Assembly (NCBI GenBank): GCA_951406725.2
Contig: OX597825.1
Span: forward strand, 20,832,001-20,896,000
Source of the DNA: Octopus vulgaris
Taxonomy: Eukaryota
Reading direction: 5' to 3'
DNA length: 64,000 bases
The notes below the pieces were generated by a model that was not told where the DNA came from, ran no database searches, and saw nothing but the letters and a program-made list of their open reading frames with translations. Of this stretch, positions 1-64,000 are shown piece after piece. Position 1 is the first letter of the stretch; every line of letters begins with the position of its first letter. Position numbers and translations under genes: made by a program.

Positions 1-142
1 GAGTAAACATAGACACATATACACAGAAATATATATCGTTGCTATTATGTAAAAGTATCGTAAGTCCAAAATGTTGTTTTTTCAGAAAATGAAAAAATAG
101 TTTCACCATTTCATAGCAAAATTTTCACTTATTTCTTATTAT

Positions 143-490
143 ACGATGAGCATTTTTCAGTTTCTGTTTACCAAATCTACTCACTAGGTTTTGGTAGGCC
201 CGAGGCTATAATACAAGACACTTGTCCAAGGTACTACACAGTGGGACTGAACCCAGAACCATGTGATTGGGAAGTAAACTTCTGACCACACAGCCACACC
301 TGCGCATGTGTATAGTTATAAATATGTAATGCCTTTTTCTGTATGTTCCACAGATTCCCCTCTACCAAATTCACTTGCAAGGAATTGTTTGGCCCAGCAC
401 TATAGCAGAAGACACTTGCCCCAGTTGCCATGCAGTGGGACTGAACCCAGAACCATGTGTTTGGGAAGCAAGCTTCAATATAGCTGTGCA
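143..490 (-). mobile_element. Two 5'-half fragments of SINE family A (tRNA head + CORE-like segment)
   Basis: Reverse complement gives TGGCTGTGTGGT..A-box, GGTTCAGTCCC B-box and CCTTGG(A/G)CAAGTGTCTT, matching the full copies elsewhere in the window. Confidence 0.85.
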
Positions 491-961
491 TTTTCTGGAG
501 CAGGATTTTATGCGGTTTCCGTATTGACATTTGAATAATGTGGCTGTTTCAGGAAAGTGTTACACTGCACGTTATTTTCCTGATTCATCTCTTCTGGAAA
601 ATCCATTATCCTGAGATCAGGCCCATCCTCTTCTGTATCTATGAAATAATATATAGCCAAACACTCCCACACTCTCAAATATGTTTCCACATATGCACGT
701 GTACACATATACATGCATATACAAGCTCCATCATATGCGTATATTATAGATATACAAGCACTCTGAAATACACGCATTCACTTCAAAAGATTAAGAGGCT
801 GGTGTCCCATAAGTAAAGCAATGTATATGTACTACCGCACGGACAACATTGTAAACATGTCAAAAGCTATGACATCGAGGAATATACATATAGAAACAAG
901 AAAAAACCTGAGTATTTGTTACATATGGTTCACAGTATTATATACCACAGTATTATATACC

Positions 962-1077
962 ACCGGGGTCTGGGAAGCCAGGGACTGGAGCCTGGAGCAG
1001 CGCCTGGCTTCCCAGACCCCGGTCGAACCGTCCAACCCGTGCTAGCGCGGAAAACGGACGTTAAACGATGATGATGA
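962..1077 (+). mobile_element. 3' fragment of SINE-like family C with (GAT)n tail
   Basis: GTCGAACCGTCCAACCCGTGCTAGCGCGGAAAACGGACGTTAAACGATGATGATG, a terminus shared by about 20 copies in the window. Confidence 0.85.
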
Positions 1078-1093
1078 GAATTATATGATGGAT

Positions 1094-1355
1094 GGTGGCG
1101 CATGGCTTAGTGGTTAGGGTGTCAGCATCATGATTGTAAGATTGTGGTTTCGATTCCTGGACCGGGCGACGCGTTGTGTTCTTGAGCAAAACACTTCATT
1201 CCCCATTGCTCCAGTCCACTCAGCTGGCAAAAATGAGTAACGCTGCGATGGACTGCCGTCCCATCCAGCTGGGGAACACATACACCATAAGAACCTGGAA
1301 ACCGGGCCCATGAGCCTGGCTAGGCTTTAAAAAGGTGTATTTATTTTATTATTTA
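1094..1355 (+). mobile_element. tRNA-derived SINE (family D-type head, TTTA tail)
   Basis: TGGCTTAGTGGTTAGG A-box, GGTTTCGATTCC B-box, GTGTTCTTGAGCAAAACACTT...CAGTCCACTCAGCTG body, (TTTA)n tail. Confidence 0.85.
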
Positions 1356-1364
1356 TTATATGAT

Positions 1365-1720
1365 TGAGAAATAGGTACATTGAGGGAAACTCAGACAAAC
1401 TAGAAGCTTTTGAAATGAGGACATATAAGAAAAATATTAAGAATATCTTGGGATAAAATATAATCTAATGAAGATGTGCTCCAACTAGAAAATACAAAAA
1501 GGTCATTTTTCTCAACTGTCAGGAAAGAGAGGGTAGCTAAAGTTGATTGGTGATTCAGTAAGAACACAAGGTGTACAAAGAAGGAAAGACAAGTGGCAAA
1601 TGCTCAAGAGGAAGACCTTGAACAAACTGGTTTGATAACATCAAGGGCTGTACTAAATTATTACATGGTGAATAATGGTAAGAATGGTAGAGAAAAAACC
1701 TGAAAGGGGGGCCTTGATAT
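1365..1720 (+). pseudogene. Decayed 3' ORF fragment of an RTE-clade non-LTR retrotransposon
   Basis: Frameshifted translation reads KLEAFEM.TY..ILRISWDKI.SNEDVL...EGKTSGKCSRGRP*TNWFDNIKG, typical of the RTE C-terminal region. Confidence 0.8.
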
Positions 1721-2024
1721 ACAAATTGGTGAGAGCAGAAAATATTTAATGATCAACATCATCATCATCATGAGCATGATCATGATGATATAATGGATAA
1801 TGGGTGAGAATATGTATAAAAAAATCCCAGCTTATGATAGATACAAATGATTAATACAGAGACTGATCAAGATAGCTAAAGTCCAACCATAAATGGAGAT
1901 GAGATCCAGGCAAACAAGAGTTGGCTATGGGCAATGGACCGGTCAAGCTAATGAAAGTACAATAAAACAGAAATAGTTGTTAATGACATCAAAACATGGA
2001 TAAATTAGTTATACTTGTTTTATA

Positions 2025-2580
2025 GGTGCAGGAGTGGCTGTGTGGTAAGTAGCTTGCTTACCAACCACATGGTTCTGGGTTCAGTCCCACTTCGTGGCAC
2101 CTTGGGCAAGTGTCTTCTGCTATAGCTTCGAGCCGACCAAAGCCTTGTGAGTGGATTTGGTAGACGGAAACTGAAAAAAGCCCATCGTATCATCATCATC
2201 ATCATCATCATCATCGTCGTTTAACGTCCGCTTTCCATGCTGGCATGGGTTGGACGGTTTGACTGAGGACTGGTGAGCCAGAGGCTGCACCAGGCTCAAT
2301 GTAATCGGTCAAATTTTCTACAGTTGGATGCTCTTCCTAACGCCAACCACTCCAAGCGTGTAGTGGGTGCTTTTACATGCCACCAGCACAAGGGCCAGTC
2401 AGGCAGTTCTGGCAACAACCACGCACAAAATATGTATATACGATAGAATAAGAGACCGATAGAATAAGTACTAGGCTTACAAAGAATAAGTCCTGGGGTC
2501 GATTTGCTCGACTAAAAGCGGTGCTCCAGCATGGTCACAGTCAAATGACTGAAACAAATAAAAGAATAATAGAAAGAAAG
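2025..2580 (+). mobile_element. SINE family A with a family C element (about 2190-2430, minus) nested in its central spacer
   Basis: Head 2025-2190, then (CAT)n plus family C body, then the family A 3' part GAGACCGATAGAATAAGTACTAGG...GAAACAAATAAAAG. Confidence 0.85.
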
Positions 2581-2995
2581 ACTATACAGGAAATGAGTAT
2601 TCATCTAATTAAACAGAAAAACAGGAAAATCAAGTAAGCAAGGGTTCATAGTAATTCTTCTCAGAGAGGTTTGATAATCTGTGAGTTTATACTCTAATAA
2701 CATAGATAAAAGAGAGGAGGATCCAGGTAGATCTTCATAGATAGGTAGATATCCAAGGTGTTAGAGCATGAACGAAGATGAGAAGCTGGCAGGTTTGTTA
2801 GCCCATCAAGCAAAAATGCTCAGCAATATTTCAATTTTTCTTTACATTCTGACTTTAAATTATGCTTCTCCCTCACATGGCTCCAGGTTTAGTCCCACGG
2901 CATAACACCTTGAGCAAATGCCTTCCAACGTAGCCTCAGAATGACCAAAACCTTGTGAATGGATTTGCTATATGGTAACTGAAAGAAGCCTGTCA

Positions 2996-3050
<55 letters not shown>

Positions 3051-3052
<2 letters not shown>

Positions 3053-3255
3053 CGGGAAGCTTTATGAAAATAGACAAAAGACGAAGGCAGGTGGAAAACA
3101 AACGAACAATTGTATTAGTATGGCGCTCAGGAAATATAAATAAAACAAGTCTTTAACGTTTCGAGCCTACGCTCTTCAACAGAAAGATACACAGAGAGAA
3201 AAAAACACAGAAAGAAGGAGAGAAAAAAAATGCGTGCAGTAGCTAACGAATCAAC
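3051..3255 (-). mobile_element. Short (TA)n-embedded element carrying a hammerhead-like motif (Penelope-like/retrozyme-type)
   Basis: Homologous to 15030-15235 and 54700-54870; contains the motif at 3150-3187. Confidence 0.65.
3150..3187 (-). ncRNA. Minimal type I hammerhead-like motif (A6U core variant)
   Basis: UCUUU CUGUUGA A GAGC-GUAG-GCUC GAAAC GUU AAAGA: 5-bp stem I, 4-bp stem II, palindromic ACGU stem III. Confidence 0.6.
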
Positions 3256-3268
3256 ATATATATATATA

Positions 3269-3662
3269 CTAGCAGTATTGCCCGGCGTTGCTCGGGTTTG
3301 TAAGGGAAATAACTATATAAGCATTTTTAGAGATGTAAAGTATAATAGCCATCTCAATATGGCTAACCACAACGAGGGGGGTGTTACTGTAGCTTTTTAC
3401 GTTCTGAGATTTAATAATAAATTTTTAGAGAGTTACTTCCCTTATATATGCCAAAAATGCATTAAAAATGGGAAAAATTGATGGTAAATTTTTTTTTAAA
3501 TCGTAGACTCATCATAGTCACGCGCTAATACCCAGAAGGGCTCGATATGAATCACGACTATAAGATACCCAGTTTTGGTTAAACTGCACTGCAAAATGTG
3601 GGAGTAGTTAGGAATCTAAATCGTAGGAGACAGACACACAACTTCACTTTTATATATAAAGA
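3269..3662 (-). mobile_element. Non-autonomous Helitron
   Basis: On the minus strand it starts TC(TTTATATATAAAAG) after an A and ends with a CCCGAGCAACGCCGGG hairpin plus CTAG before a T; no TSD; two more copies in the window. Confidence 0.9.
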
Positions 3663-3892
3663 TGTGTGTGTGTGTATGTGTGTGTGTTCATGTCTAGTGT
3701 ATTTACATCCCCGTGACGTAGCGGTTCAGCAAAAGAGCAGATAAAATAGTTACCAGGTTTAACAAAAAAAATAAGCACTGGGGGGAGGGGTCGATTCATT
3801 CGACTAAAATTCATTAAGGAGGTGCCCCAGCATGGCCACAGATAAATGATTGAAACAAATAAAAGGTAAAAAATAAAAGACATATACATATA

Positions 3893-3923
<31 letters not shown>

Positions 3924-3974
3924 ATATTTTTATATATGCGTGTATATATATGTATGTATATGTATATATATATT

Positions 3975-4009
<35 letters not shown>

Positions 4010-4044
4010 ATATATATATATATGTGTGTATATATACACACACT

Positions 4045-4084
<40 letters not shown>

Positions 4085-4616
4085 CATACAGATATGTATA
4101 TGTGTATATAAATATATATACAAATATATATATATATTTTGGCAGATCAAGATTGGAGCCTGGTGCAGCCATCTGGCTTGCCAGCCTTCAGTCAAAATCG
4201 TCCAACCCATGTTAGCATGGAAAGCGGACGTTAAACGATGATGATGATGATGATGATGATGATAAATATATATACACACATACAAATATGTCTATGTGTG
4301 TGTATATGTATATATATATATATACACACATACAAATATGTATATGTGTGTGTGTGTATATATATATATACAGAGGGAGAGAGATGTCCTCATTAGTGCA
4401 ATAAAAGTTTTGATCTTGTGAAATAAATGGAAAAGTGAATATAACAGATTTTATGTTTTCAGTGACTAAAATAGCCCCAATATGATATAATTGCTTCAGT
4501 TTTAACAAATGGCTTCAGATCAAATGCCTTGCCAAACAAGTACTCTAAAGTACTTGCCAAACAAATACTCTAAACTATGTGTGTTTGTGTGTGTGTAGTT
4601 AATATATTTTTAGATA

Positions 4617-4740
4617 CATATGTGCTTGTGATGCATGTGCCTGGAGTCCCCTTATCAGATAGGTAGTCATGATGGGTATACTGGGCTTCATATATTTGTA
4701 CCTCAGCATCAGTTTGATGGCATGCACTGCTCTCTCACTC

Positions 4741-4774
<34 letters not shown>

Positions 4775-5672
4775 TGTCCTGATGCAGTATCAGGCACTGG
4801 CTATGCCCTGATGCATTACCAGGTAGTGGCTCTCATGGCTTCTGATCTTAACTGATTGGAAGTGTTATCATGTACATTGTTTTGTCTTGATATAAAAGAT
4901 GGGTTACAGCAAATATTCTGCTCAATACCACAGATTTGCTTGTCAGTTGTTTGACCTCAACCAGTTGAGCATGTCCCTTAGTATATGACGATATGTGCAT
5001 CTCTGATCACGAGCAGAAGTAGTGGGGGAGCATCATAGCCATGTGTTGAGAGGGATTCTTTGGGGTTTGAATAATTCACCTATGAAAACATGGGTGTTTC
5101 ATTCAACATCCTTAAACAACCCTTATTCAGAGACCTTTTGAGTGGGATGGGTTACTCAAACTGAAGAAAATTCTAACTGGGCCCCACCTGCAGGGTCATG
5201 TGCTGTTTATCTTGACATGAGATCACCATGTCATGCACATATGGTTGTGATGCATGTGCCTGGTGTACCCTTATCAGACGGGTAGTCATGATGGGTATAC
5301 TGGGCTTCGTATATCTTACCCCATGTCACTTTGATGGCATGCGCTGCTCTCTCACTCAATAATAATAATAATCCTTACTACTACAGGCACAAGACCTGAA
5401 ATTTTGAGGGGATGGGGATAGTTGATTGTGTCAACCCCAGTATTTGACTGGTACTTAATTTATCGACCCCAAAAGGATGAAAGGTCATGTGCTGTTTATC
5501 TTGATATGAGATCACCATGTCACGCACACATGGTTGTGATGCATGTGCCTAGTGTACCCTCATCAGACGGGTAGTCATGATGGGTATACTGGGCTTTGTA
5601 TATTTTACCCGTGTCACTTTGGTGTCATGCACTGCTCTCTCACTCAATAATAATAATGATAATAATGATAAT
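4617..5672 (+). mobile_element. Three tandem, variably 5'-truncated copies of a retroposon with an (AAT)n tail
   Basis: The 3' end ...GCTGCTCTCTCACTCAATAATAAT occurs near 4740, 5357 and 5646; the longest copy is about 4776-5372; an internal fragment also lies at about 33985-34150 (minus). Confidence 0.8.
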
Positions 5673-5989
5673 AAATAGCTAAATAAATAAAGCTACTTGT
5701 ACAAGCAAATGGTATTTTAGTCCAATGACATTCAGGTATCTCTTCCCATGTAAGTTATCTTGTCTCTTTATTAATTCCTACAGGGATAGAAGAGTGGCAA
5801 TGTGTGTAGACTTTATCAGTTGGAAGCACTCAATCATAAATCTAACACAAAAGATGGCAGGAAATTTATCCAAATATTATTGTCATGTGTTCATGTAGAG
5901 AAATTTGCTTTGATAGCATTGTCCTTGACTAAGCATCTCTGTTTAGGAGAATATTGCTCAACTAGTCACTCTGCAGATATGTTAAGATC

Positions 5990-6300
5990 TTTGTGGATCT
6001 TAAGCTATATCTTTTGAGGCCTTTGTTAGATTTGCAAACCTTCTGGCATATATTGCCTTGCACAGACATATAAGCAGAATAATTGGTGGAGGTTCGTTTT
6101 CCATGGGTTTGCAAATGAGATTTGAGCCCAGCAAAAGAAAGGCATGGTTTGTTACAAACTGTGCTCACAAAAAGGTCGTTGTGATTCACCTTCTCACTTG
6201 TAACATCCTTCCTTAAATCTCTTGAGTTTTGCATGCATTATCCTGACCTCTTCAAATGCTTTCACTCTACTCCACACTTTTGTTTACCATCCAGCTTGAT
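5990..6300 (-). pseudogene. Decayed 3' end of an RTE/BovB-like LINE ORF with C2H2 zinc-finger-like motifs
   Basis: Frameshifted translation SSW...VKAFEEVRIMHAKLKR, then CNKPCLSFAGLKSHLQTH and ICQKVCKSNKGLKR. Confidence 0.65.
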
Positions 6301-6324
6301 GTGTGTGTCTGTGTAGTATAGAGT

Positions 6325-6360
6325 GTGTCACATATATATGTACGCATGTATGTATGTACG

Positions 6361-6394
<34 letters not shown>

Positions 6395-6524
6395 TGTATG
6401 TATGTATGTATGCATGTATGTATGCATGTATGCATGTATGTATGCATGTATGTATGTATGAATGTATGTATGCATCTCTGCATGTATATGTAATACATAG
6501 AATATATATATACAAATATATATA

Positions 6525-6560
<36 letters not shown>

Positions 6561-6700
6561 TGTATGTATGTATGTATGCATGTATGTATGTACGCATGAA
6601 TGCATGCATATATGCATGTATATGTAATATATAGAAGAATATATATGTATATGCACATATTTGCATGGTTATGTATATACATGTATACATATATGTACAT
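6325..6700. repeat. (TATG)n/(TA)n compound microsatellite
   Basis: Direct inspection. Confidence 0.95.
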
Positions 6701-6703
6701 GCG

Positions 6704-7026
6704 TTCTTTTCTTTATTCTTTTATTTGTTTCAGTCAATTGACTGCGGCCATGCTGGAGCACCGCCTTTATTCGACCCCAGAACTTATTCTTTGGAAGCCT
6801 AATACTTATACTATTGGTCTCTTTGCCAAACCGCTAAGTTACGGGGATGTAAACACACCAGCATCGATTGTCAAGCTATATTGGGGTGACAAACACAGAC
6901 ATACAAACACATGCACACGCATACATACATACATATACATACACACCCACCCACACACACATATATACATATACACACACATATATATATACATATACAC
7001 ACACACATACATATATATATATACAT

Positions 7027-7062
<36 letters not shown>

Positions 7063-7220
7063 GACGGGCTTCTTTAATTTTCAATCTACCAAATCCACTC
7101 ACAAGGCTTTGGTCGGCCTGAGGCCATAGTAGAAGACACTTGCCCAAGGTGCCACACAGTGGGACTGAACCCGGAACCATGTGGTTGGTAAGCAAGCTAC
7201 TTACCACACAGTCACGCCTA
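6704..7220 (-). mobile_element. Full-length SINE family A
   Basis: Head, CORE-like CCTTGGGCAAGTG, internal TA/CA microsatellite, 3' tail GAAACAAATAAAAG. Confidence 0.9.
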
Positions 7221-7440
7221 TATATATTATATACATATATATACATATAAATATATATATATACATTTCTTGTTGAACCCGGAAGCATGTGACTGGGAAG
7301 CAAGCTACTTACCACACAGTCACGCCTATATATATTATATACATATATATACATATAAATATATATATATACATTTCTTGTTGAACCCGGAAGCATGTGG
7401 CTGGTAAGCAAGCTACTTACCACACAGCTATGCCTGCACC
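7167..7440. repeat. About 108-bp tandem repeat built from the SINE A head plus (TA)n flank
   Basis: TGAACCCGGAA.CATGTG..TGG.AAGCAAGCTACTTACCACACAG occurs at about 7167, 7273 and 7383. Confidence 0.9.
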
Positions 7441-7443
7441 TCT

Positions 7444-7860
7444 CTTTACTCTCTTTTACTCTTTTACTTGTTTCAGTCATTTGACTGCAGCCATGCTGGA
7501 GCACCGCCTTTAATCGAGCAACTCGACCCCGGGACTTATTCTTTTGTAAGCCCAGTACTTATTCTATCGGTCTCTTTTGCCGAACTGCTAAGTGACGGGG
7601 ACATAAACACACCAACATCGGTTGTCAAGCAATGCTAGGGGACAAACACAGACACACAAACACACACACGAATATATATATATATATACATATATACGAC
7701 GGGCTTCTTTCAGTTTCCGTCTACCAAATCCACTTACAAGGCTTTGGTCGGCCCGAGGCCATAGTAGAAGACACTTACCCAAGATACCACGCAGTGGGAC
7801 TGAACCCAGAACCATGTGGTTGGTAAGCAAGCTACTTACCACACAGCCACTCCTGCGCCT
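7444..7860 (-). mobile_element. Full-length, low-divergence SINE family A
   Basis: Complete head to (GAGTAAAA)n tail, CpGs largely intact. Confidence 0.92.
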
Positions 7861-8056
7861 ATATATTTTCCTTTTATCATGTTTCAGCCGTTAGGCTGTG
7901 GCCATGCTGGGGCATAATTGTAAATGTGTGTGTGTTGATGTATCAGTCCATATATTTGTACAGTAAATAAGTGTGTGTGTGTGTGTGTACCTCTGTGTGT
8001 GTGTGCCTCTGTGTGTGTGTATGTGTCTGTGCCTCTGTATGTGTGTATGTGTGTGA

Positions 8057-8104
<48 letters not shown>

Positions 8105-8235
8105 ATATATGTTATATATTTGTATGTGTGAGTTAACTAAGGAAGAGAGGTTTTTTGTAAATTCTACTTGTAAAAATGTCTGTGTTGTTATCCAGAAATG
8201 TGTATGTTTATGTGTAGGTATGTGTATTGTTTGCC

Positions 8236-8276
<41 letters not shown>

Positions 8277-8389
8277 CTGGTTGCTGTTTCAATTCCTGTT
8301 TCCAAAATAGAGACACCATTCAATGACATCATTTGATCCATTAAAGCTACTAGCTTACACTTAATGTTCCTCCATCACTGAAGAGTGAT

Positions 8390-8614
8390 GGGTAATAGGG
8401 AGGGGAAGGGAGAGGGAGAGAGTGAAGGAGAGAGAGAGAAAAAAAGGAGGAACAAGGAATGACATGAAGGAAAAAGAAAGAAAGAAAGAAAGATTATGGA
8501 AAAAAACAAGAGGAAAGAAGGAAAATGAAAGATATAAAGATGAACAGAAAAGAAGATAGCAACAAAGATACAGAGTGATAAAGAAAAAAGAAAGAAAGGA
8601 AGAAGAGGAGAGAG

Positions 8615-8649
<35 letters not shown>

Positions 8650-8668
8650 GAAAGAAAGAAAGAGAAAG

Positions 8669-8711
<43 letters not shown>

Positions 8712-8920
8712 GAGGAATGAAGAAAAGGAGAGAGAGAAAAAAAAAGAAAGAAAGAAAGGAAGAAAGAGAGAGAGAAAGAAAAAAGAAAGAAAGAAAGAAA
8801 GAAAGAAGGAAGGAAAGAAAGAAAGAAAGAAAGAAGGACAAAATGCACTAAAAAAATTAAAGAAAGAGAGAGGGAGATAGAAAGGTAGAAAAAGAGAGAA
8901 AGAAACATACAAAAAGGAAG
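8390..8920. repeat. Polypurine (GAAA)n/(GA)n tract
   Basis: Direct inspection. Confidence 0.95.
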
Positions 8921-9014
8921 ATTGTCATTCGCCTTGTGTTGTCCTTTAATGTTTTGGTTTGTATTAGTCTCAGTGGCCAATAAAAGAATTAATTATTATT
9001 ATTATTATTATTAT

Positions 9015-9056
<42 letters not shown>

Positions 9057-9787
9057 AGAGAGAGGGAGTGAGAGAGAGTGGAGGAGTAAGAAAGAAAGGG
9101 AGAGTGAGAGAGAGACTGAGAGAGGGGGGGAGAGAGAGTAAGGCAGTTTATGAAAAAGATTTCAGATGTGAGTGAAAGAAGAACCAGTCGTTAACAATGG
9201 GTTGATTGTAGCAAAGATTTTTTTGACAGCAGGAGAGAGAGAGGATGCGATCCATTTATAGAATATTAACTGTTAGTCAGAAAGATTACAACACATGATG
9301 ATGATGATGATGATGATGATAGGACTTTTAACCATCATCATTAGCATCGTAGTAATGATGATGATGATGGTGGTGATGGTGGTGAGGAGGAAGAGGAAGA
9401 GGAAGAGGAAGAGGAGTGAGATGATCTCAGGGATAGTCAGGAAGATTGTCATTAATTATCGCCTTGTGTTGGTGATGATGATGATGATGATATATATATA
9501 TATCTACTATAATAATACTTTTGTGTTTTTCTCTGTCACAACACATGAATGAGGAAGGAAGGGGTGGTGGCAAACTTGGTAGTGGGATGATGGAAATTCT
9601 ACGGTGAATAAAAAAATAAAACAGCATTTCAGTTCTTTGTGAGTAAATGTGTGTGTATATAAAAGAGAGGTATGTGTGTGTGTATGTGCAATAGAAGTTG
9701 GGTGGTGATCATTCAACGCTGAAAAGAAAAATCAAACAGTGTTTCAACTCTGTGTGAGTATATTTGTGTGTATATAAAAGAGAGGTA

Positions 9788-10203
9788 TTACTCTTTTACT
9801 CTTTTATTTGTTTCAGTCATGTGACTGTGGCCATGCTGGAGCACCGCCTTTTAGTTGAGCAAATCGACCCCAGGACTTATTCTTTGTAAGCCTAGTACTT
9901 ATTCTATTAGTCATTTTTGCCGAACCGCTAAGTTACGGGGACGTAAACACACCAGCATCGGTTGTCAAGCGATGTTGGGGGGGACAAACACAGACACACA
10001 AACATATACACACACATACATATATATATACATATATACGACGGGCTTCTTTCAGTTTCCGTCTACCAAATCCACTCACAAGGCTTTGGTCGGCCCGAGG
10101 CTATAACAGAAGACACTTGCCCAAAGTGCCACGCAGTGGGACTGAACCCGGAACCATGTGGTTGGTAAGCAAGCTACTTACCACACAGCCACTCCTACGC
10201 CTA
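9788..10203 (-). mobile_element. Full-length SINE family A inserted in a local tandem duplication
   Basis: Complete element; AGGTA lies close to both ends. Confidence 0.92.
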
Positions 10204-10462
10204 CACTAGGTATGTATGTGTGTGTGCAATAGAAGTTGGATGGTGATCATTCAACGCTGAAAAGAAAAATCAAACGGCATTTCAACTCTGTGTGAGTATA
10301 TTTGTGCATGTGTGTGCATGTACAAAGGACATACATGAATGTTTATATGTGTGAACCAGTGTTCTTTTAGTAACAAATGATGATTGATGTCACATCTCAA
10401 AACACAACCACTAGACCACTAGATAACATTGAGATGTGTATTGATATGAATTACCATCCCTA

Positions 10463-10770
10463 AAGCACCATCCGAATCGTGGCCGAAGCCAGTGCCGCCT
10501 CGACTGGCTTCCGTGCAGGTGGCACGTAAAATGCACCAATCCAACCGTGGCCGATGCTAGCCTCGCCTGGCACCAGTGCAGGTGGCACGTAAAAAGCACC
10601 CACTACACTCATGGAGTGGTTGGCGTTAGGAAGGGCATCCAGCTGTAGAAACATTGCCAGATAAGACCGGAGCCGGGTGCAGCCTTCTGGCTTCCCAGAT
10701 CCCCGGTCGAACCGTCCAGCCCATGCTAGCATGGAGAACGGACATCAAACGATGATGATGATGATGATGA
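10463..10770 (+). mobile_element. SINE-like family C, long copy
   Basis: Repeated GGTGGCACGTAAAA.GCACC modules, GGTTGGCGTTAGGAAGGGCATCCAGCTGTAGAAAC, (GAT)n tail. Confidence 0.88.
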
Positions 10771-10861
10771 TTTTATCTTTTGTCCTTATTTATATATAAA
10801 ATACTACAATTAGCTGTCATTTTGATGGCACAGGGCCAACCAGTACATACATATAAAATAT

Positions 10862-11055
10862 TTTCTACTCTAGGCACAAGGCCTGATATTTTGGAGGAGG
10901 GGGACAGTATGCAACTTAATTTATGTACTTAATTTATTGACTCTGAAACGATGAAAGGTAAAGTCGACCTTGGCGAAATTTAAACTCAGAACATAAAGAC
11001 AGACAAAATAGCGCTAACCATTTTGCCTGGCGTGCTAACGTTTTTGCCAGCTCGT
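10862..11055 (-). mobile_element. SINE family B (tRNA head plus GCCTTTCATCCTTTCGGGGTCGAT domain, Meta-like)
   Basis: Homologous to 24905-25140, 38290-38515, 42735-42935, 45150-45335, 47805-47988 and 60313-60530. Confidence 0.8.
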
Positions 11056-11472
11056 CAGGCTTCCAGGTCAAATGGAAGATAGAAGCACTTGAACATTCAT
11101 AATAGACAAGCAGGGAATGAAGTCAAAGCTGAAATGAGATGTTGTTGCAATACAAAATCAGCTCTTCAAATGCCTTTCAGGACTCAAATGCTTTTCATGA
11201 CTCAAAAAGAACAACTATAAGTACAAAATCTGGTATATCAAAATCTGATATTCTTCCTAAGCCATGAGTTATAGAGAGTCTCTTGTTTTCTTTCATCATC
11301 AGGAATCCAGTGAATCAGAATCTTGTAAACCAAAGGGGCCATTCTTTACCAATTACAATGAGATATATAAATAAATTGCCAACTCCACTCCTTCCCTCTC
11401 TCTCCCTCCCTATCTCACTATTTCTCTCCCTCTCTCTCTCTTTGTTTTTATCTATCTGTATCTCTCTATGTC

Positions 11473-11520
<48 letters not shown>

Positions 11521-11982
11521 ATATATATATATATTCTTTTCTTTTTTTTATTCTTTTACTTGTTTCAGCCCATTTTTTACTGCGGCTGTGCTGGACCACT
11601 GCCTTCAGTAGAACAAATCAACCCCAGGACTTAGTCTTTGTAAGCCTAGTACTTATTCTATGGGTCTCTTTTGCCAAACTGCTAAGTTATGGGAGCATAA
11701 ACACACCAACATCAGTCGTTAAGCAATGGTGGGGGAACTAACAGAAACAAACACACACACACACATATGAGAATTATTATGCCTGAACAGAAACCAGTCC
11801 ACATGAGTCCAAATACTTAAATGAATGCTGGGAGATTCTCTTAGCTTGTTTGCCTTCGGACGGTCAATTTCTGTAGTTATTATCGGTATAATTTGGCAAT
11901 TTAAATAAGAGTTTGACTGTTATTTCCATATGTATATATATGTATGTATATATAGCTATCTAGCTAGCTAACCACCTTTCTC

Positions 11983-12027
<45 letters not shown>

Positions 12028-12395
12028 GCTCTTTCTCTTTCTCTCTCTCTCTCTAGCTCTTTCTCTTTCTCTCTCTCTCTCTTTGAACTACATGACTCTA
12101 TACCCAGGGTAGCCAAAATTGGTTTGTAGTAATTTCTTTTGTTTTGCTACAAGTCTTATTTTTTCAAAAGAGAAAGAAATAGTTTCAGCCAAATTTACCC
12201 CAGTATATTACCAGTACTTGGTTTACTGACCCTTACTCTCTCACACACTCACACACACACAAAGGAGATAAAGAGCAAGGTTGAAGGGCAAGAGGAGATT
12301 TTAATGTAGACCATAGCAGACCAAAATAAGAACTATATTGCAGTTAGCATGATGTTCTAGAATTTAAGCATTTCATCATTTCCATTCCTCTAGAA

Positions 12396-12625
12396 CAGCG
12401 GGTCCCAACGTTTTTGCACTCGCGACACCATACCCAAAAGCCTGAAACTGACCTCCACGCGACCTCCTACAATCAGTAGTTTGATTTACATTTCATGAAA
12501 TTAATATTACCCTAAGCCACTTCTAGCAAGGCTACGCGACCACCATCACCACCCCCTGCTACCAAGACTTCGTGCCCCTCCCCCCCCCCGGCCAGGGGTG
12601 AGGAACCCTCAGTTTGAAACCCCTG
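12396..12625. mobile_element. hAT (Charlie-like) MITE
   Basis: Ends CAGCGGGTCCCAAC / GTTTGAAACCCCTG; flanks CTCTAGAA / CTCTAGGC fit a degenerate 8-bp NTCTAGAN TSD. Confidence 0.8.
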
Positions 12626-12630
12626 CTCTA

Positions 12631-12700
12631 GGCCATTTTCATTTTTATCATAAAGGCCATTTTCATTTTTATCATAAAGGCCATTTTCATTTTTATCTAG
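12631..12700. repeat. 24-bp tandem repeat, about 3 copies
   Basis: GGCCATTTTCATTTTTATCATAAA x2 plus a partial third copy. Confidence 0.95.
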
Positions 12701-13382
12701 GTTCAAAAAACAATTCTTATAGGAGAAAGAATATAACCAATTAAATCAACCCCATGGTATAACTGGTACTTATTCTGCCTCTTTTTATTTTTCTGTGCAC
12801 AATTTTTCTTTTTGTTTTTTGTTTTTTTATTTTACTGATGACAGTCTTTTAATCTTCCTTATTCTTTAACCCTTTTTTCTTTCTTATTTTTATTTCTTTT
12901 TAAACCATTAATGTAACAAACCAGCAGTAAGGAGGTTATTCTGACAAAGCTAACCCCTTCATAATGATAACAGAGATTCTCTCGAAGCCAATTAATTTCC
13001 TGTATCACTATGGTTTCCTCAGCTATTTCAGCATCAGTTCAGGAATAAACATCAAAGTCGAGGAGCTATTAACACCAGTTGTTTCCAACACCATCAGATA
13101 AAACAGATAATTGCCAATCAAGTTGTTATGTTTATTAGTTTTGTAGCCTTCTGATTTCTTCAAAAGCCAGCAAAAACAGAGATGGTGCAATTTGACAATA
13201 TTTGATCAGAGAAACAATGATGCCATCTCTATTGAGATTTTCGCCCAACTTCCAAGAGAAAGCTTTTATTGTGTCAGATTTTCTGCTGCTGTCACTTGTC
13301 AAATTGGACAGCTTAAGGAATTTTTGATTTGGATATGACTTTAGACAAGTGTCATCAACTACACACACACACATATATATAT

Positions 13383-13777
13383 ACTCTTTTACTCTTTTAC
13401 TCTTTTACTTGTTTCAGTCATTTAACTGTGGCCATGCTCAAGCACCACCTTTAGTCGAGCAAATCAACCCCAGGACTTATTCTTTGTACGCCTAGTACTT
13501 ATTCTATCGGTCTCTTTTGCCAAACCACTAAGTTACACGGACGTAAGCACACCAGCATCGGTTGCCAAGTGATGTTGGAGGGACAAATACAGACACACAA
13601 ACACACATATATATACAATGGCTTCTTTCAGTTTCTGTCTACCAATTCCACTCACAAGGCTTCGGTCCGCCTGAGACCATACTGAAAGACACTTGCCCAA
13701 GGTGCCACACAGTGGGACTGAACCAGGAACCATGTGGTTGGTAAGCAAGCTACTTACCACGCAGCCACTCCTGCAGC
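13383..13777 (-). mobile_element. Full-length SINE family A
   Basis: Head to tail match to other copies. Confidence 0.9.
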
Positions 13778-13779
13778 TA

Positions 13780-13986
13780 TGTGACTGCGTGTGTACCATT
13801 GGCGATCTTTTTCCTCCATCTTCCCTTCTTCGGATCTTTCCTTTTCCTATGTTTCTGACGAAGAGCTCCGCTCAAGATGTTAAACCCTCGTTCTTTCCTT
13901 CTTTCCTGAGTGTCCAATAACACTATACTTATTCCACGTCCTCACGTTGTTGTGTTTTCTCTTTGTGTTTTCATGTTTGGATTAAC

Positions 13987-13990
<4 letters not shown>
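13780..13990 (+). mobile_element. Short element with a hammerhead-like motif at 13851-13885, ending in (TA)n
   Basis: GUUU CUGACGA A GAGC-UCC-GCUC AAGAU GUU AAAC (GAAAC decayed); homologous to 19580-19800 and 38800-39000. Confidence 0.6.
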
Positions 13991-14317
<327 letters not shown>

Positions 14318-14716
14318 GTACAACCACTGATACTTGATATATATGACCGTAGGAAACATGAGAAATTCTCTCCTCATATCCTATCCTAAACAAATCAAAG
14401 ACGGGGATTAAGAGGGATTGGCAGGGAGAGGGACAGAGTAAAACGATCGGTTATGACAGCTGACTGCAGCACACACACATACACACACACACACACACAC
14501 GCATAGAGCACATACCAGATCAATACTGATGCGATGTGCATGTTTTGTCTGCACTTTAAAATTTGGTGCAGAAAGATGATAGTGAGACATGGAATTGGAA
14601 TAGCAAACTGAGGCAAAATATATGAGTCATATATGACTTATATTATATATTCACAAGACTTGTATGAACAGGTATCAGGTATACACAGGTATTATGTACA
14701 GGTACATATACATTTG

Positions 14717-14747
<31 letters not shown>

Positions 14748-15252
14748 CATCATCATCTTCATCATCATCATCATCATCATCATCGTTTAACATCCGCTTT
14801 CCATGCTGGCATGGGTTGGATGATTTGACTGAGGTCTGGCGAACCAAATGGCTGCACCAGACTCCAATCTGATCTGGCAGAGTTTCTACAGCTGGATGCC
14901 CTTCCTAAAGCCAACCACTCTGAGAGTGTAGTCCAAGAGTGTGTATATATATATATAGATATAGATATAGGTAGCTAACCAGTCTTCTCATTGTATTTAT
15001 TATTCCTTATTGAGGTATATAGATATATAATTCAAATTTACAGAAAACAAAAGACAAAGACAGGTGTGGAAACAACAGGCAGGTGTATTAGTTTGATGCT
15101 TGGGAAGAATGGAAAAGTCTTTGACAGTTCAAGCTTATGCTCTTCAACAAAAAGGATTGAGATGGGGAAACAAATGGAGTGAGAACAAAACAAAAACAGA
15201 GAAAAAATATGCAGGGATAAGCAGTTTCACATGATGAAATGACCCTATATAG

Positions 15253-15300
<48 letters not shown>

Positions 15301-15579
15301 TAATAGTGTTGAAACAGCTGTAATTTACAAGATGTGTCATTTATTTGTTTAAAATAATAAAATTGAATTGAATTTATCATTTAATGATTAAATTATTTTA
15401 TTGTTCGATTTACTATTTTGGTTTCCGTTTCTAATTTATATTTATATATTGATAAACTATATGTTTATTTTTTATTTATTTATTTACCTATTTGATTGTT
15501 ATTTATATAGGTAAAAAAAACAGTAAATTCTTTGGATATTTAATATTCATTAGGTGGTTATTTAACACCTAGCTAAATG

Positions 15580-15624
<45 letters not shown>

Positions 15625-15926
15625 TATAACAAAAATACATATAGAGAAAATTGCATCTTTAACTGTAGGATTCACAAAGTCAACAATTGTTTCTATTCAT
15701 CATCGTCATCATCATCATCATCATTATTTAACATCTGCTTTCCATGCTAGCATGGGTTGGACGCCTATTGTATTAACATATTTAGATGTAGAAAATATCA
15801 TTGAAATTAATATTTCCACTTGCATTTTTTGGTGTCTGATTGTTGGATATAATTAACCAAATTTGTTTAAAATTGAGTGCTTTATTGATATTTGCCAGGA
15901 TTTTTTAATCCCTTTCTTTCTTCTAA

Positions 15927-15977
<51 letters not shown>

Positions 15978-16024
15978 CATACATACATGCATATACATAT
16001 ACACACACACACACATATATATAT

Positions 16025-16342
16025 CTTATGGCACTCTGTCAGTTACGACAACGAGTGTTCCAGTTGATGCAATCAACAGAACAGCTTGCTCGTGAAATTA
16101 ACATGCAAGTGGCTGAGTACTCCACAGACATGTGTACCCTTAACATAGTTCACTGGGAACTTCAGCATGACACAGAATGTGTCAAGGCTAGCTCTTTTTG
16201 AAATACAGGTACTACTAATTTTTGCCGGCTGAGTAGACTGGAGTAACGTGAAATGAAACCTTACTCAAGGACACAACACATCACCGGGAATTGAACTCAC
16301 AACCTCACAATTGTGAGCCTAACCACTAAGCCACGTGCCTTC
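16025..16342 (-). mobile_element. tRNA-derived SINE (family D-type head, different body)
   Basis: Reverse complement GAAGGCACGTGGCTTAGTGGTTAGG...GAGTTCAATTCCCGG...GTGTCCTTGAGTAAGG. Confidence 0.75.
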
Positions 16343-16429
16343 ACACAAACACACACACACATATATGCACATACAGGGAGGCAAAAGATAGAGATATGGG
16401 AAAGAAACATATGTATGTAGGGTCAAAAT

Positions 16430-16860
16430 ATAGGTGTGCATGTGTGTGTGTGACTGGTGTGTGGTGTGTGTGTGTATGGATGGTGTGTGTGTATGGTGTG
16501 TGTGTGTGGATGGTGTGTGTGGACGGTGTGTGAGTGTGTGTGTGTGTGTGTGTGTGTATGGATGGTGTGTGTGTATGGTGTATGTGTGGATGGTATGTGA
16601 GTGTGTGTGTGTGGATGGATGTGTGAGAATGTGTGGATGGTATGTGAGTGTGTATGTGGATGATGTGTGTGGATGGTTTGTGTGTGTGTGTGGATGGATG
16701 GTGTGTGCATGTGTGGACGGTATGTGTGCATATGTGTATATGTGTGTGGATGGTGGTGTGTGTGTGTGTGTGTGTGCAGATGGTACGTGTGCATGTGTGT
16801 GTGGATGGTGTGTGCGAGTGTGTGTAGATGGTGTATGTGAGTATGTGCATGTGTATAGAC
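16430..16860. repeat. Degenerate (GT)n/GGATG minisatellite
   Basis: Repeated GTGTGTGGATGG units. Confidence 0.9.
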
Positions 16861-17699
16861 AAAGAGACAGACAGGTAGACAGATCGTCATGATTTTGCAC
16901 CCACTTCCCATAAAGACAAGAGTTGACCTGGGTCTCTCACTTTCAGTCAGTTCTTCTTGTGTGTCAGTGCTATCATAGACAGACCAGGACCACATCTCAC
17001 TCAATCATTTCACTTTCAGAAGAGAAAAGGAGAGCAATGGCAGAAGAGCTGAGATGTATGGGTGCAGGGAGGGGAGCAAGAAGAGAAATGATGTGGAGCG
17101 ATGGAGTGAGTGATGGGTAATAGTAATACAGGTGAACAATGGTAAGAGAAAGCAATGGAAAACAATAAGAAGTAGCCTGGGGGAGAGTGAGTGATGACTG
17201 GCAGTACAGAAAGGGGTAAAAGTAGAATGTATTGAATGTGTAGGAACATGGCACAGTGGTTGGGGTGTTACACTCACAACTGTAAGGTTGTGGTTTTGAT
17301 ATACTGGCCAGGTATTACACTGTGTTCTTGAGCAAGATGCTTCATTTCATGTTGATGCAGTACATTCAGCTGAATGTGGGCTCCAGCAATAGTCAGAAAG
17401 TTTACCCTGTGATGGACCAGGATCCCATTCAGTTGTTCTGGGTAGGATGGTGGGGTAACCTCTTGTCACAGACATGCCATGGGAATAAGGTTCTCTGACC
17501 TAATTGGTCCTCAGGTTCATGACTGACTAAAGAATCTACAGAGCCCAATAAGATCCCTTGCACATACACCTAGTGATATGCAAATAAAATAGGGTGATGA
17601 GGGTGATGGTAGGAAGAGAAAGCACAGGGAGTTCCCATACCATCAATTGTTATAAAGTGGTATGAGTAATACTCTGCGTGTGCATGTGTATGTACAAAT

Positions 17700-18330
17700 G
17701 AGTGTGTGTGTGTAAGTGTGTGTGTAATTGTGTTTTAATATACATTTGCATATGTCTCAGTGAAGATACGTATATATGCATTTATATATACATATACGCA
17801 TTTAGGTATACATATAAGCTTGTATGTATGTATATACACATGTACATATGCATGTATGTATGTATATGTGCATGTATGTATATATGTATGTTTGTATGTA
17901 TGTACGTATGTATGTATGTATATACACGTGTACATATGTATGTATGTATGTATATGTGCATGTATGTATATATGTATGTTTGTATGTATCTATGTATGAA
18001 TGTATATATGTATGTATGTATGTATATATGTATGTATGTATGTATATATGTATGTATGTATGCATGCATGTATGTAATGATCTTTGTATGTATATATGTA
18101 TGCATGTATGCGTGCATGTATGTATGTATGTATGTGTGTATCTATGTCTATGTATGTATGGATGCATGTATGTATGTATGAATGAATGTATGCATGTATG
18201 CATGCATGTATGCATACATGCATACATGTACGTACATATGTATCTTTATGTTTATGTATATATGTATGTATGTATAAATATATGGATGTATGCATGTATA
18301 TATGTATCTATGTCTATGCATGTATGTATT
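17700..18330. repeat. (TATG)n-rich compound microsatellite
   Basis: Direct inspection. Confidence 0.92.
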
Positions 18331-19536
18331 TGTATCCTCCCAAGCCTACATTTGCCTCCACCCTTTTTCACTCCTGATTCCCCTCTCTTATCTACCTGTT
18401 GATCACCTTCCCTTTTTTTTCATCCATCTCCACCACCCACACCCCATGCACTTTAATTATATCATCTCCCTATTACTCATACTCCTTCATTTCTTATCAC
18501 CCCTCACCCCACCACCTACGAAGCTCACAAATTGCGTATAATAACCGCCCTGCATACAGCCCTCCCTTCCGCAAACACCACCACACCACTACCTGTCTCT
18601 CTACCTCCTCCTCCATCCCTCTCTTAGCATGTTCATGAGAGACTAATCTGATCCCTCCTCATCACGCTCTATGTGCTCACCTTCTTTCCTCTATCCATCA
18701 CCCTACTTCAATCATCCTTTTATTATCCACCCCTCTCTCTCTTTCACTCACTCTCTCTCTCTCATCCTGTACCACCACCACCTGTGATGTTTACCCTGGC
18801 CTACACAACCCACTCCACCACCCTTACCACTTTGTCCCCCACTTTCTAATCCCTTCCCACTACAGCTAATCCCTTCCTTTTCCTCTATCCCTTCCTTACT
18901 CTAAACCCCTAATAGTGTCTGCTCTGTTACACTCTCCACTACCACCACCCTCACAACTATGAATCTATTTCTCTCAACATATCTTAATATCTTTTATCAC
19001 TTTGCTTACAGTCATTCACTTTCTCTCCCCACCTCTCTCCCCTATTCTTCTTCATTTATAGGGGCCTCTTTAGGACCTTTAATCTTGCAAGCTGCAAAGT
19101 GTCCTTATCGGTGCTTCAGTCACAATAAAAGTACCCAGTACCCTCTGTACAGGGGTTGGTGCTAAGAAGGACACCCAGCCGTAGAAATCATAGCAGAACA
19201 GGTACTAGAACAGAACATGGTCCTGGGCCACATCCTTTTGAGTGTTGGGCCTCACAGGAGCAATAACTAAGACCTTTGGCATTATGTTGTACTTGAAGAA
19301 GGCCCATCAAGCCAAGCAGAATCACAGATACCGGTGTCATGCAAATGGCACTCATGCTGGTGGAACATAAAAGCACTCATTACACTCTCAGAGTGGTTGG
19401 CATTAGGAAGGGCATTCAGCTGTAGAAAACCATGCCAAGTTAGACTGGATCTTGGCACAGCCTTCCAGCATGCCAGCCCTGTTAAACTGTCCAATCCATG
19501 CCAGCATGGACAACAGGCATTAAATAACGATGATGA

Positions 19537-19572
<36 letters not shown>

Positions 19573-19796
19573 TACAAAATGTAACTACATGTGCATTGTT
19601 GGTGATTTATTTTCCTCCTTCTTTTTCTTTTGGACTTTCCCATTTTTCCTGTTTCCGAATAAGTGCTATGCTCCAAACGTAAAACAACCACTCTTTCTTT
19701 TCTTCTCTGAGCATTTTATTAATACTTTGCATGTCCCATGTCCTCATGTTGTTGTTGTTTTTTTCTTGTCTGTTTTTCTCCATTTTTTAAAAATTT

Positions 19797-19828
<32 letters not shown>

Positions 19829-19992
19829 TGTATGTATGTATGTATGTATGTATGTATGTATGTATGTATTATGTATGTTTGTATGTATGTTTGTATGTAT
19901 GTATATATGTATGCATGTATGTATGCATGTATGTATAAATATATATATATGTATATATATGTGTGTGTGTGTGTGTGTGCGTGCGTGTGTGT

Positions 19993-20327
19993 GAAGGCGC
20001 ATGGCTTAGTGGTTAGAGCGTTGAGCTTACGATTCTTAGGTTGTGAGCTCAAATCCTGGACCGGGCTGCATGTTGTGTTCTTGAGCAAGACACTTTATTT
20101 CACGTTGCTTCTGTTCACTCAGCTGTAGAAATGAGTTGCGACATCACAGGTGCCAAGCTGTAATTGGCCCCTTTGCCTTTCCCTTGGATAACACTGGTAG
20201 CATGGAGAGGGGAGGCCAGTATGCATGGGCAACTGCTGCTCTTCCATAAACAACCTTGCCCGGACTTGTGCCTGAGAGGGTAATTTTCTAGGTGCAATCC
20301 TACGGTCAGTGTTGTGACCGAAGGGGG
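19993..20327 (+). mobile_element. Full-length SINE family D
   Basis: tRNA head, GTGTTCTTGAGCAAGACACTT body, CCATAAACAACCTTGCCC...GGTGCAATCC 3' part; copies at 32200-32545 and 33601-33931. Confidence 0.88.
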
Positions 20328-20446
20328 TAAAAGAGTTAAATTTGTCTTCGGACTAGAGTCTGATGAGTCATCCACGAAGCTACAGCTTTCATAGATGTGA
20401 AACCATTGTTCATTTTATGACCTGACATTAAATTTATTACTTTAAC

Positions 20447-20497
<51 letters not shown>

Positions 20498-20500
<3 letters not shown>

Positions 20501-20893
20501 TTATATATAAAAGAAAGGTTGTGTGTCTGTCTACTCCGATTTAGATTCCTAACTACTCCCACATTTTGCGGTGCAGTTTAACCAAAACCAGGTATCTTAT
20601 AGTCGTGATTCATATCGAGCCCTTCTGGGTATTAGCACGCGTCTACGATGAGTCTACGATTAAAAAAATAATTTACCATCATTTTTTTCCATTCTAATGC
20701 ATTTTTCGCTATTATATAAGGGAAGTAACTCTCTAAAAATGTCTACGATGAGTCAACGATTTAAAAAAAATTTACCATCATTTTTTTTCCATTTTTAATG
20801 CATTTTTTGGCTATTTTTGGGCTATAACTCTCTAAAAATGCTTATATAGTTATTTCCCTTACAAACCCGAGCAACGCCGGGCGATACTGCTAG
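20498..20893 (+). mobile_element. Non-autonomous Helitron with an internal duplication
   Basis: A|TC start, CCCGAGCAACGCCGGG hairpin, CTAG|T end; GTCTACGATGAGTC...TAATGCATTTTT duplicated at about 20641 and 20741. Confidence 0.92.
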
Positions 20894-21487
20894 TAAATAT
20901 ATATATATATAATATAAGATTCAGTTGAATTAGGTACATAAATTGAGGCACCTCGTTAGGCTGGAATGATATACACACACAACAATATTATGTAAATATC
21001 AAACTTGGTACATAAGTACCAGCCGAATGATATACATTCATTGCATGTAGACAATTAGATCCAGCTGAGTGAAGAAATCCGCTCTCGCTCTATTCAGACA
21101 TGCACATTATATTAAATATACAGTCCATAATATTTACAAAGGGGACATTCGGAGAGAGGTGAAAAAAATATGTGTAGCAGTAGAGATACAGGTATCAATC
21201 CATTATGGCTGTTTCTAACAACTCCTTTAATTGATTAATGAAAATGTCACATCATGATAAAGAAACCGTTTTTGTCAGATGAATTTTGGCGTTAGGAAGG
21301 GCATCCAGCTGTAGAAACATTGCCAGATAAGACCGGAGCCTGGTGCAGCCTTCTGGCTTCCCAGATCCCCGGTCGAACCGTCCAACCCATGCTAGAATGG
21401 AGAACGGACGTTAAACGATGATGATGATGATGATGAATTCATCCACTTCAAAGTAAAGGACATTCAAAATGATTTAATATTGTTTAA

Positions 21488-21708
21488 CCCTTTTGTAACC
21501 AACCCGGCTGAAACCGGCTCTCGCTCTGTAATATAAATGTCTTGTTTTCATAAGCTTTTAATTAAAACCTTCCACCAAACCTTAGTCACAATTTATGTTC
21601 CTAACACTAGCTTTCTGATAACTAAGTTATTTTACAAAATTCTTTGTTATATTTAAAATAATTGAGAGAAACACAGAACATCTCAAAATAAATACAGTAA
21701 CGAAAGGG
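21488..21708. mobile_element. piggyBac-like MITE
   Basis: TTAA|CCCTTTTGTAAC ... GTAACGAAAGGG|TTAA. Confidence 0.85.
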
Positions 21709-21794
21709 TTAAAATCCATGGAGCATTTACAATGATTCTACTACTATTTCAGTTGACAGAAATATATACATATATTTATATATACATATATATA

Positions 21795-21932
21795 CCGGGT
21801 GATTCAAGAGTCACCATACATAGGAAAACTTTATTTTTTTTATAAGAAACAGCTAAATAAAAAAATCTGTTGGCCACAGCTCTGAGCTGAAACTAGATGG
21901 AAAAACTCTATGGCGACTTTTGAATTACCCAG
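21795..21932. mobile_element. Tc1/mariner-type MITE (138 bp)
   Basis: TA|CCGGGTGATTCAAGAGTCACCATA ... TATGGCGACTTTTGAATTACCCAG|TA. Confidence 0.85.
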
Positions 21933-22081
21933 TATATATATATATATATATATATATAGGTGAGAAAGTTAAATTCAAATTACACTGAACGTAAACAAAC
22001 AAACAAAGTTTGCTTTAGAAGCGTTAAGATATCTTCGAAAGTTAAAGAAGTGATTTTCAATTCTCAAACACAAGATATATA

Positions 22082-22117
<36 letters not shown>

Positions 22118-22121
22118 TGTA

Positions 22122-22152
<31 letters not shown>

Positions 22153-22181
22153 ATGTATGTTTGCATGCATATGTGTGTCTT

Positions 22182-22215
<34 letters not shown>

Positions 22216-22387
22216 GTCCACTCTGCTGGATAGTTGGAGTTAAGAAGGACATCCAGCTGTAAAAATCCTGCCAAAACAGTCACAGAAGTCTTGTGCAGGC
22301 TTCTGCTTGGCCAGCACCTGTTAAACCATTCCACCCATGCCAAGCATGGAAGCAGGCATTAAACAATGATGACGATGATGATGATGA

Positions 22388-22423
<36 letters not shown>

Positions 22424-22472
22424 TGTATGTATGTATGTATGTATGTATGTATGTATGTATATGAATGTGTGT

Positions 22473-22504
<32 letters not shown>

Positions 22505-22924
22505 AGAAAATAGAGAAATTGACATACAGACATCAGTTTATTCAAAAATATTCAAATCAATATGATATGAAATTCTTATCCCTACAGCCATTTTCATATC
22601 CAATTAATTCAATTAGAGAAATTAAATTGAATTAAATTAATCTAAAATTTTCATATTGAAAATTGGGTATTTTATCAGGGGAGAATTCCACACACATACA
22701 CACATACACACAAACACGCATACACACAAACACACACACAGCATAGAGCTATAATTAGGAGATGTATAATTTGATAGAGAAAGAAAGATTTATTTGTATA
22801 AGAACGTTTATGATGAAAAAATATGAATGAAGAGAAGCAAAAATGTAAAGAGAAAATATAGGCAGGAATATGTAGTAACTATTTTCTTTGTAAAATAAAA
22901 ATAAAATTGCAAGTACAGAAAAAG

Positions 22925-22966
<42 letters not shown>

Positions 22967-23269
22967 AATGTGGGAAGAAAAATATATAGGATGTCAAGAA
23001 TGAAGTAGATTAAATTTATTAAGTAATATGTAACAATCATCAGGGTTTTTTATAAATGAATTAGGTTAAGGAAGCAAGCGCAGAAGAAAAACTGCATGTG
23101 TAGAAGAAATAGATGGCAAAGAGAGAAGAAGAAATGTAAATGGTAAGTTCTCTGTTGGTTGTGGGTTGGAAAACAGTTCGCCGACACAACAGGACGGTTT
23201 TTGTCTTGGAGGCTGAATAGATGGTGTGGGGGGGGAGAAAGGGTAATAGGGAGAGGAGGGGGAGGAGGA

Positions 23270-23452
23270 GGACGACGACAATGACAACGATGATGACAAT
23301 GACGACAACAACGAAGAGGACAAGAAGAAGAAGACGACGACAAAGAAGAAGAAGAAGACAACGACGACAAAGAAGAAGAAGAAGACGACGATGACGACGA
23401 CGACGACGAAGAAGAGGAAGAAGAAGACGACGATGACGACGACGACGACGAC

Positions 23453-23484
<32 letters not shown>

Positions 23485-23870
23485 AGAAGAAGAAGAAGAC
23501 GACGATGACGACGACGACGACGACGAAGAAGAGGAAGAAGAAGAAGAGAAGAAGAGGAAGAAGAAGAAGAAGAAAAAGAAGAAGACGACGACGAAAAAGA
23601 AGAAGAAGAAGAAGAAGAAGAAGAAGAAGGAGGAGGAGAAGAAGACGACGACGACGACGACGAAGAAGAAGAAAAAGAAGAAGAAAAAGAAGAAGAAGGA
23701 GAAGAAGAAGACGACGACGACGACGAAGAAGAAGAAGAAGATGACAACGAACAAAAAGAAGAAGAAGAAGAAGAAGAAGAAAAAGAAGAAGAAGAAAAAG
23801 AAGAAGAAGATGACGACAAAGAAAAAGAAGAAGAAGAAGAACAACAACAACAACAACAACAACAACAAAG
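23270..23870. repeat. (GAA)n/(GAC)n/(CAA)n trinucleotide array
   Basis: Direct inspection. Confidence 0.95.
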
Positions 23871-24244
23871 AGACAAGCATAATGAAAAGCTAATTGACTA
23901 ATTAGATGTCAAAAATTTGCAGATGGATGGGTGGGGGAGATGGAAGGGGTTGAAATACAAAATAAAACAAATGGAAAATTAATGAGTTTTTTTTTTTTCT
24001 TGACATCTGTTTCTGGTAAATATGTACATTTTTTTCTTCACTTGCTTCTTTATTTTTATTTTTGTTTTGGTCATTGGACTGTGGCCATGCTGGAGCACAG
24101 CCTTGAAAGGTTTAAAGTGGAAGAACAGGTCAACCCCCAATGCTTATTTTTTAAGTTTAGTACTCATTTTATTGGTCTCTTTTGCCAATCTGCGAAGTAA
24201 CAAGAATTTAAACAAACCAACATCTGTTGTTAGGCAGTGGTCAT

Positions 24245-24698
24245 GTTTGTTTGTTTGTTTGTCTGTGGACAAGATATCTCAAGAATCACAGGATGCATTT
24301 GGATGAAATTATCAGGGATAATTTCTTACAAAAAATCTAATGCTCTTAGCTTAGACTTTTTGGGGGACAACCAGATCAAACAGTCTCAAGTGTAACTGCC
24401 CAAAACTGTAGAGACATCTGGTAACTTGACTGATGAAAGGATGCCACACAAATGACCAATCCCCAAGTCTAATTATCGTGAATGGCATGATTAGACTTGG
24501 GGATTGATCTGATACCGGACAAGGATTCTGGATTATTTTTCTGTTTTTTACTTAATTTTTGAGAGTGGTCAGGTTCATTTTTAGTATTCTCGTTTGTGAG
24601 AGCAGTCGAGTTTATTTCAGATATTCTCATTTTAAAAATCATTGAGAGGACGTTGGTGTTGCCTTGGCAGAGGTTTGCGCTTTCTGAATGCTCTTGTT
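24245..24698 (+). mobile_element. Helentron-associated (HINE/DINE-like) element, 5' end missing, with an internal insertion
   Basis: (TTTG)n-GTCTGT start, GATATCTCAAG...TTTGGATGAAATT core, 3' CCTTGGCAGAGGT subterminal repeat plus GCGCTTTCTGAATGC hairpin before TT. Confidence 0.65.
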
Positions 24699-24904
24699 AT
24701 TTACTATCTCGTTTTAGATAGACACTACGCTCCCTGTCTACCTATACAACTCATTCCTAATGCAAGCATAAAAAAACATTGATCTCATGGAAGTTCTATT
24801 GATAACAAATTCCATTGCAAAACTTAATATAACAATATCACACACTAGTACCAGTTCACACCTTGTTAACCTTCAACAGGAATGTGTCACATTACAGAAG
24901 ATTT

Positions 24905-25140
24905 TTCTTATTTCTTTATTGCCCACAGAAGGCTAAACATAGATGGGACAAACAAGGACAGATAAATGGATTAAGTCGATTATATCGACCCCAGTGCGTA
25001 ACTTATACGTATTTAATCGATCCCGAAAGGATAAAAGGCAAAGTCGACCTCGGCAGAATTTGAACTCAGAATGTAAAGACAGACGAAATATCGCTAAGCA
25101 TTTCGCCCGGCGTGCTAACATTTCTGCCAGTTTGCGGCCT
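24905..25140 (-). mobile_element. Full-length SINE family B
   Basis: Reverse complement: CTGGCAGAAATGTTAGCACGCCGGGCG...GAGTTCAAATTC...GCCTTTTATCCTTTCGGGATCGAT...GGGCAATAAAGAAAT. Confidence 0.88.
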
Positions 25141-25554
25141 TTTATTCTTTTGACTTTTGAGTTGCTTCCCTTGTTTTCAACTTGGGCATTGCCCAACAAA
25201 GTTTACCTATCCTCATTACAGGTATAATCTCAGATAACTGATGTTATTTTGTCTTGCTGAATTAAGTATGTCAAAACTTCATTTTTTTTAGACAATTTCC
25301 TGTTTGTGTTTACGTGAACAACCCAAATCTTCCAAACTCTACAATAAAACTGTGGAAAACAGAAAACATAACAAATAACCACTTTGTGAAATGGCTCATT
25401 CCGGAAAGCTCTTCAAACAGTTTATCATTCAAGGAGCTTTATTGTCCTGAACAACATAAAAGAACAACAAAATCAGGAAGTATGAGAAAATAAAATAACA
25501 TAAAACTGAAGTCCTGTTATGTTTTTAATAATGCAAATTTTCAAAGAAATGCTT

Positions 25555-25587
<33 letters not shown>

Positions 25588-27526
25588 GTCATACTTCCTT
25601 TTTCTTGCTCCCCTTCTCTCACATTTCTTGGCCCTTTAACTCCTTTCTTTAACTCCTACTTTTCCTCTTCGTTCATCTCCCCTGTACCTTTCCCTTTGTC
25701 ACTTTGATTTTTTTCTAATCCTTCAACCCCGCTGCCCCCTACCCATCTCTCCTCCTTCCAAGTGACAGGTGTTCAGCCAGCCATGATCATTCTCTCTTGA
25801 CCTGACTGCCAACTGCCAGCACCACTTATGTCCATCTCTTTTGTTCCTGCCTCAAAGCTTTCACATTATACAAGCCAGCTCAATTTGATTTGTCATCAGT
25901 CGAAAGACACCTGTTGTTATATTTTTGTTGTTTGTATTTGTACTTATGTAACATGTTCTCCATTTCTTGTCTTTGTTGTCATATACATTCCCTTGCTTTC
26001 TTACAAAAAAATCTAATGCTCTTAGCTTAGACATTTTTGGGGGCAACCAGATCAAACAGTCTCAAGTGTAACTGCCCGAAACTGTAGAGACATCTGGTAA
26101 CTTGACTGATGAAAGAAAGCCACAAATGACCCATCCTTTTTTTCCTATCTCTCTAATTGTCGCTTTTCCTGTCTGCCTTGTATCATCTATCTGTCTAGAC
26201 GTATTATTTTCCTCTGGACGTATTATTTTCCTCTATTACGTTTTTGTTCCATTTTTTAATATTTATATTTATCATCATCATCATCATCATCATTGTTTAG
26301 TGTCTGCTTTCCATGCTAGCATGGGTTGGACGGTTCAACTGGGGTCTGGGAAGCCAGAAGGCTGCACCAGGCCGAGTCTGATCTGGCAATGTTTCTATGG
26401 CTGGATGCCCTTCCTAACGCCAACCACTATATATATATAGGTGCAGGTATGGCTATGCATAGGCACAGGCATGACTTCCCACCCACATGGTTCCAAGTTC
26501 AGTTCCACTGCATGGCACCTTGTACAAGGGTCTTCTACTACAGCCTTAGGCCAACCATAGCCTTGTGAGTGGATTTGGTGGATAGAAACTGAAAGACGCC
26601 CGTCATGTATATATATATCAATGAGGAAAACCCTCAGTTACAGAGACATAAACAAACCAACACCGGGTGTCAAGTGATGGTGGGAGGGGCCAAACACAAT
26701 GACACACACACACACACACACAGATACATACATACATATATTTATATATACCCACACAATGGTCTTCTTTCAGTTTCTGTCTACAGAATCCCAAATCCAC
26801 TCACAAGACTTTAGTCAGCCCGTGGCTATAGTAAAAGACACTCGCCGCCCAATGTGCCACGCAGTGGGACTGAACCTCTGAACCGTGTGGTCAGGAAGCA
26901 AGCTTCTTACCACACAGCCACACCTGCATACATATATAGACAGGTTTATAAGTAGATATGTGCGTAAGTTTATTATTAGCTAAATCATCAGGTCACTGCA
27001 TTTATGTTTTTAACCACATTTTTTGGCAATAGCATATAATTGTGTGGTAATTCTTTCTCTAGACCACCCTTTAACTATTTCTCCCCTTTAGAAGGTAAAC
27101 AGAAACAAAAGAAAAACAGGAGACAGGGTTGGGTAGGATAGGTTAGTAATCCTGAATGTGAATGACTTTTAGGAGGTATCTCAAGCTACAAGTTTATTTA
27201 TTCATCTTGTTTAAAATACAATTAACATCAATCAATCAACAAGTATTAGCCAACTTCAAATAGTCAAATTGACTTAGATTCTTGTTTCAGACTTAAGTAA
27301 ATACACAAACATACATACCCACACGTTCGCGAATAAGGAGGTATGTTTTAGCTCATATACAAACGTCTGTGTGCATTGGTGTGTGTGCGTGTTTGTGTGT
27401 GTGTCTTCACACACATCTCTCTGTCTGTCTGTTTGTCTATCTATATATCTATCTATATACACACATACATAAAGACATATATGCATACATACACATATAT
27501 ATACATGCATACACACACACATATAC

Positions 27527-27562
<36 letters not shown>

Positions 27563-27644
27563 GTATATGGAAAATGAATGACGGAAGATAGAATATACAA
27601 GAATTATAAATATGTATATACATATATATATACATACATATACA

Positions 27645-27693
<49 letters not shown>

Positions 27694-27694
27694 C

Positions 27695-27730
<36 letters not shown>

Positions 27731-28070
27731 ATATACACATACATACATATTTATATGTATATAATATAATATATATATATATATATACATCATGTACTCT
27801 CCCGTTGTATAAGGGTTTGCCTTTTTGTTGCTAAACAACCACACAGATGGTTTGTTTATGATGATCAAATATTTGTGTACACATAAGCGCACTCCCTCCA
27901 TCAGATTGACATTACCTGTACAGGTACAACAGGTGCCACATGTCAGATGACAAAATGATAGCAGAACAATGTGAAAGGAAGTGCTTTGCTCAAGAACACA
28001 ACGGAATGCCTAATCTGGGAATTGAACCCAAGATCTCGCACTAACCACTAAGCCATGTGCCTTCACATAC

Positions 28071-28101
<31 letters not shown>

Positions 28102-28552
28102 AAGTATTATTACTGTTAAAATCAGTAATAGTGAGGTGGCTAGCAAGAATTCTACCTGAACAGGTATAAAATATTTGAAGAAAAGAAGGGTAAAGAATAA
28201 AAGAATATGTGTGTATGTGTGTGTGTGTGTGTGTTTGCCATGCCCCAACACCACCACTTGACAACTGGTGTTAGTTTATTTACATCCTCATAACTTAGCA
28301 ATTCAGCACAGAGACAGACAGAATAAGTACTGAGGATTGCAAAGTATGTTTGTCATGCACAGCATGAAATCAATTGATATTGGGGTATGTATTAAACTAC
28401 CTTCAAATTCCATCCTGAAGGTAGGCCTATTCTTTAAAATATTCATTACATTGCTGATGTGTGGATTTATCATAGAATTGGTGGTTTTTTGAAGCTTTCA
28501 CTTTTATTTTTTAGCAAGAGATATCTTTGCCCTTCCTTTCTTCATATATATA

Positions 28553-29111
28553 TTGGGTTGTCCAGAAAGTTCGTGCCGATTTTTAAAGAAAAAGGTCAAT
28601 AAATATTTGCCATTACATTTTTAATCAGCCAAATATGAACCATTTTGTTGCACAATGCATTTCCATCTTTCCTTTAACTTGAAAATACCCTTTTCCCAGA
28701 ATTGAGGTGGTTCTATGGCAAAGAATTCATCAAGGTATCTTTTTACGTCATCCAAGGAATTGAAATTTTTACCATTAAGACTATTCTGCAGAGACCTGAA
28801 TAAGTGGAAATCCGAAGGAGCAATATCTGGTGAATATGGAGGGTGGGGTAACACATCCCAGCCAAGCTGCAGCAATATTTGTCTGGTTCCCAAAGCATCA
28901 AGTGCTGAAAATGAACTTTCTTATCTTCCATTTTAAAGGGTTACAGAATTAACAAGGTTGTAGGAACGTAAACCTTCTTCCACGAAAAGATAGCTTAAAC
29001 TGTGCTCTAAATGGAGGTGTAGTCAAATCCTATTTTATGGACTCAACCATGTTCTAAAATAAGTCGAAAGGTAAGCTAATATAAATCGGCACAAACTTTC
29101 TGGACAACCCA

Positions 29112-29112
<1 letters not shown>
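28553..29112 (-). mobile_element. Internally deleted mariner transposon (560 bp)
   Basis: About 30-bp TIRs TTGGGTTGTCCAGAAAGTT(C/T)GTGCCGATTT with TA on both sides; retains both transposase ends. Confidence 0.95.
28621..28931 (-). pseudogene. Mariner (DD34D) transposase remnant: N-terminal 14 aa joined out of frame to the C-terminal ~90 aa
   Basis: MEDKKVHFQHLMLW start; LGWDVLPHPPYSPDIAPSDFHLFRSLQNSL...GIFKLKERWKCIVQQNGSY contains the mariner YSPDLAPxD motif. Confidence 0.93.
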
Positions 29113-29145
<33 letters not shown>

Positions 29146-29475
29146 ATTTGTGTCTTTATGTCTGTGTTTGTCCCTACATCAGCGCTTGACAATCGGTGTG
29201 TGTTTACATCCCCGTAACTTAGTGTTTCAGCAAAAAAAATAAGAAATAAGTCCTGGGCTCGATTTGTTCAACTAAAATTCAAGGCAGTGTTCCAGTGTTC
29301 CAGCATGGCCACAGTCAAATGACTGAAACAAGTGAAAGAGTATAAGAATATATACATACATACATATATATATATATGTGTGTACGTGTCATGTGAGTAT
29401 GTATTCAATTGTAGCATGCACGTGTGAGCATGTATGTGTGTGTATGTGTGTGTATGTGTGTGTGTGTATGTGTGT

Positions 29476-29506
<31 letters not shown>

Positions 29507-29801
29507 CTATTTTGAAATGCTTTATGAATGAAGAATGTAAGTCACTGAAAACCTGTTTCCATCCTGATATTTTCGACAAATAAAATATCTAATTAGTTGA
29601 GCAACATACTGAACTTTAGAAGAATCTAGAATATATTTTCCCTATCCTATTTATATATGTGAACAACATGTTATCTGGGAACATAAATATCAAAGGTGTC
29701 ATGTTGAATGCCTTTATTTAGTATTTCACATTGATATATATGTGTGTGTGTATGTATTTATGTATGTCATCATCATCGCTGTCATCATTGTTTAACATCT
29801 G

Positions 29802-30405
<604 letters not shown>

Positions 30406-30564
30406 GGCGCAGGCATGGCTGTGTGGTAAGAAGCTTGCTTCCCAACCACATGGTTCCGGGTTCAGTCACACTGCATGGCACCTTAGGCAAGTGTCTTTTA
30501 CAATAGCTTTGGGCCAACCAAAGCCTTGGTAGTAGATTTGGTAAGCAGAAACTGAAAGAAGCCC

Positions 30565-30602
<38 letters not shown>

Positions 30603-30843
30603 TGTGTGTGTATTTGTATGTCTGTGTTTATTCCCCGACTATTGCTTGATAATCGCTGTTGGTGTGTTTACATCCCTGTAAATTAGCAGTTTGGCAAAAG
30701 AGACCGATAGAATAAGTACTAGGCTTACAAAGAATAAGTCCTGGAGTTGAACTGTTTGACTAAAGGTGGTGCTCCAGCATGGCTGCAGTCAAATGACTGA
30801 AACAAGTAAAAAAAAAAATAAAAGAACAAAAGAATAAAAGAAT
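30406..30843 (+). mobile_element. Full-length SINE family A
   Basis: Head to tail match. Confidence 0.9.
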
Positions 30844-31016
30844 ATATATGTGTGTGTGTAACCCCTATCTCATTTTATATATATATATATATATATTTAT
30901 GTTACAAATATATATATATATATATTTATGTTATATATATATATTCATGTGTATCTATATAAATATGAATATATATATATATATATATATATACATTTAC
31001 AAATATATATGTATTT

Positions 31017-31065
<49 letters not shown>

Positions 31066-31763
31066 CATATATGTATATATATATGTATATATATATACAT
31101 ATATATGTGTGTGTGTGTATGTTTGTGTGTATTTGTCTGTCCTTGTTTGTCCCCTCTGTGTTTAGCGCCTTGTGGGCAGTAAAGAGATAAGAAACCATGC
31201 CAAATCAGACTGGAGTCTGGTGCAGCCCCTCAACTTATCAGCCCTGGTCAAACCATCCAACCCATGACAGCATCGAGAACAGATGTTAAATGATGATGAT
31301 GATGATGATGATGATGCTGTACTAGTTGATTTTAGTATGTAAATCATACCAAAGGTGATGTACAAATGAATAGTAACAAAAAACAATGAGAAATTTCTCT
31401 GAAGCTGTACTTTTAAAAGTATTATAACTTTTGTCTCTTTGATCATATCTAGCAATCTGTTTGACAACCGGTTCTTACACAGATTGACAACCAGATATTA
31501 TTCTTTTCATTCAATTCGGCAAACAATACACATTCTTATAATGAACAAAAGTATGGCAGAAATCGATGACATAAGAGTCTATAGCAAGTTATGTCTACCT
31601 AAAAGTGTCTTGTGAGTGAACAAAATAAATAAAGGTTGTTGAGTTTGTCTAGTAGAAACCACACCAAAATACCTACAAGGTCATTCTATATACTGAGGAA
31701 TTCATCAGAAGACATCGTGCAGGGTTTTTGTTTATGGATGATTTTATGCATAATTTTATTCTA

Positions 31764-32161
31764 GGCGTCGGAGTGGCTGTGTGGTAAGTAGCTTGCTTAT
31801 GAACAACATGGTTCCAGGTTCAGTCCCACTGCATGGCACCTTGGGCAAGTGTCTTCTATTATAGCCTTGGGCCGACCAAAGCCTTGTGAGTGGATTTGGT
31901 AGACAGAAATTGAAAGAAGCTCTTCGTATATATGTATATATATATATATGTATGTGTGTGTATATGTTTGTGTGTCTGTGTTTGTCCCCACCCTCAACAA
32001 CGCTTGACAGCTGATGCTGGTGTGTTTAGCTGTTTGGCAAAAGAGACTGATATAATAAGTTCTAGGCTTCTAGAGAATAAGTCCTGGGGTCGATTTGCTC
32101 GACTAAAGGCAGTGCTCCAGCATGACCACAGTCACATGAAACAAGTAAAAGAGTAAAAGAA
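31764..32161 (+). mobile_element. Full-length SINE family A
   Basis: Head to tail match. Confidence 0.9.
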
Positions 32162-32199
32162 TAATGTATGCAAAATCTTGCCATTTAGCTGACACTACT

Positions 32200-32545
32200 T
32201 GGCTCAGTGGTTAGAGCATCAGACTCACAATCATGAGGTAGTGAGTTCAATTCCTGTACGAGGTTGCGTGTTGTGTTCTTGAGCAAGACACTTTATTTCA
32301 CGTTGCTCCAGTTAACTCAGCTGTAGAAATGAGTTGTGATGTCTATGGTGGCCAAGCTGTATCAGCCTTTGCCTTTCCCTTGGATAACATCAGTGGTATG
32401 AAGAGGGAAGGCTGGCATGCTTGGACTACTACTGCTGGTCTTCCATAAACAACCTTGCCCAGACTCGTGCCTAGATGGGAAACTTTCTTGGTGCAATCCC
32501 ATGGTCATTCATGACTGAAGGCTGTCTTTACCCTTACCCTTACTT
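32200..32545 (+). mobile_element. SINE family D
   Basis: Matches 19993-20327. Confidence 0.88.
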
Positions 32546-32665
32546 CTATAGCAAGATATGTGACCAAACCCTTTAGCATTCAGACTATTCTGTTAAATGT
32601 TTTTTGGTGCCCTTTTAAAGCCTAGCCAGGCTCATGGGCACCTGTATTTCTCCCTTTACTTTCTC

Positions 32666-32880
32666 TTTTACTCTTTTACTTGTTTCAATCATTTGACTGT
32701 GGCCATGCTGAAGCACTGCCTTTAGTCGACCCCAGGACTTATTCTTTGTAATCCTAGTACTTATTCTTTCGGTCTCTTTTGCCAAACTGCTAAGTTACGG
32801 GGACGTAAACACACCAGCATCGGTTGTCAAGCGATGTTGGTGGGACAAACACAGACACACAAACACACACACACACACAA

Positions 32881-32921
<41 letters not shown>

Positions 32922-33096
32922 TACATATATACAATGGGCTTCTTTCAGTTTCCGTCTACCAAATCCACAGACAAGGCTCTGGTTGGCCCAAAGCTATAGT
33001 AGAAGACATTTGCCTAAGGTGCCATGCAGTGGGACTGAACCTGGAACCATGTGGTTCATAAGCAAGCTACTTACCACACAGCCACTACTATGCCTA
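32666..33096 (-). mobile_element. Full-length SINE family A
   Basis: Head to tail match. Confidence 0.9.
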
Positions 33097-33600
33097 TAAC
33101 ATAATTTTATAAAAGAAACAATAATTAATTTGGTGTTAACACATTTAATGTAACAAGCATTTCAAACTCAACCAACTAAAGGTCTGACAGTTCATATTTC
33201 ACCATTGACACTGATGTGCACATGACAAGAGCACTTAGCCCTCAATGAGACTGTCAATAAGATTGTCAACTTAGCTATAAATAGATATCATCAGATAGAG
33301 TTGTTTACTACGGTAAACAATAGCAGCAGTGTAAATCCTACAAATGTTGCATTCATTTCAGAGATAATCCATCATAAAAGCACTGACAATACAGGATTAG
33401 ATTTCAAATCTACTACAACTACCACCACGACCACCACACAACCACTTGATTCAATGAGTTGGGCCCTTATGTATGGGTGTGCCTTACATTCTGTTTCTAA
33501 AAGATTCCTGTATCAAAACTATTAATTGCAACACAGTTTAGCATGATTTTTGTTCTTGGGTAGCCGCTGTTAGTTCATATTTGCTTACCCCCTAGAAAGT

Positions 33601-33931
33601 GAAGGCACATGGCTCAGTGGTTAGAACATCAGTCTCAGAATCATGAGATAGTGAGTTCAATTCCTGGACTGCACTGTATGCTGTGTTCTTGAGCAAGACA
33701 CTTTATTTTCACATTGTCCCAGTTCACTCATCTGTGCAAAAGAGTTATGACATCACTGTATCAAGCTTTTGCTTTTCCTTTAGATAACATCGGTGGCGTG
33801 GAGAGAGAAGATTGGTATGCATGGGCAACTGCAGGTCTTCCACAAACAACCTTGCCCAAAGACGTGCCTTGGAGGGGAATTGTCTAGGTGCAATCCCATG
33901 GTCATTCATGACCAAAGGGGGCCTTTACCCC
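33601..33931 (+). mobile_element. SINE family D
   Basis: Matches 19993-20327. Confidence 0.88.
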
Positions 33932-35182
33932 TAGAAAGGATAGAAGATGGCTAATAATTCCTTCAATCTTTGCTTTCGTTACATTATTCAAACCCCAAAG
34001 AATCCCTCAACACATGGCTATGATGCTTCCCCACTGCTCCTGTTCATGATCCAAGATACATATATTATCAGACACTAAGGCACATGCTCAAGTGGTTATG
34101 GTCAAGCTACTGACAAGCAAACCTATGGTATTGCACAGAATATTTACTATAATGATATTTCTGCCTCAGCAGCTCAGTGCTGAATTTGTCTGAAATGAAA
34201 TGGAAAATAGGTCGGTTTCAAAACATTGATGTCCAGGTCACAAGAGCAAAAATTGAAGGGAATAGAGGTCATTTCCTTTGACTTCTAAATAGAAACAGAT
34301 AGGAAATAACACTTACTGACCAAAGACAAAAAAGTACTAAAATTTTGTTACACAGAGTAATTCTTGTAATATCTCACCACATCAACAATCCAAAGTAAGT
34401 CCCACTTTCTCAATATTCAATCCCAGTTGCTAAATTGACTGGATTCTTTCCAATTCGTTCTGTTTGGTTTACAGTCTTTCCCAAGAAATCATCACCATAT
34501 AAGTGATGTGGCTGTGTGGTTAAGAACCTTACTTTGCAACTATATCATTTCAAGTTCAGTCTCACTGAGTGGTACCTAGAGCATATCTTTTTTTTTTTAC
34601 AACATACCTGGGCAGACCAATGCTTTGTAAGTGAATTGTGTCTGTGTGGAAAATGTGTGGAAGCCCATTGTGACACCTGACTTATTTTATCGACCGCAAA
34701 AGGATGAAAGGCAAAGTTGACTTTCATGGAATTTGAACTCAAAACATAAAGACAGACACAATGCCACTAAGCATTATGTCTGGTCTTCTGACAACTCTGC
34801 CAACTTCCCGACCTCATCAATGGAATTACAAGACAAGACCAAAACTACTCAAGTTGATATTTGACATGAAGGACACCAAACAAATTCTTGAAAACCAAAC
34901 TACAGCTCTAGAAGAGCAGATATATATGCAATGCAACTTTTGAGTGAGTGATCAGACAGTACACAACTTCTGGCAGACAATACAAGGAATCTAATTTCTT
35001 CACTCTATCCTAGATTTTTCTAGTTTTCTAGTTTTACAATTGTTAATAAAACTGAGATAACATTTCAATACAGTCTATTCTATTTTTTTCCACATATGTT
35101 TAAAATCAGTTGTGAAAACAGTGACTCAAATCTCTGCTGTAGGACAACTTCCCATCAGAGAAGAAATGTGGAAAAAATTACA

Positions 35183-35274
<92 letters not shown>

Positions 35275-35276
<2 letters not shown>

Positions 35277-35401
35277 TCCTACATAAATATAACAGGCATA
35301 CATACCTTGGAACCAGTGGTGAAAAATATATTTTACAAATAATACCAGAGCATACATGTATAAACACCTATAAATTCATACATACACACACACAAACACA
35401 T

Positions 35402-35462
<61 letters not shown>

Positions 35463-35570
35463 CATACATACATATAACAGACATACATACTTTGGAACCA
35501 TTGGTGAAAAATATATTTTACAAATAATACCAGCGCATACATGTATATAGACCCATGAATTCATATATAG
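35275..35570. repeat. About 180-bp period direct duplication separated by (CA)n
   Basis: CATACATAC.TTGGAACCA.TGGTGAAAAATATATTTTACAAATAATACCAG occurs twice. Confidence 0.9.
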
Positions 35571-35834
35571 TTACACACACACAAACACACACACATACAC
35601 ACACACACATATGGCTGTTTTAAAAATATTTACAACAAATAACACAGGCTCCAAAATAATGGCCAAATGCTGAAAAACTCCAAGAGGCTGCAATATATCC
35701 ATCTTTACATAAAGCCTTTGCAAATCCATTGCTTGAATTCAAACTCAAAGTTTGTGCCATTCCTGCCAATGTTTTGAACTTCAAGACAAACATGAAAAAG
35801 GGACCGGGTTGATTGAACTTGTTGATATTAAGCC

Positions 35835-36515
35835 CAGTGGTGGCTTGTAGATAAAAGTAGTCGGGGTGCTGCTTCAGAAAATTCTTAGCCATTGTTTTAA
35901 TATTGTGTAAAAGAAACAAACATATAAAAAGAAAATTCATATGTAAACTTGATCAGTTTGTGTTTTAGCCACTACCGTATAGTGTGTTTCATTCCACCCC
36001 GAATTCCCCCTTGTTTTTCAAAAATCCCCCCTAAATCACAAAATAAGGGGAGAAAATGTGCTCTATTTTTCAAATCCTGGCAGCAACACTGAAGCTGGAA
36101 GCAGGATAATAATCTAATTTTATACATTTTATCACATTCAAGAATATAAACACGTTTTTAAGCGCAACACACGCAGAGTCAAAAGAAACACTACCTTTCA
36201 CCAGCACACTGTGTGAATGACAGTGCTCTTTCTCCCTAGCATGAAGCTTCCTATCTCAAACATGTAAGCATGCACACAACAGCCAAATACCACATCGCTG
36301 GAACTGCAAAGCGCACAGTTCTATACAAGGACTTCTGTATTTTTTACATAAACTAGTGGGATGGTTACTGACATTAAGCTTAAGGATTATATAATGTACA
36401 AGTATAAAGAAAGAATTAGGGAAAAAAGGACTCATTATATTGAATGTTATAGATAATATCAAGTGGAAATAGGGGGTGCTGCAGTTCCACAGTCCCTATA
36501 CACGAGCCACCACTG
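35835..36515. mobile_element. hAT-type non-autonomous element (681 bp)
   Basis: TIRs CAGTGGTGGCT(T/C)GT; perfect 8-bp TSD ATTAAGCC at 35827-35834 and 36516-36523. Confidence 0.92.
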
Positions 36516-36536
36516 ATTAAGCCTAAATAATGTGTG

Positions 36537-36756
36537 TAGAAGGGGTTGTCGAAAAGTTCTTGGCTTTAAGGGTATCGTGAAAGCCTGGTTGGAGACCCAC
36601 CCTTCTGAGTTCTTTTACAGGGCTAAGAAAAACTGAAGGACCATTGCAACAAGTGTGTGAATCTGAGAGGGGAATAGGTTGGATAAAACCATAATTAACT
36701 GATCCTCCTGTATTTTCTTTTACCCAAACCAAGGAACTTTTCAGCATCTTCTCGTG
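36537..36756 (+). mobile_element. Mariner-derived MITE with a transposase C-terminal remnant
   Basis: Ends GAAGGGGTTGTCGAAAAGTTC / GAACTTTTCAGCATCTTCTCGT; internal VKAWLETHPSEFF...KLKDHCNKCVNLRGE. Confidence 0.75.
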
Positions 36757-37555
36757 TTTGTGACTCCTTGTCTTCACATCATGTGATAGTTGTAAATGAG
36801 CATCACTGTCATACAAGCAGTGTCGTTCATTTCGAATATTGTGCCAAAAACCATGTCTGGCCATGAAGAAATATTATCTTGCTTGGAAACCCAGCGTGGG
36901 TTGGTGACAGAAAGAGCATCCAGCTGCAGAAAGTTTTGCCTTAATAAACTTTATCTCATTCATGCAAGCATGGAAAGATGGACAGAAATATGATGATGAT
37001 GATGATGATAATAAAGGTGGTGGTGGTGGTGGTGGTGGTTTTGGTGGTAATGGTAGCAATGGTGGTGGCAGCAGTGATGGTGGTGCAGGTGCTGGTGGTG
37101 GTGCTGGTGGTGGCAGCAACAGTGGTGTTGGCAATGGTAGTGGCAGCAGTGGTGATGATGATGATGATGATGATGATGATATAGATGACAGATAGACAGA
37201 TAGACAGACAGACAGACAGATAGACAGACAGACAAACAAACAGGCAGACAGACAAATATATGTATGAAGAAACAGCATTTCCAGGTGTTTTAAGATATGC
37301 GTCAGCATAAGAAACACTCCTAATTTACACGGATACTTTATAGAAATGGAGCTAAACATTACGTTTCATGTACAAATATTTACAATAGAAACTTTGTTAT
37401 CAACAATTTATCCTTGACGATTAGAAGTGCACCATTTAGCAGAAGCACAAATGAAGTACATACATGCACACACACAAACACATACACACACACACAAACA
37501 CATACACACACACACAAACACATACACACACACACACTATATATATATGTATATA

Positions 37556-37923
37556 TATTCTCTCTTTACTTATTTCAGTCATTTAACTGGAGCACTGCCT
37601 TTAATCGAGCAACTCGACTCCAGTAAGCCCAGTACTTATTCTATCGGTCTCTTTTGCCAAACTGCTAAGTAACGGGGACATAAACACACCAGCATCGGTT
37701 GTCAAGCAATGCTAGGGGGACAAATACAGACACACAAACGCATATATATATATATATATATACATATATACGACGGGCTTCTTTCAGTTTCCGTCTACCA
37801 AATCCACTCACAAGGCTTTGGTCGGCCCGAGGCTATAGTAGAAGACACTTGCCCAAGTAGCCAGGCAGTGGGACGGAACCCGGAACCATGTGGTTGGTAA
37901 ACAAGTTACTTACCACACAGCCA
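37556..37923 (-). mobile_element. SINE family A
   Basis: Match to other copies. Confidence 0.88.
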
Positions 37924-38289
37924 TATATATACATATACATATATATATATAATATGATGGATCTAGTTCACTTGTGACCTGAACGAATAGGTACGCTAGG
38001 TAAGTGTTATAGTCAGTCAACTGCTAGGTTCCAAGATCACAGCTAAGGCTGGATCTAGGGATCTTTATTAGGGTTTCGTTATTTCAGGTATATATTATCA
38101 TTAGAGGAAAAAATCAAAACCAAGGCAGAGCGAGTATCTCAAGTCATTCAGAATAATTTAGTTAGGGTAGTATGGGTGAAGGTTATTATTGATGATACTG
38201 GAGAGTAAACAGCACTGCACATCTTGATGATGAATCAACACACACACACACACACACACACACATAAACACATACATACATATATATAT

Positions 38290-38515
38290 ATTTCTTTATT
38301 GCCCACAAGGGACTAAACACAGAGATGACAAACAAGGACAGACAAAGGGATTAAGTCGATTACATCGACCCCAGTGTGTAACTGGTACTTTATTTATCGA
38401 CCCCGAAAGGACAAAAGGCAAAGTCGACCTCGGCGGAATTTGAACTCAGAACGTAAAGACAGATGAAATACTGCTAAGCATTTCGCCCGGCCTGCTAACG
38501 TTTCTGCCAGCTCGT
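38290..38515 (-). mobile_element. Full-length SINE family B
   Basis: Match to 24905-25140. Confidence 0.9.
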
Positions 38516-38667
38516 ATAGATATATACACACACACATATAACACCCTTTCTTTCCCTTAGTGCTTTGCATGTACCACATCCTCGCGTTGTTTATATTTTC
38601 TCCGTTTATTTTTAATAACCCCACATGTATACATATGTGTGTGTGTGTGTGTGTGTGTGTTATATTT

Positions 38668-39230
38668 ATATTGTTGACACATTATGTTACAATTGTTTCT
38701 ATAGAATTGTTATTTGTTTGTTGAATAACACATTACATCATCTTATTAAACAACATTATTGAACAAATAATACCACTTCTGGTCACTTCAGTCATGTAAA
38801 CACACATGCTTTTCATGAACTTTTTTATCTTCCCTCCAGACCTTTCCTCTCTCCCCTTTCTAACAAAGAGCCATCCTCAGAACATTATACACCCACTCTA
38901 TTTATCCACCTTGTACTGAGTGTCAAACTATAATAAATTCCAAGTGTATGTCCTTTTGACTGTTGTTACTTTGTTATCTTTTTTATTTGCTTAATTGTGT
39001 ATATACACACATACATACATACACACATACACACACACACACACATACATACATTCAAACAATAAAAGAATAAAAACAGAGACATTGTTCACATTAAGTT
39101 ACGACCATTTTCGTAGAATGATTATCCATTTGTTCAATAATGTTAATTACTAATATGATGTAATACATTATTCAACAAACAAATAGCAATTCTACAGAAA
39201 CAACTGTAACATAATATGTGAACAATATAT
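38668..39230. repeat. About 100-bp inverted repeat (38668-38768 / 39126-39230) enclosing a decayed hammerhead-type element
   Basis: ATTGTTATTTGTTTGTTGAATAA versus TTATTCAACAAACAAATAGCAAT, and neighbouring blocks. Confidence 0.8.
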
Positions 39231-39498
39231 CCGTTCATGTCCTTTAATTATTATATTCACACTGTGATAAATGTACTAATTATTGTTGCTACGTACAATG
39301 GACTTACAGAATGCTTAATATCACAAATTAACTAATTAATATTGCATTGTCCGTTTTGTTGACTAGTTGATGGATTATTAGTATCATCAGTATTACAATA
39401 TTCCTCTGAGTAACCTTTTAGGTAATTACAGTTATTGACAGAATGCTACTGAGTAAATTGCTTGGTTCACATAGAACCTCCTATTATATATATATATA

Positions 39499-39553
<55 letters not shown>

Positions 39554-39556
39554 CAA

Positions 39557-39614
<58 letters not shown>

Positions 39615-39841
39615 GTATATATGTATATACTCTTTACTCTTTTACTTGTTTCAGTCGTTTGACTGTCGCCATGCTGGAGTACTGCCTTTAGTTGAGCAAA
39701 TCGATCCCAGGACTTATTCTTTGTAAGCCTAGTTCTTATTCTATTGGTCTTTTGCCGAACCGCTAAGTTACGGGGACGTAAACACACCAGCATCGGTTGT
39801 CAAGCGATGTTGGGGGGACAAACACGGACACACAAACATAT

Positions 39842-39920
<79 letters not shown>

Positions 39921-40299
39921 GTTGTGTGTGTGTGCGTGTGTAGAAAATGAAAGTAAAGGGAAAGAAAGAAAGCTTTCTTTTCCTTTTACTTTCATTTTCT
40001 ACTTCTGTACCACGATACTTCAAGCGAACTGTTGTGCTCTTATATATGTGTGTGTGTGGGTGTATGTGTGTATGAAATAATAATAATCCTTTATACTATA
40101 GACACAAGGCCTGAAATTCATTGGAGCAGGCCTAACCGATTACATCAACCCCAGTACTCAACTGGTACTTATTTTAGCAACCCCGAAAGGATAAAAGGCA
40201 AAGTTGACGTCAGAGAAATTTGAGCTCAGAGCATAAAGGTGGAACAAATGTTAAGCATTTTGTTCAGTACAATAAACATCCTTCCAGTTTACAACCTTA

Positions 40300-40612
40300 A
40301 TTATTATCATCATCATCATCTTCATCGTTAACGTCAATTTTCCATGCTGGCATGGGTTGGATGGTTTGACTGGAGAATGGCAAGCTAGGAGGCCGCACAA
40401 GGCTCCAATCTGATCTGACAATGTTTCTACAGCTAGATGCCCTTCCTAACGCCAACCACACTGAGAGGGTAGTGGGTGATTTTTATGTGCCACCAGCACA
40501 GGAACCAGTCAGGTGGTACTGGCGTTGGCCACATTAGGATGGTGCTTTTTATGTGCCACCGGCACAGGAGCCAATCTAGGTGGGTGGGGATGGCATCGAC
40601 CACATTCAGATG
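40300..40612 (-). mobile_element. SINE-like family C
   Basis: (CAT)n plus CCATGCTGGCATGGGTTGGA...GATGCCCTTCCTAACGCCAACC. Confidence 0.85.
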
Positions 40613-41202
40613 GTACACACATACATACACACGCACATGCACACACACACATACATGCACCATGCACACGCATAAAATAATGATGACTATCACCTCCCCA
40701 CCACCATTAACGAAGTCACTGCTATTATTTCTACAATAAACCTACATACATATATGCATATAATATATATGTATACATACATACACATATACATAAACAT
40801 ACAGATACACACACACATAACTATAACAACTACCATTACCACCACCACCACCACCACCACCACCACCACTGCCATTACGGTAGTCATTAGAATTACAATT
40901 ACATAATTATAAACCAAACTATAACAACAACCTCCCACCACATAAGGGGAACGTTGACCCCTGCTACCATCAGTACTGCAATCCCTATCACCACATCCGC
41001 AACCACCACACAATTCTCTTCCTCCCCACCACCACCACCACCACCACCACACCTCTCCATGTGTCCACAACAACGACGACGATGACTACAACAGCAACAA
41101 CAGCAGAATTTGCCTGAATAAATAGAAAATTTGGTCAACTAATTCACACATGGAAACCATCATAGGTTTGATACCAAGACAACCATCATCATCATTATTA
41201 TG

Positions 41203-41240
<38 letters not shown>

Positions 41241-41679
41241 AAGCACCATCACCACCGCTAACTTTGCTTTCACCATCAACAAATCACTAACTTTGCTATC
41301 CTCTTTATATCCTTCCAGCCAGCCATCTAGCATAACCTGCTTGATATTTTGGGGATGGTCATGGGAATAGAGTACTCAAGTACCTCCTCCATAAGTACTA
41401 TGAAAGTGAACTGTGTTCAACGTGATAAATTACACCAGTATATGATGTTTCAAACTGTTTAGTTAACAAAAAAAATTTTTTAATCTATAAGCCAAACTGA
41501 AGAGATCCTCGCCTCCCCCTATTGGGAGTTTTTCATTGTTACAATCTTTCGTTGTTAAACAGTTTTTACTCAAATTTGTTTCAAAAACGGACAAAACCCT
41601 TTGTAACCTTTCGTCCTGTTTTGTCCCTTTATGTTTATTAATCATGTGTGTCAGCCCTTGTGGCCAATAAAAAGAATTA

Positions 41680-41711
<32 letters not shown>

Positions 41712-41714
41712 ACA

Positions 41715-41950
41715 AGACGAAGAGTGCAGTACAATTGCAATAGACATTTTATTGGTTGAACAATATTTCAACAGCAAGCCTGTCTTTGTTGAGTTCAAAA
41801 TAAGAAGTGATAGAAATTCATAAAACTCAAAGTTATAGAAATTTGAATTTTTATCAATTTTTATCAATTTTTATTTCAGACTCAACAAAGACAGGCTTGC
41901 TATTGAAATATCGTTCAACCAACAAAATATTTATCATGCTCTTCGTCTTC
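41715..41950. repeat. About 105-bp inverted repeat with a short spacer
   Basis: GGTTGAACAATATTTCAACAGCAAGCCTGTCTTTGTTGAG versus CTCAACAAAGACAGGCTTGCTATTGAAATATCGTTCAACC. Confidence 0.9.
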
Positions 41951-42014
41951 TGTTTACCTTTGTGAAGAGTTACATCAATCCTTTATAAATATTACTATTA
42001 TCATTATTATTATA

Positions 42015-42414
42015 GGTGCAGAAGTGGCTGTATGGTAAGTAGCTTGCTTACCAACCACATGGTTCTGGGTTCAGTCCCACTGCGTAGCACCTTGGGCAAG
42101 TGTCTTCTGCTATAGCCTCGGGCCAACCAAAGCCTTGTGAGTGGATTTGGTAGACAGAAACTGAAAGAAGCCCAACGTATATATGTATATGTATATATAT
42201 ATATGTGTATGTGTTTGTGTGTCTGTGTTTGTCCCCCCAACATTAATTGACAACCGATGCTGGTGTGTTTACGCACCTGTAACTTAGCGGTTCAGCAAAA
42301 GATACCGATAGAATAAGTACTAGGGTTACAAAGAAGAAGTACTGGGGGCGATTTGCTCGACTAAAGGCAGTGCTACAGCATGGCCACAAGTAAAAGGAGT
42401 AAAAGAAAAAAGAG
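42015..42414 (+). mobile_element. Full-length SINE family A
   Basis: Head to tail match. Confidence 0.9.
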
Positions 42415-42953
42415 TATAATAATTTATAACACTGATACAAGGTAACAAATTTTAGAAGGCTAGGCACAGTTAATTGAACTGCTCATAATCAACTTTCCAA
42501 AGGATAGAACACAAAGTTGGTGTGTGTGGAATTTAAGCTCAGAAGGTTAAAAGATGTAATTAAAAGTATTTATTCAGGAATCCTACTGTTTTTGAGACTC
42601 TCTTCTGTTGTAGTTATTCTAGTTATTCTAAATATTATCTTACTTGTTTCAATTACAGGAATGTAGGTCACTCCGAGGAGTCTCAAATATTTACACTCCT
42701 CTCCATGTTAATCAATAATAATGATAATAAAAATGGTTTCAAATTTTGGTACAAGGCCAGAAATCTTAGAGGAGGGGGTAAGTCGATTACATTGACCCCC
42801 AGTACTTATACTGGTACTTATTTTATCGACCCTGAAAGGATGATGGGGCTGAGTTGACCTCGGTAGAATTTGAACTCAGAATGTAAAGATGGGGGCGAAA
42901 TGCTGCTAAGCATTTTGCCTGGTGTGCTAAGCAGCTTAATAATAATAATTATG

Positions 42954-42986
<33 letters not shown>

Positions 42987-43168
42987 AGGGTTGTTGTTGT
43001 TGTTGTCCATCATTAATTGTTTAATCCATACCAGCATCAAAAAAGTGGATATAAAAAAAATATAAATCAGTCCCACTGCGTGGCATCTTGGGCATCTTCT
43101 GCTATAGCCCTGGGCCGACCAATGCCTTGTGAGTGGATTTGGTAGACGGAAACTGAAAGAAGCCCATC

Positions 43169-43206
<38 letters not shown>

Positions 43207-43702
43207 GTGTGTATGTGTGTGTGTTTGTCCCCCTAGCATTGCTTGACAACCGATGCTGGTGTGTTTACGTCCCCGTCACTTAGCGGTTCGGCAAAAGAGA
43301 CCGATAGAATAAGTACTGGGCTTACAATGAATAAGTCCCGGGCTCGACTAAAGGCGGTGCTCCAGCATGGCGGCAGTCAAATGTCTGAAACAAGTAAAAG
43401 AGAGAAAAGAGAAAGAGAACCATGTTTTTTTAAAAACGGTTTTTGGTCAGGTTAGAAGGAGAGCAGATGAGAAGTCTGTGACAATGCTTTGCACTGTTTA
43501 CCATAAAAGTGCTTTTCATGAGTCACTGAGTTAACGAATTAAACTCATTGACATCTAAAGAGTCTTGAACAAGAGATATAGACATGACAAAGTGCCAGTT
43601 GTGGAACAGAAACCACCAATCCCATTCATCCAAAGATTATTTAAAGCGAACAAGATAAAAATTTAAAAAAAAAAAAACAGAAAAGAGAAAAAAAATGACG
43701 AT

Positions 43703-43758
<56 letters not shown>

Positions 43759-44574
43759 TTAACATCTGTTTTTCATGCTGGCATGGGTTGGACTATAAAA
43801 AAAAACCCCAGGAAAATAGAAGATCATCATCATCATCATCATCGTTTAATGTCCACTTTCCGCGCTAGCACAGGTTGGACGGTTCGACCGGGGTCTGGGA
43901 AGCCAGGAGGCTGCACCAGGCTCCAGTCTGATCTGGCAGTGTTTCTACAGCTGGATGCCCTTCCTAACACCAACCACTCCGCGAGTGTAGATATAGATAA
44001 AAAACAATTCCTATTGGAATTATAAGATTTTAAAAACATCGGATAAAGAGAGAGCAGGGAGAAAGAGAGAGAGAGAGAGACATACAGACAGACAGACAGA
44101 CAGACAGAGAGAGAGAGAGAGAGAGAGAGATGGGTGGATGGATGGATGGATGGATGCGATGAGCTTCCATACAGTTTTTGTCTACCAAATTCACTCACAT
44201 GGCATCTGTCAGCCTGAAGCAATTGCACAAGGTAACACTTTCACAAGGTGACACACAGTGGAACTGAACCGCAAAAAAAAAACACGCTTGCAAGGCCAGC
44301 TTCTAAACCACACATCTATGCCTGTGCCTTGTTCGCATAACAATGTTTAGCTTGTGAGAGCAGATATATATATATATACAAAAGAAGAGCAAAATAAGGG
44401 TCCTTTGAATACATAAAAAGATACTTAAGGAGCTGTTTATATAAGGTTATGTCATTTGGTTATTATAAACACTGAGTGTCTATAATGAAGGAGCAGCTGT
44501 CAGGGAGTCTCAAATAACCCAATGTTTGCACTAATAGTTAGAGAATTAACCTTGTGTCGTACATGATATGCTGC

Positions 44575-44590
44575 CTGTACACGTGTGTGT

Positions 44591-44635
<45 letters not shown>

Positions 44636-44721
44636 TATGTGTGTGTATGTCTATAAATATATGTGTGTGTGTCTATATACATGTGTGTGTGCGTGCGTCT
44701 ATATATGTGTGTGTGTGTCTC

Positions 44722-44752
<31 letters not shown>

Positions 44753-45067
44753 CTGTATATATGTATGTGTGTGTGTGTCTATATATGTGTGTGTGTGTGT
44801 GTCTATATATATATGTGTGTGTGTGCGTGTGTCTATATATATGTGTGTTTGTGTCTATATATATGTGTGTGTGTGTGTTTGTGCATGTGTCTATATGTGT
44901 GTGTGCATGTGTGTGTGTCTATATATATGCGTAGGTGTGTGTGTGTGCGCGCGTGTCTATGTGTGTGTGTGTGTCTATATATGTGTGTGTGTGTATGTGT
45001 GTGTGTGTGTGCGTGTGTCTATATGTGTGTGTGTGTTTCTATATATATATGTGTGTGTGTGCATGTG

Positions 45068-45104
<37 letters not shown>

Positions 45105-45150
45105 CTATATACATATGTGTGTGTCTATATTCATGTGTGTGTGTGTCTAT
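44575..45150. repeat. (GT)n-CTAT-(AT)n minisatellite-like array
   Basis: Recurrent GTGTGTCTATATATATGT unit. Confidence 0.9.
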
Positions 45151-45475
45151 GGCAGAATCGTTAGCACACCGGGCGAAATGCTTAGCAGTATTTCACCTGC
45201 CGCTATGTTCTGTGTTCAAATTCCGCCGAGGTCAACTTTGCCTTTCATCTTTTCGGGGTCAATTAAATAAGTACCAGTTAACTTAATCCCTTTGTCTGTC
45301 CTTGTTTTTCCCCTCTATGTTTAGCCTCCTGTGCGTGAGTACTAACACGTATACACACTAACAATATATCACGCCATCTGTATGCATGTATGTACTGAAA
45401 TCCACACATCCTCATATTAGTGTGTATGTACGCACCAACTTATCTCTATTATTATGTATGCGAATCAACAAGTGT

Positions 45476-45640
<165 letters not shown>

Positions 45641-46552
45641 GCACTGGCACCAGCAGAATGAGTGTATGTGTTGTGTATTAGTACAAGTTTGCACTCAGTA
45701 CAATACACTACAGGAAAACTTTGCTGCTGCTGCTGCTACTGCTGCTGCTACTGCTGCTGCTTCCCCAGATCATCCCTAATATAGCAGACCTATATGACCA
45801 AAGACATTCCGGCTGAGAACAATACCATATTTTGTTCAGACATAGTCTATCTAAGACTCATATCATCCAATGTGTCCTAGATTTTTTTTGTTTTTCATTT
45901 TTTAGTAAGACAGTAAGGTATTATATGAGGAAAATTTGGGTTCTATTTTAAGCAGGGTTCAATGACCACATAGAGGCTCTCTCATTAGTTTTCTTGTTTC
46001 AGTTGTTGTTCTTGCTTATCTCCAGGTAACTCCTGATTCAAGAAAGTCTATGATAAAAAGCTTATTCAGTTATAAGATATCTCAGACAACATTCCCCGAT
46101 GTATGATTCACTTTTTAATTAAAGTAAAGGGACTTAGCAGCTATTTCTAGCCTGTTGGGTGACCATGTAAAGCAGCATATCCCAACCAAGATTGCCCAGA
46201 ACCTTACGGATCCATCATGTATCATATAATTATGTTCACTTCTTACCAGTTGCATCCAGTTTTTCTAACTTAGAGGACATAGAACTGCTGACTCTCATTA
46301 ATTTTGCTCCTGTCAAATTTTTTCCCTGAAGAAAAGTTGTCTGAAATGTTGGATTCTCCTTTACCCAAAGCAATTTTGCCATAGGTGCAGGTGCAGATGT
46401 GTGGTAAGAAAGCTTGCTTCCCAACCACATGGTTCCAGGTTCAGTCCCACTGTGTGGCACTTTGGGCAAGTGTCTTCTACTATAGCCTTGGGCCAACCAA
46501 AGCCTTGTGAGTGGATTTGGGAGATGGAAACTGAAAGAAGCCCACCGACTAT

Positions 46553-46617
46553 TAGGGTCTGATGAGACATATGTAAAGCCAAGCAGTTTATGAACATGAA
46601 AACCCTGGGTAACCCTA
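46553..46617 (+). ncRNA. Type I hammerhead ribozyme-like motif with a canonical CUGAUGA core
   Basis: UAGGGU CUGAUGA [imperfect stem II] GAAA ACCC-U-GGGU A / ACCCUA: perfect 6-bp stem I, palindromic stem III, GUA triplet. Confidence 0.65.
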
Positions 46618-46859
46618 TGAACTGTTCATAACTATCTTTATCTAAATATACATATACACTTATATATATATACATAAATATATATTTGGAGTATTTTGGA
46701 AATTCTTTGATACAGTTATGATATTTGGAGAGAAGATTTTTTTCTCAAAGAGTTAAGATTGAGACAAGAACCTTTCTAGAAAGTCGAAACACACTAACCT
46801 TTGGGAAGAAGTTTCACAAAAAGTGTGTGGCTTTTGCTGTTATAGATGTGCAAGCAATT

Positions 46860-46914
<55 letters not shown>

Positions 46915-46957
46915 ATGTATATATATATATATATATAAATATGGATGTATGTATATA

Positions 46958-47305
46958 GGTGCAGGAGTGGCTGTGTATTAAGTAGCTTGCTTACCAAACA
47001 CATGGTTCCAAGTTCAGTCCCACTGCGTGGCACCTTGGGCTAGTGTCTTCTGCTATAACCTTGGGCCAACCAAAACCTTGTGAGTAGATTTGATAGATGG
47101 AAACTGAAAGAAGTCAATCATGTGTGTGTGTGTGTGGTTGTGTTTGACACCCCCCACCACCATCAATTGACAAGCAATGCTGGTGCGTTTACATCCCCAT
47201 AACTTAGCAGTTTGGCAAAAGAGACTGATAGAATAAGTACTAGGCTTACATAGAGTAAGTGCTGGTTGCCATCAAATGACTGAAACAAATAAAAGAATAA
47301 AAGAA
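46958..47305 (+). mobile_element. SINE family A
   Basis: Match to other copies. Confidence 0.88.
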
Positions 47306-47988
47306 TACAGTATATACTCCTTAAGAAACGGTAATTCTGACATCTGAGCTAGTAAGAACTCAATTATCTCTTAATGGAGAATTATATGGGAATTTGGTCT
47401 AAACAAGACCTTCATTATCATCATCGTTATCATCACCATCATCACCACAACCACTGTCATCATCATCATAATTATCATTTAACATCCATTTTCCCATACT
47501 TGTGTAGGTCAGACAGAATTTATCAAGGCTGATCCTGTTTCCAATCCTCACCAATTTCCCAGCAAGGGACCAGATGTTTAGACCGAAGATTGGCAGCAAA
47601 GGACACATGACATGACAGTGATACTCACAACTACCACACAATATCAAGGAAAGGAGACAGTAACACACACACACACACACATAAACACACATACACACAC
47701 ATACAAATGCACAAGCATGTAACAAAACCAAAATGCTAAGCCTTTTGCATTCACAGAGTTACCTAATGCTGGCTAATGACTATAATATTCTTTTTTACAT
47801 ATACTGCTTTCAAATTCTGGCACAAGGCCAGCAATTTCAGGTGCAGGGATAAGTCGAATACACCAACACCAGTGTTCAACTGGTACTTATTTAATCAACC
47901 CCAAAAGGGGTAAAAGGCAAAGTCAACCTCAGCGGAATTTGAACTCAGAACATAAAGATGTATGAAATGCAACTAAGCACTTTGCCCA

Positions 47989-48198
47989 TTATTCTTTTAC
48001 TTGTTTCAGTCATTTGACTGCGGCCATGCTGGAGCACCACCTTTAGTCAAACAAATCGACCCAAGGACTTATTCGTTGTAAGCCTAGTACTTATTCTACT
48101 ATTCCCTTTCGCCGAACCACTAAGTTATAGGGACATAAACACACCAGCATTGGTTGACAAGCAATGGTGGGGGAACAAACACAGACACACAAACATAT

Positions 48199-48247
<49 letters not shown>

Positions 48248-48504
48248 CATATGTATATATACATACATACATGTATGTATATGTATATATATATATATAT
48301 ATATATACATACATGTATGTATGTATGTATGTATACATATGACGGTCTTCTTTCAGTTTCTGTCAACCAAATCCACTCACAAGGCTTTGGTCAGCTCGAG
48401 GCTATAATAATAAAAGACACTTGCCCAAGGTGCCATGCAGTGGAACTGAACCTGGAACCTTGTGGTCGGGAAGCAAGCTTCTTACCACACAGCCACTCCT
48501 GTGC
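47989..48504 (-). mobile_element. Full-length SINE family A
   Basis: Head to tail match. Confidence 0.9.
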
Positions 48505-49258
48505 AAACAACAATTCTGGGCACTTCACCTCCTTATTATGTTTTTACGTATATTACCAGAGGCACCAACATCAGAGGGTCTACCCTAACCACTTGTGATG
48601 AATCACAGTAACAAAAAAAAAGCAAAAACGGAATGTCGTCAGCTGGGCAAACGATACGATTCATCTTATTCTTTGTTTGTCACGACTTTTTGAGAGACAA
48701 GGGCACAAGAATATTAATGTTACATAAGAGACCAGCTTCAAAAAAGGAGGTTGTGAGCTATTTGACGTATAAAAGTATTTCTTAGTGTTGTCATACTGGG
48801 ATGCAAGTGGTTACAAGGGTGGTTTGGTGGAATGGGGGTGAAAAATACTGAAGAGTTGCAGAGTGCTAACAGCTGCTCAAAGCTAAAGTATTCTAAAAAA
48901 ACAACAAAAAAGGCTAAGTGTCTCTCGTGTAGTCTTTTATTTTACCCACTTTATTTTATTTTTTTTCTGTTATTTTTGCTTTTTTTTTTCAAGTTTTTTC
49001 GTGTTGTTGTTTCATGTGTTTTCCTTTGCTAAGTATATGAAAAAGATTATCAAATGTTACGCTTGTGTGTGTATGTGAGTTGCATGTGTGTGTGTACGTG
49101 TGTATGTGTGTGTGTGTGTGTGTGGGGTGGGGGAACAAATTAAATCTAATACATTTTCTATGTTCTAGCATGATACTTATTCTACCAGTCCTTTTCACCA
49201 AACCATTAAGTTGCAGGGATGTAAACAAATCAACATATATATGTGTGTAAATATATAT

Positions 49259-49305
<47 letters not shown>

Positions 49306-49521
49306 GCTTCTTTCAGTTTCTGTCTACCAAATCCACTAATAAGGCTTTGGTCGACCAGAGGCAATAGTAGAAGACACTTGCCCAAGGTGCCACGCTGTGG
49401 GACTGAACCCAGAACCATGTGTTTGGTAAAGCAAGCTACTTACCACACAGCCACTCCTGCGCCTATGCGTATGTGCGAAATTAAAAATATAAAATGGCAA
49501 CAATTTACCCATCGCACTCTG

Positions 49522-49690
<169 letters not shown>

Positions 49691-49743
49691 ATTAGAAAAT
49701 GGAGAAACATACTTAAATCAATCAAACATCAACCATCAGATAC

Positions 49744-49780
<37 letters not shown>

Positions 49781-49834
49781 TTATATGTAGATACATCTAT
49801 ATATTTATTTATGCAAGTGTATATATATTTATGC

Positions 49835-49892
<58 letters not shown>

Positions 49893-50282
49893 GATATGAA
49901 GATGATGATGACAATGATGTTTGGTTTATATTTTTGTTTTGTATGTGTTTTTTATTGGGTTTGGTCTGTTAAAAAAGTGGAAGAAGCTTGTACACTATTT
50001 ATTGCCATAAAAGTGCAACCTTTCATAAACATACACACACACAAAAACACACACACACATGCAACCAAGCACACACACACACGCATGCAACCAAGCACAC
50101 ACATACACTCACAGAGAAGGAGAAGATGGAGGTGTATTGAATACAGTACAGGTTAATGAAACACACACCTTTATTTCACAACACCTGAGTCATTAAGTCA
50201 GGACTTTTTGCATAATCTGTGTTTATGATGTTTCTTGTTATCACTATTCTTTATATTGTTTTTACTAATAGGGTATATAATA

Positions 50283-50337
<55 letters not shown>

Positions 50338-50564
50338 CAATAAAGTACAAAATAGTAAATAGTAGTAAATACTATTTTGTATTTTATTGATTTAAAATTA
50401 GGTTTTTTTTATAGTATATGTTTTTTTATAGTATATGTTTTCTATATGGTGTGAATAACATCTTTCTTTATTGAATTATTTAACAGTGGTTTTTCTCTAA
50501 ATTATATACATATTTAATTTAAAATTGAATTTTTCCCTGTAAGTTTTGGAATTATATTCCCTAC

Positions 50565-50601
<37 letters not shown>

Positions 50602-51154
50602 TATACATGCGTGTATGTGTGTGTGTGTGTGTGTGTAGGCACTGGTGTTTCTGAGTGGTAAGAAGTTTGCTTCCCAACCCCATGGTTCTGGGTTCAGTCC
50701 CACAGCGTGAGTGAAATGACCAGAGATTTGTGACTGGATTTGGTAGACAAGCCGGAAGAAGCCAATTGTCTATGTGTTTGTGTGTGTCCGCCTGTGTGTG
50801 TGCACGCACATGCATCCACGCATGCATGTGTGCGCATCTTTCTATCTTTGTATCTGTATTTGTACTTTCACACACCACTTGACAACCGGTGTTAGTGTGC
50901 TTACATCCCAATAACTTAGTGGTTCAGCAAAAAAGTCTGATAAAATAGATACCAAGCAAATAATAAGTCTTGGAGCCGATTCATTCAACTAAAGTTCTTC
51001 AAAGCTGTGCTCCAGCATGGCCACAGTCTAAGAAGTAAAAGATAAAAGTAAAAGATATATATATGTGTGTGTGTGAGTGTATATATATATATATATATAC
51101 ACATATATATATACACATACAAATATACATATATATACATATATATATACATAT

Positions 51155-51213
<59 letters not shown>

Positions 51214-51453
51214 TGTATATATATAGACACGAACACACACACACACACACATACACACACACACATATATATATACTTCATGTTTTTGTATTTGGTTTGC
51301 AAGATTCTTTATGTGAAGATCTGTGTTGAAATATATTTTGTTGTATCTGGGAGAGTCATGATTCTGCCAAGACATAACAAAATATATATATATATATTAC
51401 TGAAATGTACTTGCATAGCAAGTGACCTGATCTGAGATTGTGTGCTGAATCAA

Positions 51454-51745
51454 AAACAATTGCAGTGTGGAAGGTGTTTTTAAGCCATTTAAAAACACAT
51501 AAAAACCCGTTAGATTCACTTCTACATTTAAATTTAATTTGCCAAAATATTTTTGTTGCTTTGAGACCACGACCTGTTCACTGACATTTGTCAGTGAATA
51601 GGTCATGGAATTTTGTCTGTGAATAGGTCACGGTCTTGAAGCAACAAACATATTTTGGCAAATTAAATTTAAATGTAGAAGTGGATCTAACGGGTTTTTA
51701 TATGTTTTTAAATGGCTTATTAACACCTTCCACACTGCAATTGTT

Positions 51746-51746
<1 letters not shown>
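51454..51746. repeat. About 133-bp inverted repeat with a short tandem duplication at the centre
   Basis: AAACAATTGCAGTGTGGAAGGTGTT...CACTGACA versus TGTCTGTG...AACACCTTCCACACTGCAATTGTTT. Confidence 0.93.
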
Positions 51747-51806
<60 letters not shown>

Positions 51807-51812
51807 GTATAT

Positions 51813-52200
51813 ATCATCATCATCATCATCATCATCGTTTAGCGTCCGTTTTCCATGCTAGCATGGGTTGGACGGTTCTACTGGGGTCTGTGAAGCCAGA
51901 AGGCTTCATCAGGCCCAGTCAAATCTGGCAGTGTTTCTACGGCTGGATGCCCTTCCTAACGCCAACCACTCCGTGAGTGTAGTGGGTGCTTTTTACGTGC
52001 CACCCGCACTGGTGCCAGACAGAGCTGGCAAACGGCCACGAACGGATGGTGCTTTTTATTGTGCCACCGGCACGAGGGCCAGGCGAGGCTGGCAACGGAC
52101 ACGAAACGGGGCGGTGCTGGCAACGGTCGCGAAACGGAAAGTTCTCTTACATGCCACCGGCACTGGTAACACATCTGCAATTTCCATTGATCGATAAAGA
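51813..52200 (-). mobile_element. SINE-like family C, long CpG-rich copy
   Basis: (CAT)n tail plus body with repeated GTGCCACCGGCAC modules. Confidence 0.88.
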
Positions 52201-52373
52201 ATAGTGATGACAACAACCATCATTAACACAAATTATGCAAAAAGTCCTGACTCATTGACTCAGGTGTTGAGTAATAAAAGAGTGTGTTTCATTAACCTAC
52301 AATGTCTTCAATATACCTCCATCTTCTCCCTCTCTCTCTCTCTCTTTGCGAGTGTGTGTGCGTGCTTGGTTGT

Positions 52374-52429
<56 letters not shown>

Positions 52430-52465
52430 ATGAAATGTACCTTTATGCCAATAAATAGTTTTTTG

Positions 52466-52506
<41 letters not shown>

Positions 52507-52653
52507 CGCTATTTCGTTATTCAATCAATACTGAAAAGATATCATCTATAATACCCACATAGAAATAAATTAAATATATTATAATTAGTGTACTAAATAG
52601 AATCTTTTTCCTTGTTAGCTTGGAATTTTTATATTCCCTAACTATTAATAATA

Positions 52654-52684
<31 letters not shown>

Positions 52685-52733
52685 CTAGCATGGAATGCGG
52701 ACGCTAAATGATGATGATGATGATGATGATGAT

Positions 52734-52894
52734 ATAGGAGAGGAAAAAATAATAAGGCAGAATGCTAAACTGAAAGTAAATCTTAATAAAAATGGGTGTA
52801 TGAAAGATTATAAGAAAGGAATTCAAACTGGCTTTCATCGCAAGGCAAATTCTTTCAGTTTAGCATTCTGCCTTATTACTTTTTCCTCTCCTAT
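52734..52894. repeat. 43-bp inverted repeat
   Basis: ATAGGAGAGGAAAAAATAATAAGGCAGAATGCTAAACTGAAAG and its near-perfect reverse complement. Confidence 0.92.
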
Positions 52895-52936
52895 CATTTC
52901 TCCACGTGTGGTTAACACAACCCCACCATTTACTGA

Positions 52937-52970
<34 letters not shown>

Positions 52971-53278
52971 ATCGTCGGCATCATTTAATGTCTGCTTTCC
53001 ATGAGTTGGAAATGGCATGTGTTGGATGGTTTGACAGGAGCTGGGAAGCCAGAGAGCTGCACCAGGCTCCAAATGTCTGTTTTCTCAGGGTTTCTACAGT
53101 TGGACGTCCTTCCTAACACCAGCCACTTTACAGACTCTACAAGGTGCTTTTTACATGGTACCGACACAATTGCTTCCTACATGACATCAGCACAGATGCT
53201 TCTTATGTGAATCCAGCACAGGTGTTTTTTATGTGGCACAAACACACCTGCTTTTTACATGGCATATATATATATATA

Positions 53279-53667
53279 CTAGCAGTATCACCTGGCGTTG
53301 CTCGGGTTTGTAAGGGAAATAACTATATAAGCATTTTTGGAGATGTAAAGTATAATAGCCATCTCAATATAGCTAACCACAAAGGGGGGTGTTACTGTAG
53401 CTTTTTACGTTCTGAGATTTAATAATACATTTTTAGAGAGTTACTTCCCTTATATAATAGGAAAAAAATGCATTAAAAATGGGAAAAAATTATGGTAAAT
53501 TTTTTTTTAAATTGTAGACTCATCGTAGATGCGGGCTAATACCCAGAAGGGCTCGATATGAATCACGACTATAAGATACCAGCTTTTGGTTACACTGCAC
53601 TGCAAAATGTGGGAGTAGTTAGGAATCTAAATCATAAGACACACAACTTCACTTTTATATATAAAGA
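53279..53667 (-). mobile_element. Non-autonomous Helitron
   Basis: Same family as 3269-3662; TC start, hairpin plus CTAG end. Confidence 0.92.
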
Positions 53668-53764
53668 TAAGTAAAAATTTAGATTCAGACGAATTAGGTA
53701 CCTAAATTGAGGCACTAGAATTTAGTACGGTATTATCCATACAGTTTCAAAATAAGGTGATTAA

Positions 53765-53948
53765 AATCAAAAGAAGAAACAGGATATCCAGAGGTAATGC
53801 AGTATGATCATTTCAAGCAACTCCATTTAATTGAACAATGCAACCATTTACATAAATTGATGTAAATGGTTGCATTGTCCAATTAAATGGAGTTGCTTGA
53901 AACGCTTGTACTGCATTACCTCTGGATATCCTGTTGCTTATTCTGATT
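53765..53948. repeat. Long fold-back: about 88-bp arms, about 6-nt loop
   Basis: CAGGATATCCAGAGGTAATGCAGTA...CAACCATTTACAT / ATGTAAATGGTTG...TACTGCATTACCTCTGGATATCCTG. Confidence 0.93.
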
Positions 53949-54049
53949 ATATATATATGTATGTATATATGTATGCAAAAATATATATATCATCGGTAAA
54001 ACATAAATCCCAAAAAGAAGCACACTCTAAGTTATAGAGCAGTGTATGA

Positions 54050-54245
54050 TATAAATAAAGTTACATAACGCTGGTTTATGGGATTACCCTGGATTTCACA
54101 TATGCTTTATGACATATCATTAGATCCCAAACATGTTTGCTTATTTGGTTTGGGATCTGATGATACACCATAAAGTTAAGTTATGAGCTTTACAGATGTG
54201 AAACCCAGTATAATTCTTTAATCCGGTCTTACCTAATTTTATTTG
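54050..54245. mobile_element. Divergently oriented (inverted) pair of hammerhead-bearing elements, same family as 46553
   Basis: Minus 54080-54128: GGGAU CUAAUGA...GAAAUCCAGGGUA AUCCC; plus 54152-54217: GGGAU CUGAUGA...GAAACCCAGUAUA AUUCU. Confidence 0.65.
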
Positions 54246-54279
54246 TGTGTGTGAGTGTGTGTGTGTCTACATATATATA

Positions 54280-54453
54280 CTGTTGTGTCTGGGGAGAGTC
54301 ATTCTCTTTTAGTGCCTTATAATTTAACACACTCACCGATGAAATTTCCACTTATTTCCTTCTATATTTTTCTGTAAATAAGTGGTAATTATACCAGTGA
54401 GTGTGTTAAATTATAAGGTACTAAAAGAAAATGACTCTCCCCAGACACAACAG
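54280..54453. repeat. About 78-bp inverted repeat of a dispersed AT-rich element
   Basis: CTGTTGTGTCTGGGGAGAGTCATT...ACACACTCAC versus GTGAGTGTGT...AATGACTCTCCCCAGACACAACAG; same family at 51285-51365, 58195-58380 and 60280-60650. Confidence 0.88.
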
Positions 54454-54527
54454 AATATGCTTCAACACATGAACTCACATAAAGAATCTTGCAAACCAAA
54501 TCCAAAAACGAGATATATATATATATA

Positions 54528-55097
54528 TGCACAGGCGTGGCTGTGTGGCAAGAAGCTTGCTTCCCAACCACATGATTCCAGGTTCAGTCCCACTGCATGG
54601 CACCTTGGGCAGGTGTCTTCTACTATAGCCTCAGGCCAACCAAAGTCATGTGAGTGGATCTGGTAGATGGAAACTGAAAGAAGCCCATCATCATATATGT
54701 GCCATGATTAACTGCTAAATCCACAAGTTTTTCTATTCTTCCTTTCTGTTGAAGAGCGTAGGCTCAAAACATAAAAGACTTTCTCACCTTCCTGAGCATC
54801 AAACTAATACACCTGTTTGTTGTTTGTACACCTGTCTTCGTCTTTTGTTTCTCTGTAAATTTCAACTATATATGTATATATATATATGTTTATGTGTCTG
54901 TGTTTGCCCCCCAAAATCGCTTGACAACCAATGTTGGTGTGTTTATGTCCCCACAACTTAGTGCTTCAGCAAAAGAGACTGATAGAATAAGTGCTAGGCT
55001 TACAAAGAATAAGTCCTGGGGTTGATGTGTTCAACTAAAGGTGACGCTGTAACATGGCCAGAGTCAAATGACTGAAACAAATAAAAGAATAAAAGAA
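54528..55097 (+). mobile_element. SINE family A with a hammerhead-type element (about 54700-54870) in its spacer
   Basis: The inserted piece contains CUUU CUGUUGA A GAGC-GUAG-GCUC AAAAC AUA AAAG. Confidence 0.85.
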
Positions 55098-55211
55098 ATG
55101 TGTGTGTGTGTGTGTATATGATTGATTCATGATTGATTGATTGTAGTTTCTAAAATACACAGTAATGTTTATATATATATATATAAATATATACTGTATA
55201 TATAAAAATAT

Positions 55212-55242
<31 letters not shown>

Positions 55243-55243
<1 letters not shown>

Positions 55244-55630
55244 CTTTTTACTCTTTTACTTGTTTCAGTCATTTGACTGCGGCCATGCTGGAGCACCGCC
55301 TTTTAGTCGAGCAAATCGACCCCGGGACTTATTCTTTGTAAGCCCAGTACTTATTCTATCGGTCTCTTTTGCCGAACCGCTAAGTGACGGGGACGTAAAC
55401 ACACCAGCATCGGTTGTCAAGCAATGCTAGGGGGACAAACACACACACACACACTTATATATATATATACATATATACGACAGGCTTCTTTCAGTTTCTG
55501 TCTACCAAATCCACTCACAAGGCATTGGTCAGCCCGGGGCTATAGCAGAAGACACTTGCCCAAGATGCCACGCAGTGGAACTGAACCCGGAACCATGTGG
55601 TTGGTTAGCAAGCTACTTACCACACAGCCA
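55243..55630 (-). mobile_element. Full-length, young SINE family A
   Basis: CpG-intact 3' half. Confidence 0.92.
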
Positions 55631-55708
55631 ATACTGTGTATTTTAGAAGCTTGTTTTGCACACAAGCAGTGTTTGTGTTTATAAGACGTGTTTGTGTGTG
55701 TATGATAT

Positions 55709-55741
<33 letters not shown>

Positions 55742-55996
55742 ATGATGTCATGTTGGCCTGAGTACACCACTTAAGATGTAATCCAGGACAACCTGTTATG
55801 GACTGGGATTCATTGTCTGTGGTGACTAAGCCAGCACTCCCTCAAACAAGGCTGGCCAAAGTGAGGTGGTTCGCTAATGACTCTTAGCTGTGGCTAAGAA
55901 GTGCTTAGGATCAGAAACTAGATGACTACTAGAGAGAGAGATATAGATAGATAGATAGATAGATAGATACATATCATATATTATTTATTATTTATA

Positions 55997-56032
<36 letters not shown>

Positions 56033-56069
56033 TGTATGTATGTATGTATGTATGTATGTATACATATAC

Positions 56070-56107
<38 letters not shown>

Positions 56108-56792
56108 CGTATTATGTGTGTGTGTATGTATGTATGTATGCATATAGATACATATATATAATGTATATATTATATATATACATGTATGTTTGTATGCATG
56201 TATGTATGTGTGTGTGCAAGAGAGAGAAAGAAAGAAAGGAAGGAAGGAAGGAAGGAAGTAAAAGAGACAGGTTACTGCTAGGAGTTCAAGGATTATTTTC
56301 GCCTTGATCTTTGACAGTCACGCTTTGTGGATCACCAAAAGACATAATCATCATATGATTACATAGCAAGATCAGAGACAGACAAACAGACAGACAGTCA
56401 GTCACACAGAGAAGAAGAGGGCAAGAGAGAAAGAGAGAGAGAGAGAGAGATGGGTGAGATGAGAAAGAAAAACAAGCGGGGAGTGATAGACTTAATTGTT
56501 ACCAAATGTCTCTTATGACCGACTAATTTGTAATTCTCAACTGAAATTATCCGGTCCTCCAATTTATTAGTGAAAATTAGAGCATTCTTAAAGATCCTCT
56601 CTGTCTCTCAGATCGTATTACATTCGTTCAAAATTTGTTCTATTCTTGTGGTTTATGTACTTTTTTTTTTGTATTTCCTGTTGTTGTCTTTTTTGTTTTG
56701 TTTTGTTTGTTTTTTTGTGTTTTTTTTTTTTTTTGCTGAACCCCATCCATCTATTTTCACAATGTTACTCATTAAACAGTATTGATGGAAGA

Positions 56793-57090
56793 TCATCATC
56801 ATCATTATCCTCATCATCATCTTTATCATTGTCATTGTCCTCATCTGTCATCATCCTCATCATCATCTTTATCATCGTCATTGTCATCATCTGTCATCAT
56901 CCTCATCATCATCTTTATCATCGTCATTGTCATCATCTGTCATCATCCTCATCATCATCATCATCATCATCATCGTTATCATCGTCCTCATCATCATTGC
57001 CATCGTCATCATCCTCGTCCTCGTCACCTACTTCTTCTTCCTCCCCCTCCTCTTCATCATCATCATCATTCTTATCATTCTCGTCATCAT
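56793..57090. repeat. (CAT)n-derived array with a 46-bp higher-order repeat x3
   Basis: CTGT marker at 56845, 56891 and 56937. Confidence 0.88.
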
Positions 57091-57502
57091 TATTTAATGT
57101 CCATTTTGTCATGCTCACACATATTGCACGAAATTTGACTAGGTGGATTTCTCTACAGTCAGATGCCCTTCTTTTTTGCCAAATTTCCCTTGCTTCCAAA
57201 TATGGTAATGTTTTCCCCATGGCCAGCCATGTTTTCATGGAAGACTGGAAACAAAGGACACCCCCACCACTCGTTTGATGATGACACTCATTTTCAACCA
57301 TCACACAAAATCAAGACAAGGGGACAATAACACACACACACACATACACATACAATGGGCTTCTTTCAGTTTCCTTTGGTCAGCCCAGAGCTTGAGTAGA
57401 AGACACTTGCCCAAAGTGCCATGCAGTGGGACTGAACCTGAAACCATATGGTTGGGAAGTAAACTTCTTGACCACACAGCCATGCCTGCACATTTACATT
57501 GA

Positions 57503-58574
57503 CCCTTAAACATTTAAACTGCCCTAAATATTCTACCTGTCTTATGCTGAAACTGACCAGATTCAGCCTCTCACACCTACTCTGCAATTCATTCTAAAAC
57601 TAAACAATCATGGTGCAGCTGTGGCTGTTTAGTAAGTAGCTTGCTTCCCAACCACATGGTTCCAGGTTCAATCCCACTGCATGGCGCCTTGGGCAAGTGT
57701 CTTCTACTATAGCCTCAGGCTGATCAAAGCCTTGTGAGTGGATTTGGTAGATGGAAACTGAAAGAAGCCTGTCGTATATATGTGTGTGTGTATGAGTTTG
57801 TCCCCCCCCCCCCCCACCACCACCATCACTCGACAACCAATGTTGGTGTGTTTACGTCCCTATATCATAACGGTTCGGCAAAAGAGGCCGATAGAATAAG
57901 TACTACACTTACAAAAAATAAGTCCTGTGATCAATTTCTTTGGCTAACACCCTTTAAGGTGGTGCTCCAGCATGGCCACAGTCAAATGATTGACACCAGT
58001 CAAAAGAATAAAAACAGAATGTCTTCAAAACTTTGAGGCTACAAAAAATTATATGATCAAGTAGAAAGATATTGTTTTTCAATGTGTAAATACTGATAGA
58101 ACAGCATGATAGACTCGAACTCACATCCCTTCAATTGGTTGCTGACAGATTTTTCTGCTCTGTAAAGATTTTATTCTATATATGCTTATTTCATTTTTGG
58201 ATTTGGTTTGCAAGATTCTTTATATGAGTTCGTGTGTTGAAGCATATTCTGATGTGTCTGGGGAGAGTCATTTTTTTTTTTGTGTCTTATAATGTAACAC
58301 ACTCACCGGTAAAATTTCCACTTTTTTCCTATTTTTATTGTCCCAAAATTTTCGTTGCCTCTTGCAACCTTTTCAATAGCTTTGACTCTATATATGCTAT
58401 TCTATCAGTATTTACACGTTGATAAATATTTTTCTTTCTACTTGTACTACAGTACATTTCAGTGCTTCAAAATCAAACTTATGTTTGTTTATATATGATG
58501 TAATAGATTATCAATTTTTAAAAACGTGGATAAAAAAAGCATTATATGTGATAAATTAATTGAATGCTAAAGGG
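57503..58574. mobile_element. piggyBac-like MITE fragmented by nested insertions
   Basis: TTGA|CCCTTAAACATT ... AATGCTAAAGGG|TTAA; left body homologous to 59449-59575; SINE A at 57612-58016 and an inverted-arm element at 58058-58444 lie inside. Confidence 0.6.
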
Positions 58575-58815
58575 TTAAACCAGTGAATAAACAATATTTT
58601 TTTTTTTTTTGTAAGATGTCAATTGATAACTCAGAAGTGACAGCAAACAGGATCCCTGGATCAATTCCTACAACCCTTAAAACCTCCAACAAAAGAACTT
58701 AAATTTTGAATCAGTGTTATCAGAATAGCATATGACCAAAAACAGAACAGTCAACAATAAATGCTTGTATTTTAGAAATATAGAGTATGTTTCTTTTCTT
58801 TTTCTTTATCTAAAC

Positions 58816-59346
58816 CAGGGGTGGGGAAATTTTTAGTGTGGTGGGCAAAAAGTTTCGAATGAAAAAGGTCCACAGGTGGACCACAAGTTCTAACTCTTAT
58901 ATCTGCGTAAATCTTATATATATCTATGTATAATTCGATATACATTAATAAAGATAAGTTTAACACGTTAAATTAAGATGCAACATCTTTGTTAATGCCG
59001 CACTGAATTTAGGACATTTACATTACTTATGAGATATTCTATATTTTTCAGCTAGAGTGTAGTTGGGTCCCAAGGGGATGGTACAATCCTAGCAGTATGT
59101 GTTTTAAAGTGAAAATAAAATTTCCATTCATATGGCAATTACCAGATGATTTCCTGTTCGAGTCTAACCATTTTAAGTCATAGTGGAAACGTGAATTATG
59201 TCGCAAATAGGCATATGAATATTTTATAAATTCTATAATTGAAAAATTTATTATATTTTGTACATACGAGTATATCGGCCTGCAGGCACAATAAATTGTG
59301 CTCGCAGGTGAAATTGCACCTATAGATAGGGGTTTCCCTGCCCCTG
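58816..59346. mobile_element. hAT (Charlie-like) non-autonomous element (531 bp)
   Basis: TIRs CAGGGG(TG/CA)GGGAAA; perfect 8-bp TSD ATCTAAAC. Confidence 0.92.
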
Positions 59347-59864
59347 ATCTAAACCCTTTCATTACCATATTTCTATTGAAATGTCCTCCCTTTGTCTCAA
59401 TTAATTCTGAAAGAAATTAAGAATTCAGTGAAATAACTTTACCATCAACCCTTAAGCACTAATCCTAATCCAGCCCAAATATTCTACTTGTTTTATGCTC
59501 AAACTGGTCAGACCTGGCTTCTCACACATATCCTACAATGTCATTCTAAATATAAACAATTACCTCATCAAAATCATAATGCATGGGCCAGGGTTTGTTA
59601 CCCTGCTTGAGAAAGTTTTGTTTGTTTGCGAAGACCCATCAAGGCAAGTAAAATTGCAGTTGTGGCAGATACTGGTGTCACGCAAATTGGCATCTATGCT
59701 GGTGGCACTTAAAAGCACCCGTAACACTCTCAGAGTGGTTGGCACTAGGAAGGGCATCCAGCCATAGAAAACCATGCCTTCCAGTGTACCAGCCAAGTCA
59801 AACCATCCAACCCATGCCACCACAGATAACGGACGTTAAATGATGATGATGATAATGATAATGA

Positions 59865-60242
59865 TTGTTTGTTTGTTTATTTGTTGAGCGAAGTGGTCTT
59901 CGTCCCTTGGGAGAAGTCCGAAACGTGGTCCTTTGCTATTCGTAAGACCTGCAGAAGAAAAAGCAGGTCAACCCCCGACACCGAGAGCATCGACGGATGG
60001 ATGAATACGCATCTAGGCTCAGGTGTTGTGTATGAAGTCGGGGACAAGAAACGGGAAGAAAGAGTGAGAGAAAGTTGGGGTGAAAGAGTACAACAGGGGT
60101 CGCCACCACCCCCTATCGGAGCCTCATGGAGCTTTAGGTGTTTTCGCTCAATAAACACACACAACGCCCGGTCTGGGAATCGAAACCGCGATCCTCCAAC
60201 CGCGAGTCTGCTGCCCTAACTACTGGGCCATTGCGCCTCCAC
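59865..60242 (-). mobile_element. Young GC-rich tRNA-derived SINE with a (CAAA)n tail (family E)
   Basis: Reverse complement GGAGGCGCAATGGCCCAGTAGTTAGG...GGTTTCGATTCCC; inserted in the (GAT)n tail of a family C copy. Confidence 0.85.
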
Positions 60243-61693
60243 TTGATGATAATGATGATGATGATGAAATATAAGGTTATATTTTGTTGTGTCTGGGGTG
60301 AGTCATAATATCTATTTCTTTACTACCCACAAGGGGCTAAACACAGAGAGAACAAACAAGGACAGCCATAGGTATTAAGTCGATTACATCGACCCCAGGG
60401 CATAACTGGTACTTAATTTATCGATCCCGAAAGGATGAAAGGCAAAGTCGACCTCGGCGGAATTTGAACTCAGAACGTAGCGGCAGATGAAATACCTCAA
60501 ATTTTTTCGCCTGGTGGGCTAACGATTCTGAGTCATAATATCTTAATGCCTTATTATCTAACACACTCACTGGTTTGATTTTCACTCATTTATTATTTAC
60601 ATTTTCTATTCCAAATTTTTCATTGCTTTTACAACCTTGTCAATGAATGTTAACTCTATAAGGTTATAATTACTCAAAAATTTAAACACAGGAAATGGAA
60701 ACAGTCATATTACAAACCAGAGTTAGATTACATGAATGCATGCAATTCTAGCCATGATATATATCTTCACAAATACTATTGGTTATTGTTACAAAAGAGG
60801 ACACAAAACAGGAAATTTTTTAAGTAACTGATTCTCCAAAGTAGATTTCTATGGAGAGGTTGACATGAACACAGTCATGTCCAGTAAGTGATACCATACA
60901 ACAGAAGAGTAAGGGAAAATACCATTTTTGTTTTTTCTTTGTGTGAATCAGGTAATTATTAATCATCAATGGTTTTTAATTGCCTAAACTTTTCTTGAAG
61001 CATCCTTTGTTTCATGCATTTATTAATATTGTTATTAACGGTCGGCAAATGAAAGCTTTAAGTTTGACAGTGGAAGGACTGGTAATTTGATCTGGGCTAA
61101 TATTAGTGAATAGAATATTTTAATCATTAAAGAATTGACAGGTAATGTCCTTGATAGTGGTATTAATGCAATTTAGTTCTTAAATTACAGAAATTATGTG
61201 AAACAGATATTGGATAAAGTGAGTAAATAATACAAACATAGACATGGCTGTGGTTGTGTGGTAAGGACTCTGCTTCCCAACCACATGGTTCCGTGTTCAG
61301 TCCCACTGCATAGCTCCTTGGGCAAGTGTCTTCTACTATAGCCTCGGACCAACCAAAGCCATTTGAGTGGATTTGGTAGACGGAAACCAAAAGAAGCTTA
61401 TTATGTGTGTGTGAGTGTGTGTATGTCTGTGTCTGTGTGTGTGTGTGTGAGTGTCTGTGTGTGTGTGCTCATGTACCCATGTATGTGTTGGTCCCCCAGC
61501 ACTGCTTGACAACCGGTGTTAGTGTGTTTATGTCCCTGAAACTTAGCGGTTTGACAAAAGACGCTGATACAATAAGTACCAGGCTTTAAAAAATATTTCG
61601 TGGGGCTGGAGGTTGAGACATTTGACTAAAATTCTTCAAGATAGTGCCCCAGCATAGCCACAGTCCCACAACTGAAAGAACTACAAGAAGAAA

Positions 61694-61761
61694 GGTAGCG
61701 GGATTGAACCTGTGACCTCCTGATTCTGAAGCAGAGTTATTTACCATTTGGCCATGTCTGC
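61694..61761 (-). pseudogene. Decayed tRNA-like sequence (tRNA-Arg-like pseudogene or isolated SINE head)
   Basis: Reverse complement GCAGACATGGCCAAATGGTAAATAACTCTGCTTCAGAATCAGGAGGTCACAGGTTCAATCCCGC has A/B boxes but broken stems. Confidence 0.55.
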
Positions 61762-61874
61762 TATATTCTTACACAAATCCACATCATATACACACACAGT
61801 GGTTTGACATGTTAACACAAACACATACATACTTACACAATAATTTATGTTATCAATGAACACGCATATACTTA

Positions 61875-62283
61875 GGTGCAGGAGTGGCTATGTGGTAAGT
61901 AGCTTGCTTACCAACCACATGGTTCCAGGTTTAGTCCCACTGCATGGCACCTTGGGCAAGTGTCTTCTACTATAGCCACGGGCCGACCAAAGCCTTGTGA
62001 GTGGATTTGGTAGACGGAAACTGAAAAGAAGCCCGTCGTATATATGCATATGTATATATATGTGATTGTGTGTCTGTATTTGTCTACCTAACATTGCTTG
62101 ACAACCGATGCTGGTGTGTTTACGTCAGCGTAACTTAGCAGTTCAGCAAAAGAGACTGATAGAATAAGTACTAGGCTTACAAAGAATAAGCCCTGGGGTC
62201 GATTTGCTCGACTAAAGGCGGTGCTCCAGCATGGCCGCAGTCAAATGACTGAAACATGTAAAAGAGTAAAAAGAGTAAAGAGT
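61875..62283 (+). mobile_element. Full-length SINE family A
   Basis: Head to (GAGTAAAA)n tail. Confidence 0.92.
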
Positions 62284-62573
62284 ATATACACTCACACACA
62301 CACATGTTTAACATGTGGATAAACAATCACATACTCCTACACGTACACACACACATATACACACACACAAATTTGTTTTGTGTGTGTCAGCAAATATTAT
62401 GCTGCCATTTACACGCACACACTTATACACCCAGACATACAGACGCATACATGCAGACACACACATACATACACACACAGCTGATTGACACATTTAAAAA
62501 GCTTTAACTTCCTACCTTAATTGACACACACTGGCATGTTTGGTTAACATACAACAAACCAACACACACAAAT

Positions 62574-62611
<38 letters not shown>

Positions 62612-63414
62612 ACGTACACAAACACATACACACAGATTAATCAATCACTAGAGACTACATACACACAATTTAGCCTGCCTGTAAAGATTACAATACACTC
62701 TTGTACACCCACACACACCCACATATATCCACACACAGACACACATTGCTCACCTGTCCACAAAAGCTAAATACATTACGTATACCTGTAAACATACACA
62801 CATACATACAAACATATAAACATGCTCATATATGCATACACACATATGTATTCAGTTATACAGACGCAAGTAGATTCACACGCATACGCAAAGAAAAGTA
62901 TAGAAACATATACAGCCACCACAATCCCATGCCAAACCCACGGGGCCACAAATACATCAAACATACCTTGCCCTCTACACTTACTTTCCCATATCTCAGA
63001 ATGACACTCCAAACACCCTTGACCCCTTTTCTCGTCATTCTCAGCAAATTATCTGGGTATGGGGATAGCTGTGTGGTAAGAGGTTTGTTTCTCATCTGTG
63101 TGGCTTTGGGTTCAGTTCCACCATGTGGCACCTTGGGAAAATGCTTTTCTACCACACACCTGAGCCAAACAAGGCCTTGTGCATGGATTTGGTAGACAAA
63201 AATTGAAAGAAGCTTATCATGCGTGTGTGTATTTAAATCATCATCATCGTCAACATCATCATCGTTTAACGTCCATCTTCCATGCATAGGTAGGATGATT
63301 GACAGGAGCTGGCCCCCCTGTAGAAAACTACCTAAGACTACTGTGTCTGTTTTAGCTGGGTTTTTACAACTGGATACCCTTCCTAACACCAACCACTCTG
63401 CAGAGTGGACTATA

Positions 63415-63577
63415 AACACATATATAAATATGTACATAGATACATACATATATATATATAAATATATACATACATACATATATACATAAATATATACATA
63501 CATACATATATATATATATAAATATATACATACATATATACATATATATATAAATATATACATACATATATATATAA

Positions 63578-63610
<33 letters not shown>

Positions 63611-63619
63611 AATATATAC

Positions 63620-63654
<35 letters not shown>

Positions 63655-63965
63655 AATATATACATACATATATATATAAATATATACATACATATATATA
63701 TATAAATATATACACATATATATACATATATAAATATATATATATATATTTATTTATTTGTTTATTTATGTATATTTATTTGTTTATGTATATTTATTTA
63801 TTTATTTATGTATATATAAACATATAAATATATATATGTATATATAAATATATATATATATGTATATATAAACATATATATGTATATATAAATATATATA
63901 TATGTATATATAAATATATATGTATACATATATATGTATAGATAGATATATATGTATATATATAT
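63415..63965. repeat. (TA)n/(TACA)n compound microsatellite
   Basis: Direct inspection. Confidence 0.95.
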
Positions 63966-64000
63966 ACAAAATAAGAAAATGGAGAAATACACCTTAATCA

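Follow-up and report, generated by a model that had tools for sequence, protein, structure and literature searches.

Hammerhead motifs with U3-A8 and G3-C8 cores in terminal-repeat remnants of Penelope-like elements of Octopus vulgaris

Do paired letter swaps in the core of a hammerhead motif record decay, or a state inherited from the source elements? The question is raised by two motifs on the minus strand of the window, a 64,000-nucleotide stretch of Octopus vulgaris DNA. A preliminary description of this stretch had read their cores as U3..A8 and G3..C8, and had proposed that double changes preserving the 3-8 tertiary pair in independent families suggest selection for catalysis in the source elements. 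The letters and coordinates quoted for both motifs (58343-58379(-) and 51541-51585(-)) proved exact on re-reading, as did the two core assignments.

Two hammerhead motifs in the window differ at positions 3 and 8

The first motif (58343..58379, minus strand) is a minimal type I hammerhead with U3 at 58376 and A8 at 58371. As seen from its letters, the layout is complete, with a stem I of 3 pairs, the U3..A8 core, one extra G after A9, a stem II pairing at 5/5 positions, GAAA, a self-complementary AAUU and U17. The cut is predicted between 58346 and 58345, under the hammerhead numbering that we take to apply. The layout matches that described in PMC4209133.

The second motif (51541..51585, minus strand) is a decayed G3-C8 hammerhead, with G3 at 51581 and C8 at 51576. 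It has AAAA where its family has GAAA, since G12 was lost at a CpG and is now an A at 51554, and stem II retains 4/5 pairs, one pair being broken. The preliminary description was right about the G3..C8 letters and printed the AAAA, but did not flag the loss of G12. The hammerhead fold is not recovered from this copy (z +1.96, with 200/200 shuffles folding equally well); for a copy typical of the family, the predicted fold has stems I and II, at -15.4 kcal/mol. Because G12 and one stem II pair are lost, the 51541 copy is probably dead.

We refer to the families of the two motifs as A (U3-A8) and B (G3-C8). The core UGA-N-N-A with GAAA and a pairable N3-N8 is present in the 58376 copy and in family-typical copies of family B, and the 51581 copy, with A12, lacks this minimal type I core. 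Copies of families A, B and E have a stem II with G10.1-C11.1 and 5/5 pairs, and one extra nucleotide after A9. Stem I has 3 pairs in family A and 7 in family B, and stem III is a short self-complementary palindrome in both (AAUU and AAUAUU, respectively), with U16.1 and with U as H17. An Rfam scan (E<=1) gave no hammerhead family among the matches listed (150 of 251 rows), which were microsatellite-driven miRNA rows only, and a PDB sequence search gave no match.

The motifs lie in remnants of Penelope-like elements

Both motifs sit in what remains, ~200 nt each, of terminal repeats from a single clade of Penelope-like elements (PLEs). The first belongs to a family A solo terminal repeat (pLTR) with a ~57-nt tail (58189..58389, minus strand), flanked by a likely 11-bp target-site duplication (58176..58186, repeated at 58388-58398) that shares two letters with the fixed 5' start of the element. 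The likely first ORF codons of the element (MTLPRH..., 58190..58271, minus strand) end at the tail end, and their peptide is 92% identical to that of a family A copy; their role as an ORF start is suggested by comparison with PMC11167929. The second motif lies in the tail-bearing arm of a family B pLTR remnant (51397..51586, minus strand), which is followed by an inverted, tail-less second arm (51611..51746, plus strand; 133 nt, 92%), whose core has G3..U8 and is decayed further. The element at 51454-51746 forms a long inverted repeat. Likely ORF-start codons of family B (51400..51488, minus strand) carry two in-frame stops in this copy and encode a peptide homologous to the family A ORF-start peptide.

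We also observed an older, partly decayed family A relative with a U3..A8 core and N7 = C (60530..60657, minus strand), two family A arms, inverted relative to each other and with their truncation downstream of the hammerhead (54275..54515, both orientations), and a family A fragment holding ORF start and tail without a hammerhead (51265..51359, minus strand). The 5' start of the repeats is fixed and lies 11-21 nt upstream of the core. Their 3' end falls at either of two sites separated by about 57 nt, and inverted pairs occur; the ORF start lies ~100 nt downstream of the hammerhead motif. Copies of families A and B may be 5'-truncated or inverted, have the tail at one end only, lie in AT-rich targets and decay at CpG sites. 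A non-LTR retrozyme, with hammerhead units in head-to-tail tandem, was considered and rejected; the window copies are solo or inverted instead.

Longer copies of family A follow an RT plus GIY-YIG-like ORF, the motif lying downstream of the end of the endonuclease-like ORF in most of 20 loci and also downstream of a 665-aa RT-EN frame. This frame has a weak RVT_1 match below the cut-off (E 0.008) and no GIY-YIG Pfam match, and can be aligned, over both RT and EN, with a PLE protein that is Pfam-positive; some homologs of the family A protein carry PF01541. Between its RT motifs the protein carries a long insert, and it shares only ~25% local identity with the other U3-A8 element; a CxxC linker was seen in the PLE ORF. 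By its predicted domain order, family A qualifies as an EN+ Penelope-like element, with RT and then GIY-YIG as its C-terminal endonuclease upstream of the pLTR. An intron-like region was also observed in family A. ORF-start peptides match the N-termini of distant homologs weakly (best E 0.006). For family B, an RT-EN ORF of its own was not found; three long-frame cases were inspected among at least 150 peptide matches, and none ran into an ORF.

U3-A8 and G3-C8 are family states

The two motifs have 2022 and 1883 candidate copies. Genome-wide, an exact pattern gave 10,847 matches against 0 for the reversed pattern, and one scaffold pattern gave 13,985 matches against 3 in reversed controls. 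Over the latter matches, an estimated 89% of 3-8 combinations are Watson-Crick, against 39% if the positions were independent; G3-C8 accounts for ~7,000 matches, U3-A8 for ~3,800 and C3-G8 for ~1,700. Family arms found by DNA similarity give the same picture, with U3 and A8 each in 43/43 arms of family A, and G3 in 35/36 and C8 in 34/36 arms of family B. In families A and B alike, the majority letters make up the complete catalytic core, sister families retain C3-G8, and mismatched 3-8 states occur as minorities only. The U3-A8 and G3-C8 swaps are therefore family states, not decay. As had been anticipated, a CUGANGA search misses both kinds of motif.

With a descriptor left free at positions 3, 7 and 8, 8/8 hammerhead-shaped families were Watson-Crick, against 1/10 other repeat families (sorted by eye). 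Stems I and II and the stem III palindrome differ in sequence across families with pairing kept, and an unrelated young PLE also has U3-A8. U3-G8 wobble lineages are small yet amplified (86/100 rows among the matches listed); an A3-U8 family was not established (3 of 100 A3 rows among the matches listed). In 980 kb of evenly spaced genome stretches, a strict descriptor gave 6 matches, every one C3-G8 (with one locus counted twice, once per strand), and its reversed control gave 2. No family A or B copy passed it there, though decayed copies were present, so that a random sample of this size does not suffice for counting families.

The paired changes are separate but few

A tree of 36 copies, built on the region downstream of the core, recovered three groups, one with C3-G8 (99/98), one with C8 (100/99) and one with U3 (88/88); an earlier tree from a loose pattern was dominated by unrelated repeats and was discarded. 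The changes had been assigned to independent families. They are indeed separate, but families A and B are relatives within one clade and therefore not unrelated. G3-C8 is common to B subfamilies with different loops, and older relatives carry C8. U3-A8 was likely reached via the U3-G8 wobble, and G3-C8 would have required two transversions. The pattern rests on only about three independent double changes, so the statistics are thin; by simple arithmetic, about three paired double changes would arise by chance with a probability of about 0.04 at equal rates and about 0.1 with transition bias.

Cleavage and the basis of selection

The 5' ends of copies are concentrated upstream of the motif and not at the predicted cut, and the genomic copies appear to have been made from uncut RNA. 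Internally truncated arms starting within 3 nt of the predicted cut numbered 1/23 in family A and 1/13 in family B, no more than under a uniform distribution. In three RNA runs, no pile-up of read ends was seen on a family B copy, and reads mapped there about equally in both directions, which says nothing on source-element expression. For the window copy, no RNA record holding it was found among the matches listed.

The proposal of selection for catalysis thus stands in part. The 3-8 pairing is kept as family states, and the unrelated PLE with U3-A8 adds weight, but this speaks for selection on the fold and not directly on cleavage; U3-G8 lineages have spread, and the quoted G3-C8 copy lacks G12. 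The letter swaps at this one contact likely reflect selection on the RNA fold, and catalysis in the source elements is likely. Overall, we consider it probable, with room for doubt, that both motifs are minimal type I hammerheads in PLE remnants, and that U3-A8 and G3-C8 were inherited and kept by selection on a probably slowly self-cleaving source-element RNA. The element protein would initiate reverse transcription internally, at two sites within the first ORF codons, and run back through the uncut hammerhead to the RNA 5' end, which would scatter solo repeats of ~200 nt by the thousand. Through the palindromic stem III, two motifs would be able to pair as a dimer, whose cleavage, slow or assisted by protein, would trim long read-through transcripts.

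Alternatively, the fold may be selected for protein binding or positioning, splicing or translation near the RNA 5' end, the 3-8 pair being kept for shape; we regard this as unlikely. The derivation of copies from uncut RNA fits it, as does a lizard element whose insertion in vitro needs no cleavage (PMC11167929), and so does the place of the motif, 11-21 nt from the inferred RNA 5' end and with the ORF start ~100 nt further on, since cleavage there would carry a cost. However, the majority letters spell a complete catalytic core in families A and B, a pure scaffold would not have to retain G12 and the cleavage-site layout, and fungal PLE hammerheads are described as cleaving well (PMC4209133).

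It is a speculative extension, and an unlikely one, that one clade walked the 3-8 pair through C-G, U-G, U-A and G-C as a natural brake, with G3-C8 natural and active. Slower cores would spare the RNA 5' end, and the G3-C8 and U3-A8 families would therefore have out-copied their C3-G8 sisters.

Founder accidents, in which successful master elements carried along relaxed or dead ribozymes that pair by chance, seem quite improbable. The independent events are few, U3-A8 takes two transitions, U3-G8 lineages spread, and G8 is about as frequent in family B rows as the transition U8 (2 vs 1); Naiad PLEs reportedly thrive without canonical hammerheads (PMC8557442). Against this, G3-C8 takes two transversions and is shared by subfamilies with different loops, C8 reaches back to older relatives, the stems covary across families, and 3-8 mismatches stay in the minority. 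Chance matches or decayed CUGANGA copies inside palindromic MITE-like DNA-transposon repeats are scarcely credible: the inverted repeat at 51454-51746 and the non-folding family B copy would suit them, but the families are nearly uniform for the variant core, reversed-pattern controls gave 0-2, and the tail on one arm only, the variable 5' truncation and the link to an RT-EN ORF refute them.

Comparison with known systems

Minimal type I hammerheads in PLE pseudo-LTRs of metazoa, including U3-A8 families of Schistosoma mansoni with ~1,300 matches, were described by Cervera and De la Pena (2014, PMC4209133). They resemble those found here in their pLTR position, the extra nucleotide between 9 and 10.1, G10.1-C11.1, the palindromic stem III, the solo and opposite-strand copies and U3-A8, and the metazoan ones are reported to cleave poorly in vitro. 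The extra nucleotide is G here and H in their consensus. Their Fig. S3 (56 rows) has one U3-G8 row (Saccoglossus) and, unlike our set, no G3-C8; C-G, U-G, U-A and G-C all occur here within one clade of one genome. Natural covariation from C3-G8 to U3-A8 was published by Perreault et al. (2011, PMC3088659), whose text, where it names variants, gives U3-A8 only, whereas G3-C8 and the wobble were found here. A literature search, with incomplete coverage of papers on hammerhead core variants, gave no earlier report of natural G3-C8, and the accessible parts of bioRxiv 2026.07.22.740005, PMC10085705 and PMC2920678 held nothing further on 3-8 variants. Relative to these sources, U3-A8 is known already (PMC3088659, PMC4209133), and natural G3-C8 and the wobble lineages are additions.

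The protein of family A resembles those of Neptune and Nematis PLEs, with a C-terminal GIY-YIG after a CX2-5CxxC motif (Craig et al. 2021, PMC8557442), and the copies are likewise inverted, 5'-truncated and tailed at one end; the long insert between RT motifs sets family A apart, in a comparison by description. In the PAc Poseidon element of the green anole, the double mutant C3G/G8C partly restores hammerhead cleavage (Frangieh et al. 2024, PMC11167929), and the RNA that inserts is uncut. As proposed here, two internal reverse-transcription starts define a tail and insertion proceeds from uncut RNA. In contrast, the PAc ORF starts inside the hammerhead and not ~100 nt downstream, and G3-C8, a laboratory mutant there, is natural here; if slower cores did act as a brake, it would represent, in natural and catalytically active form, a pair otherwise met as that mutant. 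Because CUGANGA descriptors miss variant cores, they overlook hammerhead motifs by the thousand in each genome, and ribozymes in animal retroelements are undercounted. Sister families with one scaffold and different 3-8 pairs provide a natural series for asking whether, and how fast, PLE hammerheads are selected to cut.

Two hammerhead motifs with changed cores

The preliminary description reported two hammerhead motifs with compensatory swaps at the tertiary base pair between core positions 3 and 8 (canonically C3-G8), and both motif strings proved exact in letters and coordinates. As seen at 58343-58379 (-), a copy of family A (a terminal-repeat family belonging to the Penelope-like elements, PLEs), all parts of a minimal type I hammerhead are present: a stem I of 3 pairs, U3..A8, an extra G after A9, a stem II with 5 of 5 pairs, GAAA, a self-complementary AAUU and U17, in the standard hammerhead numbering. 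A 33-nt inverted repeat (91%; 58075-58107 / 58394-58426) lies on both sides of this insertion. The copy of family B, a related PLE terminal-repeat family, at 51541-51585 (-) retains G3..C8 but has G12 replaced by A and one stem II pair broken, and the folding test of this copy did not yield a hammerhead fold. In the hammerhead, G12 serves as the general base, and the 2'-OH of N8 also has a role. Family B reads GAAA in 22/36 arms even though these copies were selected by similarity to the 51541-51585 copy, and its most variable sites in the arm tally are CpGs, one stem I site excepted; therefore, we regard the 51541-51585 copy as a decayed one. The swapped cores are real as family states; one of the two quoted copies is probably dead. 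The whole window is dense in microsatellites and holds several tRNA-like dispersed repeats (families D14-D20), presumably SINEs.

Repeat anatomy and link to PLE proteins

In both families, the motif lies near the 5' end of a dispersed repeat of ~200 nt, for which a first look at the 2.8-Gb genome gave about 2,000 candidates per repeat. Either repeat can stop at one of two 3' ends, which lie about 57 nt from each other, and inverted pairs are frequent, with the 3' extension confined to one arm; PMC8557442 describes this layout in PLEs. Longer family A copies run upstream into a microsatellite-rich, intron-like stretch with a terminal AG and then the end of a GIY-YIG-like open reading frame (ORF). 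Directly upstream of the hammerhead, this stretch shows a branch-point-like CTGAC and the terminal AG (fetched loci L256, upstream of 2380, and L003:1055-1502), and that AG is the start point of most short copies. Among 20 loci retrieved with the ORF-end peptide, 17 carried the family A motif inside the fetched flank, and one had a 665-aa reverse transcriptase (RT)-endonuclease frame. This frame has a weak Pfam score but aligns to a Pfam-positive PLE protein in both RT and endonuclease. Its homologs at E<=1e-20 number 182, and the closest named homolog, 62% identical, is labelled Octopus vulgaris. In the family A RT (L276:2517-4511), a long insert separates RT motifs A and B, although the endonuclease is C-terminal; PMC8557442 ties such inserts mainly to elements with an N-terminal endonuclease. 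A family B ORF was not found in the 3 matches inspected among 150 listed; a common scaffold and a homologous ORF-start peptide join this family to the PLE clade. A weak match to that peptide at window position 4462 (+) (E 0.01) is likely an old fragment of another family.

Genome-wide pairing at core positions 3 and 8

Exact matches to a single scaffold pattern, divided by the position-3 letter, numbered 275 (A3), 2,036 (C3), 7,342 (G3) and 4,332 (T3); the reversed-pattern controls gave 0, 0, 1 and 2. Position 8 was counted by hand in the first 100 listed rows per class, ordered by position and hence non-random: C 95, G 3 and U 2 with G3; A 88, G 10 and C 2 with U3; G 82, A 17 and C 1 with C3; and C 57, A 22, G 18 and U 3 with A3. 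Extrapolated from these tallies, the Watson-Crick share is 89%, against 39% if the positions were independent. Since copies are not independent of each other, families are the proper unit of count. There may be a fourth pairing, as a few listed rows of the A3 and G3 searches show A3-U8 or G3-U8. Older family B relatives (L304, L323, L297) have C7 or A7 with C8.

In an unrooted tree of 36 of 37 hand-picked copies, built from the region downstream of the core, the C3-G8 group (support 99/98) and a C8 group of family B plus three older relatives (100/99) were recovered, and the U3 group (88/88) was not firm. A descriptor unconstrained at positions 3, 7 and 8 was run on 1.87 Mb of fetched DNA, enriched by the fetching in families A and B; sorted by eye, all 8 hammerhead-shaped families were Watson-Crick at 3-8 (5 C-G, 2 U-A, 1 G-C), compared with 1 of 10 other repeat families. 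In the second U-A family, the hammerhead is preceded at a distance of about 880 nt by a 781-aa ORF with RT and GIY-YIG, which is full-length open in many copies; because its protein is only about 25% alike to that of family A in local alignments, we consider it a separate origin. This element (L137:1663-4006 and 4883 (+); L139:268-3968) is a young two-ORF PLE, with a 479-aa ORF before the 781-aa one, tandem repeats within the 3' region and a U3-A8 hammerhead without the extra nucleotide. The window also holds a C3-G8 hammerhead of another repeat family at 3150-3182 (-), with A6 changed to U; the commonest cores in its cluster have U at position 6 (16/31) or C at position 4 (5/31).

Wobble lineages and cleavage

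The proposal that preservation of exactly this pair in independent families reflects selection for catalysis is partly supported: the covariation rests on only about three independent double changes, and U3-G8 lineages exist. Simple arithmetic puts the chance of this outcome at about 0.04 if rates are equal and at about 0.1 under transition bias. U3-G8 is the main state of two small lineages, each marked by its own loop (L359, L360, L241), the one with a GAAU-type loop being known from pattern matches rather than a fetched locus. A G8-fixed search, with G3 outside the pattern, gave 126 matches; among 100 listed, 86 had U3, 11 C3 and 3 A3. G8 occurred in 0/81 listed rows of main family A, and in family B it was roughly as frequent as U8 (2 versus 1 of the rows listed). 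Since the U3-G8 lineages were amplified, wobble appears tolerated in source elements, and it is likely the bridge from C-G to U-A.

A census of 5' ends, restricted to arms away from the search centre, placed those of family A in a cluster upstream of the motif (24/102 arms at -13) and most of the 63 family B arms at -5 to -18, the query edge. Internally truncated arms starting <=3 nt from the predicted cut numbered 1/23 (A) and 1/13 (B), against chance expectations of about 1.9 and 1.1. RNA reads aligned on one family B copy showed no pile-up of ends and confirm the fixed 5' start.

Proposed mechanism and comparison with published hammerheads

In PAc, the Poseidon PLE of the green anole, reverse transcription begins at two internal sites, which set the tail, and the substrate is uncut RNA (PMC11167929, available part). 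In the reading we favour, by analogy, the element protein would prime inside the first ORF codons, and reverse transcription would run back through the intact hammerhead up to the RNA 5' end. Solo and inverted ~200-nt repeats would arise in this way by the thousand and afterwards decay neutrally, with selection confined to the few source elements. There, the hammerhead may cut slowly, as a dimer via its palindromic stem III or aided by protein (compare the accessible portions of PMC4209133 and PMC6765202), probably for trimming read-through transcripts. The sequence is compatible both with a 3-8 pair preserved for cleavage and with one preserved for its shape alone.

Full-text literature searches found neither an octopus hammerhead study nor a natural G3-C8, whose novelty is provisional. 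The U3-A8 half of the swapped-core claim is already in print, as a natural covariation (PMC3088659) and from Schistosoma mansoni, where about 1,300 PLE-type motifs carry it (PMC4209133); the 56 rows of Fig. S3 in PMC4209133 include two U3-A8, one U3-G8 and no G3-C8. The portions available of PMC11167929 and PMC3884650 give G3-C8 as a laboratory variant only. Provisionally, the G3-C8 and wobble lineages are new within a known kind of element-borne hammerhead.
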